A DNA stretch of 63,988 nucleotides, filler included, from Choristocarpus tenellus KU-1152 (lineage: Eukaryota > Protista > Phaeophyceae), in NCBI GenBank assembly GCA_964200185.2. It is 8 parts of 8 records of this genome, joined end to end, with 100 filler letters (N's around TTAATTAATTAA, not from the genome) between each part and the next. Parts side by side here need not be neighbours in the genome. Positions count along the whole stretch, not along the records: positions 47,360 to 56,192 come from CAXNAD020004280.1; 7 more parts are not named here. One strand, 5' to 3'. The notes beneath the pieces were generated by a model that worked only from the letters and a program-made list of their open reading frames with translations, ran no database searches and was not told the DNA's origin. Positions 1 to 63,988 of this stretch are shown here, one piece after another. Every line of letters begins with the position of its first letter. Within the stretch, counting starts at the first letter, position 1. The position numbers were made by a program, and so were the translations under genes.

Positions 1-3000
1 CACCCCCCCAGAAAAACAACTCAGGAATCAGGACTGTGCTACTCAACAGACCAACCCTGATCAGACAAATCACTCCTGCGCATATACTCCTCCAATCACT
101 ACTGGACCTACTCACATCCCGATTCCCACAGGTCTCTTAAACAAATGTCCAACATTTTTTAACAGTCCCCTCCGTCGTATTCTGATTGGATGGAGCAAGA
201 GACTCTTATGGATACCTCACGCCACACACCTTAGGCACAGAGCCTATGATGGAACCGATCAAAACACTGCCTCCATATAATACAAGGAAGGGGCACTTCC
301 GTCTGCTTGTGTCAACCCCTAAGTCACACTGTGAAGCCCTTCCCACGCATTTATTGGTTTGGGTGAGTGGAAGTTTCACATGGCAATACTCTCATCATAT
401 CCATCTCTTATCACATTCATCACCTACACAGTCCAAGCCACATCGCCAATAACTTGATCCAGATCATCACACACACCAACACAGCAGGACTTCAGGCTCC
501 AGACACACAAGCATATGCTGAAAAAAAAATTGACGCCTTCCTGGACAAAACATCAACTTCAATACACACTAAAAAAAAACGTCCTCCCGTAGCCTACCGG
601 TATCCACTGTACTGAAGTAACCTCTTTCCCAAGGACCCTGTGAAGTTTGTACACTGCCTGCTGGGAACAGCAATTGGAAACCGCCTGGGCATCAATGTAG
701 AAATCCGCAAGGTCCTTCTCCATCACATCCCTGGGGTCTACAATTTCCTCTTTTTCTGAACTCACGCCACCCCCATTAAACAAAAAAATAAAGATTTGAG
801 GAGAGGGGGAGGAGGGGGGGGGAGGTAATCAACCAATGAAGATTAGTGGAACATAGAGGTCTGTAAGTAGTGACAAGACTACATGTCAGAACAGCAGTGA
901 CTTAGAGGTCCTCATTGCACATGTTGCACAACAGTAGGCCCCCTCATGTCACAACACTCTAATAACCCTACGATTACGCACTTGGAATCTCACTCTCCAG
1001 CACAACTAATTAGAATTCCTTCTCTTTGCATACTCTCTGTTGGCTGTGTCACTCAACTTAAAAGTAACCAAATCTCTTCAGCAATTACAATATATGCAAC
1101 GTTGAGATTTAAAAGGGAGAGGGAGACACCAGAAAACAAACCTAGTTAGACGGTTTGGCCCTAGGCAGCCCCTGCAACATGTTCAATAAGCCATGATGTA
1201 TCCAAATTGTGGTATGTGAAGTCCACCGAGGATACATATTGACAAGAACAAAGCAGGTTCAAAGGTATTAACCACCATAACTAAGTACCAAAAAGGCCCC
1301 CAAACATCACCCCACCTTCCAGGCCTTCAAGTCGCTGTTGGGTCAACAACGACCTGTAACATAACCAAACGCCTTACTGATACAGACAAAACCCAGTCTA
1401 CTCACAGTCACACAACACAGCTTAAAAATCCCACATACAATGACCGATCAACGCGCATAATCCTCAAAACGCCTCATCAACGAAGCACAAAATCTCCCAA
1501 GCAATGCAACACAAACCTTATTCACCTTCTGTTTCCACCTTATCCTCTCCTCCATCCCCATCCCCTTCGACAAAACTTCGAACTTCCGATCCACGGAACT
1601 GGAAGACTCCTGCAGCAACTTGTTGGAAAGCCATTTCTGCCCCAATCTGGCCAAGGGTGTACAACAAAAAGGAAGTGGAATTTTGGATCCATGGATGGAG
1701 CGGGGCTGTGTCAATCGAAGGCTGCCTAACAGAGAGGATCATCGAGGCGTCTCAGCAGCAGGAACACCTTGTGTAACTGTGTATAATGGTTTTTGAGGTG
1801 AGATGGTACGCAACTGCTGCAAGACAGGGATGCTTCCTGCGGAGTCATAGCATCCAAAAAGTAGTCCATAGGCATGGCAAGGCTTTAACACTTGTCATGC
1901 TGTTTCGTATCAAACATGACCATACTGTTAGCAATATAGCACAAAAGGTGAGTACTTCAAGGGATGATGCAAGCCACGCTCAAATGATTGCACAGGAGAG
2001 GAAATATTTCACCGGCTCTAAATAACCTGGAAGAAAGACTAGTGTGTGTGCAGACAACCTAAAAGTGTATTCACAATTGACCACGAATATACCTTTTTAG
2101 GTTAGCGGTTATATGGACAAGGAGACGATTGCTCAACATACTTGGACACTGGGAAGGACAAAGGGGGGACAAAAGCATTCAAGACCCTCCTGTCAGCAAT
2201 GACTCTAGGCATCTCTACTTGATTGATAGAATTGCACCAAGACGATGTGGCTGGAAGTTCACTGTAGACATGGAATTTTAAAACACTACATGACTGTGGT
2301 AGATTATGGAGAAACCAAAAATACTGTGTGCATTAGGAGGGAGGTTGGAGGTGTGTTGGAGGTATGTCAATAGAAAGTTCAAGATATATCTATGCATTAT
2401 CCTTCACCGCATGACATTGAGGAATGTAACTTCCAGGAAGATCAAGAGTGTCCAAATGTGGGGGGCAGGGAAGTGCAATTGGAGATTTTCAGAGCTACAG
2501 ATTTTTTTTTGTGGATGGGGACAATATCTCAATATCTCAGACAGCTGAAGGCATGGGCAGGAGGGGGCGTCGAACAGAGTTGGTCTACTATTACCTTAGA
2601 CTGGGTGGAGCGGGATTCAGGTGGGGGGGAGTATGTGGCATGGCATGTTGGCTGACTGGGCGTCAGGAAGGGGATTGGTAACAACTATGATATTGCACAA
2701 AGGTTGTTTGAGGCAGAAGGCGTTTGATGGTGGGAGGTGAATCAACATTTGCAAGAACAGGTTGGCATGGGAATGGAACTTTGGACACGTTGATGAAACA
2801 AGGACATCGTGGAGACCAAGAGAACGGCAAAGAGGGTTAGCCAGTGTGTAGTAGAAGCGCACACGGGGTTCCCCTTCAAAAGTAATAGACAAGAGGCGAC
2901 TGTAATCTTGGCCGTCGCACAGAAGATGCAAGCCCTCGATCCCACATTCCTTGAAGACAGAATCACACACGATCAAGGCCAACATTAACCTCCATAAAGC

Positions 3001-3908
3001 ACTTAACTAGCTCATCACCCTTTCAGTTTGGAAGGTACACCCCACTCACCAAGAAATCTTCATCTTTATAGAACTCCATGAGAATTTCTGGGGATAGAGG
3101 GATGTTCTGAAGGTTCAAGGTCGAGGGAGTTGATCGCCATGGAAACGCAACTGGGGCACTTCTTCCAATAGTTGATGGGTCTGCCAGGCCCTGGGAAAGG
3201 AAGTTTGATTGCCCCCAGTGCGTGGATATATAGCTCGCATTGAGTCTCCCTTGGCATGGCTGCTCGATTGTAGACCTCGCCTGTAATGCAAGATGTCGTT
3301 ATGTTAATTGGAATCTTGGACGTTTTAGTCTAGTTTTCAGGCATATCTACACCAACTTACCATGCCACTATTGCGGTAACATGATATTCCAGCTAAATAG
3401 TCGGGCTGAGGAAATGGGAACAAAAAGGCACACCCAAAATGATGGTACAAAGACCTGTGTATGGAAGAGCCTCAGGGTAACCCGACGATAAGCCCGATGT
3501 GATGCACATGCCCAGGCCATCACAAGGCTGCAGAGAAATTTAGGCCTGGTCCAGTACCACTAAGCAAGCATGGGTGCACTAATGCTCGGCCTTTCCGGGA
3601 CTAGAGCAGCAGGTTGAATGGTGTTCACACTAGCGTATGGCACCATATGTTGTTCATAGTTAAAAGGTTTTCATTGTTAGGGCAGGCGTTATAGGGGACT
3701 TTTACATTATACAATCTTAGAAGGCTCGAATTAGTGTAGGAGTATCTATTTTGGAGGTAACAAATTTCTGGTTCAGTTATAGGTCTGAGGGAACAACATG
3801 TCGATCGTTCCTCCTGGTTTGAGACGCTCGCGCATTTGACACTGTCTGTCGTCTTTTATTGCCTTTGCGTGAAGGCTTATGGTCATGGATGTTTTCTTTC
3901 ATCCTACC

Positions 3909-6560
3909 ATGGAGCAGAAGGAGAACGTGAGGACTCGTAAGAGATCTGCCCCACACCAAGTGCCTTTCCTATTCAACCCACAAAAAAAGGTTTCAAATTA
4001 TGCCCCGACCGAGACAGAGAAGAAGGTCGACAATAGAAGTTACTGGGCCATGCGTACCAAGAAATGTGAGGAACCAAGTCCACTTTCTTTATGCGGTATA
4101 TCTTAGTTAGTGTAGGTGTTGTAATGGTGGGCTCCTCCTCCTGCTCCCAGAGATGAAACTGTCAGCGCAGTACATGTACTGTTGCACTTGTACCCTGACC
4201 GAAACACAGTGATTGAGCAGAATCCTGAGGTCAAGTCGCGGATCTTTGCTGGATGCAGGCTTTATTTCAACGGTCGTACTGGGAACTATTCGAGGTGAGG
4301 GAATTCCAACGATAACATAGTCTAACCAAATAGAACCTCAAAGGTGAGATGCTGTTTTTCAATATCGATCTTTGTGCAATAGTTTATCCTGCTCTCCAGC
4401 CTGTGTGGTGCATTTAGTATTGTGATGGACCATCATCTGGTGGCAAGGACTCTTTGTTTGACTTGCGAATTTACGGACCGTCACAATTCCGAGCTACTGC
4501 ACTGAATTCTTCGTTTCCAGCCTAGGTGAGCAACTATTGCTGCATTCAGGTTGTCCTTGACTCTTCCTTCAAACATGAATATTTTTGTCTGTTTTCCAGT
4601 CATCACCTACAGAAGGCTGTTCAGATGAACGGAGGTATTACAACGCCAGTGTACTCTGTGAAAGGAGTAACCCACATAATTGCTGAGAATCTGAGTGCGA
4701 AGAAGACGGAGAAGGCGATGCAGGTTAGGAAAAGTTCGCCCCCATCTGTTCATCTGCTATCTTCTGAGCTGTCTCATTAGGAGTCCTACACCATTCTCAC
4801 ACTCAACCTCTCCACCAACCCACCCTTCCAACGCCTCCCACCTCCACTTCTTCTGTTTCATTTTATTGGTAGTTTTGAGCAATTATTCCATTTAGCCCTC
4901 TCTATTCTTTGCGATTCTTGTGCTATGCTTGGAAGTTTATTAGTATAGTAAGAAAATACGTATTACAGGTGGAAATACCTCGCCTCATTTTTTTTCTTAG
5001 CTTATAAGGAACACCATTCAAGTCTTGTTACATGCTGGAGAGCAATCCTTGCTTTTGTACCCACCACAACAACTACGTAGTATTATTGCAATTAGAGTTC
5101 TTGTGCTGCACGAGCCTACTCAAAAGCTCGACCTTCAGCATCGTTGCCAGAGATTCCTGTTGGAATAGTGCAAGGAAACATGTGCATGCATCTCTCTGAT
5201 GCTTGAGTGAGACAGGCAGGTGGTGGGATAAGTCGATCCCACCTACAGTCCTATTTTCACATACACTGTGGGTACTGCACTACCTTCTGCATCTCTGAAA
5301 GTGAGTGTCATCCATCACATTGAACAGATGCTCTTGGTCAAAGCAGTTGAATTATGATGTATTTCTTATCATCCAAGGAATGTTCCTATCCGTGTGATGG
5401 GGTATAGAACTGTAGGAGCCTAGAGCTTGAAAATCTTGGGGAGCAGATAGCAGAGTTGTCTGTTCAGAGTTTGACTCCTTCTGGTGATAGCTCTCACACT
5501 CAACTTCAAGTACCAAATCACACCTTGTTGAAGGTACTAATATATATATATTCCTTCTGTCTTGGGCTGCCCCTGAGCCACTTTGTCATTTCAGTCCTTG
5601 GCTTAGCACCAGGAACTGAGGTATTATCGGCCCATGTTCTTCTCCTGTGCCATTAGAAAATAGACTATTTTAGAATGCCAAGTGCTTGAGAGTAAGCCTA
5701 TGCATCCCTGCCATGTCAAAGCCGTTGCCATTACCCTTGTCATAGCGACTGGAGACCAAGTATTGTGTGTGCTAAATGTCCCTTTGCCCCACCACCCTTC
5801 TCGTTTTTCCCATCTACAATGTGATGCCCGTAACGCTCTTCTTCCAGTCTACCAAGACGAAGGTTGTGCACCCAGGTGATGTGATGCCCAGGCACCCACA
5901 AACACAGGAAGGCAGATGTATTTATCTCACTCCCTGGTCCATCCCGTTTAGACCTTCCTCTCCATGTTTGATGTGTCCAATAATTACAGTCGTTGCCTCA
6001 CCCAAGTCACAACTAACGCTCCCCTCCTATCGCTCCATAAATATATGTATCAATGTAGTCGGGCTAAAACCTGGAAGATTACACACTTGAGTTTTTTATT
6101 CATTTTTTTATTCATGTGTGACAGAAGTGCAAGGTAAAAAAACTAGTAGATACGAGAATCTGCACCTGTTATTGCAACCAGAGTCCCACCTTCTTTTTTT
6201 TCCACATATTTGTCGCACTTACTCCGCACTGGGTCTCAACCTTGATCGTTGATTGGGGGAAAAGACTGGATTACAAGCTGCATTGCTGCTGGTAAACTAT
6301 TGCCTGATGGTCCTTTCCGGACTGTGCGAAGCCAGCGCAGCACATTGTCTTTCTTGGTCGGGTCTGGGTCAAAGTCTAGTTCTAGGGCAGGGACCGGAAC
6401 GGGTACCATTGCCCTCATGGATTCCCAGGTTGGTTTGAATATCCGAGGGAAGAATGAAAGGGGTGACAAGAGGTGTCAAGCGGCGAAATGTAGGGGAGCA
6501 AGGCAGAAGGGTGAGCAGCAGCAAGAGCAACAAGGGGATCATCAGCAGGAACATGAGTGA
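3909..6560 (+). CDS. REV1-type BRCT-domain protein, 5 exons: 3909-4065, 4210-4294, 4600-4723, 5848-5875, 6265-6560
   Basis: GT-AG splicing with matching phases gives ...SYWAMRTKKLIEQNPEVKSRIFAGCRLYFNGRTGNYSSHHLQKAVQMNGG..VTHIIAENLS..KTKVVHPDWITSCIAAGKLLP. This fits the REV1 N-terminal BRCT pattern (IFxGxxxYxNG..GG..THIIA.NL..VxPxWIxxSIxAGxLL). Start codon (3879, 3885 or 3909) and the 3' end are uncertain. Confidence 0.75.
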
Positions 6561-8848
6561 ATACTGTTCTGGGAATGCTACTCAAAGATTTGGTGGGATG
6601 GGTAAGGTGAGGGAGGGTGGATCAACCTTGTCCTCCTCTCACTCCGAGCTTAAAATAGCAGATGCATCATGTTGAGGTAGGTGATCAAATTGGGGAAGGT
6701 CCCTCCCCTCCCCTGCATCAATTCTTAAGCTCGATCTTTTTTGACATCCACGGAAAGGAGACACTGCAAGAGGGGAGGGGTGAGTGAGGATGAAAGGAGT
6801 GTAGAACGCACTCAACAGTCTTGAGAAAATAAATACCCCGCAGAGGAGGGCACTGAAGAAAGGACTGTAGCAGGATGTTGGCTTAGCATGGGGAAGATCT
6901 GATGTTTGGTTCGTTTGGGTACAAGCTTTTTTGTAGGTGAGGTGCAGCGATGGGTGAGTGTGGGCAGGGCTGGTGGTGCCTGTTCTACTGATGGGTTTTG
7001 AACCTACCATGTTTTATATCTTGTGAATTACCTTGGATATCTGCGGTCAGGGTCTAGCATAATGCGCTGTCTCAAAACAGGCACGGTGTAGATACCAGTG
7101 AAAATTGTTTTTCATAGGGATGCGAGTTAAATATTGATTCAATTGGGAGTGACTTCAAGAGGTCATTTAGGGTGATGCACAACCTCACCACAAATGAGAG
7201 TCGAAGAACTTTGAACAAAAATATGGTTTGTTTTTGAAGTACCATGTCTGAAGTACGTAATGGATGGAATGGAAATCGGGTGCTATTGGTTGGGCAAAAA
7301 GGTGCTACCATTTCTTGTACAATGCAGAGGGTAGTGGATGCCCACTTTGGACAGATGAACGAGAAGAGATAATGCCAATTTTTGCTTGCACTGTGCAGTG
7401 ATTATTGTCTGTCTTGACATGGAAAAATGGGGCTATTCTGGGGATGGTGATTGCTTCCAGTCAACCGTAGTAGAATTGAGCTTTCGTACAGGAACGAGTT
7501 GGGTTGCTGTGGGTTTGGGAAGCATTTTAAAAGGGGGGATGATACTTGAGGGGACTGGCATGGTTCAGGAGATATAACATACGTGAGGTCATATATGGGT
7601 CGGAACTAGTGACAAGCTGGCTTTCCTGCACATGCAAACTGCAGTTGTGCCACCACCTCACGCTCTCTCCTTTGTGTGAGCTACCAGAGTTTGTGGGAAC
7701 ACCACATCAAAAAAGTGTGGTTCCAATATCTCAAGAGGCGCCTGTATGTATGGTATGTGAGAGCATAGTCACACATACACAGGCGTTTCGTATGTGATGA
7801 TACCGTTTGGCTCGGTGAAATAAATTCTGGTATGATGAGATAAGAAAAAAGAAGTTTACACAACTAGGAGGTGCCTGTGTGTGAGTGACCCAAACATGGC
7901 ATGCTGGCTGGTGGTTGAGGGTGACCTCACAAAGGGACAACCCTTCCAGTGTGTCATGCTGAGGGAGCACTGCATCAACACAAAGTTGGAGTAGTGGTAG
8001 TTCATGGCAAGAAAAGCTGTTCTCGTTCGATGATCATGTCGTGCCATTTCTCCTCTTGAATGGTTACACTGCTTTAGTATTTCACGTGCATCTCTTTTGG
8101 ACATGTCTGATACTCCATCTGCATCGGTAGCGTTATCCCCCATGTGTTTTGAAGGCTAGTACACCACACATTGGGCTGATGGAGGTGTGAGGATACAGGA
8201 TATGTTCCTTTACATTGTAACGAAGCTCTATTCAAACTTTTGCAGAAAACCAATCTATACACCCTAAGCTCTAGATCCTCCCCTGCAGTTTTAAGCACTA
8301 GATGCGTTTCCAATCGGAAACTGGGTCAAACCACTTTTCCTCCCGATGGACCCAGTCAAACACCCGTACCATAACCTTTATCAGGATGCTGATCATAACA
8401 AGGCCAACCCCCTATCAACCTTATATTGGTCAGAGAGGAAAAACGTGACGACTCTTTGTCTCCTTGACATACTTCCTTACCTTCCAGTCAGTAACATACG
8501 GCCTCCACAATCCACCTCCTCTCACTAGTCCTTTCAAGTGTTTTGACTGGTCCAATCACGCCTATCTCCTCTTGCAGAGCTGTTATTGGTTGTACCTTGT
8601 GACCAGAGGCTACACCCATGTCCTGCCCATCAGCTACGTGCTGTGATGCCACCCTCGCCGGCTGATCTGACACCATTGCTACCATTCCATACTTCAGTGT
8701 AATCTGTGGCCGAGTGCCTCACTGGGCAAAGTTCTTACATATGTGTATCACCAAAATGTATTTTGCACAGCCCAATGTGCAAGCCACACACCCAGGAACT
8801 TGGGTGTTGAAGCTACCGAAGCAGAGGGAGTAATAACATTTCGTGTAA

Positions 8849-9111
8849 GAGTCAAAGTATCTTAGAGGGTAGAACCGCGTCCATTTGGGGGCCAAAATCC
8901 AGTGTTGCGATTTTGATGAAAATTTGGCTATTGTGTTTGTTATGAACTATCCATATATCCTTGTTCCGAACACACATTTTCGTAACGTACACACATTCCT
9001 ACTCCGAAATGTTTCGGAGTAGGAAAATGTCATAAACAATCTGTGAGAAGCCAAGCCCCACCCACATGGACAAACAGGGCAAAATTCGTACCCTCTAAGA
9101 TACTTTCACTC
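8849..9111 (+). mobile_element. MITE family A (about 260 bp), TIR GAGTCAAAGTATCTTAGAGGGTA / TACCCTCTAAGATACTTTCACTC, TSD GTAA
   Basis: TIRs and 4-bp direct repeats (8845-8848, 9112-9115) read directly; 7 related copies elsewhere in the window. Confidence 0.92.
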
Positions 9112-10613
9112 GTAAAAGGATGTTTGCAACTTGGTGCAGTTCCAAATGTCTCTCCATTCGTTGCCTGATACCTCCATAAACTTCACACTTTGGTAGAGTG
9201 TGCATGTGTGTTCGTGCAGTGCAATCTTGAGGGACGATTGAGAACTTGAAGCATGTAGTAGGGCTGCATGGAATCTAGAGGTTGAGTGGGTAGAAGAATT
9301 GTCTTGAATCCTCCCTAATGGATGAAAAAGAGCACCCACTGCACTCTCTACATTAGGGATGGGACCCTAAAATGTGCAGCATTTGCAATTTATTAATTCT
9401 GGTATGTACAGTAATGAAACCCACTCACCTATTCATCCTCTTCTTTCTCCCCCCCCCTTGGGGCACCTAGAAGTTGTCTGGGTAGAAGATTATTGTTACA
9501 TGTTAAAATTTCCCCAACGCTGCTCAAAATTCTTCACTCCTCTAAGAACATGCTGACTCTGGTCCCAGCATAAAAATATATACTATTATAATATGGGTAA
9601 GTACCACCCCTCACATCACCACCCTCAGAATATGGAAAAAGGGTCATCTACCAGACTCTGTAAGGAAAAAATTAACATATTATCCCATCAACATATCCTG
9701 CACCCAAACCATCATCGTCATCGACCCTCCACTCACACCATCCTGCGCTCTTACCGACTCATGTCCTGTTGAAAGAAGGGCTTTCCTATTCAAGATAAGA
9801 CACACAGCAGCTGGAGCATGGAAATGTAGAGCGGAAGCAGAAGGGTGCACACTCACAACAATTACCTCTACCTCTGACTTACTATCCTCCCCGACGCTGG
9901 GATCGTCCTCATCAAGTTCTTGCTTTACCTCCCCCACGGCCTGATCGTTTCCCTGTCCTTGCATGTCCTGGGGCGGCAGTGCGAGCAAGTGGCGATTCCT
10001 TTGAGCTGACACCTTGATGCAGAGCAAGGGATGGGGCTGACTTTGATCTATCCATCCCATGGACTTCCTCCTCCTCGCCTTCCTCCCCACTGTCTACTGA
10101 TCCAAATAGTTGCCCCTGCGCTTGTCTATAGCCCGTTCCAACATGCGGAAAGGATGCACCACTCTGATTGCTGCCCCTACCCTTCCCTTTTCCTCGGGCC
10201 CTTCCCTTACTTGAGGGGCGAGTGTCTAGGCCACCATTGCGTCCCTCCCACCCCTCCTCCATAAGCTTGTTTCTGCTGGAAGTATAGAATGTATGCATAC
10301 ATTATGAGAGACCAGAGAGGAGGGAATCGGGGATTGGGGAGAGTCAGTGAGTTGTTGGAGAGGGAGAGAGCTGGGGTAGACATATTTGATTTAGGGTTGA
10401 TCGTGTTGGTCTGCTTTCATACTAAGTGAACTGTTTTGTTGAAGGGGGACAGTGTGTGATCTTTGTCCTTTCTATTCCTAGTGTGACAAGTAATCTGAAA
10501 TCCCTTGTCAATAGCAGGACCATGCTATCACAATCAGCAATATTACGTTTTAGCCCTTCTACTTCTTACTGCACCTCTTCCAAAAAAAAAAAACTTCTGA
10601 TCCACAACCAAAA

Positions 10614-10713
10614 NNNNNNNNNNNNNNNNNNNNNNNNNNNNNNNNNNNNNNNNNNNNTTAATTAATTAANNNNNNNNNNNNNNNNNNNNNNNNNNNNNNN
10701 NNNNNNNNNNNNN
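10614..10713. other. Artificial contig spacer (N44-TTAATTAATTAA-N44); identical spacers at 21141-21240, 37953-38052, 42884-42983, 47260-47359, 56193-56292, 61251-61350
   Basis: Seven identical 100-nt N-padded linkers containing a six-frame stop palindrome. Genes do not continue across them. Confidence 0.97.
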
Positions 10714-11543
10714 GATGAACCAATGTTGGTATAGTATCTTGAAAGGTGTACAGAGAGAGAGAGAGATGGGGGGGGGGAGGGATGGGTGGTGTGGAAGTAG
10801 TGGTACTTATATGTGCTTCTTGTTGAGAAATTTCCTGGAATAAGAGTGGTGGTGGTGTTGTCCAGGATATGATCGATAGTCTGGGTGAAAGAACGAAGAC
10901 TTCATCCTTCCCAAGTGTGATAGTCTTGTGCATATTGTTGGTTTTGCATTAATATTGTTTTTTATTGTATGTGTAATATACCTCTTCTTGTCATTTTTAT
11001 GGCATATACTAAGCCTGTTGAGGTGCATCACCCACGACCCTAAGTATTCAGAACATTTATGTACTGATTGGTAGGATAAGATGCATGTCGTGCTTGGTTT
11101 TTTTTTTTTGTGTAGTTAAGGAGAAGCGATTTCGTTCGTGCCAGCAAGTGGTACTGTTGTTGGTTGTCTTCTTACAGGTTTGCACTTTATTTTTTTTGTA
11201 TCACAACAGTGATCCAACATCTTTTCGTGCTTGTGGTTTTTGACAGGCAAGTACCTGGAGCGTCACTTGCAAAGGTCCAATGTTGGTGAACGTCAAGTTC
11301 GAAACATGGATGAGGTACTGCCTGCTTTGTGTATAGCCCCCAGGAGTGGGTATGTTCATTGTCTGATCTATAGATTGGTCTAGGTCTCCTCCCCATTAAC
11401 CAAAGTGCAATGTCCTTCTATTCAGTGACCCAAAATAGGATTGTGTTTTAGATAGGGTTAGGGTATGACTGACCCTATGTCCTCAGTGGTAATTTCCGGT
11501 TTTTCGGGAGATTAGACTGCTCCCTGACTTTTGGAGTCCTATT

Positions 11544-11647
11544 TTCATCCCTACTTCTCCTTGGTTAGGTGTTATGTTCCACTCTTGTATTCATTCCTAC
11601 TTCTCCTTCATTAGGTGTATGTTTCCACTCTTGTATTCATCCCTACC
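11544..11647. repeat. About 46-bp tandem repeat, roughly 2.3 copies
   Basis: TTCATCCCTACTTCTCCTT..TTAGGTGT..TTCCACTCTTGTA recurs with a period of about 46. Confidence 0.75.
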
Positions 11648-13651
11648 ACCCTCAATCGTAAGAGTAACTAGTGCTGTGTAAAGTGTGTGTGAATGGACTG
11701 GCGTTGGAGGTTTCAGTCTGTGACAGGGTTACAATTGTACCAAAGGTTGATCGATGACTGTGTGACTACCACCACCTTTGTACAAAGAGAGCTTTTAGAG
11801 GTGTGACGAGAAGGTCAGGAGGTTGAGTTGTAGTCGACAGAGTTTCAAACAACAGATGGGCTGGAAATCACACCAGTCCAGTGGGACACCTTAGCCCTTT
11901 CAATGATCCTTGCCACTGTGCCTCTAGATCTTGTCCCAGTTGACAATTTCTGAGTGAAGGCATCACCCCCAAGACATTCTGATTGGATCAATTCTATTCC
12001 TGTCCTCACCTTGCTGTGTGAAGGTGGCACAATATAAGTTGGCTATGTCAGTGTTTGTTGGTCCAGCAACTACGATTTGTGCAGCACTTGGGATGCATTA
12101 TTGGCTGAGGTCTCCGATTCTGGTGACTCTTCCGGCAGCTGCCCTGTGGTTGTGGATGACGGTTCGCTGGCTAGAAGACGGCGTGGCCAGCATTAATGTA
12201 ACAGCAGAGCTGTGGACCATGTTATGGCGTCAATCGGAGGTGTGTTCTGGCTTGTTTTTGCCTGTGTGTATCTGTGTGATGGAGGGTTTTGAGAGAGTTG
12301 CCTTGAGGTAAGAGGCTATGGGAAGATGTGGGTTATGGTTTATGCAATGAAGTCTGGAATGCACTTTATAGTAGAAGTAGTAGAGGTAGTGTGTGTGTGT
12401 TTTGCAGTAATGAATGACAACAATGTTCAGTAGAGCAGTGCAGTCAAATTGGGGTAGGGTAGTTGATGAGACAAGAAAAGGTACTTTGAGTTAGACAACC
12501 TTGGTATGGCACGGTAATGATTGGAAGTGTGTCAAGGTTATGACAGAAATGTTATGATACTGCCACTGAGTGTAGGTTCTGTTATCAGTGTCTCAAATAT
12601 GGGTAATAAGGACAATTATGTTGGACTGCAGGCATGACTATTCCACTCCCACCCCCCACCCCCTTCCCTCAATTACAACACATTTTATGCACCTTTGGCC
12701 CTGTTCTATCACTCTTGTTTTATAATATGAGAAGCAAAGCTGGAGACACGTAGCCCACATGGAATTGGGTTCTTCATCTCTAAGGGGTGACAGGATTAGT
12801 ACTGATTGGAGTAGGGTAGATGGGTTGAATGTTGAAGTTGAAATTGTAATGTTTTGAATTGAGAAGGTATGGATGTTGAGTCCTGCATAGACCAAGGAAT
12901 GTTCCTCTCCTTACCGCCTGTATTGTGAAGCAATTAGTTGGATGTACAGGGTTGAATGCTTGAAAATGATGTCGAAGTTATGGTTAGACGGTTTGATTGA
13001 GTGAAAGGAAATTGCACTGTATAGATTATTGTGAGATACTACCCCTCTTGTGCAGGCACACAAGCGCGCTTGCAATATCTACTAGGAGGTGAAGCATGAA
13101 GGGGGGCATATTTATGCTTTGAGATATACATGCATTGAAGTATATTTCTTAGTACAGTCTGCTCGACAGCAGAAGCCCTGAGACTTTGGACGATCATTCC
13201 ATTGACGGTTACAGAATATATTCCGGAGGGACTGGCAAGTGTTTGATCTACCACTATACTCTTGACACGGCACTATCAAGAGAGTTTCCAAAGAGGCGGC
13301 GGTACATTATTTTTTTAAGTGTAGACCTGAGATGTTTTGGTGAATCTAAACAGTTTGTGAGAACGTTGCGAATTGGACTCAAGAGAGATTTGCACTCTAC
13401 TAGGTTTGAATGGGGTGTGAGTGCAGCGCGTGAGGAAAGTCTTGACTTCTGCGAGGAAAATCTCGAGCGAATCGCTCGGCGCTCGTGCGTGCGAGAAAAT
13501 GTTTCGATGATGAAGTCTCTGTTGAGATCTCAAATTGTGTTTCCATTGGTTGGGTAGATCGTGGTGGTTCACAGCGCTAGTGAAGTGGTTGCTCAATTAT
13601 TTTCTACTAGTATTAATGCAATATGAATGAAATAATGTTGCCCAAGAGCAG

Positions 13652-15383
13652 GTGGGTGCACTGAGGAAGGAGAGGGCGCATCTGATGCCGCTGGTTGAAA
13701 GCCTTGCCAAGGCGCATGAACTCCCAACTGCAGCGGAGATCATGGCAGAAACGCCATCGTGGCACCGGCAGCGCAGCTGGACACTTGCTTACTTTAGCCT
13801 CCGGAGGCGGCGAAAAAAGGAGTGGGGCGAGGTGATACATTTGGATGGGTGGGGGGGGTGGTAGTGGGGGGGTGTTTTCAGGTAGAAAAGCCATCCTATG
13901 TTCTGAAAAGATACACATGTGTACGCTGTGTCTGAGCTTATTTGTATTAGCTTACACAGCACTGAGAAGAACAAGTTTTTACTTGGTGAGGTATACCCCT
14001 TTTTTGCAGCTTGTACCAATGACAACTCTTACGTCCTTGAATAATCAGACCACTTTCGTAATTGACCCTGGCAGGTTATGCACATGGGACACATTGATTA
14101 CAACTACCCTCTGAGTGTGCTCAAGACCCAACAGGCAAATTTGCGAGGGCCACCATCCTCATCGGCGGTAACAAAAAATGGTGTTCCTAGTGCTGGCAAA
14201 GGCGTTAAGATGTCTTGAGAGGGGTGATCGATGGTGATTGGCAAGTCTTGATGAGAAGTTCACCCATGTGATGGGGATGAGCTATCTCACTAGTTGCAAT
14301 TGCTGTGAGGTCGTTGAGTATGAGTCAATCTGGGACTGCATCGTGGTGGAGGTTATGTAGGGGAAATCGATATGAGAGGTGCTGTCCTATTGTAGTACAC
14401 TATGTGAGATTTTTTTTGTTAGGGTGTTTGTGTGGTGATTTTTGTAATTGTCTTCCCTGCGAGCCTTGGTACTTTTGAATTTTGATAATCGTGGTGTGAC
14501 TTGAATCTAAGAAGAGGAAAGGCAGGTTTTATATATTGTATTTTCTTTTTGATTAGAGTTCATTGTGACATTGGATGTTTGCTCATGCGGAGCATGAAGA
14601 GTATGATAGGAGTATGGATTAGATGTTCCGAGACATGGATGATGTTTGACTTGTGGTACAATAGCTGTCTTGCATTGGGTCCTGGAGTGGTTTAGGTGAT
14701 TCAAGATTAAGGATGTTGTGATGGGTGATGAGGTCCACGAGCAGGCTACAATAGGATTTGAGTATGGTGTTAAAGTGATGCCATCACGGGAAACTAACAT
14801 ACTTAAGGGAATATCGTTATCATGACATATTTTAGGAAGAGGTATATTAGGAGATGGATTGAGGGGGATGTGAGAGAACCATTTGACCAGGGGGGGGGGC
14901 AAAAATGAGGACAGTTGTATCTAGGGTTAGGGTTATTGGGAGTGGAGTAAGGAGACACTGGGAGATGTCACAGTACTTTCAATATGCAGACTTAACAATA
15001 TTGTTCCTCTGTCAAGCCGATGTTTGGTGTGGGTTGACATACTGTTGTTTGGTTTGGTCCCAGGGTATGGTTGTTTGTATAGCTCTGTTCTAGATTATAT
15101 GTCTAGGTTAGTGGTTTCTTTTTCCACATTTCAAGGTCGAGACAGTAATTAGGTGGCATGCAGTCTTAGGGTAGTGGAATCTGTTCGCAATAAAAGGGAT
15201 TAAACTCTACACTGCGTGCATACAACAACATGCAGCAACAGAAAATTTCGATATACAACTATGTTTTCCACTACTTTTCTGTTTGATTTTGAAGTGTTAC
15301 GGTATTTGTGATAGCTTACAAAGCTGGAGGCAAAGGAAAACTGCAAAGATACAGCTCAGGCTCAAATCGAGCATCGCTTCTGA
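13652..15383 (+). CDS. Putative 3' exons of an unknown gene (13652-13831, 15315-15383)
   Basis: A 180-bp open exon bounded by CAG and GT (VGALRKERAHLMPL...KKEWGE), then a phase-compatible terminal exon (LTKLEAKENCKDTAQAQIEHRF*). No family recognised. Confidence 0.35.
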
Positions 15384-15668
15384 ACGTGTCCTTGCCCGTC
15401 AACCTCATTTTGATCTTTTTTGGAATTAGTGAAGGAGTGATAGGTGTCTGGTAGGAGAAGCGAGTCCAACTGATGTTTTCTTTTTATCATTTATCTGTTG
15501 TGCCGGCAGGTGCTTTCAGTCGGCTAGATAATATAATTTTTATGCATAGTAATATAAATGAATATATGCTGTAACGCCATGTGCAGGTCTCTGAAAGCTC
15601 GCATCTTTTTGGGGCTGTGACTTGGGAATCTGAAGTGCCTTTTTAGTGTATGTGTATATTTTCCTCAC

Positions 15669-18600
15669 ACTATCCAGCATTTGCCCCTCCTTAGTACAGT
15701 GTAGTGCCTCACTCTGACCCCACCTAATTTTTAGGTTATGGTCAGCATCCACGACAACATTGCTGTGACTACTAAATCCTGTGTTTGTTTCTCTTTGTCT
15801 GTCTAGCACACTCAACGCCCTTTTGTCAATCCCGTTGTACACCTTTTCTACGCTTGTATATGTGTATCATCTATTCTTAATGTCAATTGTACATATTATA
15901 GGGTGAATGCACTGTTCATGTACTCCCTCTGTCCCGTAAGTCTGTACCTTTATGTATGTACATGAACGGATTTTTGCGTTGATTTTCCGCAGAAATTTTA
16001 CATGAGATGAGTTACATTTGAAAAATATATCCGAAATTGTTCTGAAAATGTGGAACAGAGGTTAGGCAGGCATAGGCCCACATGAAGGCACTGAATTGGT
16101 GGATTGATGGCGTTAAGTGAAAGTGTGCAATGGTACTCTAACACAAAAAATGGCAAGGAATCCAATGCTAAAATTCGTTTTGAAATCGGAGGTAATCCTG
16201 AAGAGGTACATGCATAAAGGAACACTTATGGGACAGAGGGAGTATAATATCAATACACAAAAGATTAGCTTATGTTTCAACACGGTCCAGACCTGGATAT
16301 ATATATATTTCAAATGTAACTCATCTCACGTAAATTTGTCTTAGGAATCCAACGCAAAAATTCGTTTTGAAATCGGAGGTCATCCCGAAGAGGTACATGC
16401 ATAAAGGAACAGACTTACGGTACAGAGGGAGTATGTGTTTATGTTTCATCTTTTTATTATTGCTATAGGGGAGAACAAATGTTTCACCCTGCCCTTCAAT
16501 AGTATTATTATTTATCAAGTACTCTGGAGTGTGTGTAACATGTGTAGAGAGTTCTAGGCGATGGTAGTAGAATTGATAGTTGAAGTCACCATTATTGATC
16601 AGACCATGGAGAAAATTGCATCAAGTATATTGCTACTATTATTATTAAATACTCCCGATAATGTTGAGCAGATAGTACAGTGTAATATTACGATGAAAGC
16701 AGCATGATGCATACTAATACGTCACTGTGGTATGACTATTTCAACTACATTTTGATCCAACTGTTGGTGCTAATAATGACTACACACTGCGATGATGATT
16801 TACTATCATATAGTGTCACTTAACCTAATAAGAGTATTTTTTAATGCCAACTGTTTTTGTATCATGTCTCCAGGGGGGCCATTGTTGTCCATTCGGGCAG
16901 CAGGACAACAATGACTCTCTTCCTATCTATGGTATGGCTTGTTGGTATCACTTGCATTCGTATTTTATTCCCAGCCCTACTACTACTAATTCCATGTGCA
17001 TTTGGCAGATGTTGTCATGACGGAGATTCAGAAGCAAATCAGCAACAACAAAAAAAGAGAAAGACAACAAACATCGTAATTAATAGTTTTCCTTACTTCT
17101 GTTCCCCCACTAGCTCTGGGCAGTGAGAGTCCTCAGATTTGGGAGAAGAACTAAATAGATATCATAGAAATGATGCATATAAAAACAAAACTACTTTGAA
17201 GTAGCTCCTACGGCAGGTACTGTATTATGCACCCTGGAGTATGTCAATAGTTAGCGATTGCTGGCTCAAAAGCTTTGTGCTCACGGCAATAATTATTGTC
17301 AGCAAATACGAGTACAATAAATTTTTTAAGAAACTCTCTAAGTATACCTCTCTTTTGCCTCTCGTTGGAAGTATCTTCTCTTTTGTCGCAAAGGCATTAT
17401 CATTCGGATGCTCAGCAACGTTATCAATCACTTGGTAAAGTTGGCCATCTCATTTGCTGCATATTGGTCAGAAGAAGCTTTATCATGCGTAACAGTTTCT
17501 ATCATAAGAGTATTTTGCATCACGATCTTTGTTGGGTTATAGTGAAAAAGGAAAAACTTGCCAGCAACTACGTATGTACGTATACACGTGACCAATAAAT
17601 TGACATAGATGGACCTGTAGTAGTAGAAGTAGTAGTAGGTGTAATTGTAGTTGCGGGTAGTAGTAGTAAAACCTACAGTAAGATATTTATTGCAGCGTGG
17701 CAGTAATATGTGGTTCTGTCTGTTAGGGTTGCTCTCCGCTACTACTATTAACAGAAGACTTCAAAGTCAAGATGGGCAGAGGAAAAGGGTATAACCTGTT
17801 CAGTACTCTCTCACCTAGTAGTGGTATTCCTGCTCTTTGCAGAAACTGCGACCAGTATCTAAAGTGTGCGGAAGTTGTATGCATACAATACTCATCCTTT
17901 TTAAATGGAACACAAAACTAGGGATGCTTGGCCCACATGGTAGTGGGTGAGTCATCTCTACAGTAGTCACAAAATCAGACATCACCACAAAACTAGCCAC
18001 AAAAAAAGTAGTGTGAAGAGTTCAAGGTGGAGGTTGAGGGGTGTTTTTGTGGTTTTGAATCAAGTATGGATGTTGCGATCTATATCGGCTAAGGGATGCA
18101 CCTCCATGTAACAGCCGATTTCAAAAATTGAGGACGGAGCTTTTCATTGAGGATGGTCTCCACAATATTATGTATTTAAGTGGATTTACAGGGTCGGATG
18201 TTTCGGAAGCTAGATTGAGCTCTTGTTAGATTTGATCGGGTGAAGGTATAGTGCGTTGCCAAAGGTGTCTGATCCTCATCCTCGCCGCGGATGGATGTTG
18301 TTGATGATGTAGGGTTTGTTGAACTAGATTATCTTCCGCAGTTTGTAGTATCGTAGAAAAAAAGGTCGATTTAGTAAATGGTAACACTCCAGATGAAGTC
18401 CAGATGTCAAGGGTAACTAAACAACAAAAAATAGTTTGATGAAACCGCAATTTCGTCATGAAACGATGACCGTGAGTAGAAGAAAAAATACTCCATTATT
18501 TGGTGCATTTAGATTACAAATCAAGGAGAGGGAGTATCTACAGTGCGACGCTGCGTTTAACCCCATATATGAAATATGTCCAGGCGCCGATTTGACCAGC

Positions 18601-20337
18601 CAATGGTGGCTCCTTCCCCTCACTATGAGGTAGAAGAGTGCCCTTCTTGCATGGAGGACCCCTTCACCAAGAGTATGATGCCACCTTGCGGGCACCCCCT
18701 TTGCATCAAATGCTATGTGCGGATATATAGAACTGGTCGGAAGGGGCCAAGAAAGTGTATAATATGTGGTCGTCAATTTCCAAACAAGAAACTTCCTCGA
18801 GTTCTACCAGTACCATTTCCTAAGATGGAGGTAGTGGATCCCCCACTCTCCTCCAAGGAGCTGGTGGGTTGTCCTCTGACACCGAAGCAGGTGGCAAGAC
18901 CATCAGCGGCACGGCAGGAGATAGCCGACCTCCCTTTGGTCCCGCCACCCATCTCAGATTCAGTCGCGGCACGACCGGAGATAGCCAACCTCCCTTTGGT
19001 CCCGCCACCCATTTCGGATTCAACCGCGGCACGGCCGGAAATAGCCGACCTCCCTTTGGTCCCACCACCCATCTCGGATTCAGTCGCGGCACGACCGGAG
19101 ATAGCCGATCTCCCTTTGGTCCCGCCACCCATCTCGGATCCAGTCGCCGCACGGCCTGAGTCAGAGGTCCGTCCGGTGTCATCGGCACAGGAGGTGTCAG
19201 TGATTCCGCCCGAGGTCCCACTCGAGGTGGCGCATTTACCCTCCCTTAGGGCTCAACAGGAGACCATAGACCCCCCTCCACACACTACAGGGCAGGTTAT
19301 ATCCTGTGTCCCCCCAACCCCGCAGGAGATCAGTGAACCCCCCCAATCCCCCCTCGTTGTTCTCTCTACAGACCCACCAGAAGTCGTTGATCCAGCTGGG
19401 GTTGTCCCTCAGGATCTCCAAGTGCCACCCCTGGTCCAGACTCAAGAAGTGGGTCAACTTCGGGAGCAGGTGGAAGTTGGTCTTGTCGAAGTGGAAGATG
19501 CCCAACCACGCAGGGTGATTCGTGCTGACTGGCGCTGGACAGGGGGTTTGATCACCGTGTATATTGGGTTGGTGATCTATCGCCAGATTATGCCGATTCC
19601 TGGTCCTGAAGGTCAACTATGCTGTCGACCTTCCCCCTGGAAGATGTCAAAGAAGGCTCCCGAGAAGGTGCTGCTGAACCAAAGGCTACCACCTTGGTGG
19701 AATAGAGCTTCGTCCACCACAAGGGATGCAGGAGATGGGACTTTGGACACTATGATTTGCAGACCATGCTGGATGAACATCAACAACTGAATGAGTTTTG
19801 CCTCTAAATGAGTAAGATAGTGCGCAAAATGTTGAAATCCACTGATGCCTTTTGGGTGATACTTGATTGACGTATGGCTTCTTTGACGTATGGCTTCTTT
19901 GACGTAGCTTCTATTGTGACTAATTGAGGTGGAGGACAGACACAGTGAAGACCTTGGGTTTGCTCTAGACCATCATGTAGCTGACCGATCGATTGTTAGG
20001 ACCATAGTGGTTGTGTTTGTGTGTATAAAAGAGAGTAGAGATTGCTAGAGAACGAGCATATGGGCTGAACGAGCCAAATGCTTGGTTTTTCCTATGCGTG
20101 TAAGCAGCAGGTATGATTGTTTCTGGCCAGGACCATACGTTGTTAGGCAAGTTGAATACTTTAATTGTAGGATACTGTCAACTTCAGAAGATTTTCAATC
20201 AGAATTCTGAAATAGTAGAGGTATACGTAGGAATACTTGGAACTCTGAAGTGCGTACTCTGATGTCATTAAAGACAGCAAAGAGCTCTTCAAGGCGCTCT
20301 GGAGTATAATGTAACCCTATACTAGGAAGATCTTCGA
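15669..20337 (-). CDS. Putative multi-exon gene of unknown function (exons 20337-20258, 20158-20139, 17858-17815, 17430-17348, 15842-15669)
   Basis: Five AG/GT-bounded open segments join with compatible phases: ..EDLPSIGLHYTPERLEELFAVFNDIR-YSTCLTT-YWSQFLQRAGIPLLV-IDNVAEHPND..KRE-VYNGIDKRALS... No homology recognised. Confidence 0.4.
15923..16431. mobile_element. Stowaway-like (Tc1/mariner-type) MITE with one left end and two right ends
   Basis: TA|CTCCCTCTGTCCC at 15921, GGGACAGAGGGAG|TA ending 16242, GGTACAGAGGGAG|TA ending 16431. Imperfect inverted arms of more than 100 bp (15923-16027 vs 16301-16431). Confidence 0.8.
18109..18156 (+). mobile_element. Solo terminus of the fold-back element family seen at 61351-61543
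   Basis: TAACAGCCGATTTCAAAAATTGAGGACGGAGCTTTTCATTGAGGATGG matches the reverse complement of 61496-61543 with 2 mismatches. Confidence 0.8.
18576..19790 (+). CDS. Intronless C3HC4 RING-finger protein with Pro-rich 20-aa tandem repeats (404 aa); C-terminus possibly frameshifted
   Basis: CPSC..CGHPLCIKC..CIIC RING signature, followed by 4x ARPEIADLPLVPPPISDSVA and a Pro/Glu/Val-rich tail. Confidence 0.7.
   Translation: MSRRRFDQPMVAPSPHYEVEECPSCMEDPFTKSMMPPCGHPLCIKCYVRIYRTGRKGPRKCIICGRQFPNKKLPRVLPVPFPKMEVVDPPLSSKELVGCPLTPKQVARPSAARQEIADLPLVPPPISDSVAARPEIANLPLVPPPISDSTAARPEIADLPLVPPPISDSVAARPEIADLPLVPPPISDPVAARPESEVRPVSSAQEVSVIPPEVPLEVAHLPSLRAQQETIDPPPHTTGQVISCVPPTPQEISEPPQSPLVVLSTDPPEVVDPAGVVPQDLQVPPLVQTQEVGQLREQVEVGLVEVEDAQPRRVIRADWRWTGGLITVYIGLVIYRQIMPIPGPEGQLCCRPSPWKMSKKAPEKVLLNQRLPPWWNRASSTTRDAGDGTLDTMICRPCWMNINN
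18901..19157 (+). repeat. 60-bp coding minisatellite, about 4.2 copies
   Basis: GCGGCACGACCGGAGATAGCCGACCTCCCTTTGGTCCCGCCACCCATCTCGGATTCAGTC repeated in register. Confidence 0.95.
19867..19912. repeat. 16-bp tandem repeat, about 3 copies (TTGACGTATGGCTTCT)
   Basis: Read directly from the sequence. Confidence 0.8.
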
Positions 20338-21284
20338 CTTATCAGAGTGAGCGCTTGGGAATTGCCCTGTTGTATGTGCATTGCTTTTGTAGTGTCAGAG
20401 AGACTGGTTGGTGGTCATGATTTGTGTAGTTGGTGTGTCCAGAATGTTGATTGTTGGTGCAAGAAGAGGATTGCTGTGAGTGAAAATGAATCTATCCTTC
20501 TGCTACTATGGCAAAGGTGGATATTGTGTGAGCTTGACTTGTAAAGCAACAGTACTTCCACATTATGCTGCCCTGAAATAGATAGGTAAATCTATTCAAG
20601 TAAGTAAAAGGTTGTGAGGTACAACAAGAAGGCTTTGGCCATCGTTCACAAGAGTGCATGCCTGACTTGCATTGAATGCTGCCTGTGTTATTTGCTTGCC
20701 AAGGCTGTGGAGCAATCAAAGAGAAGTAAAAAATATATATGTTTTTGTGTGTATGATACGAGGGGTTCATCATTGGGCAATTATCACACAAACACAGTCC
20801 CTCCCCGTCCATCATCCTCTGTGCATGACCAAAACAATTATCAAAGAAAAACAGGTCGACTATTGCTTGATCAGCGATGCCATGGGCAGCTCAATAATGT
20901 GCACCCTCGATACTCTGTAGTGCTCTGTAGTGCTGTACCACTACTGTTAGCTGGTATAATCCAGAAGGAACACCTCAACACAAACAAGCTACCAACCAAT
21001 GTCTGTGAAAGAAGCACATGTACAAACGTACGCAGTCCTTTTCATGTCCTCTATGTATGGGTGGCAAGCTTCGGCACATCAGGCTCAAATATTTCGGGGG
21101 GGGGGGGGGGCAGATTTCCATTTGGAGCCCATTTTTCTATNNNNNNNNNNNNNNNNNNNNNNNNNNNNNNNNNNNNNNNNNNNNTTAATTAATTAANNNN
21201 NNNNNNNNNNNNNNNNNNNNNNNNNNNNNNNNNNNNNNNNCCCCCGGATACTTTGACCCATTTCTTCATGATACCATTATGCAG

Positions 21285-24200
21285 GTGATCTCTTTCCTGG
21301 TCAAAATCCCCCACGGAAGGTCGATGAACAACTGGAGCATTTCGTGGTGAAGGCTTGTGAGGTCACAGGCAATCACCCAGACGATTTATTTTGCCTCAAG
21401 GTATGAAGCAAAGAACGAGCAATACTGCCATTTTTCTTGATGGATTTTCTGCATGCAGCGCTCAGTTTTTCTCACCCATCATAATTTTAACTTTTCCAGG
21501 TGGTCCAGCTGGAAGAGCTGCTGGCAATTCGTCATTGTGTGTTTGTCATGGGTCCTCCAGGAGCAGGGAAGAGCCAGTCATGGAAAGTAAGTGCAGGAGG
21601 GTTTTCCTTTTATTTGATCTTTCCCAGACTTCCCTCTCTGTTCATGTGTTGTGGAAGGGACAAACTGTAAATATCTATAGCTCTGCTTATACATTTCTCA
21701 TGGTGTAGATCGTTCCAAGCATTGACAGCACAAATTCTACACAATTATTTGCCTATCAAGGTTCATCGTGTATCTATTATATAATAGTTGTACCCAGCTG
21801 GGCTAAGATAGTCCTGACTTTACGAAATCTTGTGTGCTGAAGATCCCCATAATCTCTATACAATACTGATGCAGACACTGGCAGCAGCGAGGAAGCTTCA
21901 AACCCCTGACTGTTTGACCAAGATCATGGATGTCAACCCAAAATCAATAAAAACCGAGGAGCTCTATGGATTCATCTCCATGGCCACACGCGAGTGGAAG
22001 GATGGTCTCCTGTCAAAGGTGATTCCAAAAATATCATCTCGGCAAATAGAAGTGTGCCCCAGTTCAGAGGAGATAGCTAGACGGCAGGACTGGGGCTTTT
22101 CTTCCACCGTCAGTCTCACTATCCAATGTTTGTTCTGTTCAACAACAAATACTTGTTACTGGCTATAAAGTTTGAGCTGCAGCTGTATTGAAAATAATAG
22201 TCAGGTTAGCTATACGATATGATCAATATTTCTTACTGTACCTCATTACAAGTTGTACTTTTTCTGTTGTGTGTCAATCTGTATTTTTAATTTTTGCGCT
22301 ATTATGTCAATACTCTAGTTACAAACACAATTGTGTTACTCCTCCGACCTAGGTAATGCGTGACCTAGGAAATATTCCTGATGAAAAACCCAAGTGGATA
22401 CTCCTGGACGGTGACCTGGATGCCAATTGGATTGAAAGCATGAACTCTGTGATGGACGACAACCGAATGCTCACCCTGGCTTCCAATGAGCGCATCCCCC
22501 TCAAGGTATCCATCTATAGCAGCAACACTCTTTCAAGAACCCTCATTCTAGATTCCAGTCCTGAAACACTTGAATTTCTGTGCAAGGGATTGGTCGAGCA
22601 ACATCTTACTACACAGTTTTCAAGTACCCTGGAGTGCTTCACATCGCCAGAACAAAACAAAAAGTAGAAGACTAGATGAGATATTTCCAACGATTCCAGA
22701 CCAAAGGGATTCCAAGATTGTGTGTGCCAAGGATACTGATGGCTAGTCTAGAGAGGAAAAGTATTCAGGAGTACCACACTTCAAGGATGAGCACCCAATT
22801 TACCAATTGTTGAGCCATCACCAATATCTGAGCTCCCTCAACTGATGCTGGGAATCCATGGAACATCAACAGCCACATATGAGGATGATATTTGAGATTC
22901 GTGACCTCAAGTATGCTACACCAGCAACAGTGAGCCGAGCCGGTATCCTATATATATCGACAGATGACGGGACCCAATGGCGCAGCCTCATCCAGTCATG
23001 GCTAAAGAAGCGAGAAGAACCACAGGAAATCAAAGACGCCTTCCAGGTGACTAGAAAACTGGAAGTTTTATCATTGTAGAGTAGGAACATCTAATAAACG
23101 CTCTCTTTTTGTTCTTGGGCAATGATAATACAGGAGAATGTGCGGACTCTTGAAGTATCTTAGAGGGTGCCCTGTTTGTCAATTTGGGGCTTGACTTCCT
23201 ATGGGTTTTTTATGACATTTTCCTTCTCCAAAATTGTTTCAGAGTAGGTAAAATGTATACGTCATGAATAGGTGTGTCTGCAACAAGGATATTGCATTTC
23301 CTAGCAAACACGATAGTCGTAATTACATCAAAATCGCAACCGTGGATTTTGGTCCCCAAATGGATGCAGCTCTACCCTCCAAGATATTTTAACTCTAACC
23401 ACTTGATATCCACTGACTCATTAAACATTTATTCATTTGGCAATATACTCAGCACTCTAGAGGAATACATTGTGAGATTGTGCAGGTATGCCTTATTATA
23501 GACTCACACCATGTATGCATTGCCCAACACACAGCTGACATAGTCAAAAGCAGATATCAAGCATGCTAACAAAATGCTGATATCTTGCTCCTTCCATTCA
23601 GAATTTCTTCAATGACTATGTGGCAGAGTCCTTGCTTTGGATGAAGATTAATGTCAAGCCCATAATCTCAGTGGAAGATATGAGTCTTGTGCAGGTATGG
23701 CAACCTAACCTAACTAAATCCAGCCTAAGCAAAAAATCAAGCTCTGTGTTACACGTGGAATTGCACAGATAGTTTTTTCTAAACATACAGTTTGAATGGG
23801 CTCATTGGATCCCCAGAATGCAAGAATATCCTCCTGATCTTCTCAAAGGAAGATAGATAGTTCTTCAGTTAATTACATTCGCCGCAACCCTCTCCTTGTC
23901 CACTACTCGGACTACACTAGTTTCCAGTGATGACCTCAAAGTTTGGAACTCTGGTAGCACCCTAACCCTAATCGATGTACAATCATAGAGGCAGAGTTGC
24001 TACTAGTTCATAGCGGACGAGAATGCATTGGAGACCTTGACCATTCTTTGCAATCCAACCACTCACTTGATTGCTATTTTAGCCCCCCTATGAATGCCCA
24101 ATCTCATGATCAGGGGGCAGGGGGCTCACACTTGATACAGCCCTTCCCTTGCAAGTATATCTTTCTCACGGATTATTTTATTTTCTAGTGAACTGTATTC

Positions 24201-27200
24201 GTTCACTTGAAGAAGGACCACTAGCTCTACCTCTCTCAGGTCGAGCTGCACAGTGACCATGAACCTATTGCCTAGAAGTATACAGCAGTTCCAGAAGGAG
24301 CAGGAACGTGCTTGGTGAAAAAGAAAAAAAAAATGAAAAACTAACAGAACAGTTTAATAATTCCTGCGAATCAATCAAGGTGATGCTTTTCATGATGGAC
24401 GGTTTGCTGACTCCTAAGAACACATCCAATGTGGAGTCCCTCGAGAAGGTCTTGGTATTCTGTATCATATGGGCACTTGGATCAGCCCTCACTGTGGCAG
24501 ATGATGGTACCGATTACCAGAAGCTCTTCAGCGATTGGTGGCGCAATGAGTGGAAGAAGGTAAAGAGTCATACAAACTGAGAGGTAGGCAAGGTTGCATT
24601 TGAAGGATTCTACGAAAAAGGTGCCATTCATAAAATTGCAGTTGGAGCCTTTGTTTGATCGTGGTGTCACTTTGTGTTTGGAAAGGGAGAATATCAATTT
24701 TGCTTACACTATTGTGCACACAAAGCAATGAAACAGAGTGCATTGCACTGGAAATGAGAGATGACTTAGAATGCAGAAGGTTCCAAACATGTCAACCTCT
24801 CAATTGGTTTGGCTCAATCCCAACAAATTTGTGCAGTGGATTTTACTTGATGGGTGTATGTCTTCTTCAGGAAATAGAAGTACTCAATTGCACGCTTCCT
24901 CCCCTGTATATTGCAGTACTGATGCTGATGCTGATGTTCATATTGATACCGGCACTACAGGTGTTCACTCTGTTGCAACTCTTGAACCCTTGCACTATTG
25001 CAGGTCAAATTTCCATCACGAGAAACTGTGTTTGACTACTGGCTGGATCCAGATACTGACACTTTTGAGCAATGGGCCAAGAGTCCATACTTTTATTCCA
25101 TTGACTATGACTCTAGAGTAACGCCCATGACTCAGGTCAGTGCCTTCATTGCCCACCGGTCAAGTATTCTGTTGACTAGTACTGCGTCAGCGGTTGTGGA
25201 GAAAAAAATTAATGCTAGAAAAAAGTTGAAGACAGCACATATTTGTATTTAGTACGATGTGGGCAAGAGGATGTGATATTCAAGCTTCTTTCCCAAGTTT
25301 TGAGTTTAGAGTATTAAATTAAAGTTTGAAGTATACGTCAAAAAATATTTTTTTAAAAATGAAAATTTCACAAACAACTATCATGTGGAAGAAAATCTAC
25401 CGTAAACCGATTTGTTTGCATGTCGTGTGTCATGGTAGGGTTAGGGTTGTATTTTTTCTTCGATCTTTTCCCCCTTGCATTACGAAGAATCTTCAACTTT
25501 ATTTCATACGTTTGATTAACACTTTGATGACAATCAATTCCAAACAACTCTTTCAGAATCAAGTTGGCATGAGCTGTTTACCGTTTGCCCAACTTCCTTA
25601 GCAGTAAGATGAATGCGGTCCAGAAATATGATCAGATATCCTCATCTGTTACATAGCCCTAAATTTCCATCCACCATTCCCACATCCAAGCATTTGGTTT
25701 GTCTTCTACTTTTCTACTTCCACATGATTTTTGAAATGTTGTGCTAGTACACCCATGCCTGTGAAAGCATGAGTACCGAAGCTTCTTCCAAAGCACAGCT
25801 TAAAGAATCTTGCCAAAAACTATTTTAAGTCAAAGGGTTTCTGTCTAGTTCATGTAGAACACACATACCACTAAATAGTACACATTGATGTGCTGATCAT
25901 CAGAGCACCATTTGTCCCTAGTAGAACAATACTCATCTCTGGGGGTGAACATAGACTATACATGTTTTCTTCTTGTTAGTGCCATGAATTTACGATAGTA
26001 TTGTTGCATGAAATATGACAATATGACTGGTGGTCTTAATGCTGCAAATCACCCAAATGAACTTTTACTCTTCCAAGTAAATGTACGGATGTGTGGCAAA
26101 ATATCTGCAAATGCAAACCCCGAGACCACATATATCACCTCCGATTTTACGCTATGCTTAATTTAGGTGACAGTTCCCACACCTGAGACTTGCTCAGTCA
26201 CTTTCTGGATGCAGCTCCTGGTTCAGATGAGAAAGCCAGTCATGATGGCAGGACCTTCAGGAACAGGCAAAACACAAGTGAGAAACTAGAGTATCGCTTT
26301 AGCATGCAGTATTTTGAATTTTTCATTTATATCACAAGACAGCAGAAGTTAGAGATCAGGTAGGTTGACCACCGCTAACTCATCCCCTCTCAAGTTCTAG
26401 GATGTGGGAATCAATCAAAATGTTTTGATCTGATTTGGACAGGCAACTCTTTAGATGCCCACATGATGCACCACAACATGACCACACCCTGTTCTAATTT
26501 TTTGGCATCTTGTGGTTGTTCCTCCACCCACAGATGGTGATGGGCATGTTGAAAATGCAAAACCTGGATGCTGTAACCTTCCAGTCTATCAATTTCAACT
26601 TCTACACTACATCAGCAGTGCTGCAGGTGACACCCATTTTCCCCCAGGAATGTTGGGGTTAGAATTGTACTTCAATGTAGAGGACTATTCCTCAAGCCAC
26701 ACTGTGTTATTACAGGCTCACCAACAAAGGTAAACCCGACACTTCATCAACAAAATAACACTTCTCTTTCATACCTGTAACACCACATTTTGGATGGAAA
26801 GAACACAATGAGTCTTCCCCTGGAGAAGAAGACAGGCACAAACTTTGGTCCACCAGGAAACTGCAGGCTGGTTTACTTCCTGGACGATCTCAATCTCCCT
26901 GAGGTATGAACCAAGCCAATTGTGAGGTAGGCCAGGTTGCACTTTAAGGATGCCAACAAAGGGCAAAAAGACACAATTTTGTACAATTGCACAAAGAGTC
27001 TTTGCTGGATTGTGGTCGTACTTTGTGTGTAGAAAGGAGGTTTGCCACCTTTGTGTACTCTATTGTGAATATAAAGCAAGAAGATAGAGTGAGTTCTACA
27101 GCATAAGAAAAATGGCTTAGAATGCAAAAGGGTTCAAACCTGCCTATCTCTCAATTGGTTTAGCTCTACGATGTATGCTTTTTCCTTCAAATCAAGAATC

Positions 27201-30200
27201 ATCTCCTTGAACTATTAGTTTCAATGGTCTCTTCATATGTGACATAAACATCGATTATTGCTGCATCTTATCTCTCCTCAAGCAAGCAAGGTGACTCCCA
27301 CAACTTGCCAAACACAGGTTGACCCATACAACACCCAGTCTGCAATCGCCCTCCTGAGACAGCACATGGAATATGAGCATGTGTATGACCTGGGCAAACT
27401 CAACCTCAAGAACATTGCTAATACACAGGTGACACCTTGAGCACCAAGGATATCAGTGTAGTTGTAGTGCTCAAGTGCTTAATATAGTTGTACTGACCTA
27501 TTTAATATGTTTTGGTGTATGGTGTTACCAAGTGTTTTTCTGGCTGTATCTCCTTCAACCTTCAGGTCACATTAATCGTTCATCAATTCACCTGGATACT
27601 AGAATATATATTTTCCTTGACACCTTGTTCTCACTCGAATAATTTCTTTTTCATTATGAACGCTTGAGCAACAAACATCCAAGATACAAATTTCTTGCAA
27701 TTTTTTTGGCCTGGACATGCTCTGACCTGGCATGTTTGGGGCAGTAAAGCTCTTGGCATTATTGATACAGTGACCCCCAACTGGTACAGAGCCTAATGTT
27801 AGCCTACTATGTAGTAGGGGAACTGTTCAAACTCCATTTGCAGTAAGGGAGAAGAAAATCATGTTAGACCCAAGGTTTTATCTTGGTGGCTTGTATGGTA
27901 GCTTCTGTATCTAACTCTTAGAAAAGAGGTACATATTTTCTGAAGATTATAATGGCTGGTGAGTAGAGCAACCCTGCACTCTTTTTCCTTGCTTACTGGG
28001 CTTTGTGATCCAAGCTAAACACATGTTGCCTGACTCCATTCTAGTATTGCAGTGCCAATCACATCCCCTCACCAATATCAATTTCTAGCTTGCGAGTACA
28101 TAGGTAGATATATATTTGTAGGTAGATATATTTGTTGTAGCACATTATACTTCCAACCAATTGTAGTGCTCTGTGCTACAACTAGCCCTGATGAAGCTAG
28201 TTATAGAGGAAGATACAGGGAAATTCTGGTGGCATGCACCGGAGTGATTGCTCTGTGCCTTGAGGGGTATGCCTATGTAGACAAGCAGAATTTAGTATTA
28301 CAATACTGTTACCAAAAGCTATGAAGATATATTGATGAGGAAAAGATGTGGCCCTCTGAGCACCAGACGGAATGGGCAAAAAAATGCTTCGAGACCTGTT
28401 ACACATAGTACAACATAATTCACCAATCAGTACTGGACTTTGTGCATGTAGTGACAATTAATCAATCATTGGAAGATATTGAAGGTAGGCTCACGATGAT
28501 GTAACAGGTGACTAACCCTCCACATTTAACCTGTTTTTCCCTGTGGGTCCTCAAATGCATCTAATAGGTTGTTGTCTGCATGAATCCCACTGCCGGGAGC
28601 TTCCTGGTTAACCCGCGGTTGCAGAGGTGGTTTGCGACATTTGCAATTGGTCTGCCAGGCCCAACATCTCTTCTTACCATCTACCAGGTATATTTTCTAC
28701 TAGGAAATTTATCCTGACCTACATCATTCAGGTGTGAGGGATAAATAATGTGATTCACACTATTGCACTACTAGCACCATTTCAAACAATATATTGCACC
28801 TATTGCAAAATAATCAAAAGATCAGCAATATAAAGTATTGCATTCTCTAGACTCAGCGGTCTTGAAACAGGTTTACTGCTGGTTGTTCTTGCCCCCAACA
28901 TCGAAGTGTTTCCCTTTCCCTAAAAGACCTTCCTAGATGGGCACCTCCAGCACTTTGATGATGAGACAAGCAGTCAATCAAGCAATCTCATCAAAGCAGC
29001 ACTAGGACTTCACAACCAGGTGAGGAGGAGAGTACCAGGCATACTTCTATAGGAGTACAAAGACTCTCAAATAGAATTTGACATCTTTGCACAAGGCATT
29101 TCTTAAGTAGTGATCCAGTTTCCATGGCAGTTTTCAGGCTCCCTTTCAATGTTTCTTGCAGTGCTCCAGAGGTCTACTATTTACAATGATAGATGCAGGT
29201 AATGATCACTTCATCAAAAGCTACCTTTCTCAAACAGGTTGCATCCAACTTCCGCAAGACAGCCACAAATTTCCACTACGAGTTCAACATTCGACACCTC
29301 AGCAACGTCTTCCAGGGGTTGCTCATAGCTCAACCAGACCAGTTCAAATCCTCTGAGAAGTTCGTCCAACTGTGGTTGCATGAAAGCGAAAGAGTGTATG
29401 GTGACAGACTGGTGAGTACTGCAGCTCAGTATGAAGAATAATGGAGCATATCATTCTACACAAATATCCCTGAGCATGATATTCATAATTTGAGCAAGAA
29501 TATTCCTCAAACATAGGTTTGGTTATTGTTTGTGGCACTTGGTCAGGAGGGTCACAGCATTCTAAGTGAGGCTGAACATGATCGAAATCTATAGGACGAT
29601 CAATATCATTATGATATTTTGAATGATCTAAAGATGGGCTGGAGGTAGAGGCAAGAAGAAGAGACCAGAGGGAGCAGGCATTTTGGGAGATGCTCATGAT
29701 GGTGGAGGTTTATCCATGCAAGGATACAGGACCTGCAGACCCCTGATCTAATGTTATTTCAAGAGCAATACATATTGCTCCTTCAAGATGACTGCCTCAC
29801 AAATGACCCCCTGCAGGTGTCTCCTGAGGATTTGAACAAGTACAATGTGTTGGCTCAGGCACAAGCAAAAAAGCTGTTCCCTAGCTTTAATATGTCCAAG
29901 TTCTATGCAGCAGAGAATGCAGATCCATTGGTGTTCTGTCACTTTGCGGAGAACATACAGGACCAAATATATGATCAGGTAATTGAAGAAGATGTACATG
30001 CAGAAGAAAATATGGAAGCATATTACTGCTGGTTTATTTTCTCAATGAAGTACTGAAGTCGAAAAGTAGAAGTCATAGAAATTCTGTTGCCTTTATTTCG
30101 TGGTCTTGGTGCACTTTTTTGTTTGTTTGCTCTCCCCTGGTTCCCATCTCTATGCACGATCAGACCTCAAGACAAAGTGAATTGCAATGATCTCTCAGGT

Positions 30201-33200
30201 GGACTCCCTTGTCAGCATGTCCAATATCTTGGAGGATGCACTGCGAGAGTACAATGAAACCTACGCTACAATGGACCTTGTTCTTTTTGAGGATGCAATG
30301 AAACATGTGGGTCAGTCAAGCATCCAGAGCTAAAAAAAAATTCACCGTCAGGTGCATTGGTAGATGCTAAAATACCTTTCCTACCTCTAGAATGATATCC
30401 TCTAAAAACCACTTGTGTAGAACAATGATTCCCCAATCACTTAAAACCAAATAACAAAGCGTTTCGCACGAAAATTTCAGATAGGACAATAGCCCTTCAT
30501 GTACCTTGCAGGAGACCCCCATACCTATCTACCAAACCATTTGTGTTTCCTGTTTGGTCCTCCAGGTTGCTCGAATTGTCCGCATTGTGCTGAATGAGGG
30601 TGGACACGCACTTCTTGTGGGGGTCGGAGGATCTGGTAAACAGTCTTTGAGCAGATTGGCAGCATTCCTTTGCGGCTACTCTGTCAGTCAGATTGTCATC
30701 AGCTCCACATACTCCATCAACGATCTAAAGGAGGACCTTAAAGCTATGTACAACAAGGTGAAGCCCTCACACAATACAGAACCAGTACTCTGAAGTCTTA
30801 GGTATGCCAAGTGCAATTGATACCTGACTCTGGGATTTGGGAGTCCTGGACTTTTGGTGGTATAACATGTTGTGGGGAAGAGTGGTGCACAGTACAGTCC
30901 CCCCAATGGTACTGTTGCTGTAGCTGGCAGCACACAAGGGAATTTCTCTTTTTTGAAGCAGTGCACCTAGTGTGCAGAAGAGTCATTATTTTCCATCTAC
31001 CTGTCGTCATTGTTCTAGAAATGCACTGGTCCACGCCCTACGGTTTTCCTGGACCACAGTCAGGTTGACATTGTTGATAATATTGACATGCAAGTTGTGT
31101 CCATACTCTGACAGGCCATATATCTCAAATGTATATTCTCACTAATGATCCCACTGACTGACAGGCCGGGAACAAGGATGAGGGGGTAATGTTCCTCCTA
31201 ACTGATAGCCAGATAACCAATGAGCGCTTCCTCATCTATATCAATGACCTCTTGGCATCAGGCAACATTCCAGACCTCTTTGCTGTTGATGAAGTTGATT
31301 CCATCGTGAGTTTGGGATCAAGGCAAATGATGCCTTTCCCACAGCAGTGTAAGTCTTGTGGTGTATTTTTGATACAAAATGGTGAATATGATGTTGTATT
31401 ATATATTTCAGCTAGTAGACAGATATATGCAAGGCAAGACCAAAATTCCACAACTGAAAACCTGAACAATTGTTAGAAACTTCTAGTTATAGCAGGTTCA
31501 GATCAACTCATACTCTTGAATCTAGAATCTCCAGTGAATACTTGTAAAAGCTGATCCAAATGCTGTGCTTGGAAGTAGTCAACATGCATGATCCAATGAA
31601 CCTCCATACATATATATATATATATGTATATATGTACTAATAATATCAGAGTAGCAATGTATGAGTGAGACCACCATAAAATCTTCCCTTCCAATGCCAG
31701 TCACTCTGACAAGTTCCATGGTTGTGCCAGGTGAACAATATGACAAGCAGAGTCAAAGCAGAGGGCATAGTGCCTGATCGCAAGAACTGTTGGGATTTCT
31801 TCATCAAGCTTATCAGGAAGAACCTGCATGTTGTGTTGGCATTCTCCCCTGTTGGAGATGACTTCCGCAACCGTGCCAAGAAATTTCCTGCAATTGTGAA
31901 CTGCACAGTTATTGGTAAGTAATTACAAAGAGCAAACACTTCCAGAGGAGTTCTCCCCAAAGGGTGGGGATGCCCCTAATACTTTCTATAGTACCCAGAG
32001 GGAAAGTTCACTCAGTAAAATATACTTTTCAAGATTATGGAACATGAATTCCCTGCTCATTAGTATATCCCACTGTAATAAATAAGTATTCTAGTATGAG
32101 TCGAGAACCACAAGTCCCAACACGGAAGCTATCCTGAAAAGTCTGCATACAAATCTGGCAAGCGAGTGTCCAGTGCATGTACTCCCTGACTGCAAAACAT
32201 CCTGTTACTGTCTCTTCATCCAGATTGGTTCCAACCTTGGCCACGAGAAGCCCTATTTAGTGTGGGGCGCAAGTTCCTGAGTGAGATGGATTTGGGATGT
32301 GATGGCATCCGAAATGCAATCGAGAAGTTCTTACCCCTGTCTTTTGAGGTGGTCAACAAGGCAGCGCAGAAGTTCCTGACTGTAGAACGCCGGTGTGTGT
32401 CTACCTTTAGGGGCACTTAATGTATGGTGTTTTGTATGTATCTTGGTCACTCAAGTCAACGGCCTACAGTATATGCACATACTGTGTTTGTAGCTTTGGG
32501 TATACAACACTTTCAATCTACAATGAGAAAAAATACTGGGATAATATGCTGATAACGTAGAATATATTTCACACAGAAGTGTAGATCAGTTCTTTTCCCT
32601 CTTATGATATATTGTTCAAAGCAGGCTCTTCTGTTATACCTCTGATCAATCTACAAGTTTTATCTTGAAACCTCATAAGAGGGGATGATTGAGTCTGTTA
32701 CATGTATGCGTGGGAATGCAAGGCACTGTTGACCTCAAGTTCAGTGAAGACTCTGATGAAATACAGAGTTGACTAATCATATTTGCAAATCACTACTCAA
32801 TATGGTATGCCCGCATTACTATCTGGAAAAAAGGTTTGTGTACACCACGCCCAAGTCTTTCCTTGAGCTTCTTAAGCTGTACAATGTTCTGCTGGCCTCC
32901 AAGCGGGAAAGTCAAGAAGCAGCAATTGAACGGTTGGCAACTGGTTTGCACAAGCTCCGTGAGACCAAGGATGCTGTAACTTCACTAGAGGAGGACCTCA
33001 AGGTTACAGATGTCTTTCTGGTCATGCAGAGCGACACCTTGTACATAGGTTTTTCCATTCCAAGCTTGTAGTGAATATACAACACAAAAAACTCCATTAG
33101 ATATTTGAGCAACAGTAGCATGTTGAATGCACAAGTGTACTGACTGAGCATTGAAGCTGTTGATGTTTGTCCTCGTTGGGCATTGCCTACTTCTAGGAGA

Positions 33201-36200
33201 GATACCCCTTCCGTGGCAATACTACTTTCCATCTTCTATTTTTATACATAGACTTCTGCTTTGGAGTAGATCCTAGCTGAATGGTTGGGTCATATTTATA
33301 AGCAGGTGAAACTTCTGTCTTCATTGGTACCCTCCAAAACCACTTTTGCTTGGTAGGAGACCCAAGCACATATTATCAACGATTGTATCTTGTTATTCAA
33401 GATGAGAAATGACAAGATTGAAAGATTATTGCTTGAGTGTTCATAGGACCAAATAAAAATTTGGAGTACATCGGATTCATTCTAAGGGTGGGTAAAATGG
33501 CACAGACCATCTCTATGAGGTCTAGTAGCAGCATCATTTGCCTTCTCATACAGCAACAACAATTTCAGTCACTTACCACTCAATAATCGATTCCATCACT
33601 TGCTCCTCCTCTTCGCCATTTACAATATGTTGCAGGTGAAACTTGAAGATGCTGAGCACAAAAAGACAGTAGCTGAAGGAATTGCTGAGACTGTGAGTCG
33701 AGAAAAGGCAATTGTGGAAGTGGAGACGGCAAAGGCACAAGTTCAAGCAGAGCAAGTGGCAAAGACTCAAGCCGAGGTAAGCCTTCGCACTATAGTAGCA
33801 TTGCTATTCAAACACCTCAAGTATTTATTAATCTCAAGCTATTCACTTTGGATTTGGGAGGAGTCAGTTCATGGTAATCTTGCTACCTGTCACCTCCGGT
33901 GTGGCCTTTCCTACCACCTGCCACTACAGGTCAGTGTAAAGCAAAGAGACACTGAGGCGGACCTTGCCAAAGCTGAGCCTGCTGTTGTTGCTGCCATGGC
34001 TGCCCTAGATACACTCAACAAGAAGGTATGATGAAATCTTGAATTTATGCCTTTCATTTGTACATTGTCCATGGTGTACATATTTGTATGGTGTACATAT
34101 TTGTATGGAATGACAAGACAAAGAGGGGCTTCAATCACCTGATTTCATTCCTTCAACACCCGATCATTCAGGATCTTGGGGAGTGTAAGACAATGGCTAA
34201 GCCTCCTGCTGGTGTCGACGACGTCTTCGCAGCAACAATGGTGCTACTGGCTGGGGTAAGCCCATCAGTGGTTACTACAAAGGCCGGCAAAGTGAAGGAC
34301 CGTTCATGGGATGCTGCAAAGAAGCAACTGTTGGGTAAGTGATATGTCGGGGTCCTGTCCTAATAAAATGTATGCCTTGCACAGAATACAGAAATAGCTC
34401 TTAATCTCTCATATATTGAGACAAAATATAAGAGAGGTACCCAGGTTTTACTGTTTTGCAAGGTAAGAGTCAAAGTATCTTAGAGGATAGAGCCATTTGG
34501 GTGACAAAATCCATTTTGATGTAATTTTGACTATTATATTTGTTAGGAGATGCCAATATCCTTTTTCAAAACACATCTTTTCATGACGTATACATTTTAC
34601 ATACTCCGAAACACTTTGGAGTACATAAAATGAAATAAAAAGCCCATGGGAAGCCAAGCCCCAAATGGACAAACGGGGAAAAACTTGTACCCTCTAAGAT
34701 ACTTTCAATCTAAGCAGTTTCTTACTCTTTAGCAATTCACCGGCATTTCCGTGGGCGAAGTTCTAAATATGACATGAGAGCGTTGATGTCTCTATTGTTT
34801 GAAACCTTTTGACACAATTCAGAAAATATCCTGTATGCATTTTCAAAAAAAAAAAAAATTCACATGTGTGTAATGTAAGTATAAAAAAAACTTCAACCCT
34901 GGGTACCCCTCTTTTGTCCCGAAGCATTTAAGAGGTTAGGGACGCGTCTGTTCAGGGTCATAAACCAAAATTTTGAAACTTTAATGGATTTTGGCTATCG
35001 TATTGGTTAGGGAGTGTCAATTATCCTTGCTCCGGATACACCTTTCATAGTCGTTTCATAGTCGTACACATGTTAGGGTTAGGGTTAGGGTTAGTGTTCA
35101 CACATGAAACCGGTAAAGGGCATAAAGAACCTGTGCGAAGCCAAGTCCGGAACGGACAATGAGGGCGAAACTCCTCCTACCCTCTTAAATGCTTTGGGTC
35201 TTCACTTTTATTCATTGCAGTACGGAACACAAAACGCTTCTACTTGATCTAATGAAATTGATAGAATCAATGGTTCTTCTGAATTAGGATAATATTTATG
35301 GGTTGTGACATTAGTCACAGGAAAAAAAAAATTATATAAGCACATGATAAATTTTTTTAGAAAGCTTCTGTGCTAGCCCGCCAGCAAAATTGTATCTATA
35401 ACAAACAAGAAGGAGCATCTTCAGTCCAGAGGTTTCTACTTTAACGCATGCCATTATTTGGAGCAGGATTCAAGATGTGGAGCTAGGGATGTTAAGCCAA
35501 ATGCTGTGACTGTGAAATTGCCTGTTCAAATGCACAAGTCAGGAGAATATATCCAAAATCTGAAGCCAATGTTACTCACCATACAAACCTAACTGGACTT
35601 GTCTTGTCAGCACATAATGCGAACTGTCTATTCCCAAGAAGAACTTGTATGACCTCCTTACCTACACATCTGTGACAAATTTACTCTGAGCGGCCCTGTG
35701 TTGCAATAGTGCCCCTAGCAACTAAATAACTGTCTCATCTACTTTTGTGTGATGTAGTTTGAGGAGCTATCCATTCACACCCAATTGAAAGCAGCAAAAC
35801 CTGGAAAACTGAGGAATGCTACACACTCAGGGGAAATCCTGTTGTTATGCAAGTTGCCAATATTCTCCTTTTCATGGCACCCCACTCTTTTGTTTTTTCT
35901 TGAAGTCTCTCCAATCACAATTACTCCTTCAACTTCATTTTCTATCCAATTTGAATGATGGGTGTCTACTGCTCCAAAGCCTCCTGTATCCCAGTTTTGC
36001 TCTTCCTGTGTATGTGCTAAACACAATGAATGGGAATGAGTACTTTCCAGTATCAACCGTCTGGCACCATAGCAGAAGGGCGTACATGCCAGACAAAGCG
36101 GCAGGGTTTGCCTGGGCCTTGCGGTTCACATCATTCATGCACATCCTTCTGGAAATCATTTGTGTGGTTGGTGGTTTAGATGCCACTCCACCCTATCCTC

Positions 36201-37746
36201 ATCCCTGTCTGAGCACTCTTGACTGCACCTCCATTTCTGTCTTTTCTTTTTCCACAAAGATTGTCCATTCATGCTACTGATCGTCAACAATTCAAGATTA
36301 ACCTGCTTACACATCCGTGCAACAGGAGACATTGGCGGCTACATTGATCTCCTCAAGGCTCTCAAGACTGGTGTGGACGAAAATACTATACCGTCAATAA
36401 ACTGGAAGGAAATTCGACCCTTCTTGGCTATGGAGCACTTTACTGTTGATATTATCCAGACAAAAAACTCAGCAGCAGCTGGTGTTTGCTCTTTCGTGCT
36501 GAATATTGTAATGGTGAGCACCGCTTGCTAGTCTGGTATATCCTGTGTCAATGTATGGTGGGTGCACCTGAAAAATAAATACTTTGAAGTATATGCAAAG
36601 ATATGCACACCTATTTCAGTAAGCCCCGGATTCTCTTGCAAATGCATCAACATGTCTATATATATATCAGATCTGTTCTTGCCATAGCTGCCTAAAATGC
36701 AGTGCAGGTCCCACATAGCAGTCCACCAAGCATGTCTGTGGTGCTTTATTGAAGAATAAGGCTTGTACAATCATATCCAATACCGATATAACATACTAAC
36801 CGGTTCTCTTTCTTCCCTGTCAGTACTATGACATTGTTGTCACTGTTGAGCCAAAACGTCAGGCCCTTGCTGCTGCTAATGAGCAGCTTACAACAGCAAA
36901 CAATACGTGAGTTCATGCTGAGAACCCCACTTGGGTTGGCATAAGAGAGAGATGGTGTATACAGTAGTTGCAAATCAAGTAGGAGCTGGAAATATGTTGT
37001 TGTGGATGAGAAAATAGTTTAATCAAATGCCAGACACTGCAGTCACATCTAATGGACATCTCTTGGCACTGGTATGTGCATAAACAGTGTGCTTTTTACG
37101 ATTGTGCCTGCTCCTTTTCAAACCCAATAGTGTTTTCGTTTTGTGTTGCACACACACCCAGATAGCGCACATTGCACATGGTCCCAACACAAATTGCCAG
37201 GCATGCCTTTTTTTACTTAGAGTTCACCAACAAAATACAGATTGAAGGAGGTGCAAGAGCAGGTGGCAGAATTGGAGTCTAAGTTGGCCACCTTGACTTC
37301 AGAATTCAACACTGCCAATAATGACAAGCAGGAGGTACGTAAATCACGACATTAGGAACCATACCTGGTACTCTTGCACATTTTCGGTTGCCATGAATGC
37401 CAAGGTCCATGGCCTGGCGAGGTATTCCTATTGACTCAAAATGACTGGCAAGCAATTTAATTAATCTAAATATCATATTTTGTGCAACGTCTCCTACCCC
37501 TTTAATCTTGACATAACATAAACCAATTTTCAGGTCCAAGGGACAAATTTACATTCCATGTTCCCATCATTTGTTTTTGCAGGCACTGGACTCTGTGTCA
37601 AAGGGGCAGCGCAAGCTTGATTTAGCACAGCGATTGACTGGAGCCTTGAGCTCAGAAAACGATCGCTGGGCAGAGAATGTTGTTCAGCTGCGGGCTGATA
37701 TGGAGCTTTTCACTGGTGACGTATTACTCGCCAGTTCATTTATCAC
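21285..37746 (+). CDS. Axonemal outer-arm dynein heavy chain (alpha/beta-type, DNAH9/11/17-like), internal fragment from AAA2 through AAA4 and the stalk/MTBD, 29 exons
   Basis: Exons 21285-21400, 21500-21586, 21875-22018, 22353-22505, 22873-23046, 23602-23694, 24380-24559, 25004-25135, 26167-26277, 26534-26626, 26802-26903, 27318-27428, 28568-28687, 28927-29019, 29238-29411, 29817-29978, 30199-30306, 30566-30757, 31165-31305, 31731-31914, 32224-32392, 32834-33002, 33636-33776, 33930-34025, 34172-34334, 36326-36513, 36824-36906, 37241-37334, 37583-37746 splice GT-AG into one frame (3937 nt). Motifs: [134 protein letters not shown]. Truncated at both contig ends; exact paralogue not resolved. 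Confidence 0.96.
23151..23395 (-). mobile_element. MITE family A copy in a dynein intron, one end eroded
   Basis: AAGTATCTTAGAGGGT ... TACCCTCCAAGATATTTTAACTC; interior is the reverse complement of the 8849 copy. Confidence 0.85.
24565..24815 (+). mobile_element. MITE-like family E copy 1 (TIR approximately GAGCCAAACCAATTGAGAG)
   Basis: Colinear similarity with 26908-27166 (GAGGTAGGC.AGGTTGCA.TT.AAGGAT ... CTTAGAATGCA.AAGG..TCAATTGGTTT.GCTC); imperfect terminal inverted repeats. Confidence 0.65.
26908..27166 (+). mobile_element. MITE-like family E copy 2
   Basis: CCAATTGTGAGGTAGGCCAGGTT and AACCTGCCTATCTCTCAATTGG form an inverted pair; homologous to 24565-24815. Confidence 0.65.
34430..34913. 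mobile_element. Putative TIR element (AAGAGAGGTACCCAGGTTT / AACCCTGGGTACCCCTCTT) hosting a nested family A MITE
   Basis: 19-bp inverted pair with 2 mismatches; no clear TSD. Confidence 0.5.
34467..34710 (+). mobile_element. MITE family A copy
   Basis: GAGTCAAAGTATCTTAGAGG ... TACCCTCTAAGATACTTTCAATC; flanking TAAG repeat overlaps the first G. Confidence 0.9.
34916..35200 (+). mobile_element. Divergent family A-like MITE with family B-like ends and an internal (TTAGGG)3 tract
   Basis: Ends GTCCCGAAGCATTTAAGAGG / CCTCTTAAATGCTTTGGGTC; interior (TTTTGGCTATCGT..ATCCTTG..ACACCTTT..GAAGCCAAG..GGACAA) is like family A; TTAGGG at 35073-35094. Confidence 0.75.
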
Positions 37747-39516
37747 GTGAGCAATTGTGCAGCCTAGCGCATCTTATCTCTCCACAGTGTGGTCAAGCAC
37801 CAAATTGAACAAGAGCCGGTACTCTCTTAAAAGGTTTCCTTCTCATTCACCTGCGATCCACATGGAGCTCAATATGTAATTGATTGTGTTTCTCTGTTGA
37901 CCCAAAGTATCTGGGAGGGGGGGGGGGTTTAGCACAAAGAGAATGGCAAGGCNNNNNNNNNNNNNNNNNNNNNNNNNNNNNNNNNNNNNNNNNNNNTTAA
38001 TTAATTAANNNNNNNNNNNNNNNNNNNNNNNNNNNNNNNNNNNNNNNNNNNNATAAGAGCAATTTTCCTGGTCAGGGCCCGAATGGACACCCTAGTGGTG
38101 ACCCCCCCCCCCCCAGATACTTTGAGTCTTTACCGTCCAATGTAACATAACACATCAAATTTCTTCGTTGCTGCCTGACCTATGTCAAACACAAACCTGT
38201 GCATGGTTGCCCTCCCAACATCTAACCTGGGTCGGCGCGTAAATCCTTTTCATCTGCGTACGGTATTGGTGCGTTCTCATATTCAGTATTCCTTTCATGT
38301 CGGCGGGGTTTACTGTTCGACGCATGATCACAAATAGCAATCTCCACGGAAAACACTACACCATCCTCATGACGACAACAGCGCTTTGCCCTTATCATTT
38401 CACGTTTGCCTAGCCCACGCATGGGCACGAACCTCGCACTCCCTACATATCCCGTCATCATTGATCACATACTCTTATCACTGTTTATACAACAATATCC
38501 TTGCTGCCATCGCCTTACAATATGATATCCTTCTCGTTTGCTGATATCGTTGCCATAAAATATCTCTCCCTACTTTCACAGGCAGTTTGCCGGAGGCCCA
38601 AAGAAACCTGAAGAGGAAAAGACGACAGAGTTGATCATGTCTAACCTCAGCGCAACCCGTACGATCGACCTGGCCACATCTGCCTTCTTTTCCCAGAGGT
38701 ACAATGCCAATCTCCTTGACAAGGATAGGGTAGAGTCCATGTTTTCAACGCTGGGCCCGGACCCACAGGTCACCGCCGATAAGCTCGCGGGAATCCTGAG
38801 TGGACAGCCTTTCTCTTTGTGCTCGAGATGGAAAACCATCTATAAGTTCAGGGCTGACGTGCGCAGGGCAAAGGTACCCCCTGATGTGCCCGACGGCAAG
38901 CTGCTCGTGCACTACATTGCCAACGGCAACCTGGAACTAGATGAGGATGTCGACGCTAGGGATCCAGACGACGATAATGTCTTGTTTGTCTGAATGGACA
39001 ACATAGGATGATGCTTCTGAGGATCATCGAGTGTGTGGCGAAGGAGGATAATATCCCATGTGGCATTATCCTCCCAGCCCACGTCACGATGCGATGGGCC
39101 TCAGTCGTCGGAGCGAACCTCCAGATAGGCGAGCACAGGAGGTTCATGTGGAAGATATTTCTAAACTGCAATTGCAAGAAGGCTCAATCGATATCCATAG
39201 GAGAGAGTGTGGTGGCCAGCAGATCACACGTGCCCAACATCCTGGAAATATTCCATTGGATGGTGTGTTGGATTGCAGCTATCATGGAGTATAGGCGCGA
39301 CTTCAGGTGTGACAGGTCCCACCCCTACGTGCAGGATACGGGTGAGGACTCTGATCGTCGCACATGCAGGCCGACATTGGTAACCCCATGCAACCAATAC
39401 TGTCTAGGAGACATAGACTTCCGGAGTGCCGACGCCACATTCCAGACGGCAATAAAGAGGAGGATTTCTGCGAAAATAAAGGCATTCCTCACGGAAGCGT
39501 GGGAGGAATGAGAAGA

Positions 39517-39775
39517 GAGTGAAAGTATCTTAGAGGGTACGAGTTTTTCCCTGTTTGTCCATTTGGGGCTTGGCTTCCCACGGGTTCTTAATGATATATT
39601 ACCTATTCCAAAAAGTTTGGAGTAGGCAAAATGTATACGATATGAAAAGGTGTGTCCAGAAGAAGGATATTGACATCTCCTTAACAAATATGATAGCCAA
39701 AAATACATCAAAATCTCAACACTGGGTTTTGGTCCCCAAATGGACACGGCTCTACCCTCTGAGATACTTTGACTC
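39517..39775 (-). mobile_element. MITE family A copy, TSD AAGA
   Basis: AAGA|GAGTGAAAGTATCTTAGAGGGTA ... TACCCTCTGAGATACTTTGACTC|AAGA. Confidence 0.93.
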
Positions 39776-41221
39776 AAGACCCGCCGACCAACCTCTGCCC
39801 AGTTCTACAATTCGATCGACAACCTTGTGCAGATAGGCTCAGGAGAAGGTGAGGTTCTCACGGCTCCTTCCCAGGAAACGATTTGTGAAACGATTATGAA
39901 GCATCGCCTACTTTTCGTCGCCCATATCCATATTAATTCGGCATCGGTGATCCAACCAACCCAATCCCTTTCTTCCCCTCACTATGTTCCACCACCAGAG
40001 ACAAAAGAATTGGAGGAGATCCTTCTCGGTGTGTGGAGAGAACACAAGAAGCGCGACGGCTCCAGTGTAAGCGTGGTGCAGCCATCTCGACATGTCGACA
40101 TTCAATACCCCATCACTAATGGTCCAACAACACCATACTAACCCCTGGCTTCACAGACTGAACTTGAATTGACCTTTTATACATGTGTACCGTCATTGGC
40201 AATATGAGATACTCCATTCGCCAACAGACCTATTCACATTCCCACGTTCTTCTGTCCTGACCATGTGACCTTATCCTCCGCACACCGAACGTGCACCCGA
40301 CTAGGACAAGTTCACATGTTCACTGTGCTGCGGTACGTTAACCCGGATGCCGCCATCAAATCCCTCAAGAACTGCGGGGGGTTCACACACACCTACAGGT
40401 TGCAGGTGGGTTAAACATTCCCTACATGTCCCCACACGTCGAACCCTAAGTCCATGGGGTTCTGCTGCGCGACATGCATCCCCTGCTACCCTTCTCAGAT
40501 CAATACGTTGTTAACCCTAAATCCTTCACATCCTCAAAGCACGTTCTTTCCCGGGTTCCTAATGGAACACGATCACCCACCTATACATGTAGCTCACAGT
40601 CGACATCAAGGAGCAGCACTTCGCAAGATTTTGCTCTGATATCCTCGCTGGAGTCGGACTACCCATCCTCAGAGGGGAGACCCCCCAAGGCCATCGCTAG
40701 CGTGACATTGTGGAAGTGGCTGCGCATGTCTTCTCAGAACAGGCAGCCAAACAACTACCTACTGACGCGCTCTCATTGACGTGTGTTGTCGGGACGGAGA
40801 CATTTCCAGAGGAATGGGTAAGTCAAGCTTTGACTGTGATGATCCACCCAACGTATACATGTATATGCATATCCCCCCCTGCTGACCCTGCAACAGCCGC
40901 AATATTTACTGTCAAGTTCGTGCCTCGCGAGGCAGACACTCATGTCATACATGTGATTTACCATTCCATTATCCATGCGCTCCTCCATGACAGTTTTCAA
41001 CCACTCTAAGGGGCGTTCGGAACGAACGACCCTCAGTCGCCCCCGACCAAGGAAAGAAGAAGAGGACGCGAGGAAAAGGGAAGAAGAACAGACTAGGGGA
41101 CGGCGATCCAGACCCTGCATCTGCCACCCAGACTGAGGAAGAATGGGCATCGCAACCATGGAAAATCAAAAGGGCATACTTGAGGAGGAGAATGCACACC
41201 AAGGATGTCCTCATCAAAAGG

Positions 41222-41478
41222 GAGCCAAATTATCTTAGAGGGTACAGTCGCGTCCATTTGGGGACCAAAATCCGATTATGCAATTTTGATGTAATTTTGA
41301 CAATATGTTTGTTAGGAGATGTCAATATCCTTGTCTGGACACTCCTTTTCATAACATACATTTCACCTACTCCGAAACATTTTGGAGTAGGTTAAAAATG
41401 TCAATAAAAACCCATGGGAAGCCAAGCCTCACATGGACAAACAGGACAAGATTCGTACCCTCTAAGATAATTTCACTC
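41222..41478 (+). mobile_element. MITE family A copy, TSD AGGG
   Basis: GAGCCAAATTATCTTAGAGGGTA ... TACCCTCTAAGATAATTTCACTC. Confidence 0.9.
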
Positions 41479-41614
41479 AGGGCTGTCCTGGAGCTCGCCA
41501 TGCAGGTCATGAACGACCTCAAGAGGAAAGCTGGAGACCATAGGTTGTGAATCGACTTAGAAAGCCAGATCCATATTGACAGGATGCAGTGGTCTTCGAT
41601 TTAGGATGCAATCA

Positions 41615-41798
41615 AACCCAAAGTATTTAGGAGGGGTGGCGGCTGTCCATTTGGAGCCAATTTTTTCATGTAGCGATGTTTGTGTTGTTGGGTTGCGTAC
41701 GCTGGATGGATAATGCAAGTGCACTTTTCCTAGTTATGGTTCAAATGGACACCCTGGTGTTGGTGTTGACCCCCTCCGCCCCCCAGATACTTTGGGTC
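41615..41798 (+). mobile_element. MITE family B (about 175 bp; TIR GACCCAAAGTATCTGGGGGG / CCCCCCAGATACTTTGGGTC)
   Basis: Full copies also at 52529-52702 (-) and 55980-56151 (+). Partial copies at contig ends: 21082-21140, 21241-21259, 37899-37930, 38053-38128. Confidence 0.85.
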
Positions 41799-42128
41799 TC
41801 ACGTATTGAACAAGGTGGTCGGGTTGATGTAAGTAAGGTGTAAAACCCTTTGCTCTTTAGTGACCTGAAAGAGGTGTTGACAATTGAGCGTAAGTTTATT
41901 CAATCTTTTCAAACTCATCTGGTCCAATAATCACACCACTAGTGTTCAGTTTGTACCTTTCTGCTTGATTCCTACCTTTTCTCTGTATTATCTCTGCCTT
42001 TTTTCCAGATAGATACACCCTTTCTTTCAAATTTCATTTTTGCAATGCTTTTGACCACCACATGTCTGAGCATGTTGTATATTGTTTCCTTCACCGCAAC
42101 ATCATTACATCAGGCATCGACAAAAAAA

Positions 42129-42393
42129 GTGAGATTTCACGTCACAGAAATGCACATACTGTTACCATCAGTCAGACTAGGTACATTAAGAGTGTTTGTC
42201 AAAGATTTGGTATGGATGGGGGAAAGAAAAGGTCGGTACCCCATGATCTCTCAAGGGCTCTAGACAAGAGTGAGATCATGGGGTACCGACCTCTTCTTTG
42301 CCCCATCCATACCAAATCTTTGACAAACACTCTTAATGTACCTAGTCTTACTGTTGGTAACAGTATGTGTATTTCTGTCACGTGAAATCTCAC
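42129..42393. repeat. Long inverted repeat of Copia RT sequence (122-bp arms, 21-nt spacer)
   Basis: 42129-42250 is an imperfect reverse complement of 42272-42393. Confidence 0.9.
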
Positions 42394-42690
42394 AACCCAT
42401 ATAATACTCAATATCACCAAAATCTTCTATGGAAAACTGCTCTTTAATCCTAGAGCGAACCCAAATCAAAACATCCATTTTACCAGCTACCAAAAGATCA
42501 TCTACGTGGGGGGCTATCACAGCACAAACAACGCCATCTCTTACATAGCGTAACACACAAGGGTCTGCTCTACATTGCTCAAAACCACACTTTTCCAAAA
42601 CGTGCACCAACAGATTATTGAACTCTCTGCTTGCCTGTTTGGTACCATAAAGTGCTTTTATCAAACGTACAATCTTTCCAGACCATATTC
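42260..42690 (-). mobile_element. Ty1/Copia reverse-transcriptase fragment
   Basis: RLIKALYGTKQASREFN..CGFEQCRADPCV..HVDDLLVAG..FSIEDFGDIEYYMGCEI matches Copia RT (RVT_2) motifs LxKALYGLKQA, DPCL, YVDDL, DLG..YLG.EI. Confidence 0.9.
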
Positions 42691-42991
42691 CACACCCATA
42701 CATATAAACGTACAAAAATCTCTTCTCTGATATTGGACATGTCAAAAACACAGCAGCTTTGGCTGAAGTATTGCCTGATCTGGTGCGGTGGGGTAGGATG
42801 TTGTCTTCACCATTTCCAATGCTGAGTCGTCGTAGCTCCCTTTCACATTGGTTGTCCTGGGTTTTGTCCATCCCATCATCACCNNNNNNNNNNNNNNNNN
42901 NNNNNNNNNNNNNNNNNNNNNNNNNNNTTAATTAATTAANNNNNNNNNNNNNNNNNNNNNNNNNNNNNNNNNNNNNNNNNNNNGGTCTGGA

Positions 42992-45900
42992 ATGGGAGCA
43001 GGGGCATCAGTGGGCATGTCAGGAGACCTGCGGGTCTCAACTGGTGCAGGGGGAGTGGTGAGCTCGATGGGTAGCCAGTACCCAGCGAGTGAAGGTCTTG
43101 CTAGTGCAAGGGTTGATCACTGGCGGAAGTGGTCTGGATCGACCAGGGGTGTTAGAATAGAGCATGCCCTGGCCAGCACAGGAAGAGATAAGACAATATC
43201 GCAAGAATCAGGCAGCAGAACTGTGGGGAGGATGGCACAATGGTCGCATAGGAATCTGATGGATTTCGAGCCCTGCTCTTCCAGCTGTCTTACCTCAGTA
43301 TCTGAAAAGTGCTTCAATGACGAGTCTTGCGAAGATGGAGGGCTGGGCTGTGCCGCGTTTGGGGACCAACTATGCCGCTTCTGTGGATTTGCAGACTTTG
43401 ACTCTTGCCCTTCTACAGAACCAACCCCTGCCCCAGCACCTACCTCAACGCAGAGTGTAATGCCCACTGAGGTGCCCCGAGTCGTTTGCTCCTCATCATG
43501 CCTCACTTCAGCCACCCAGCGGTGCTATGATGACTCTACCTGTATTGTGGGGGGATTGGGGTGTAATGCCGATGGTGACTTCTACTGTCGTTTCTGCGGC
43601 TTCAATGGCTTTTTGGACTGCCCTGACAAAGTGTTGACCCCTGCCCCCAGTCCTGTCACACTGGCTCCAATGACCACATTGACTCCAGGAGTGCAGACAC
43701 CAGCTCCAAGCAGCACATTGCCTCCTGAGGCGACATTGGCTCCCTCTCCTTCGCTTTCTCCTACAGTGACCCCTCAGACTACTTTAGCTCCGGAGGTGAC
43801 TTTGGCTCCTAGAGCTACAATGGCTCCAGTATTGACACAAGCTCCACGGTCAACTCTTGCTCCAGGAGTAACATTAGCTCCTGGAGTGACACTAGCTCCA
43901 GGAGGAACTCTTGCTCCAGTAACATTGGCTCCAGGAGTGACACAAGCTCCCGGGGGAACTCTTGCTCCAGCAGTGACACTAGCTCCAGGAGGAACCCTTG
44001 CTCCAGCAGTAACATTGGCTCCAGGAGTGACACAAGCTCCGGCTGTGACCTTATCCCCCTCAGTTGCTACTCTGATCCCAGCACAGACTTTGGCGCCGAG
44101 TGCCCCAATGATGCCTTCAGAAACACCTGCTCCGGTGGTCGCTCCAACATCCTCTTCTGCGCCGACTTCATTATCAACACTGGCTCCTGCTAGCAGCGCA
44201 TTATGGCCATTAACCGTTGGCACAATCTCTATCTTGAACGTGAATGCATCGCTGATTGACAATAAGGGAGTGCAGGGCCTTGTGGCAGAGGTGAGGTATT
44301 TACACACGTTTGAGGGGGTGGGGGAGGCGTTTTTATGTGTTGGCCTTTGTGTCTACTGATAGGCGGTATTATTCTTGGGGGCAGTGTCAATGTCTGTGTC
44401 CAGGCCTGTCTTCTTTTTTTTTGACCTGGCAGTTTTCTGGCCGTGACTGTTACCATTGCGTTTTTTTTTCTTTCAAAGAATGTTGTTCCTTGAAGCACTC
44501 CGTTCATGTTGTGTCATGTAAGAAAAATTGGGGAGTGCTTGCTGCTACATTTTTTTCGGAACATAAGGGTCCATGCCATGGAGAGACCTGCAATTCAGGA
44601 CTTTCTGTGTTCGTTTCGTTTGCATCTTTTTTTTGTTATTATGCTCGTAGATACGATCTCAACCCTCCTCCGATTTTTCCCAAGATTGAGTCTGGGGTGC
44701 ATAATAACATTTTCCCGTGCGTGTCTAGCTCTCGTGTTTGAAATAAAATATTAATATTAATACACTCGTTCATGGTCTCGTCTGCGACTGACAGGCTCTT
44801 TGTGTAGTGGTGGCGTGTGAAGAAGGATCGTCGTCTATCATTGTTGAGGATTCCACTGCTTCAGATACAAGGAGGTTCCTTTCCCCTGAATTGGAGGCTG
44901 ACAGGGGGACAAGGTCGGGGGTGTGGAAAAGTCTAAGGGGGGAAGATGCTGGTGGTAGGGCCGCTGCCGGACCCAATAGCAATGGACAGGGCACAGGCCA
45001 GGGGGTGAAGAACGAAAATGTTGAGGGAGAGACTGGGACAGGGAAGGGTAATGGGTTCTTCCAATGGAGGCGTGTTGCTAGGCGATTAACAGTGGACCTG
45101 ATAGGGGTGGTGTACATCATTCCTACCTCTGAGGCAAGCATGGGGGAGGACAATGCAACTGTAGTTCCTGCTGCGGAGGCTGCTGAGACTTTCAACAGGA
45201 TGGCTGATGTGGTACGTTTGGTGGGGGTTAGGGTTAGGGTTAGGGTTAGGGTTAGGGTTAGGGTTAGGGTTAGGGTTAGGGGATATGTGGCATGTGTAAC
45301 CTATTTCTTGGTGGAAAGGAGGGGGGGCGAGGGGGGGTTCTATGCCGCGAGCTTTTTTTAATTTTTGTGTTGGTTTTATCGTTGGGTAGATGTGGTTGTT
45401 TTGAAATATTGGTGTGAATTCACAGAGGTATGCACAGCTTGATTGTACTCATGTTTTTTTTTTTTAATTTGTGTTCTTTTGAGGTTGTGTGGCAGGTGAG
45501 GAGGAGTCACTTGTATGTTGTTATTGTTTTAAACGCAGGTTGGATTTGAAGGGGGGGAAAGCTGATGATATGTTAATGGCCGTTGAGACATGATGGGTTC
45601 TGGGAAGGCCGTGTGGTGTTGCAGATGTAGGGACAGGCGTTACGTGATTTGGCACTGTACCATGTTTTTTTTTGTAGAGCAGTGACTGTTTGAGGGGAGA
45701 AGAACCATTGATACCTACACCTTGCCATTCCCCCTCCCCCCTCCAATCAGCTGCTCCCAGCAGTGCAAACCTTTCGAAATTCTGATTTAAAAAAAATATA
45801 TTTTGGAGGGAGGGGAAAAAATTGCGCTTGCAAATTTTGACATGTAAAAATTTCAATGTTTAAAAAATAAATAAATAAATATATACATACATCCACACAC

Positions 45901-46348
45901 TCTAGATATAAGTGTGACTAATTAACAAAATTAACAAAATTAAAAAATGTAGGCCCTTCCTCACGCGTGCCCCTTGCACTCCATTCCCCAACAGTCGTTA
46001 TTTTTAGAGATGGCAAAGGTGTTTGAGGTTGACCCCGAAGACCTCAGCCTGGGACAACCAATATTCGTGGGTTTTGATGGGGGTACAGGGGAGGACAGGT
46101 ACCTGGTGATTGAGAATCGATTCTCCAGCGACGACGCGAGCCTGAGCACGGCCCTGGGGGCTGTGGACAGCAGTGGCGATGGTGATGATGAGACAAATGC
46201 CTGGTCAATTTTGGCTGTTGCGGCGATCCTGGTTGTCGCAGTCTTGGTCCTGGGGTGTTGCTTATACCTTTTCATGATGATGATCTCGAGGATGCTGAAG
46301 TCCAGGAGGGGTTCGGAAGGGAATGAAGCGGGAGCCAGGGTGAACAAG
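42992..46348 (+). CDS. Mucin-like single-pass membrane protein with two GGLGC..CRFCG Cys modules and xxTLAP repeats (exons 42992 or upstream to 44290, 44795-45211, 45995-46348)
   Basis: Two C-SSSC-LT..C..D..C..GGLGC...CRFCGF...C modules, a Pro/Thr-rich stalk, phase-0 GT-AG joins, and a hydrophobic segment AWSILAVAAILVVAVLVLGCCLYLF followed by basic residues. 5' end is at the contig edge; 3' end is uncertain. Confidence 0.75.
43650..44060 (+). repeat. 18-bp coding repeat (G/A-V/G-T-L/Q-A-P)n
   Basis: GGAGTGACACTAGCTCCA-like units in tandem. Confidence 0.85.
45228..45281 (+). repeat. Interstitial telomeric repeat (TTAGGG)9
   Basis: Nine perfect units, starting 16 nt into an intron. Confidence 0.95.
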
Positions 46349-46874
46349 GTGCTGTGTGATCGTGTGTTCTTCTGAGTGTGGCGGTGCTTGATTGGTTGAT
46401 TAGTATCGGGATGCTTTGGTTTCTTGAGTTGGGCTGGGTTTGCAACTGCCATGTTGGTGCTTTGTTTCTGCTCACAGCATAGGCTGTGGGGGTCTGAAAA
46501 ATGCTAAGGAATCCTGGGTTGGTTGGTGTGTCCTGTAGACCCTTGATTTTTTTTTTTTTTAAATGACAGGGAAGTAAAAAGAAATAAAACAGACTTTTTT
46601 TTTTTAAATAGCTGTCTTGTTAGGGTCGTGTTTGTATATGTTGGGGAAAAAAAAAGAAGGGAGGGGGGGTTTTGTGGTGCGCGTGCTTGTGGGTTGAAGT
46701 GAAAATGAAAAATGTGCTGTCTCAAACAAGTAGCCCATACCATTCTAACTACATTGGTATTGATGGCTTGGGGATCCGACTATTGATGCTCGCTGAATGA
46801 GAGAGGAGAGGATGTTCATCTTCCTTCTTCTCCTTGGTTGAGAAGTGTCCGCCTGCTTGGTGGGGCTGTATGGG

Positions 46875-46916
46875 TTAGGGTTAGGGTTAGGGTTAGGGTT
46901 AGGGTTAGGGTTAGGG
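46875..46916 (+). repeat. Interstitial telomeric repeat (TTAGGG)7
   Basis: Seven perfect units. Confidence 0.95.
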
Positions 46917-47056
46917 CCGGTGGCGTTGATTGTGTGCTGGTCCTGTGGAATGGGTGGAGTGGTTTTTGTTTCCAGACTCGGTTGTTGTGAAAATATCGAC
47001 AGGAGAGGAAGGTTGGAAGACAAGGTTCATGAAGATGAATTGTCATGATGCTGCAA

Positions 47057-47214
47057 TGGGGGGGGAGGGGGAGGGGGAGGGGGGGGGGGGGGGGGGGGAG
47101 GGGGTGTGGGGGGAGGGCGGGGGAGGGGGGGGGGGAGAGGAGAGGGGTAGGGAGGTGGGGGGGGAGGGGGGGGGGGGGGAGGGGGGGGGGGGGGGTGGGG
47201 GGGGGGGGGGGGAG
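47057..47214 (+). repeat. Poly-G / GA low-complexity tract
   Basis: About 155 nt of G runs near the contig end. Confidence 0.85.
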
Positions 47215-48306
47215 TGAGAGTAGTCAAGACTGTTTGTCCAGGTATTGGAAGGAGACCGTNNNNNNNNNNNNNNNNNNNNNNNNNNNNNNNNNNNNNNNNN
47301 NNNTTAATTAATTAANNNNNNNNNNNNNNNNNNNNNNNNNNNNNNNNNNNNNNNNNNNNCGCGCACCATTTTGGGTCAAACACATCCTCCATAGTATCCT
47401 CAATTTTGGTGAGAGGCTGTTATTTTCTGAAAAAAATAGTGTTGGTAAACAATATTTGAATCATCCGTTGAACTTCAGTTGCTGCCAAATCAATGTGTAA
47501 GTTGTGAGTCACGTTTGACCCCATAACGATAACAATGCTGGAAATGGTGGAGGATGACTATCTAAACAGCAATGTGAAAGACGGACCTGTCAGGTCTAGG
47601 AATAGATTTACAGGCTCACAAACTAATGCATGAAATCTTGTCTCTTTTGATTGTCAGCATCCAAATATGAACTGATACGAGTTTGAACATACATATTTCA
47701 ATGAAAGGTAACCCACTGCTTCCTAGAATGGGTTAAGGACTGAGCAATTTTGGCAAAATTAATAATGCTTCACTGAAAAAGTACAGACCCACAGCTAATT
47801 GAACCTCAGGAAGAAACAAACTAACAATCAACACACATCATATAGAAATACCGACAAAATTGATACTCTTTACCACGCCAGGCAGTTTGCATGTTCATTG
47901 TCAATCATTTGGCTGTGATCTGGCCAGCAGTCCAGTCATGGCAAAACTTTTGATGGCAGGTAGTCACAATCAGGTACTGGCGATCTTTTCTCTGGTCCTC
48001 AAATCACTCCTCTACTTAAAATGACCAACGAATGCATGACCAGTCTTGATCAGGTCTCTTTTATATCCTTTCCAATATTTCAATACTCCACCCTAACTCA
48101 AATTGAAATGTAAGCACAAAAAGCACTGTGCTGTTCTAGCTGCACTACCTTAAGTATAACAATTCCAGCGTGTCTCTGTAAGAATAAAACGTCGTTTTCT
48201 GAATTTAAATACAGAACACCAACCAAAACAATGAGAAATATCTTTAAATACTGTTCCTCCTCCCAAAAATCATGGCTTCAAGAGATGGAGAATATTATAT
48301 ATTCAC

Positions 48307-51300
48307 CTGCGCTGTTGCTTGCTACGGACAGGATCCCCGTGATATTCATTGTCCCAGAGTTGTAGATTCGAATGACTCCTCCGAACCCTCCTGTAAAAAA
48401 GCAACATTAAGAGGCAATGTTTGAAATATGCCAAATGATCAATACCATTATATGTATGGATGTAATCAATATTCTGCGAGAAGTATCATCTACTACAAGA
48501 GGTTTTCGAAAATATGAAAAAAATTACAATTTGCATTGTTTGTTCCATCATCACAAAGCAGATTGCGCACATGGGGTTGTTCACCTGCCAAGAAAAAACA
48601 TCATATAAAACGAGAGTAAACTCAGTGTACCATTGAAAATAAAAAAAGATTATTCCAAACCGAAGAATTTTACGTTTATTATGGTGGTCTCACTCTGATC
48701 CATATTATCTACATACTAGAGGGCAATGTATTTGATAATCCCTATTCTCTATAAGTTGTATTTTTTTTACGTAACATTGTTGCATTATACTCCTTAACAT
48801 GTTGACATGTAGAGTTGAAGAACAAAGGAGAACTAAGCAAAGAATCAATGTGTCTCCTCTTGATCATAGCAGTGCTCTCTTTCAGTACTACCATTGTTGA
48901 TAGGATCTTTCATGTTCGACTTTCAAAATTGTACAGTAAATTGTAGGAGGTTAGACCATGTTTTAGATGCCTCCTGACTGTTGAACATGCAAGACACGAG
49001 TTTCCATTGCTCACCAGTTCAAATTGATACAGCCCATTTCACCATTATTACAAAAAAAATTACCTACATAGTAGGGATCAACTCTATTTTTTTCCCCTGG
49101 ACAAACAAATTTAACCGGGGAAAAGGAACGAAACCAACGGACTTACCAGCACTGTTACCATAAAAGGTGGAAATACCTCCGAAGTTGAGAATTGATGAGA
49201 ACGAAGCATAGACCCCAAATCCATATCCATCTGGAATATTGTCGTGGTGTTGTAGGAGTGAATTCAAAGCGGAAATTTACATCCCAGGAAACAGACCTGA
49301 TACTGTTCATCTAGAGTGTAGAGAAGGGTAAGGAGTAGGCAAAGTTGCTCATGTAAATTAAATATTTAGACATCTGTCCTTGAATGGATCAAATTTGTCT
49401 CAAGTTCAAATTCATACAACCCATTTCACCATTATTACAAAAGAAATTATCTACGTAGGGATCAACTCAATTTTCATTTCACCATTCTTACAAAAGAACG
49501 ACGCATAGACCGCCCCTGAAGTTCACATCGCAATCAGTGATCATACACACAGCTCCTCCATTTGAAACTGGAAATATGTCAAGGTATTAAAACGGGAGAT
49601 TCCTAGATAAGTTTCTCACCTCTCAGAGAGAAGATATCATGAATCCTGCAAATAGATCATGGAAAACGGATGAAGTATAGGTGAAGAAATTCCTTACAGT
49701 GATTGAGTTAATGCACCCATTCGTAAATTAATTCTTGTCTGTACCAAGTTGATCAATTTTGAGGCAATATATCAAACTTGAAGCTACACAGTTCACAGGA
49801 CAAACATACTATATCTTGATACCGACAATACCAAATGCATATAATATTTTTTAGCAGTTCAAAGTGCAGCCATGAACTCTTCTTACGAGCTTCTTGTGAA
49901 ACTGAATTTTAGATAGTGCTGGAATCAGGCTAAAATGTGATCTGATCCAATTCCACATTTGTCAGCCTCAAACACATCTGCATATACACTTTCTTTTGAG
50001 AGAAGGATAGCTGTACCAGAGAGCATCAGTTGAAATGGGCGTAGGATCGCAATATGAAATTTAGGAATGTGTGAGAGCGTTTCAGTGTCAAGTATCAAGT
50101 TCAGAGTCAATACGAAAACAGCTCACCCACCATTGATCAATTCCATTCCCAACTGCACATAAGCATTGGTATATAAATTTCTCTAAGTTATTAAACACAA
50201 AACGCATGACCTTACCAGCACTGTTATCATGAAAGATGGAATCACCGTTGAAGTTAAGAATGCATGAATCTTGAGCATAAACAGCTCCTCCCACAACATC
50301 TGGAAATGTGCCAACGGGTTACAGGAGGGGATTCCAAGTTACTTTCATCTCAACAAATAGAGATCATACTATGGCAAAAATGTGGAGATGGGTAAACTAA
50401 TCCCTTGTGGGGATTATCTCCATGCACATGTGCTTGATGTGTCCAAACTTTTTCAATATTGAGGCAATAAATGAAACTGTAAGGTATACTAGTCACTGAA
50501 GAAGTAGCCTAAGACTTGAAACCGTACAAGGGAGATGCGTATATCGAGAACCTTTTTCAACGCATTGAATCACCACCATCAAAAATATATTGCCAAAATT
50601 ATGGCAACGCCATTTCTTTTAATTCATTCTGGAAACAAAGTGTAATTTATCTTATCCGACTTCAATATTGGTCAGTCCTGACCAGATATGCATGTACTCT
50701 CTCAAGCACGAGAGTAGAAAGGTAGCACTGGACGGTATCATTTGATTTGGCGGTGGTGTTGCAATGGTTGAGTTGTCTACGTCTAGCAGGTTTCTATAAA
50801 CCAATTCTGTAGTTCAAAGTAAACATAATCACAGTTCACCCAACACTTGTTCCATCCCATGCTCAACTGTACAAGGACACTGGCGTATCAACTTATATCA
50901 TGACTGAAAGACAGAATGCACGGATCTACCTGCACTGTTCTTATAGAAGGTGGAACTGCCTCCAACGTTGAGAGTGGAGAAGTCCAGAACATACGCAGCT
51001 CCTCCACAATCGTCTGGAATTGTGTCGAGGAATTGCAGAGATGGGATTCGAAGTTCAGTTTCACCTCATAGCAAATTGAACCCATACTATGGAACAAGAA
51101 TGTGGATATGGGTACGGAATAGATCCACATGTTCCTAATGAGGATTAGGTCTATTCACCGATTCTTGAATAGTTGAGACTTGAAACCGTCAAGTGGAAAT
51201 TCATATACCAGCAACCCTTCCATCACAGACCATGTCATCACTTGGAATTGCTGCTGAAGCAAAGTACAAATCAAATTATCAAACCATAATGTAAATCATT

Positions 51301-52106
51301 CTCAACCCAATGTCCATGTGTTCTTCAGAGAGGGTGAGTGAGCCAAAGTATACGAGGGGTAACCAGGGCTACATTTCTAGGACGCCAACTTATATGTGCA
51401 AATTTTGTACAATACATGTTGGATATTCTCTGAATTCTGTTGAAAGGTTTGAAACAGTAGAGAAATCAACACTCGAGTACATTTTGACACTTTATCCATA
51501 CAAATATTGGTGAATTGCACAAGATTGGAAAAACTGACATGAAATGAAAAACTGTCAAAACCTGGATACCTATCGTTTGCTTCGACTCAGACAAAGAGTA
51601 AGACTGGAGGGCGTCGTCCAAGTTGGGTGATATATTGCAAAATTCGAGTTCATCCATAGCTCCACAGAGACGTTGGCAATAGTAGTGGCAGTGGCAGGAT
51701 GTTAGAGGTAGAGTGTAGGTCGAACCAAGGGAAAATATGAGATATTTCTTCCTATGTAGAAGATTGTTATTGTCTCTAAATATATCCTGGAAGAAGTAGA
51801 CAGTACATCGCACTATGGAAGGTTTAGTACGATCAGAAAAGACCATGCAGAATACTCACTGCCAATGAGCAATAATGTCGTAAATTCTCTAATCCCTCAT
51901 TCTAAGATTAAATGAAAAGAGGACAACAAATTTCTATACATGAAATGCAAAGGCTCTAGGAGATTCTTCATAAAAGCAAAACAGTTATCTCTGATTTGGA
52001 GCCACATCGTCCTTGCACTCACGAGCAACGTTGCCAACAAAGATCATATTGCCATCAGAGGAGATGGCCCAATTGTCCTGTCCATGTATAGCTCCTCCAT
52101 CATCAT
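48307..52106 (-). CDS. Pmp/adhesin-like parallel beta-helix repeat gene fragment: 84-bp exons at 52106-52023, 51013-50930, 50299-50216, 49230-49147, 48390-48307
   Basis: Each exon is exactly 84 nt, bounded by CAG and GT, phase 1-1. Translations: DDDGGAIHGQDNWAISSDGNMIFVGNVA, DDCGGAAYVLDFSTLNVGGSSTFYKNSA, DVVGGAVYAQDSCILNFNGDSIFHDNSA, DGYGFGVYASFSSILNFGGISTFYGNSA, GGFGGVIRIYNSGTMNITGILSVASNSA (first residue spans the junction). GGA[IV] and FxxN are the Chlamydia-Pmp-type repeat motifs. Confidence 0.82.
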
Positions 52107-52528
52107 CTGCAATTATGTGCAACCGTTTTCAGTTTTAAATTGGACTGTTGCCCTCATAAATCATCGTTTAGGATATATTCACATGAAGACACGAGTTTAT
52201 CAATTTTGAGGCAAGGAATTAATTTCGTGCTATTCAGGGCACTCCAGAAACAGCATGAGACTTGAAAGGTTCAAGGGGATAGGTATGTATCAAAACCTCT
52301 TTCAACACTCTAAATTGCAGCATTACAAAAATAATTCGAAAGTTCTATTTATGTCATTGCTTTCAATTGGTGCTGAAAGAAATGTGAACTCATTCAAGAT
52401 GAATATGAACGATCACGATCTAACCTGTATTGATTTTTTCAAGAGATCTATTAAGTAGATCTGGAGGGTAACAAACAAGGTAGGTGTGGAGTTACAATGG
52501 TGGAGATATGGGATTTAAGTAGAACAGC

Positions 52529-52702
52529 GACGCAAAGTATCTGGGGGGGGGGGTCTACACCAGAGTGTCCATTTGGACCAAAACCAGGAAAAGTGCACTT
52601 TTATTATCCATCCAACGTATGGAACCAAATCAACCAAAAATCGCGACATGAAAAAATTGGCCCCAAATGGACAGCTGCCACCCCCCCCAGATACGTTAAG
52701 CC
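52529..52702 (-). mobile_element. MITE family B copy
   Basis: GACGCAAAGTATCTGGGGGG ... CCCCCCAGATACGTTAAGCC; interior is the reverse complement of the 41615 and 55980 copies. Confidence 0.85.
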
Positions 52703-53049
52703 AGTGGCAAGCATTTTTGTAATTTAGAGACATTTTCAGTATACCTTGCTGAGCTGTACAAAGACATTGGCACTAGTAGCTGTAGTAGTAGAAAGAAAGA
52801 GGTAGTGTGTCATTCAAAATGACAGAAATGTGGTATCTCATGTTGTTCAGCAGATAGTAACTATCTGCGCACATCTATGTTTGGTGTTAGTAGACTAGTG
52901 AATCTATGTACAGAAAATATACTACGATTGTGATCACGATCTTCTATGCTGAAATGAGTATCCTTTGTGTGGAACAGCATCAAGCTTTCACTCACTTGCA
53001 ACATTTCTTGAAAACTTGGCACTGCCTTCGGAGAAAATTGTCGAAAATA

Positions 53050-55720
53050 TATATGCCGCTATAGCTCCTCCGTCGATCTCTGGGTTTGACGCGCTGAGAC
53101 TGATCCTTCCCTCACTAACATCCCTTCATATGGGAGGTGTCTGCCCAGTCATACCTCTCTCCAACCCTCCCCCACCCCTCAAAGGCCTGGGTTTGACGAA
53201 GAAAGGGGGGAGCAAGGGAGGCTTGCCCCAAGAGGTCAGGGAACAAGGTGCCAAAGACTTGAATGGGAGGTCACAGTACCATGGAAGTGATGGTGCAGGG
53301 CCTCAGGGGGCGCAAGGATCCAGGGACAGGATGCACACACACACACACACACCTTAATGGAGGCCCAGGTCACCTACCTCCACATATGCTACTATTGGGG
53401 GTGTGCTTTCCCCCAGCATTGCAGCAGCCCTAGATAAATGCTGAAGGATGACCTTGGATAGTTCAATTTAGATACAGTGAAGGACATCCAAAGTTTGCTC
53501 TGCATGGCCTCACGTGAATACCATCTCATGCCTGTGAAATCCTCCTACATGAGGTCAGTGCCTACTCTGGGAGTGGAAATGATATCCCCATGACCTGCTA
53601 GAATATCAAAACTCCTGGCAGTCATCCCAAGTCTTTTTCTGTCCAATTTTGACAATCATTTCTGCAGCAGGGTGCTTCACTAGGGTGGTCAATGTGGACA
53701 TTTGAGAATGACCATGTGGTTGGCTCCTTCAGCAAGTACAAAGGGCGATACGACACCTGGAGTCCAGAGTAGAGGACCGAATATCCAGCCAGCAGCAGGG
53801 AGCTGCACCTGGTCGTCATCTTGAGGGTATATTCAAGGCAGTGAGTGTCTTTATGACTCGCCCTGCTCGCCTGGAAATGAGGCACGCTGGAGCAACTCTT
53901 TCCTTACGATGAAGGACGGGTGAAAATCTTACAGCTCAGGCCAGGATCACCTCAAGGTGACCCATGAGGGCCCCTCCTATTCTGTCTCGCCACCTGAAAG
54001 GTACTGAAGAACCTTCAGACAGGTTTTGGCCCCCACGGGATCTCATGCGGCAGGTTCTTGAATGGCTTGTCCCTCTTCATCTCTAGGATTAATGCAACAA
54101 CCCTCGGAGCGTTGCAATAGCTCCGGGTGAATCTGCGAGGGGTGGATGTTTCTCTGAAATCAATGTGGAAAAGAAATGTACACATCAGGGTTACCACCTT
54201 TATAATCAGAGCTTGATCTTCATGGGAACAGCGGACGCCAACCTTGCCCCAGGCATTAATGGTTTTGTCATTATAGTTGCACTTATAGGCATGGAGAATT
54301 CTATCCGAGTCCATGTGGGCAGGAGTATTTAGAGCCCTAGGCTAATGAATCGAGCCACACGCCTCAGAGCAATGGAGGATAACCAAGTGGAATAGCCCTT
54401 CAATGCCTAGGCCCTTTCTCCCCCGTCTGGTAGAGGTTACCCAACTAAAATTGATAATTCCATCGTGCAGCAGTGATAAAGAAGCTGATGTTCCCAAGAA
54501 TTGTTTATGTAAATTACTCAATTAGATCCTTATTGGGTAAAACAGGTTGTAGATGAAGTACGGAAGGAGGGAGGAGTGAACATCCAAGTCCAAAGGGGGG
54601 GGTTCCTTGCCACCAAACCATTCCTATTCTTTGGATCAATGATCACTAATCACAGATTGCTTGCTACAATGTTTCTTATTCCTGAACTCTTCCATATTCT
54701 AGTTTTTAAACCCAACCATATCTTCTATTCATCAGAACACAAACATGTTCTCTTCATCCTTAGATTGCTTCTTACGGAGTCTTCTTTTACACGTGAATAA
54801 AAATGATATTAATTATATTCTTGACAAGAAGGCCGGCATCACTTCTTTCTGGTCACTTGAGAGGATTTTGGAGGTGGCAAAATCAAGCCAACATAATTTC
54901 TTGAGGGAGGCATCGTCCAACCACTGCCCAGTGACCAGATGCAGAAGACAGGGTATGAATCATAGGCATGCACAAACATAGCCTAACGAGTGAAGGTATC
55001 TTCGAGGTTAGAGCCGCGTCCGTTTGGGGACCAAAATCCAATGTTATGATTTTGATGTAATTTTGGCCATCGTGATTTTTGGGAAGTGTCAATATCCTTA
55101 TCCCGGACACACCTTTTCATAACGTATACATTTTACCTACTCCGAAACATTTCGGAGTAGGAAAATGTAATAAAAAGCCCGTGGGAAGCCAAGCCATAAA
55201 CGGACAAACAGGGCAAAATTCGTACCCTCTAAGATACTTTCACTTTAAAGCATGCCTATGGTTGGGCAACTGGGAGGGATCTGCAGGCAGGAAGGGTATC
55301 CCCTGCACCATGGAGGATAAATAGGAGTCCTTTCACTATTGACTGGAGTTTCCTCATAGGTGTAGCATACCTTGCTGGGGCACTGTCCAACACAGCCACA
55401 GCTCCCTACAAGAGGTCTCCTTCTCGATGTGGCCTTTGGAAACGCCCAAGTGGATACAGCCATATAAAAGACTCATCTACAAACTACAGCATTGTTGCTG
55501 CGGCTAAGGCCCAGAAGGTTAACCGCTACCAGGGATCGTTATTCTTGTAGTTTGAACATCACGGTGCTTTGAGCGTCTTGATGCTCAAGCAGTGCAACTC
55601 CTGGATGGGCTGGCAACTCATTCAGTGGTTGGTAGTGGGGCTGGGTATTTTAGTATATAGGGGGTGGTGAAGGCATGCCTACGACAGACTTTCAAGGCGC
55701 TTTTGATGAATCCCAAGGTA
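53050..55720 (+). mobile_element. Degenerate non-LTR retrotransposon (RT plus C-terminal restriction-like endonuclease remnants)
   Basis: Frame-broken remnants: ..QQGASLG.. (QGxPLG-like, about 53665) and GLLLDVAFGNAQ..IVAAAKAQKVNRYQGS..LLDGLATH (55410-55625), resembling the LLDVT..AA..K..KY pattern of RLE-bearing LINEs. Boundaries approximate. Confidence 0.45.
54988..55245 (+). mobile_element. MITE family A copy (flanks TAAC / TAAA)
   Basis: GAGTGAAGGTATCTTCGAGG ... TACCCTCTAAGATACTTTCACTT. Confidence 0.9.
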
Positions 55721-55979
55721 TAGACAATGGGTGGGTAAGCAAGGTAGTGCTTGATCGACCTGTTGGAGTCTTCCCTTGATTCTAGACTACCTTCGTATTG
55801 CCAGTCTAGGAGCAGCTTCATCAGTGCACATGTGCTATCACATGTTTCTCAGGGTTAATTAAGACAACATGCATTTACCTGTACATAGATTATTAGCAGT
55901 GTGGATAGACTAGGTTTCTTGTTTCAAATATGCTGCAACTACTGCAGTTGGGTGTAATGTTAAATCTTTATTGTAACCA

Positions 55980-56151
55980 GGCTTAAAGTATCTGGGGGGA
56001 GTAGCGTCCGTTTGGGGTCAATTTTTTCATGTCGCAATCTTTGGATGATTTGGTTGCATACGTTGGATGGATAATGTAAATACTCTTTTCCTGTGTTTGG
56101 TCCAAATGGACACCCTGGTGTCGACCCCCCCCCTCCCAGATACTTTGGGTC
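55980..56151 (+). mobile_element. MITE family B copy, TSD ACCA
   Basis: ACCA|GGCTTAAAGTATCTGGGGGG ... CCCAGATACTTTGGGTC|ACCA. Confidence 0.9.
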
Positions 56152-56949
56152 ACCAGTACAGACTCTTTTGTATTCCCGGTATTAGATCGGAANNNNNNNN
56201 NNNNNNNNNNNNNNNNNNNNNNNNNNNNNNNNNNNNTTAATTAATTAANNNNNNNNNNNNNNNNNNNNNNNNNNNNNNNNNNNNNNNNNNNNGGGAACGT
56301 TGCCCTTGATAACAGTTTGTAGGGTGTCAGATGTCCTTCTCTTCTTGATATTCCACTCAGTGCTTAGCTCAAAGCTCGACTCAAAGTTTCGTTCAAGATA
56401 AAAAGTAAGGACTGGAGGTAAGAGGGGTGATGGCTTGACCAAAAGCCCTCTTATTATTTTCATCATCCACCCAATTTCTTTGGTCTTCTATGCAACTGCT
56501 CTACATGTACTCCAATCATAAACCTGTATTCTGCAACTTCTTAGGGACTTTGACAAATGTTACGTATGCATTCCGAATCTTACTCTGTATCTTTTATGAC
56601 ATCACCATTTATTCTGTAAGGCTACCTATGTGTCACTAATACCGTGCATTGTTCGCACTTGTTAGAACGCGAGAAATAATACTCGCATTATACATCTGTC
56701 ACAAACGTTGGTATTTGCTAAAACACGGGAAGAAATGCTCGCGCTATTCGCGTGTAACAAATGCTCGCACTTAGTTGGAACACAAGAAGAAATGCTTGTG
56801 CTATTCGCCTGTAATAGCTGATGATGCTCGTACAAGCCTCCCAGGATACTCCAACAATCAATAGATCCAACAAGCTTAAAGAGCTCAGAGTCATTTGCCA
56901 CTTTAGTAATTTCACCTAGTCGATCCACAGACAATTCATAGGCAGGGTA

Positions 56950-59900
56950 TACCTTATTTACTTGAGAACTTGCATCAGTGGTTTTTGTACCCACATTTCG
57001 ACATATAGGACTTGCTGGCTCAGATTCATGTTTACAGCATTCTTCCAGTTGAGGACGTGACAACATATCTGGGATGTAATGTAATCTGCCAGGGTTATGA
57101 AGGACGGTAAAATCAAAACTTTGCAAAGCTAAGGCCAATCGAGTTAACAGATTGGACGTATCTTGCATCGTATGCAGCCACCATAAGGCTGAATGATCAG
57201 TGGTAACTGTGAATGTTTACCCCAAATATATGGTCTCCAATGTTGGATTGCCAGAATAACTGCAAGGCACTCTTTTTGTGTGGCAGAATATTTACGTTGG
57301 GAGGGGGAAAGTAAGGCACTATGGTATGCAATTATATCAAAATTGTCATCTTCATTTTTATGTGCTAAAAACGCCCCTGTCCCAACATTACTGGCATCTA
57401 CATAAATAAAAAAAATCCTTAGAAAAATCAGGAAAGTGTAGCCCTGGAGCCTTAGATAACAGTCGTTTGCATTCGTCAAAAGCAGTCTGGAGCCAAATTA
57501 TCTTAGAGGGTCGGGCTGCGTCCATTTGGGGGCCAAAATCCAATGTTGCGATTTTGATGTAATTTTGGCTATCGTGTTTGTTGGAAACTGTCGGTATCCT
57601 TGTTCCAGACACACCTTTTCATAACGTATGCATTTGAACTAATCCTAAACATTTTGGAGTAGGAAAATGTCATCAAAAAATACCCATGGGAAGCCAAGCA
57701 CTAAATGGACAAACGGGGCAAAACTCGTACCCTCTAAGATACCTTCACTCTCTGCTGTGGTCGATTCCATCTAGATGAGATATCCTTGTGGTCTTTCTTT
57801 GCTCGTTTTACGGAGGTGGTCTCTTTGTGTGACTTTACTTTCTGTGTATGGCGAATCAATTCAACCAACGGTTCTGTTGCTGTTGCTAGGTGGGGAATAT
57901 ACTTCCTAACAAAGTTCATTGAACCTAAAAACGATTTTAAGCCTTTTACAGTTTGAGGAGGATGCATCTCTAATATAGCTTCAACACGAGCTTGGGATAC
58001 AGCAATTCCTTGTGGGCTAACACCATGTCCTAAATAATGGATTTGTTTTGAGCCAAATTGAACCTTAGAAGGCTTTAACGTAATCCCTACATCTTGCAAT
58101 TTTGACAAAACTGTAGTGATCAACTGTTTATGGTGTGTCCATGATGGAGAGGCTAAAGCAATAACGTCTAATTATATCAACAAACCTGAGCTAGGACCGA
58201 TACTGGAAAAGGTTTCAGACATAAAGCGTTGGAAGATCCACGGTGCATTTTGTACTCCAAATGGTAACCTCTGAAACTCATATTTCCCATCCGGCGTGAT
58301 GAAGGCAGTTTTTTATCGTTCGCATTCATCAGTGATCGGTAGTTGCCAGTAGGCTGATTGAATATCTAAACAAGATAAATATTTTGAACCCCCCAACGTG
58401 GATACGCACTCATCCATGGATGGCAAAGGCCATGAATTGCGTATCAAATGTTTATTTATGGTTCCTCTAGAATCCACACAGAATCGGGGTGATCCATCTG
58501 GTTTGGCAACAATGGTAACAGGGGATGCCCATGGACTAGATGAGGGTTTTACATTACCCTGGTTCTCCGTATCAGTTACGCATTGTCGAATAGTGTCGCG
58601 TATTTTTGGTGCTGCGCGATACGGTGATCTACTAACAGGTTTAGTGGCTGGTTGTAGTGGAAAGTTAACAAAAGGTAGTGGTGCAGCAACCTAATTCTTT
58701 TTCGGACAATGAAAAGACTGGTCTGAATTTAGCCACTATATCTAGTAATTCCTTTTGTTCAGACATTGTCAGTTGAGTATTTGTAAAAGTCTTCTTAGAA
58801 AAAACCAACTTCAATTCCTCCCTAGCCTGCTTCAGTTCTTCAGGGGTAGATGGTGTGGCTGCCACTGCACTTACTGTGGTGTCTGACAAGGTATATGTTA
58901 TTGATACAGGTGAAACATGACCAACTACAAACTCTGCTGGTAACTTGATCCCGTTTTGTGACAAATTGGCAATTTTGACTAGACATCCTCCATCTTCTTC
59001 CCAAACAGTGAGGGTTCGACTGACCATAATATGTTGCCAGTGGGGATGTATGTCGTCCTCGTGCTGGAGGTCTGCGCCAGTGTAAATGATAGGTTCCACC
59101 ACTGCATCGGTAGCTGTTCCTCGAAGTGCCTGAGAACAAACTGGAAGAAGCGTTTCCGTGCCAGGGGGAAGGAATATCTTTTTTACTGTGTGCACTGGTG
59201 TAGCAAAATTCAGATGTGATTACTGAAATTGAAACATGGGATGCATTTTCAGTCTGGCAAAAATCCTTTGGGGGGGAACAGATGGGAAGGGGTACGATGT
59301 TGTGTTTGGCTGGGATGCATTGATCACTGTCTTTAAACGACATCTCCTCCCTATCCCAATCTAGCACTGCCCCAAATGCCGACATAATGCCGTTATCCAA
59401 CAAACTTCTATCTACTCCCAGATTAGGTATGACCACTGCTTGGACGGGCAATGATATGTCACCAAGTCGTAGTGTAAATTGAATGAAACCAGTTACAGAG
59501 AGAGGTCTACCACCTGCCTGCTGGAATCTCCCGAATGGGTGCCTTGCAAAGTGTTGGGTGGGCTTCAATGTATCTGAGAGATATTACTGGAATGTCAGTA
59601 GCAGTATCAACAGTAATACTCGTTAAAGGTTCATTTTCAACATACCCAGGAATTCTTTCGCGGCGAGATGGCACATTGAGCACGCGAGGAGGGCTAGAAT
59701 AGTATTGGATTGCTGATGTGTGCCAACAGTATGACAAAGTGGAACAACACATTTGAGATGTAAAAGACATGTCACCCACACCCAAAACCGGTTGTGGGGA
59801 AAAAGAAAGAGCAGATGCAACAGTTGATACATGTCCTGCTTGTGGCAACTTTTGGTGTGCTGACCTGGAGTATTTACAGTGTTGGATCTTATTTGCTCTC

Positions 59901-60840
59901 TCCCACATCTGAGTCTGCCCAAAGCACTAAGTCCCTAGTTTTCTTTGCCTTCCTAACCCTATAGATTCCAGGGAAACAGAATCAGTAGGGCATCTCTATA
60001 TTCTCTCATTTCTCACTCTCTCTCCTCCTGTGGTTCTATGTTACCCTGCAGGGGTTTATTGGAGGAATAATAGAGATTTCTGACAGGCAATACCTGTTTT
60101 GATCACCAATAAAAGTCGACAAATTGAACGCTTTTTGTGGATGTTGTAGATACACATGAGGGAAAGGTCTAACCCAATTTTGAAATTTGGCGACAGGGGA
60201 ATAGGACAAAGCCCGTGCACCAGAACTCATGGGGTAAGTTTTTGTGGGAAGATGCATCATGATCAAGGATCAAGTACCCAGCCCCAGCGAATATGGTTGA
60301 GGTAGGGTGGGACAATATACTTATCTTTGTATTTTAAGTTTGCATGGCCGCTGCCACCAAACCTTGGTCATACGAAGTCCCCTCCATTGCCTCATCGACA
60401 ATCTTCTTGGTGTAGATGAGTTGGCGATTCATGTACGTCTGGATATCGAACGTTGCCACCGCACTGTGTTCACCTTTTTCCTCGTGATCTTCTGTCAACA
60501 TGCTGAACTGGTTCAGGCCCGAATTACGGGCAGGGCTTTCCCTCAACCTCTGCTCCGACATCCCTTCCTGCTCCAGCGAGCCACCAGGAGTGCCTTTGTC
60601 TACCAATGTAAACGCGGGAATCGGTCGAGGTTGGGCATTAATGATACCCCCCTCATTACCTCCATCAGTTGTCGTGCTTAAAGTTGCCTTCTTCCCTTTC
60701 CTTATAGCCGACTTCTCCTTGTTGTTGGCATTAGATGTGGAAGTAGGTGTGGGAGTGGTAACGTCAGACATATTGCGACGTGAGTTAGCCCCCTTGAACA
60801 CTAGGCATGAGTACCACTGTGGAAGTGTCAAAGGTGCCAA
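56950..60840 (-). mobile_element. Degenerate Ty3/Gypsy LTR retrotransposon (gag-like, protease, RT, RNase H; integrase not seen)
   Basis: Protease ITVDTATDIPVIS..LLDNGIM; RT SSPWASPVTIVAK, SAYWQL, TAFITPDGKYEFQRLPFGVQNAPWIFQR, LKPSKVQFG..IHYLGH; RNase H YVDASNVGTGA..YSATQKECLAVILAIQHWRPY..H.PG. Many frameshifts. Confidence 0.93.
57490..57750 (+). mobile_element. MITE family A copy inserted in Gypsy pol, TSD TCTG
   Basis: TCTG|GAGCCAAATTATCTTAGAGGGT ... TACCCTCTAAGATACCTTCACTC|TCTG. Removing it and one TSD restores WNRPQQ-TAFDECKRLLSKAP. Confidence 0.95.
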
Positions 60841-61350
60841 GTTCTGTGCTCAAGGGGGCAATCACAATCACCGGACTGAAACTCCTTCACCTCAGAGGGT
60901 GAGACCGAGTTTCAAAGGCCTTGGCTCAACATCTCAGAACAGATGAGGAAATCCAGTACAAGAACAAAAACCATAAAACACAACAGACGTTCCCGAATGA
61001 CTGAGCAACGTCAAAGCGAAGAAATGGATCGGTCAGAATCGGAATGGTTCTTCGTTCTGATAGTCCATTTCGGCTGTTTGGTCAAATCCGGATTTATGGG
61101 TGTGGTTGGTTTATTGGACTGGTCGGTATGGATGAGCTCAAAGGACGTGGTTGGCGCGCACAATTATATATGACTGTGTGTTGTGTGTTGAAGGAGGAGG
61201 GAATGGGGTTGTGGAGGTGATGGAGGAAGGCGACGACGGCACACGAGACANNNNNNNNNNNNNNNNNNNNNNNNNNNNNNNNNNNNNNNNNNNNTTAATT
61301 AATTAANNNNNNNNNNNNNNNNNNNNNNNNNNNNNNNNNNNNNNNNNNNN

Positions 61351-61543
61351 TTCAAGAATCGAGGATGGAGCTTTTCATTGAGGATGGGCTTGACCCAAAA
61401 TTGACTGGGATAAAGTGTCGATATATATATATTTTTTAATGACAATACAAAAGAAAAAATATCGACTCTCTATCCCAGTCAATTTTGGGTCAAGCCCATC
61501 CTCAATGAAAAGCTCCATCCTCAATTTTTGAAATCGGTTGTTA
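61351..61543. mobile_element. Fold-back (hairpin) element with about 74-bp inverted arms; left end cut by the contig edge
   Basis: 61351-61424 is nearly the reverse complement of 61459-61532, with an AT-rich spacer. The terminus recurs at 18109. Confidence 0.85.
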
Positions 61544-61854
61544 GATCAATGACAGTCACGAAATAAATAATAATCAACCATAAATGTACAACTGTCATCT
61601 TCTACTGATAAGAAGAAATAGTGAAAGAAAAACAAACAAGAGAACAAAAGAACAAGAGAACAAAATTGAAACAATATGCGATGCAACTCAAGTGACGTGC
61701 ACTGTACTATACTCTTTGTGTGGAATGCAGAGCGAATGTTCTGTACTAAGGTGTTCTGATTGTAGTTGATGCGGTGATGACGAACTAGTGAAAGCAACGT
61801 CCAGAACGAAACGGCCCCAACAACTTACACTAGTGCTGTGACCCACAACCCTCG

Positions 61855-63911
61855 TTGTCGACAGGTTCCTCGGGCAGATTTTGTCCTTTACAACGAGAAT
61901 GTCAACGGCTCTGTATGGAGGTGGAATGTCACCGAGCGGGGGAAGCAACCCTCAACAGGTCCCCAGCTCGGTCGTTGACAAGTCCACCTACCGCAGCCAG
62001 TTCAACTAAAAGATCACCACGACCCCTGGACACGTCACACTACGCAGAGACACCATCAACACTCCAGTACACCGTTGATCAACACCAAAGTAGTGTGTGC
62101 CAGTACCCGGATTGTCAGGCGGCGACTCGTGAGGGTCATACAACCCAGTCGTGCATGGACAATCCAAAGGGTAATCGTAGGCAGCACCTGCATCGTAGAG
62201 GAAGGGGTTGTGGTGGTCAGGTTCGTGATGATAGACAATCAACACCAGGCCATAATGTCCCTCGTCCCTAGGGGGGCCCAGGTGGATTTGACTTCTGTCC
62301 ACTTGGGAATAGTAATGGTGTTGCTGACACTATCGTAGGGAGTGGCAAGCGTCGGAGGTTGACATCAGTCACACGTCTTGCTCCTCACGCATCGTTTATT
62401 GCTGCACGCGTGTCACGAAGTATTTTTCTTTGCCGTTAGTTCAACCAAACTCGTGTAAGAATAATGAAACTTGGTAAACTTGATTTAACAGTTCTTTGTG
62501 CAGATACCCATCTATCTCCAAACCTTTATCGCTTTCATCACAAAGGGATCGTTCGTGTATCTGGCACCGTTGAAGAACAAGAGGAAAATGACTTGACTAT
62601 TGACTCAGCTAGTGATGTACCATGTATTTCAGAAATATTTGTTCGCAATCACCCTCAACTGAAACGTTTTGATGTTCATCCTGTCTCACCTGGTGCAATA
62701 AAACTACGTACGGCAAACGATTCACCATTACATATCCGTGGATATATTCCTTTTGCACTTACACTTGATGACACCGCATTGTCAGTTGAAGCTTTAGCGA
62801 CTCCCCAACTTTGTCCCGATAAAATTCTGCTTGATAATAGTGTTATGTAGGCCTTTGGTGCAATCCTTGATTGGTAAGAACAACGTCTCTCGTTCCACAA
62901 CAGTTCGTGTACCATTTCGGCAAGACATCACAAGACAAGGAGCCCCACACAACAAATACGTGATACAAGTGCCACTCCTTCGTGCTCTGTAGTGAGTGTG
63001 CAACATGATTTTGGCCCTGTGTACCCGTTCGTGTACATAAACAATATAACATACCCACCTGGTCATGAAATCATCGTACATTGCACAACTGATGCTAGCC
63101 CGTCGCTTGATACTGCCATTGTAGCAGTGGAGCCAGTCATACATTCTATGCCTGCTGTAGATCAAACCAATTAACCTACGCACCAACGGAATCGTATCGT
63201 AGCTGCTCACACCCCCAGTACTTGGTCAGCAAGTAATAGATCAGTATTGGTTCAAATGGCAAACCCAACAGCACGAAAGGTCCGTATCAAGAAGCATCTT
63301 GTGATAGGTCACTTAACCCCAATTTCTGATCAGATACCAATCACTGTTAGTGCTCTAAATACTGATTCTGCACCGTTCAGTAAAGGTAGAGAGGAGTTAC
63401 ATCAAGCCTTCAGTAAGACAAATGCATTCAAGTATACCACGTTCAATCCATTACAAGTGTCTCAACTTTTAGACCTCTGTGCTCGCTATAGATAATTAGA
63501 AATTTCGTTAAATGCATCAGAAATTTTGTTAAATGCATCAGAAATTTCGTTAAATGCAGCAGCAGAACTAGGCAGATTACTCTAGCTGAGGCAGAAATTC
63601 CTATAGATCCCGGTACCAAACCTGTTGATAGGAACCCATACTTTGGGATATCAAGTGCTCCCTGGCAATTTCAAAGAATCGTGTCCTTCGCCTTTGCAAT
63701 TTTTGGTCCACTGAGCGGTTTGCTAGTTTACATGAGTGATCTGATTACTTGTTCTCCCACATGGGAAGGACATCTACACTTACTAGAACAGCAATTCCAA
63801 GCTTTGCAAGCAGCAGGTTTAACTTTGCAACCGTCAAAGATCCAATTTGGACCTAAAGAAGTATGCTATCTGAGTCACATTTTATCGTCTGAAGGGATTT
63901 GTGCAGAATAA
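61855..63911 (+). mobile_element. Degenerate Ty3/Gypsy element related to the 56950-60840 copy (gag zinc knuckle, protease, partly deleted RT)
   Basis: CQYPDC..GHTTQSC knuckle-like motif; LTIDSASDVPCISE..LLDNSVM protease; FGISSAPWQFQR, LVYMSDLI, LTLQPSKIQFGPKEVCYLSH RT. Stops and an internal deletion. Confidence 0.88.
63499..63561. repeat. 21-bp tandem repeat x3 (GAAATTTCGTTAAATGCATCA)
   Basis: Read directly; lies inside the Gypsy remnant. Confidence 0.85.
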
Positions 63912-63988
63912 GACGTTTTAGGTTTGAGAGTTCCAGCAACCCTTCATTGCCTGCACTCTCATGAGGGAGTGTGCGAAATAGTACAATA

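Follow-up and report, generated by a model that had tools for sequence, protein, structure and literature searches.

An array of 84-nt exons in the brown alga Choristocarpus tenellus, each encoding one Pmp-type repeat, probably arose by old tandem copying

A piece of the Choristocarpus tenellus KU-1152 genome (CAXNAD020004280.1), occupying positions 47360-56192 of the window, by which we mean the whole 63,988-nt stretch of DNA that was analyzed and along which all coordinates below are counted, probably contains an internal stretch of a eukaryotic gene that encodes a beta-helix protein of the Pmp type, with one 84-nt exon for each rung of the helix and with exons that derive from old tandem copying. 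We consider this to be an ordinary case of tandem exon duplication in a gene for a repeat protein, which is new for this protein family among the relatives sampled; as it stands, the locus leaves knowledge of exon duplication unchanged. The route of diversification seen here is the gain and loss of units on an evolutionary time scale.

Six exons of exactly 84 nt lie on the minus strand of the piece, each preceded by AG and followed by GT: A (52996..53079), B (52023..52106), C (50930..51013), D (50216..50299), F (49147..49230), and G (48307..48390). Each encodes one GGA..FxxN repeat of 28 residues, and because the first two bases of each exon finish a codon and its last base begins another, the introns on both sides are in phase 1. 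Five of these phase 1-1 exons, with one repeat apiece, had been described in an earlier note on this DNA, and all five were confirmed, with the addition of exon A, which has an open frame reading EIDGGAIAAY...FSRNVA within its AG/GT bounds and reaches 42.9 bits with the HMM of the array itself, and of a broken seventh copy, E. In the exon peptides G4, G19, N26, and A28 are invariant and G5 and F23 nearly so, with variable residues between them; all six carry G4-G5-A6-[IVA]7 and F23-x-x-N26, with small departures in F and in G, the latter being the most divergent copy. The introns, 630-1009 nt in length, are full of indels, of which the exons are free, and the presence of six open, indel-free 84-nt copies amid such introns is far beyond chance. 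As no exon ends in T, every exon-to-exon join forms a sense codon, and we infer that a single mRNA would contain the six exons in their order along the array; exon C has a weak donor (GTAGAT). The ends of the gene lie outside the piece, searches of which yielded neither a signal peptide nor a start, a stop, or another domain, and a match there to the C-terminal motif of relatives, at 54864-54959 on the minus strand, is not significant (1.6 bits, with 1 of 30 shuffles reaching 2.3). Two ORFs of the piece were looked up and neither is on record.

The repeats share with the Chlamydia-type Pmp repeats (PF02415, Chlam_PMP; TIGR01376, POMP_repeat) the alternation of GGA(I/V) and FxxN with a period of ~28 residues, and the proposal that they are Pmp-type beta-helix repeats was upheld by searches with the exons and by a modelled relative. 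With a profile built from the six exon peptides, 171 proteins out of 1.84 billion were matched at E<=1e-3, the best at 7.7e-37 with 13 matched stretches. The top eight relatives all scored above the Pfam Chlam_PMP cut-off (22.9-194 bits versus 20.6), and 25 of the 30 aligned segments of relatives passed the same model. When the exon profile was compared with the relatives using hhalign (96.6%, E 5.4e-10), it aligned to one repeat of relative P0007, at residues 265-290. Single exons gave no Pfam match, and the best NCBIfam score, a weak match of exon B to TIGR01376, was 11.7 bits versus a cut-off of 15, these models straddling the exon boundary and summing over repeats. Exon D is up to 64-68% identical to single repeats of Pmp-like proteins in the databases. 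A protein word-index search with ORF alignment, the length window of which makes a miss likely, returned no match, and no relative was found among the metagenome contigs scanned with the exon D ORF.

Relative P0007 has a confident AlphaFold model of a right-handed beta-helix (pLDDT 90.6, pTM 0.89) with 3-4 short strands per ~27-residue repeat, as befits a fold of stacked coils of ~25-28 residues with three short strands in each. The structural neighbours of this model in the PDB (E<=0.001) are beta-helix polysaccharide lyases, alginate epimerases, and the adhesin PfbA; by sequence, P0007 has no meaningful match in the PDB. With this model as proxy, the repeats of the array are predicted to be right-handed beta-helix rungs, such that one exon would correspond to one rung. 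The gene product is presumably extracellular or located on the cell surface. Pmp-type repeats occur in a large eukaryotic family of uncharacterised proteins, one member of which is Dysidea avara XP_065895934.1; the C-terminus in this family is Cys-rich and transmembrane. Whereas bacterial Pmps are autotransporters, the array has spliceosomal-type introns, and no autotransporter domain was found in the ORFs of the piece, beyond which the C-terminus of the gene lies, or in the top eight eukaryotic relatives. The array also differs from the eukaryotic relatives examined, the repeat regions of which are intronless and follow a single uninterrupted reading frame, and a structure of one rung per exon is thus unusual for the family. 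In addition, its repeats are far more different from one another than are the repeats of relative P0001.

The copied unit encompasses intron as well as exon. The co-duplicated intron motifs reported earlier were recovered in place, with exact occurrences of TTGAGGCAA at 49759, 50459, and 52206 and occurrences of AGACTTGAA at 50512, 51176, and 52258, to which a further one at 53255, upstream of exon A, was added; ~0.1 chance matches are expected for each of these motifs, which were picked after the fact. Self-BLAST revealed homology between modules that spans both exons and introns. Around exon D, 50098..50394 on the minus strand aligns with 50811-51114 around exon C (305 nt, 69.5%), and this homology extends ~100 nt into the introns on either side, with flank z-scores of 10.4 and 8.8. 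Upstream of exon D, the intron block at 50449..50639 on the minus strand, which includes both TTGAGGCAA and AGACTTGAA, aligns with 52196-52382 upstream of exon B (194 nt, 68.6%) and has shorter copies at 49740-49828, 51176-51219, and 53235-53263. Further pairs were 49137-49338 with 50920-51122 (203 nt, 66.5%), 49740-49828 with 50440-50529, and 51658-51716 with 52752-52810. Successive copies start 714-1093 nt apart, and the blocks common to the introns indicate that the copied unit was an exon plus its intron, 0.7-1.1 kb long, in agreement with the earlier note. Taken together with the location of the introns at an identical point of the repeat, these shared blocks lead us to infer a single ancestral exon-plus-intron unit that was copied in tandem.

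Sequence blocks common to the introns, and relatives with an intronless repeat region, would also be expected if an introner, an intron-generating mobile element, had inserted independently in every repeat of a gene that once lacked introns. Exon and intron similarity, however, rise and fall together across the same module pairs, and all introns interrupt the identical codon position. Furthermore, in short contigs from two DNA runs of one study, the shared intron blocks have a depth of ~45-80, like that of the exons, and are thus not a dispersed high-copy family. Separate insertion is therefore highly improbable, and the introner hypothesis was rejected on the single-copy-like depth of the shared blocks.

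Copying of the unit is old, judging from the divergence of the exons. Nucleotide identity between exon copies is 40-67%, with pS of 0.41-1.0, and synonymous differences among the exons are near saturation. Pooled pN is 0.44 versus a pS of 0.67, with the scaffold columns invariant, and pN/pS for exon pairs ranges from 0.45 to 1.15, but with synonymous sites near saturation and only 27 codons per exon, these ratios support no claim of positive selection. Similarity is greatest among the neighbouring modules C, D, and F, with G as the outlier; this decay of similarity with distance along the array fits the prediction of plain tandem duplication. In classical tandem exon duplication, repeat-protein genes grow via symmetric 1-1 exons, in keeping with Patthy's exon-shuffling rules. 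Equal-length symmetric 1-1 exons, co-duplicated introns, and a gradient of similarity among neighbours are all found here as well, and what is new is solely the type of repeat, a Pmp-type beta-helix rung. Under this explanation, an ancestral exon-plus-intron unit would have been copied to give at least seven units, most likely by unequal crossing-over, and the units would then have diverged over a long time. Selection would have preserved the length and frame of the exons, their splice sites, and the core residues G-G-A, G, F, and N-x-A, with drift at other positions. Since beta-helix rungs stack and 1-1 exons preserve the frame, gain or loss of a unit would be tolerated. A later local rearrangement destroyed unit E, and transposons have inserted into the introns.

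The age of the copies bears on a further proposal of the earlier note, that the array acts as a dynamic system for shuffling or diversification, which our results do not sustain. If cassette exons were in use now, varied or mutually exclusive inclusion by alternative splicing, or frequent recombination, would yield many beta-helix isoforms from one locus. The uniform 84-nt length and 1-1 phase of all exons and the sense codon at each join would suit such use, as would the short intron blocks located 100-215 nt upstream of exons A-E, which are better kept than the remaining intron sequence, and the single inactivated exon within an intron, a feature also of brown-algal ROCO loci. The sequencing contigs likewise contain additional copies, divergent in sequence, of the regions of exons B and C and one rearranged join, from 49474 to 49141. 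Nevertheless, no pair of exons is near-identical, the highest nucleotide identity being 0.67 and pS being at least 0.41 throughout, and similarity tracks position in the array. A six-frame HMM search of the piece found no exon copy on the plus strand, the alignment of the conserved intron blocks gave no consensus RNA structure, and neither strand of the piece holds a complementary docking partner for them. We consider present-day cassette use of this kind quite unlikely. It would be very unlikely that the array is a working cassette system in full, one in which alternative splicing, or recombination in the soma or the germline, assembles different surface beta-helices from subsets or orders of the one-rung exons, with the upstream intron blocks acting as control elements. 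Were this true, it would be the beta-helix counterpart of the LRR cassette systems, and the locus is a candidate for cassette use.

Two known systems help to place these features. Arrays of the Dscam exon 6 type consist of mutually exclusive exons chosen through pairing of docking and selector RNA, such that the variants replace one another. The present array is similar in having tandem, equal-length, homologous exons with a conserved intron element upstream of each, but the piece contains no docking complement or conserved RNA pairing, and stacking of all rungs would give a sensible protein. The brown-algal precedent invoked in support of shuffling is real: the ROCO-LRR and NB-ARC-TPR loci of brown algae encode one repeat per fixed-length 72-nt exon, have exon copies, both intact and inactivated ones, on the non-coding strand, and show EST interruptions that suggest variable use (PMC3341825, 2012). 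The array described here resembles these loci in its fixed-length repeat exon, of 84 nt in this case, in its frame-preserving boundaries, and in an inactivated copy (E, on the coding strand) within an intron. Unlike them, it is without opposite-strand or near-identical copies, and its copies are old; moreover, the predicted fold is a beta-helix as opposed to the LRR solenoid or TPR of those loci, and no signalling domain is visible.

Copy E (49492..49567, minus strand) retains a good acceptor at 49567/8 and an intact run of its first 19 codons (49511-49567). Past codon 19 it is a patchwork of sequence copied from module F and includes an in-frame TAA; use of its sole strong donor, GTAAGA at 76 nt, would cause a frameshift. 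Adjoining the broken exon, 49403..49498 on the minus strand is a recent duplicate, with 89-96% identity, of the F-G intron block at 49016-49090, and also holds an extra 24-nt partial copy. The rearrangement that broke copy E is the sole recent local one visible, and the inactivated exon and the 89-96% patch show that local rearrangement is still going on.

A broken copy would likewise be found if the array were a decaying relic, the remnant of a once functional gene that is no longer expressed. The weak donor of exon C, the MITEs and another repeated element inside the introns, the transposon-rich, GC-rich stretch upstream, and a piece that contains no gene start, end, or other domain are all consistent with decay. 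We regard this as rather unlikely, as six copies at only 40-67% identity have retained exact length, open frames, AG/GT bounds, and scaffold amid indel-rich introns. Retention of these features despite such divergence requires long purifying selection, with which a recent death of the gene is still compatible. We favour a gene with one exon per rung, built by tandem copying, and if spliced as proposed, it would provide a clean example of a solenoid protein growing one structural turn at a time via symmetric exons. The Pmp-type beta-helix family is usually discussed only in bacteria; here it includes a very large, uncharacterised eukaryotic group, the other members of which are intronless as far as sampled, and the locus offers a natural comparison of the same fold grown in two ways, by in-frame repeat expansion and by exon-module duplication.

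Rfam and tandem-repeat scans of the piece found a (CA)n run and otherwise nothing. The intron between exons A and B contains a high-copy MITE with terminal inverted repeats (52529..52702, no strand assigned), which lies outside the coding design of the gene and has a contig depth of ~770,000 versus ~25 for single-copy sequence. Insertion of this element is polymorphic, with empty-site contigs joining 52524 to 52702 in both DNA runs.

Within the range analysed (47360-56192 of the window, with exons searched singly), a three-frame read of the minus strand revealed seven short open stretches with the GGA...F..N motif, six of which, when AG...GT pairs were sought around them, proved to correspond to exons exactly 84 nt long: A (52996-53079), B (52023-52106), C (50930-51013), D (50216-50299), F (49147-49230) and G (48307-48390), all on the minus strand. 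The five 84-nt, phase 1-1 exons described in an earlier note are thus real, corresponding to B, C, D, F and G, each bounded by AG and GT, and the array is slightly larger, as exon A lies just beyond the range given there. As the two 5' bases of each exon complete a codon and the one 3' base opens the next, both flanking introns are phase 1, and as none of the six exons ends in T, they could be joined in any order without a stop codon at the join. The donors are GTGAGT (A and B), GTAGAT (C), GTAAGG (D), GTAAGT (F) and GTGAAT (G); the acceptors read (T/A)(T/A)(C/G)CAG in five exons and CCCAG in exon A, and the introns measure 889, 1009, 630, 985 and 756 nt. In the 28-residue exon peptides G4, G19, N26 and A28 are invariant and G5 and F23 nearly so, with alternate positions hydrophobic and the others variable.

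On their own the exons are too short to be caught by family models: they gave no Pfam match and only one NCBIfam match, POMP_repeat, at 11.7 bits with exon B; a word-index protein search also found no match. The six exon peptides were combined into a 31-column profile, and a search of 1.84 billion representative proteins with it retrieved 171 at E ≤ 1e-3; the top match, with 13 matched stretches, has an E-value of 7.7e-37. The best 8 of the 171 all exceed the Pfam Chlam_PMP cut-off, several also matching Beta_helix, and this cut-off is passed by 25 of 30 aligned segments of relatives, to which hhalign aligned the exon profile in register with one repeat (96.6% probability, E 5.4e-10). An AlphaFold model of the relative P0007 (328 residues; pLDDT 90.6, pTM 0.89) contains short strands recurring about every 27 residues. 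Among its Foldseek matches at E ≤ 0.001 are known right-handed beta-helix proteins: polysaccharide lyases (RbmB, PL6), alginate epimerases and the adhesin PfbA. Taken together, the Pmp-profile matches and the beta-helix model of P0007 bear out the suggestion of a Pmp/beta-helix repeat and indicate that one exon encodes one rung, so that the introns would fall at the turn between N-S-A and the next G-G-A.

Two intron motifs had been reported, and their positions proved exact: TTGAGGCAA occurs at 49759, 50459 and 52206, and AGACTTGAA at 50512, 51176 and 52258 and, beyond the places reported, at 53255, upstream of exon A. By chance each motif would be expected about 0.1 times, a figure to be read with the caveat that the motifs were picked after being seen. 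The self-comparison suggested in the note, run as self-BLAST, revealed intron similarity between modules, with some matches extending from exons into introns and others entirely intronic (50098-50394 versus 50811-51114, 305 nt, 69.5%; 49137-49338 versus 50920-51122, 203 nt, 66.5%; 50449-50639 versus 52196-52382, 194 nt, 68.6%; 49740-49828 versus 50440-50529, 90 nt, 70.0%; 51658-51716 versus 52752-52810, 59 nt, 74.6%). As these matches cover introns as well as exons, the copied unit is an exon plus an intron, and the start-to-start spacing of 714-1093 nt agrees with the proposed co-duplicated module of 0.7-1.1 kb. In an alignment of five modules the common intron blocks lie mostly in the 3' third of the intron, 100-215 nt ahead of the next exon.

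Nucleotide identity between exon copies is 0.40-0.67, and the proportions of synonymous and non-synonymous differences between exon pairs are 0.41-1.0, which is near saturation, and 0.30-0.52, respectively. Exons C, D and F are closest, their 5' flanks aligning at z-scores of 6-10, followed by B and then A, with G as the outlier; similarity thus follows position along the array, as tandem duplication predicts. No exon copies were found on the plus strand or elsewhere in the piece. The six diverged copies have kept the 84-nt length, open frame and splice sites while their introns gained or lost hundreds of bases, a sequence pattern that points to long purifying selection on the repeat scaffold; we make no claim of positive selection at the variable sites, as the exon data are too saturated and too short. 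We consider it likely that the array forms an internal part of a Pmp-type beta-helix gene that arose by old tandem duplication of a one-rung-plus-one-intron module. That these preserved exons belong instead to a recently dead relic appears unlikely.

Only one of the relatives is named, a Dysidea avara (sponge) protein that is itself uncharacterised. A further search revealed a very large unnamed family, counting at least 1659 proteins at E ≤ 1e-10, and a single contig often carries several of its members; the relatives P0005 and P0175-P0293 belong to it, and those of its genes that were sampled are intronless. The examined members combine an N-terminal beta-helix cap with many Pmp repeats; P0005 additionally carries a Cys-rich region, and several membrane helices are predicted in it. 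Wherever the DNA or ORF of a relative was inspected, the repeat region proved to be continuous coding sequence, uninterrupted in P0001 (594 aa in 1785 nt), P0002 (1897 aa in 5694 nt) and P0006 (residues 1-1183 in one tblastn segment), and short fragments carry two to five repeats per ORF. In contrast, each repeat of the Choristocarpus locus has its own exon, a layout that is unusual for the family as sampled. This kind of gene architecture is well known, and what makes the locus notable is mainly that the introns are missing from the relatives sampled in this large eukaryotic family. The introns are all homologous and all occupy one codon position, which is most simply explained by a single intron having been copied along with its exon; one intron and a one-rung exon would have formed the ancestral unit, duplicated in tandem long ago. 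At 54864-54959 (minus strand) the sequence faintly resembles a motif, F-x-P-x-x-L-L-x-x-G-Q-W, that is conserved within the C-terminal membrane region of several long relatives. With an HMM of that region it scores 1.6 bits, which is not significant, as one of 30 shuffles reached 2.3; were the likeness real, the stretch would represent a piece of a neighbouring family member.

The age of the copies, their single orientation and the positional order of their similarity argue against the dynamic shuffling system that the earlier note had envisaged. The precedent it invoked was accurately cited: in brown algae each ROCO LRR is encoded by its own 72-nt exon, and the introns contain inactivated copies as well as copies on the opposite strand (PMC3341825). 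Like those loci, the array has one repeat per exon and one inactivated intronic copy, but opposite-strand and very recent copies are absent from the piece. In the inactivated copy, E (minus strand), the acceptor (49567/8) is good and the first 19 codons are intact; what follows was copied from the F module and consists of 17 nt matching the 5' part of exon F at 16 bases, a 24-nt partial copy of an F-G intron block and a 72-nt full copy of the same block, at 89-96% identity. Copy E contains an in-frame TAA, and its sole strong donor, at 76 nt, would shift the frame. The patch that broke E is the only young event in the array, and shows that local rearrangement continues, destructively in this case. 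An actively used cassette array is less probable still than a relic; with the gene ends outside the piece, both readings keep a small probability. Dscam-like docking is unsupported, as no consensus RNA structure emerged for the conserved intron blocks and neither strand of the piece has a partner complementary to them, and the single-copy-like contig depth of these blocks argues against introner-type mobile introns.

Contigs covering the locus from two DNA runs of one study (X1 and X2) include extra divergent copies of parts of the array, one with ten differences inside exon B. At 48450-49044, 50917-50946 and 52043-52077, contigs of both runs are 70-95% identical to parts of the array at a depth equal to or above that of the reference allele, indicating further copies in the genome or on the other haplotype. 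In one contig from X1, 49474 is joined back to 49141, possibly reflecting a different arrangement of the E/F region. Both the extra copies and this join may represent paralogues, a divergent haplotype or a rearranged allele, among which contigs cannot distinguish.

A MITE of about 174 nt at 52529-52702 (terminal inverted repeats AAAGTATCTGGGGGG...CCCCCCAGATAC) has a second, inverted copy at 86% identity 3.3 kb away (55980-56151), the two bracketing exon A and a GC-rich block. Its contig depth of about 770,000, versus about 25 for single-copy sequence, implies a copy number of the order of 10,000 or higher. The contigs also include an allele without the MITE of 52529-52702, and as an empty-site contig joining 52524 to 52702 was present in both runs, this insertion is polymorphic. 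Within the B-C intron, a depth of 170-700 at 51206-51706, versus about 50 nearby, indicates a moderately repeated element; an overlapping 126-aa ORF has no Pfam match. The GC-rich block upstream of exon A (53100-54400; 49-52% G+C in a region of about 38%) contains a (CA)9.5 run (53334-53352) together with ORFs of 87-130 aa, none of which matches Pfam, and may be a degraded mobile element. A second MITE-like element at about 54990-55250 has terminal inverted repeats GTGAAGGTATCTTCGAGG ... CCTCTAAGATACTTTCAC and contains a 44-nt palindrome (55127-55169, 91% complementary); it shares the motif GCGTCCGTTTGGGG with the MITE at 52529-52702 and 55980-56151.
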